Shown here: positions 1 to 7,733 of the stretch, in pieces | Numbering within the stretch: position 1 is the first letter of the stretch | Layout: each line of letters opens with the position of its first letter | Source: a virus | IMG/VR virus record: IMGVR_UViG_3300032024_000177 | Span: 1 to 7,733 of that record | DNA length: 7,733 nucleotides | Reading direction: 5' to 3' (one strand) | Notes under the pieces: generated by a model | Told to the model about the DNA's origin: nothing | Seen by the model: the letters and a program-made list of their open reading frames with translations, nothing else | Databases searched by the model: none | Made by a program: the position numbers and the translations under genes

Positions 1-55
1 ACATTATGCGAAGTCTTGATTCAATTATTTTTTAATCCCTGGCCAAGATTTTTAA
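1..55. repeat. Left copy of the exact 55-nt terminal direct repeat (circularisation overlap)
   Basis: acattatgcgaagtcttgattcaattattttttaatccctggccaagatttttaa is identical to 7679-7733. The repeat ends exactly at both window edges. Confidence 0.95.
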
Positions 56-168
56 TGTTAATTTTTTCAAGTTGAAATGAGTGGGTTTCATTTCTCATAC
101 TGACAGATCGGACAGCTCATCAAATCCTAAATCAAGTGAAGTAGAAACGGGACGTTAAAATATCCAAT

Positions 169-193
169 ATGGAAGTTAAATTTTAACTTCCAT
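169..193. repeat. Perfect 25-nt palindrome (12-bp arms around a single central T) in the intergenic region
   Basis: atggaagttaaa-t-tttaacttccat. Every position 169+n pairs with 193-n. Confidence 0.8.
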
Positions 194-267
194 TCAATCA
201 GACAAGATTATTTTTAAGATCAAGAACAGTACAATCAAAAACCTTTACCTATTACCCCTTTCCATTT

Positions 268-311
268 GGCCTGCTCGGTCGACCCGGCCTACCCGGGCCC
301 GAGGATCCCGG
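268..311. other. GC-rich, palindrome-dense island inside the AT-rich intergenic region
   Basis: ggcctgctcggtcgacccggcctacccgggcccgaggatcccgg contains GGTCGACC, CCCGGG, GGGCCC, GGATCC and several GGCC/CCGG. It can form the stems 274-278/299-303 and 283-287/293-297. Confidence 0.6.
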
Positions 312-593
312 AATACAGAATGATAAAATTCCACAGAAATTTTTTTTAATAGATAAGATCAAAATCAAAACCCGTTGCCGATGACACTATGCAAGTCTAT
401 GTCAAAGGCATCGGTGTTGAGATCATAGATCAAAAGCGGTTAACAGTAAGCGGGTTTGATATTTTGCGGCGTAGTGAATGTTGGCGTTATGGTTGTGTGC
501 AATCTTACGTTGGCTGCCAATTGACAAGCAAAACCACGTTATATTTCTTGAGTTTCAATCATAAGTGCTTGTTTTCTATCGTAGTTTATTTTA

Positions 594-631
594 CGTGAGT
601 CACAAATAAAGCTTGTTTTTCGTGAGTCACA
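594..631. promoter_or_regulatory. Two direct copies of cGTGAgTCACa, a putative operator pair. A third copy lies at 916-926.
   Basis: cgtgagtcaca occurs at 594-604 and 621-631, 27 nt apart, and the second copy sits between -35 and -10. tgtgactcaca at 916-926 is the same palindrome with perfect 5-bp arms. Confidence 0.5.
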
Positions 632-640
632 CTGTATAAT
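613..640 (+). promoter_or_regulatory. Sigma70-like promoter for the plus-strand cassette
   Basis: -35 TTGTTT (613-618), 16-nt spacer, consensus -10 TATAAT (635-640). The spacer contains one GTGAGTCAC palindrome. It lies 49 nt upstream of the first cassette ATG. Confidence 0.5.
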
Positions 641-648
641 AGACTCAT

Positions 649-667
649 GGTTTCAAAAACTGAAACC
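649..667 (+). other. 5' UTR stem-loop of the cassette transcript
   Basis: ggtttca-aaaac-tgaaacc forms a 7-bp stem with a 5-nt loop, between the predicted start site and the ORF at 689. No T-tract follows. Confidence 0.4.
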
Positions 668-688
668 CTTTAAAATCAGGCGATTATC

Positions 689-859
689 ATGAAAAATTTC
701 AAAATAACACTAAAACTAAAAGAAATTTTAACAAACGATGATTTTACTATCATTGTAAAAACTGTATCCGCAAAATCAAAAATATCTGCATTAAAAAAAA
801 TTCGATCATTCACTAACTATGATCGTTTTACCATTCAATCATGTGAGCTAAGAAAATGA
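689..859 (+). CDS. Hypothetical 56-aa Lys-rich protein (MKNFKITLKLKEILTNDDFTIIVKTVSAKSKISALKKIRSFTNYDRFTIQSCELRK). It is not in the ORF track.
   Basis: Hand translation gives an open frame of 56 codons in roughly 25-30% GC DNA, where stop codons are frequent. Its TGA overlaps the next ATG as ATGA (856-859). AGG lies 8 nt upstream of the ATG. Confidence 0.5.
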   Translation: MKNFKITLKLKEILTNDDFTIIVKTVSAKSKISALKKIRSFTNYDRFTIQSCELRK

Positions 860-1059
860 AAAATAAACCGGCGACCGCAGCAGAACGACAAGCAAAACGA
901 AAAGCAAAACTTTTATGTGACTCACAAGATAAAGAAATAATATTGATTAGACTTGAAAAAGCCTATCAAAATTATTATTCAGACGTAAACGGAATAAGAA
1001 ATTTTGTCGATGAAATAGGCGAAATATTAGAAAAATTCAGTTCAGGAATACAGCCATGA
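856..1059 (+). CDS. Hypothetical 67-aa protein with a basic N-terminus (AERQAKRKAK) and an acidic helical C-terminus. It may be a DNA-binding or antitoxin-like regulator.
   Basis: ORF-track entry. It has ATGA overlaps with both neighbours, and the third operator palindrome lies inside it. Confidence 0.7.
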   Translation: MKNKPATAAERQAKRKAKLLCDSQDKEIILIRLEKAYQNYYSDVNGIRNFVDEIGEILEKFSSGIQP

Positions 1060-1316
1060 CAACTAATGAATTAAAAAAATTGATCGAATCAGGTGATATT
1101 GAACTCATTACTTTTTTTGCTGGATTTAAAGCTATGGAAGATGAAAAACCCACTTGGGAGGTTTTCGGGTACGGCTCTAAAATCGTTTCATCATTTGGCG
1201 AATGTTTGAAAAATTCCAGTAGAAAGGAAACAAACAAGCATTATACAAGTTTGGATAGAGCTTACTCAGAAATTAAACAATTGGGTTATAAAGGGAAAAT
1301 TGAAATTGATGGTTAA
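1056..1316 (+). CDS. Hypothetical 86-aa protein, last gene of the plus-strand cassette
   Basis: ORF-track entry. AGGA lies 7-8 nt upstream of the ATG, which forms an ATGA overlap with the upstream ORF. Its stop (1314-1316) overlaps the stop of the convergent zot-like gene (1313-1315). Confidence 0.7.
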   Translation: MTTNELKKLIESGDIELITFFAGFKAMEDEKPTWEVFGYGSKIVSSFGECLKNSSRKETNKHYTSLDRAYSEIKQLGYKGKIEIDG

Positions 1317-2359
1317 TCTGTGCTTGGCGTTTTATTAGGTTTAGACGTAGCTGGATAACTTGAATTATCGGCAACTTGCAAAGGCTTTTTTTCCCTAAAT
1401 GGATTGAAATAATTTCCGGCAATGAAGTTTTTGCAAAATTCCTGACTCATGGCCACATGCACGGCTTGACGAGAGTAACACTGGCAATGATCGGGCGTTG
1501 AAACACAACCAATCAAATGAGGGATAGCCGTGACTTCGACCAAGGCGGCATAAGCCGGAGCGGAAGCCGGTAAATTCGGAATGACTGGAACAAAATCGGG
1601 AAAAGCCTTAACCGTCACCGGCACCGAATTAACAACAGTCGTCTTGGTTTTATCAACTGAATCAACTTTATCAACATCCACTGCTAACTCAGGATCAACA
1701 CGGCTAGACATACGTGCATAGACGCGATACCCCATAACGGACACAATCAGCAAAACCGCAATAAAAGCATACAAAGCGATGGGTTTACGATGCGTTTGTG
1801 TAGTATGAAAGCTCGACGACTTGTAAAGTTTAAAAATCTGCTTAGGCAGCTTGTACGGGCGCACAACGGCATCACCACGAGACCCTGTATTATCATTAAT
1901 CTCGGGCCATTCATATTCCGATCGACCAGACCACTTAGCGACCAAATGAATATGCCGCCCGATCATAGTGCGTACGCCGGTATGCAAAAGTTTTGGACTT
2001 TGCGAAATCAACCAAAAATCGAGGCCTAAATGCCTATGCGTTTGTAAACGCGAGATAGCCTCGCTTTGAGATGAGGCAGAATTTGCAGCAGGCCAAATGC
2101 GCTGCACTTCATCGGCAACAACCAAACTCCCCGAAGTGGCCCAGACCGGCCAATGCTCCAAAAAGAAAAACTTGTCATCATCAAGCACCGTGCCGCATAA
2201 ATCACACAAAGGCGACTTACAATAAACAACCTCATGGGGTATTTTCAATTCAGGAATACCATGAACAAAAATCTTGCGCTGTGACGGAAGACGCGTTAAT
2301 TCTTGCACGAGCCAAGCCGTTTTCCCAGCGCCGGGCGTGCCGGTAATTAAAGTCATCAT
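1313..2359 (-). CDS. gI: Zot/pI-family morphogenesis (assembly) ATPase
   Basis: Walker A GTPGAGKT at the N-terminus. Walker B LVVADEVQ, compared with LLVLDECG in M13 pI. One central TM helix (IALYAFIAVLLIVSVMGY). It holds the terminal position of the structural block and has an ATGA overlap with the upstream gene. Confidence 0.93.
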   Translation of the reverse strand: MMTLITGTPGAGKTAWLVQELTRLPSQRKIFVHGIPELKIPHEVVYCKSPLCDLCGTVLDDDKFFFLEHWPVWATSGSLVVADEVQRIWPAANSASSQSEAISRLQTHRHLGLDFWLISQSPKLLHTGVRTMIGRHIHLVAKWSGRSEYEWPEINDNTGSRGDAVVRPYKLPKQIFKLYKSSSFHTTQTHRKPIALYAFIAVLLIVSVMGYRVYARMSSRVDPELAVDVDKVDSVDKTKTTVVNSVPVTVKAFPDFVPVIPNLPASAPAYAALVEVTAIPHLIGCVSTPDHCQCYSRQAVHVAMSQEFCKNFIAGNYFNPFREKKPLQVADNSSYPATSKPNKTPSTD

Positions 2360-2640
2360 CCGTGAATTGACCCCGCAAAAACGCCAGCCGCCTTAATAGC
2401 CGCCTTGGACACAAAACCACCCAACATAATCCCCATACTTTCGCCAAATCCGGCAATATTAAGAATTTGCAGCGTATCAGCAGAAATACCGCCATACGAA
2501 CTTTGAATAAAGGAAACAGCGTTATTAACCAGAACATCAAAACCGGCAAAAGTGCCAATAGTAATGCCCAAAGCAAGCAGGATTCGTAAACCAAAAGAGC
2601 CGGCAATGGCAACAAGTGCCGCCTGTAATAATGCAATCAT
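2356..2640 (-). CDS. pVI/Ace-position small hydrophobic minor virion protein (94 aa)
   Basis: Strongly hydrophobic with several TM segments. It lies between the pIII-like and Zot-like genes, as gVI does in Ff and ace does in CTXphi. Its start abuts the pIII stop (TAAATG) and its stop overlaps the zot ATG. Confidence 0.7.
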   Translation of the reverse strand: MIALLQAALVAIAGSFGLRILLALGITIGTFAGFDVLVNNAVSFIQSSYGGISADTLQILNIAGFGESMGIMLGGFVSKAAIKAAGVFAGSIHG

Positions 2641-4161
2641 TTAAGCCACCGAGAAAATAATCATAAGAGCGACTATGGACGCGACAATAACCATAATCGG
2701 ACGCATTTGAGACGCAAAAGAACATACCGGATCCCAAGGGAAACTATATGGCTTACCAAACACGGTAAATGTCTTGGGTGACGGGCACGACCCGTTAGAA
2801 GAAAAACCACCAACCGGAGTAAAACCGGCATTGACTTTTGAATGAACTAAATCATCATCCGGCTTAAATACATCGGCGATTTTCATGGACTGACAACCCA
2901 ACGTGTCCGGATAACGATCACAATTAACGTCGCCCTGCCCTTTGCCTTTACCACTACCACCCGCACCATCCGCACCGCCACCCGTCGAAATCGTAGTAGA
3001 ATCACCATTTGGGGCGGTTGTCGTAGTTGAAGTGCCGCCCGGATCGCCGATCAAATTACTAGATTCGGTCTTTGTAGTCGTTGTTGTACCGTCTGGATTC
3101 CCAACCGTTGTACTGTCCTTAACGGTTTTTAAATCTGCATTAACACATTGACGGACACCGCCGTTTTGCACACATCCGGCCTTGGTTGCTGAAGTACCAT
3201 CGTTTGACACGCAAACAGGATTTCCATTGAAATACCCGCAATTTTTAGCACTGGTCTGATACGGTTTACCATTTAACGTCCCAGTGCCGGGCGTAGTATC
3301 AATGCAAATCTCGGAACCGTTGACTTTGCCACATTTGCGATTTTCTTTCGGGTTTGATGTACACGTTGTATTGCCCTTAGCATCGGTCAAGCAACCAGCG
3401 TCACCCGTACCTGAAGGACTGGCTTTAATAGCAACATCGGTCGATGCAGCCGCAACTGCAGGTTTTGCATTATTTGCCGAAGAGTTCGCTGTGTCTTGAC
3501 ATGTACCTGTAGATTTTGCGTGATAATCACAATAAATCTTGGCATCGGCGGTGCCATGAAAACAACCGCCTATAAAATCTTCGGGCGTATATTCGTAACC
3601 TATACCGCTTGAAACGGCTTGCATTTTGGAATTGCTGGATTCGGTTATAGATATCGTTATACCGGATTCGGGAGGGTTCAAAAAACTGTCATTCTCACCT
3701 TGCAAAACGGCAATATCGGCAGGCGTACCAGCAGGAGGACACACAAAAGGAGGATCAACACAAACGCCTGTAGTTGCATTACGAACTTGTGGAGCGGTGC
3801 AGGCAGGAGCATTTATGCAATTGTTACCAGATAAAACACCACCACCTGGGCAATTGCTTACTGTAGTAACCGTCACGGCCTGATAATTATCAATAGGGCC
3901 AAATGTTTTTGAAGTGTATTCAGGCGGTGAATTATACTGAGTAAAAGTGCACGCGCGACCATTAGAACCGACCGTTAAAATATTAATTGGTGGAGCAGAA
4001 CCATTGGTGCAAGCACCCGACAAAGAGCTAGAAGAAGCTGCGGCCGACCCGGTATTGATATTGGAAGTTTGATATGTTGTTGACGTGATTGCAGGGTACG
4101 TATCAGCATGTGCAAATGTTGAAGATACCGTCAAAATCAAAAACAGGATTATTTTCATCAT
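2641..4161 (-). CDS. gIII: pIII-like adsorption/minor coat protein (506 aa from the ATG at 4161; the ORF track extends to a TTG at 4197)
   Basis: Sec signal MMKIILFLILTVSSTFAHA|DT, Cys-rich N-terminal domains and a Thr/Gly linker. The C-terminus FTVFGKPYSF...hydrophobic anchor resembles M13 pIII FVFGAGKPYEF...anchor. Confidence 0.85.
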   Translation of the reverse strand: MMKIILFLILTVSSTFAHADTYPAITSTTYQTSNINTGSAAASSSSLSGACTNGSAPPINILTVGSNGRACTFTQYNSPPEYTSKTFGPIDNYQAVTVTTVSNCPGGGVLSGNNCINAPACTAPQVRNATTGVCVDPPFVCPPAGTPADIAVLQGENDSFLNPPESGITISITESSNSKMQAVSSGIGYEYTPEDFIGGCFHGTADAKIYCDYHAKSTGTCQDTANSSANNAKPAVAAASTDVAIKASPSGTGDAGCLTDAKGNTTCTSNPKENRKCGKVNGSEICIDTTPGTGTLNGKPYQTSAKNCGYFNGNPVCVSNDGTSATKAGCVQNGGVRQCVNADLKTVKDSTTVGNPDGTTTTTKTESSNLIGDPGGTSTTTTAPNGDSTTISTGGGADGAGGSGKGKGQGDVNCDRYPDTLGCQSMKIADVFKPDDDLVHSKVNAGFTPVGGFSSNGSCPSPKTFTVFGKPYSFPWDPVCSFASQMRPIMVIVASIVALMIIFSVA

Positions 4162-4162
4162 A

Positions 4163-4240
4163 TCAATAACTGCCAAAAAGAATCCAAGCCGCTCCAATTA
4201 TGGCAACAGACAGATGAATCAAATAAATATCGGAAATCAT
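4163..4240 (-). CDS. 25-aa hydrophobic peptide (MISDIYLIHLSVAIIGAAWILFGSY), a pVII/pIX-like candidate that is not in the ORF track
   Basis: Hand translation. ATGA overlap with the stop of the 107-aa ORF. Its TGA ends 1 nt before the pIII ATG at 4161. GGGG lies 3 nt upstream. Its size and hydrophobicity resemble Ff pVII/pIX. Confidence 0.45.
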   Translation of the reverse strand: MISDIYLIHLSVAIIGAAWILFGSY

Positions 4241-4560
4241 AAACCCCGCCGTAAAACTTTTATGCCCCAAACGGCAGCCCATACCGCGAGCACCATAAAA
4301 GACGATTCGGAAACATCAGCAAGTGAAAGGCCTGAAAAATTGTGCTGATAACCCACCTGGGCACAAATCGGATAGGTCCGAACCAAACTATAAGAAGTAC
4401 CGGCAGACGTATTAAAAAATAGAGTCCCCGACTGGGTATCAATCACAGAAAAAGAAACAGGAACGGCAGCACCCGATAAACCAGCCACAACCGAACCGGA
4501 AATTTCAGCCGTTGAAGCTTCGGACAATGTTGAATAGCAATAACCATTAAAATAATTCAT
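4237..4560 (-). CDS. 107-aa putative minor virion/membrane protein with a C-terminal TM helix plus a basic tail (FMVLAVWAAVWGIKVLRRGL)
   Basis: ORF-track entry. It sits between the pVIII and pIII genes and has a coat-protein-like C-terminus. I recognise no homologue. Confidence 0.6.
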   Translation of the reverse strand: MNYFNGYCYSTLSEASTAEISGSVVAGLSGAAVPVSFSVIDTQSGTLFFNTSAGTSYSLVRTYPICAQVGYQHNFSGLSLADVSESSFMVLAVWAAVWGIKVLRRGL

Positions 4561-4584
4561 AAAAAAAGGGGCGGTTAAGCCCCT
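4561..4584 (-). terminator. Rho-independent (probably attenuating) terminator directly after the major coat gene
   Basis: The minus strand reads AGGGGC-TTAACC-GCCCCT followed by a T-run (A7 at 4561-4567 on plus). This is the position of the strong terminator after gVIII in Ff phages. Confidence 0.55.
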
Positions 4585-4590
4585 AATTCC

Positions 4591-4788
4591 TTACAGTGCG
4601 CGGCGAATGTATTTGAAAGCGGCAATTGCCACAATCACACCAAGCACAACACCGGCAATCGTAACGCCGTCAGTCGATGCGGTATTAAGAGCGGCGGTAA
4701 CGTCTGCAGGTACAGCGGCAACCGAAACACCAACCGAAGCAAGGAAAGCGACGGCGGAATAACCTATTTTACGAAATAATTTTTTCAT
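4591..4788 (-). CDS. gVIII: Major coat protein precursor (pVIII-like, 65 aa)
   Basis: The signal peptide MKKLFRKIGYSAVAFLASVGVSVAA is followed by a mature peptide of about 40 aa. That peptide has an acidic N-terminus (PADVTAALNTASTD), a hydrophobic core and a basic C-terminus (KYIRRAL). AAGG RBS lies 7 nt upstream. Confidence 0.85.
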   Translation of the reverse strand: MKKLFRKIGYSAVAFLASVGVSVAAVPADVTAALNTASTDGVTIAGVVLGVIVAIAAFKYIRRAL

Positions 4789-4844
4789 GATTTTACCTTT
4801 GTTTAAATGTCCATAACGGACGTTGAATGGAGTCGAAACCCCGG

Positions 4845-5180
4845 TTATGCCTTATTGAATAAAGGCTTTTTTTCTTCAATTGCCGGAAGATCAACAACTT
4901 TTGAAGTCTGTATTTTTTCAGGTTGATGAATAGGGATGATTTCTTCATCCACCAACAACTGAAAAAATGTTTGTCCGTTCATCATGCCCTCACGAACGGG
5001 AATCATGGCATCACCACCAACCAACTCTTTAAGCTGATTAATTTGAGATGCAGAGGCATTTTTTAAGTTCATGTTCAAGGTGCGCGGTTTAAATTCCTGC
5101 ACTTTTGCGCGTATACGCGGGTTTCCCTCGTTGTCGTTATCTTCAAGAATTTCGAGTATTTTTAAGTGTGAATGAGCCAT
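4845..5180 (-). CDS. Putative ssDNA-binding protein (pV position, 111 aa)
   Basis: Assigned by position only, immediately after gene II and before gVIII. AAAGG RBS lies 8 nt upstream. I see no sequence similarity to M13 pV. Confidence 0.5.
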   Translation of the reverse strand: MAHSHLKILEILEDNDNEGNPRIRAKVQEFKPRTLNMNLKNASASQINQLKELVGGDAMIPVREGMMNGQTFFQLLVDEEIIPIHQPEKIQTSKVVDLPAIEEKKPLFNKA

Positions 5181-5199
5181 TGTTTATGCCTTTAGGTAG

Positions 5200-5580
5200 T
5201 TAAGCGACTAAGCGCAATTGAGGTTGTGGTGTGTAAATATGCTTTGAAGCGGGTTGAACGTAGTTTTCAGGAAATTGAGCGCAAAAATTCACTTCAATGA
5301 AGCGAACAAAAGGAATGATCTGGGCGCCGTCATTAAGGCCGTTCATATTTTGCAGGGCAGCGCGGGATAAACCACACTCGGTTAGCATTTTTATATGACG
5401 ATCAAAAGTACATTGACTCATTGATTCGCGAGCAATTAACCAACCGTCCCGCTGAATATCGTTATAAGTACGAAAAACTGAATCAGCCAGAACCGTTGAA
5501 ACTTTGCCGGTTTTTTTGGATGTTTTAGAAAATTGAACGCGTAAAGCGTGTTTTATGTCATATGTATTGAGTGTTTTCAT
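5200..5580 (-). CDS. Possible pX-like protein from an in-frame internal start of gene II (126 aa, MKTLNTYDIK...)
   Basis: The ATG at 5580 aligns with the M13 pX start (MNIYDDSAVLD). AAGGG lies about 7 nt upstream. Confidence 0.4.
   Translation of the reverse strand: MKTLNTYDIKHALRVQFSKTSKKTGKVSTVLADSVFRTYNDIQRDGWLIARESMSQCTFDRHIKMLTECGLSRAALQNMNGLNDGAQIIPFVRFIEVNFCAQFPENYVQPASKHIYTPQPQLRLVA

Positions 5581-7733: not shown

Follow-up and report, generated by a model that had tools for sequence, protein, structure and literature searches.

Three small genes beyond zot in an inovirus, whose hosts are probably Methylococcaceae, are real and make up a single operon. The reading we favour is that this block is a self-repressed accessory operon. 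Its second gene, ORF2, most likely encodes a self-repressing, operator-binding regulator, to judge from the comparison of loci: all eight other independent loci of its family that were recovered (8/8) carry the exact palindrome GTGA(G/C)TCAC beside the gene. ORF2 and its operators are the conserved unit, with the first and third genes as swappable cargo. ORF2 represents a new protein family, most likely in a familiar job.

The block and its setting

The window, by which we mean the whole 7,733-nt stretch of DNA that was analysed, is a complete circular inovirus genome. Positions 1-55 are repeated directly and identically at 7679-7733, and a contig from a second sample crosses the terminal junction. 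A megablast search of GenBank phages with the whole genome gave no match, and Rfam gave no credible match. The core genes lie on the minus strand, including a zot-like assembly ATPase gene (1313-2359; Pfam Zot, E = 3.6e-16; phrog_197, E = 2.6e-66). On the plus strand, ORF1 (689-859, 56 aa), ORF2 (856-1059, 67 aa) and ORF3 (1056-1316, 86 aa) are chained by ATGA overlaps at 856-859 and 1056-1059. This confirms the three coupled, opposite-strand frames described in an earlier note on this DNA, whose hand counts of G+C (15/60, 20/60, 31/60 and 34/60) were also reproduced exactly. The block has 30.3% G+C against 43.9% in the core (1313-7318), and third-codon-position G+C of 0.16-0.26 against 0.37-0.43. 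ORF3 and zot meet tail to tail, their stop codons overlapping in TTAA at 1313-1316. The block does lie just beyond zot, as had been claimed; no terminator was detected between the two genes on either strand. An additional open frame at 389-598 was treated as non-coding because its protein sequence is not kept in L019, another inovirus that carries the module. The block lies outside the core gene set, has its own promoter and varies among relatives, and by these features it is an inovirus accessory locus (for the general picture of inovirus accessory genes, see PMC6813254).

Putative promoter and operators

The putative promoter, on the plus strand, comprises TTGTTT (613-618), a 16-nt spacer and TATAAT (635-640). 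The elements named in the earlier note are thus present at 613-640, although the -35 hexamer is weak, matching TTGACA at only 3/6 positions, and for this reason a consensus promoter scanner omitted them. The 9-base palindrome GTGAGTCAC has three sites in the window (595, 622 and 917, the last as GTGACTCAC). With at most one mismatch allowed there are 6 strand matches against 0.75 expected, a count reached in 0/200 shuffles. Putative operator O1 (595-603), read directly and significant in the shuffles, lies upstream of the -35 element, and O2 (622-630) falls within the promoter spacer. Putative operator O3 (917-925) lies 295 bp downstream, inside ORF2, where it provides the codons for C-D-S-Q. 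The palindromic operator triad proposed earlier therefore stands in number; its third member is within a gene and not at the promoter. A 29-nt segment that takes in O3 (897-925) is 79% complementary to 595-623. No copy of GTGAGTCAC was found near the core promoter region (7256-7391) or elsewhere in the genome beyond the three sites, even with one mismatch, and a full-text literature search for it returned only unrelated primers and similar uses.

This arrangement recurs in other loci. The promoter block (585-703) is 85% identical to positions 6302-6420 of L019, and three further loci (L028, L118 and L119) have the same promoter layout. An operator occupies the -35/-10 spacer wherever a promoter is visible (L019, L028, L037, L083, L118 and L119), and a site equivalent to O1 is present in L019, L028, L083 and L119. 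O3 is retained in L019 despite an amino acid change, Cys to Ser (TGT to AGT). L029, L037, L083 and L119 lack the in-gene site and have one at or just past the ORF2 stop codon instead.

The 5' end of the predicted transcript holds a leader hairpin, GGTTTCA-N5-TGAAACC (649-667, plus strand; z-score -2.35). Its stem is retained in L019 and L119, and L118 has an 8-bp stem of different sequence in the same place; across these four sequences its conservation is suggestive.

The ORF2 family and its palindrome

ORF2 (basic helix at residues 7-19) is a member of a rare family without annotation. Its proteins are small and all-helical and share an invariant basic helix, T-A-RQAKR--KL. The invariant residues (T7, A9, R11, Q12, A13, K14, R15, K18, L19 and K26) concentrate in that helix; across the family the N-terminus is conserved and the C-terminus varies. 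The ORF2 proteins of the window and L019 are 69% identical with a dN/dS of 0.35, and about half of the C-terminal residues are identical (counted by eye). The AlphaFold2 model, which is of low confidence (pLDDT 69.5, pTM 0.33), has three helices (8-22, 24-42 and 44-63) with breaks at 23 and 43.

Profile and structure searches revealed no homology to toxins, defence proteins or known regulators. None of the three proteins has a match in Pfam, PHROGs, NCBIfam or PADLOC, which bears out the earlier statement that they are unrecognised, and the homologues of ORF2 likewise have no significant match. The only PADLOC hit was a sub-threshold one, of ORF2 to PDC-S33 (E = 0.0028, 15 bits), and no PADLOC profile of known anti-phage defence matched a block protein above threshold. 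Against PDB sequences the ORF2 alignment had no profile match below E = 0.05, and Foldseek, with the model as query against PDB structures, returned one meaningless match and no known DNA-binding fold. Translated searches for ORF2 among plasmids and phages in annotated collections found no match, and a word-pattern search of IMG/VR viral contigs found no relative of ORF2 or ORF3. Assignment to the ribbon-helix-helix class (Arc/MetJ/CopG) found no support, the model having helices only, with no strand, and Pfam no match. An ORF3-ORF2 fusion was considered for P0021 and discarded, because its N-terminal domain aligned with ORF3 at an hhalign probability of 0.4%.

The argument for DNA binding comes from the sites that accompany the family. 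There are three in the window, four in L019, three in L028, one in L029, three in L031 and four in L037, four in L083, one in L118 and five in L119; the promoter of L029 is cut off by the contig end, and only a short stretch of DNA was available for L118. All 19 tabulated sites share the exact core, with variable flanks, in genomes of about 40% to 61% G+C, and most loci have an additional site within the gene or at its 3' terminus. Base composition predicts about 1.8 copies of GTGASTCAC across the 287 kb of loci that had been collected independently of the pattern, and none was found outside ORF2-family loci. A reciprocal search by DNA pattern alone led to L083, an unrelated GC-rich inovirus. 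The DNA just after zot in this phage holds an operator triad and two genes, one of 56 aa and one ORF2-like, and a further operator overlaps the stop codon of the ORF2-like gene. The pattern GTGASTCAC alone is not diagnostic, because 78 viral contigs carry pairs of sites without an ORF2 relative: in a paired-site DNA scan this was the case for 78/79 loci, often with tandem or coding repeats. The link between ORF2 and its predicted binding site, which has a TGA(C/G)TCA core, is a correlation across loci. The suggestion in the earlier note that the middle protein binds DNA gains strong support from this comparison, in which the family always occurs with GTGAGTCAC sites.

Variable partners of a conserved unit

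ORF2 with its operators was found in six inovirus lineages, counting that of the window, and also on a plasmid-like contig and in a chromosomal island. L019 shares the promoter, operators and leader (85%) with the window, yet its first gene is unrelated and ORF3 is absent. The block is also missing from 14 inoviruses that share the replication protein (pII) at 44-78% identity. The window and L019 have pII proteins 81% identical and attP sequences 85% identical, whereas their assembly genes differ. Inheritance of the module follows the replication/integration block and is not that of free cargo. Two elements of the original description have to be given up. What had been seen as a single three-gene cassette resolves into a conserved ORF2 with operators, a variable first slot and an independently mobile ORF3; and AT-richness and opposite orientation are not defining traits, as the L083 module lies on the zot strand of a phage of 61% G+C.

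ORF1 (pI 10.1, plus strand) is a putative gene and the orphan occupant of the variable first slot. A search of 5.8 billion clusters returned only ORF1 itself, and with no homologue its standing as a gene comes from its position only. None of the slot-1 proteins of L019, L029, L083, L118 and L119 is related to it. In all six inovirus lineages the slot holds an open frame of 56-93 codons whose start codon lies at a constant distance from the conserved leader; the non-phage loci L028 and L037 have no slot-1 gene. The slot-1 proteins of L019 and L118 are homologous (33% identity, E = 1e-9), so that one occupant of the slot, at least, is a conserved protein. L119 encodes a fusion of a slot-1 domain with an ORF2-like domain. 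Slot-1 proteins have no significant match in Pfam, PHROGs, NCBIfam or PADLOC, toxin families included. Most likely they act with ORF2 as its partners or effectors and evolve fast.

ORF3 (plus strand) belongs to a small alpha/beta family with 13 homologues, confined to Methylococcaceae plasmids, islands and an inovirus prophage, and with a conserved core, NSSR...K-Y-SLDRAY. A dN/dS of about 0.13-0.18, with pN far below pS in every pairwise comparison, indicates that the family is under purifying selection. The homologues are standalone genes adjoining Rep3, TrfA/RPA, relaxase, resolvase or integrase genes, and one lies just after zot in a Methylobacter tundripaludum prophage. Neither ORF3 nor its homologues had a significant match in Pfam, PHROGs, NCBIfam or PADLOC, and the ORF3 alignment found nothing below E = 0.05 among PDB sequences in a profile search. 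The AlphaFold2 model (mean pLDDT 77.7) gave weak fold matches to eL38 (E = 0.02), to uncharacterised phage proteins (E about 1e-3) and to NDUFS4; these are generic alpha/beta resemblances and were rejected as a guide to function. ORF3 appears to be an add-on from a methanotroph pool of plasmid, island and phage genes, and most likely acts on the host or on competing elements.

Discussion

We propose that an ORF2 dimer would read each 9-bp palindrome through its invariant N-terminal basic helix. Bound at the spacer site O2 it would block RNA polymerase and so hold expression of its own operon at a low set level, with the downstream site assisting through DNA looping or as a roadblock. Since ORF3 and zot lie tail to tail with no terminator, repression would also limit antisense transcription into zot. 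Through translational coupling, ORF1 and ORF3 would be made at a constant ratio to the repressor.

Other readings must be weighed against a self-repressed accessory operon; the earlier note had named superinfection exclusion, a toxin-antitoxin-like stabiliser and a host-modulating or anti-defence module as candidate roles. Small coupled genes on a mobile element, the second predicted to autoregulate through palindromes over the operon's own promoter, recall a reversed type II toxin-antitoxin module, in which ORF1 would be the toxin, ORF2 the antitoxin and repressor, and ORF3 a passenger or third component, the whole stabilising the phage episome or prophage. The conserved, predicted DNA-binding N-terminus and variable C-terminus of the ORF2 family resemble those of antitoxins, the L119 fusion suggests that the slot-1 and ORF2 proteins interact physically, and toxin-antitoxin pairs whose partners have been shuffled are frequent in inoviruses (PMC6813254). 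However, the homologous loci have neither a recognisable toxin nor consistent cognate pairing. No slot-1 protein belongs to a Pfam, NCBIfam or PADLOC toxin family, ORF1 is only 56 aa long with no catalytic motif recognised, and in L028 and L031/L037 the ORF2 relatives and their operators occur without a partner gene. Specific neutralisation is also hard to reconcile with ORF2 proteins that are 69% identical beside slot-1 proteins that are unrelated. We regard such a module as rather improbable. The absence of homologues of ORF1 could mean that only ORF2 and ORF3 are genes, ORF1 being non-functional or a regulatory frame that loads ribosomes onto ORF2. It has the lowest G+C of the three (24.6%) and a weak Shine-Dalgarno sequence, the slot sequences of other phages are unrelated to it, and non-phage ORF2 loci do without a slot-1 gene. 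The retention of a frame with a constant start position in every inovirus lineage, the true homology of the L019 and L118 proteins and the presence of the slot-1 domain as part of a protein in L119 all argue the other way, and we give this reading little credence.

A different possibility is that the block is a lifestyle switch and not cargo, ORF2 controlling virion production or copy number either by convergent transcription into zot or by a roadblock at the 3' operator against read-through from the assembly operon. The divergent core promoter, where GTGAGTCAC is lacking as it is from the rest of the genome outside the block, is already served in the window phage by another small regulator with inverted repeats of its own. 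The 14 relatives with the same replication protein show the module to be dispensable, and convergence is not required, because the L083 module shares the zot strand. These observations make a switch rather improbable, even though the location has features that would suit one. In each of the six inovirus lineages (the window, L019, L029, L083, L119 and probably L118) the module adjoins zot at its 3' end, and in L028 it is convergent with a replication gene; operators at or after the ORF2 stop lie between convergent genes in L029, L037, L083 and L119; no terminator separates ORF3 from zot; and inheritance follows the replication/integration block while the assembly genes differ.

The self-repressed accessory operon remains our preferred reading, and its interest lies in an unannotated 67-aa family paired with an exact 9-bp operator in eight further independent loci of differing base composition. 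If confirmed, this would provide those who engineer methanotrophs and filamentous phages with a repressor that is very small and sequence-specific, together with its operator. In one inovirus group the DNA beyond zot would be a conserved, regulated socket with exchangeable cargo, and a place to seek new small effectors. The ORF3 family is common to plasmids, genomic islands and inoviruses of Methylobacter and Methylomonas, which matter for methane cycling and whose mobile-element biology is almost unexplored.

The closest parallel in design is RptR, a 79-aa all-helical autorepressor from an E. coli defence island, with a triad of short palindromes overlapping its own promoter and a highly conserved binding helix and sites (PMC12255303). 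Its authors call it bZIP-like because short palindromes imply two helices gripping a single major groove (PMC12255303). ORF2 is also very small, all-helical in the model and encoded in the operon that it would control, and its block likewise has a triad of short palindromes. There is no sequence or fold match between the two, however, by PDB profile search or Foldseek. RptR reads TAGCTA by its C-terminal helix, whereas the site of ORF2 is GTGA(G/C)TCAC and the invariant residues of ORF2 are found in a basic helix near its N-terminus. RptR comes first in its operon and ORF2 second; ORF2 loci carry an additional, distal operator, either within the gene or at the 3' end; and RptR resides in restriction-modification islands, ORF2 in inoviruses and plasmids. 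With HigA, MqsA and HicB, ORF2 shares the mobile-element setting and the (here predicted) repression of an operon through promoter palindromes by the second of two coupled small genes. It differs from them in having no helix-turn-helix or ribbon-helix-helix and no recognisable toxin, in sometimes standing alone, and in having partners that are swapped with no matching change in ORF2.

Eukaryotic bZIP factors bind the AP-1/GCN4 site TGA(C/G)TCA. Within the operator, the core TGAGTCA matches the AP-1 site exactly, and in ORF2 a basic helix precedes amphipathic helices. Membership of the bZIP class nevertheless found no support: Pfam listed no bZIP family for ORF2 at E up to 1, and the low-confidence model shows three helices with breaks, not one zipper helix. 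The resemblance is at most an analogy. A bolder joint reading, which we hold to be unlikely, builds on it. There ORF2 would found a new prokaryotic basic-helix class whose dimer may grip AP-1-like GTGA-G/C-TCAC in a single major groove, as bZIP and bHLH proteins do; the module may serve filamentous phages as a portable regulatory socket, to be filled with small, fast-evolving slot-1 effectors, fused to ORF2 in one lineage, and with ORF3; and ORF3 may be a methanotroph-specific factor, common to plasmids and phages, for counter-defence or host takeover.

Beyond zot, CTXphi carries ctxAB, and Pf phages carry the PfiTA toxin-antitoxin pair and other accessory genes. The block studied here likewise lies on the far side of the assembly ATPase gene, has a separate promoter and varies among relatives. 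It has no homology to those genes, and here it is the regulator and operator that are conserved across lineages while the flanking genes vary.

Organisation of the cassette

The block beyond zot is built as the earlier note had described it. Its three reading frames (ORF1, 689-859; ORF2, 856-1059; ORF3, 1056-1316) all lie on the + strand and are chained by ATGA overlaps at 856-859 and 1056-1059, behind a TTGTTT-16-TATAAT promoter at 613-640. The palindrome triad is likewise present, as GTGAGTCAC at 595 (O1) and 622 (O2) and as GTGACTCAC at 917 (O3); the window holds no further copy of GTGAGTCAC at one mismatch or fewer, and no shuffle reached its site count. The four hand counts of G+C were reproduced exactly, and the cassette is AT-rich (30.3% G+C against 43.9% in the core; third-position G+C 0.16-0.26 against 0.37-0.43). 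ORF3 meets zot tail to tail at TTAA (1313-1316), which the two share, and no terminator was found between them.

The window comprises an inovirus genome, circular and complete, in which 1-55 is repeated at 7679-7733; the circle junction is spanned by an independent contig from another sample (L027, 99.8-100% identity). The core genes, among them a Phage_CRI-type replication initiator (5200-6420) and Zot (1313-2359), occupy the - strand. The replication protein has counterparts of 44-78% identity in 14 inovirus contigs, none of which encodes a relative of any cassette protein; the cassette is variable among related inoviruses.

The earlier note recognised none of the three products. They gave no significant matches in Pfam, PHROGs, NCBIfam and PADLOC, nor any by sequence among solved structures. 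In a 5.8-billion-cluster protein database ORF1 found only itself, ORF2 two relatives and ORF3 thirteen. Only about four further credible members of the ORF2 family came from an exhaustive profile search over 1.84 billion representatives; one repeat protein from that search is probably spurious. Judged by sequence, each of the three genes has a history of its own. The description as one cassette holds for the reading frames, overlaps and promoter and fails for their ancestry.

The ORF2 family and its operators

Exact GTGA(G/C)TCAC sites adjoin the gene at every ORF2-family locus. The inovirus L019 has three upstream and one in the gene; the plasmid-like L028, convergent with an RPA replication gene, has three around TATAAT; the inovirus L029/L030, whose promoter is lost at the contig end, has one right after the stop codon. 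Two sites lie upstream and two downstream in the chromosomal island L031/L037, next to a DUF1778/GNAT pair, one in the promoter spacer of the short contig L118, and, in the inovirus L119/L120, two at the promoter and three between the stop codon and zot. All 19 tabulated sites have an identical exact core and varying flanks. At L037 4042-5260, on a 45-kb chromosomal-type contig, the ORF2-family gene stands alone between two operator pairs, directly beyond the DUF1778/GNAT toxin-antitoxin pair.

Within 287 kb of fetched DNA not chosen by pattern, where composition predicts about 1.8 sites, all those observed belong to ORF2-family loci and none lies elsewhere. In the reverse test IMG/VR was scanned for paired sites, and only one of the 79 loci obtained, L083, encodes an ORF2-like protein. 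This unrelated inovirus (61% G+C) has the predicted layout directly beyond zot: O1, TTGACG, O2 in a 17-nt spacer, TATAAT, O3, a 56-aa gene and the ORF2-like gene, whose TGA stop is overlapped by a fourth operator. At the remaining 78 loci the motif is often within tandem or coding repeats, which makes it necessary and not diagnostic. L105 (9-167), L054, L062 and other pattern-selected loci carry GTGASTCAC as regular tandem arrays or in repetitive coding sequence; these contigs are unrelated phages, many GC-rich, and have no ORF2 relative.

The invariant residues of the family (T7, A9, R11, Q12, A13, K14, R15, K18, L19 and K26) sit in a basic N-terminal helix. A low-confidence AlphaFold2 model of ORF2 is all-helical (8-22, 24-42 and 44-63), and a dN/dS of 0.35 against L019 indicates purifying selection.

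One operator lies within the -35/-10 spacer at every locus with a visible promoter (622-630 in the window), and most loci also have a distal one. This falls inside ORF2 in the window (917) and in L019 (6703), and at or just past the stop codon in L029, L037, L083 and L119; none was seen in L028 or the short L118 contig. The in-gene site is kept between the window and L019 despite an amino acid change, Cys (TGT) in the window against Ser (AGT) in L019. The in-gene and stop-codon placements complement each other, which suggests a requirement for a distal site, either to form a loop or to act as a roadblock. Over 29 nt the surroundings of O3 repeat the O1 region in inverted form (79% complementarity). 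The geometry of these putative operators points to repression.

A socket with variable contents

Over window 585-703, which takes in operators, promoter, leader and start codon, identity to L019 is 85%; the first gene of L019 encodes a 69-aa protein unrelated to ORF1, and ORF3 is lacking there. In slot 1, the gene position between leader and ORF2, the proteins of the window, L029, L083 and the L119 N-terminal domain show no relation to one another; homology links those of L019 and L118 (33% identity, E = 1e-9). Non-inovirus ORF2 relatives have no slot-1 gene. A leader hairpin of 7-8 bp is kept, with a stem of different sequence in L118; this conservation, over four sequences only, is suggestive. 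Identity to L019 is 81% for the replication protein pII, 74% for a 111-aa protein and 85% for the attP-like hairpin; the assembly genes of the two cannot be aligned. The module is inherited along with the replication/integration block, and forms a conserved socket whose contents are exchangeable. As far as the literature searched shows, such a socket has no earlier description for inoviruses.

On a rival, less probable reading, ORF1 would be just an upstream reading frame. At L119 2715-3182 (also in L120), an in-frame fusion joins a slot-1 domain of 93 aa to an ORF2-like domain in one 155-aa protein, which argues that slot-1 protein and ORF2 act together. The TGA stop of the fused gene lies inside a GTGAGTCAC, with two further sites before the zot end.

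The ORF3 family occurs only in Methylococcaceae: Methylobacter tundripaludum SV96, Methylomonas lenta, metagenome-assembled Methylobacter genomes and the megaplasmids of Methylobacter sp. YRD-M1 and Methylomonas sp. AM2-LC. Its genes are always standalone and in a mobile-element setting. The settings include the interval from nikA/relaxase to a replication gene, TrfA and Rep3 plasmids, and the vicinity of a resolvase, of integrases or of a Toprim gene. In the SV96 prophage (L015 10001-11126), a Phage_GPA-type inovirus with a different replication protein, the homologue lies directly beyond zot and shares its strand; the next gene encodes an orphan DNA methylase. Two paralogues, about 41-44% identical to ORF3, stand tail to tail on a contig of a Rep3 plasmid (L025/L026 3124-3703). 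Family pN is far under pS in all pairwise comparisons. The ORF3 model is a small alpha/beta fold (pLDDT 77.7) with weak matches only (eL38, E = 0.02; uncharacterised phage proteins, E ~1e-3). From context, we guess that ORF3 interacts with the host or helps one element compete with another.

Model for cassette function

We favour a self-repressed accessory operon as the best-supported explanation, and hold its regulatory core to be rather probable. Dimers of ORF2 would bind the palindromes; occupancy of O2 would block the promoter, helped by O3, and coupled translation would set how much ORF1 and ORF3 is made. Tight repression would also curb antisense transcription into zot. A toxin-first toxin-antitoxin pair is a weaker reading, since solo ORF2 genes exist, toxin homology is absent and partners are swapped. 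A lifestyle switch acting on zot is similarly weakened: there are no operators near the core promoter, the module is dispensable among relatives, and the L083 arrangement is same-strand.

The operator core TGAGTCA is identical to the eukaryotic AP-1 site. ORF2 gave no bZIP profile match and its low-confidence model, unlike bZIP, has no continuous zipper, so the likeness is analogy only. In function, the predicted ORF2 repressor comes nearest to RptR, a helical autorepressor of 79 aa whose own promoter is overlapped by three short palindromes (PMC12255303). ORF2 has no sequence or fold homology to RptR, and its predicted reading helix is at the opposite protein end. The protein family and operator are new; the proposed regulatory job is familiar.

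Other features of the genome

A GC-rich palindrome at 284-311 (region 270-312), inside an otherwise AT-rich intergenic stretch, includes GTCGAC, CCCGGG and GGATCC. Since the independently assembled L027 has exactly the same sequence there, this polylinker-like element is natural; it could be an origin or packaging signal. Intergenic DNA at 169-193 holds a perfect inverted repeat of 12 nt, ATGGAAGTTAAA-T-TTTAACTTCCAT. The 69-aa ORF at 389-598 is probably non-coding; DNA patches are conserved in L019, though the protein is not.

A 132-aa core-operon protein (6549-6947, - strand) has a Cys-rich, zinc ribbon-like stretch, CPVC...YCKEAC, and partial homologues in four contigs (L003, L007, L008 and L011); its family was not assigned. 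Divergent from the core operon is a small gene (7392-7586, + strand, 64 aa, phrog_5642); the contig L007 encodes a homologue at 60% identity. Between them (region 7256-7586) is a 22-nt inverted repeat (7287-7308/7319-7340); gene and repeats are probably the phage's own repressor and operators, distinct from the ORF2 system. At 7596-7695, and on into 1-30 of the circle, is an imperfect hairpin roughly 100 nt long, with arms 7596-7610/7681-7695 (93%) and 7613-7633/7653-7673 (86%). The arms CGCATAAT and ATTATGCG resemble XerC/D dif half-sites. The hairpin, 85% conserved at L019 5796-5870, may represent a CTXphi-type attP in folded form.
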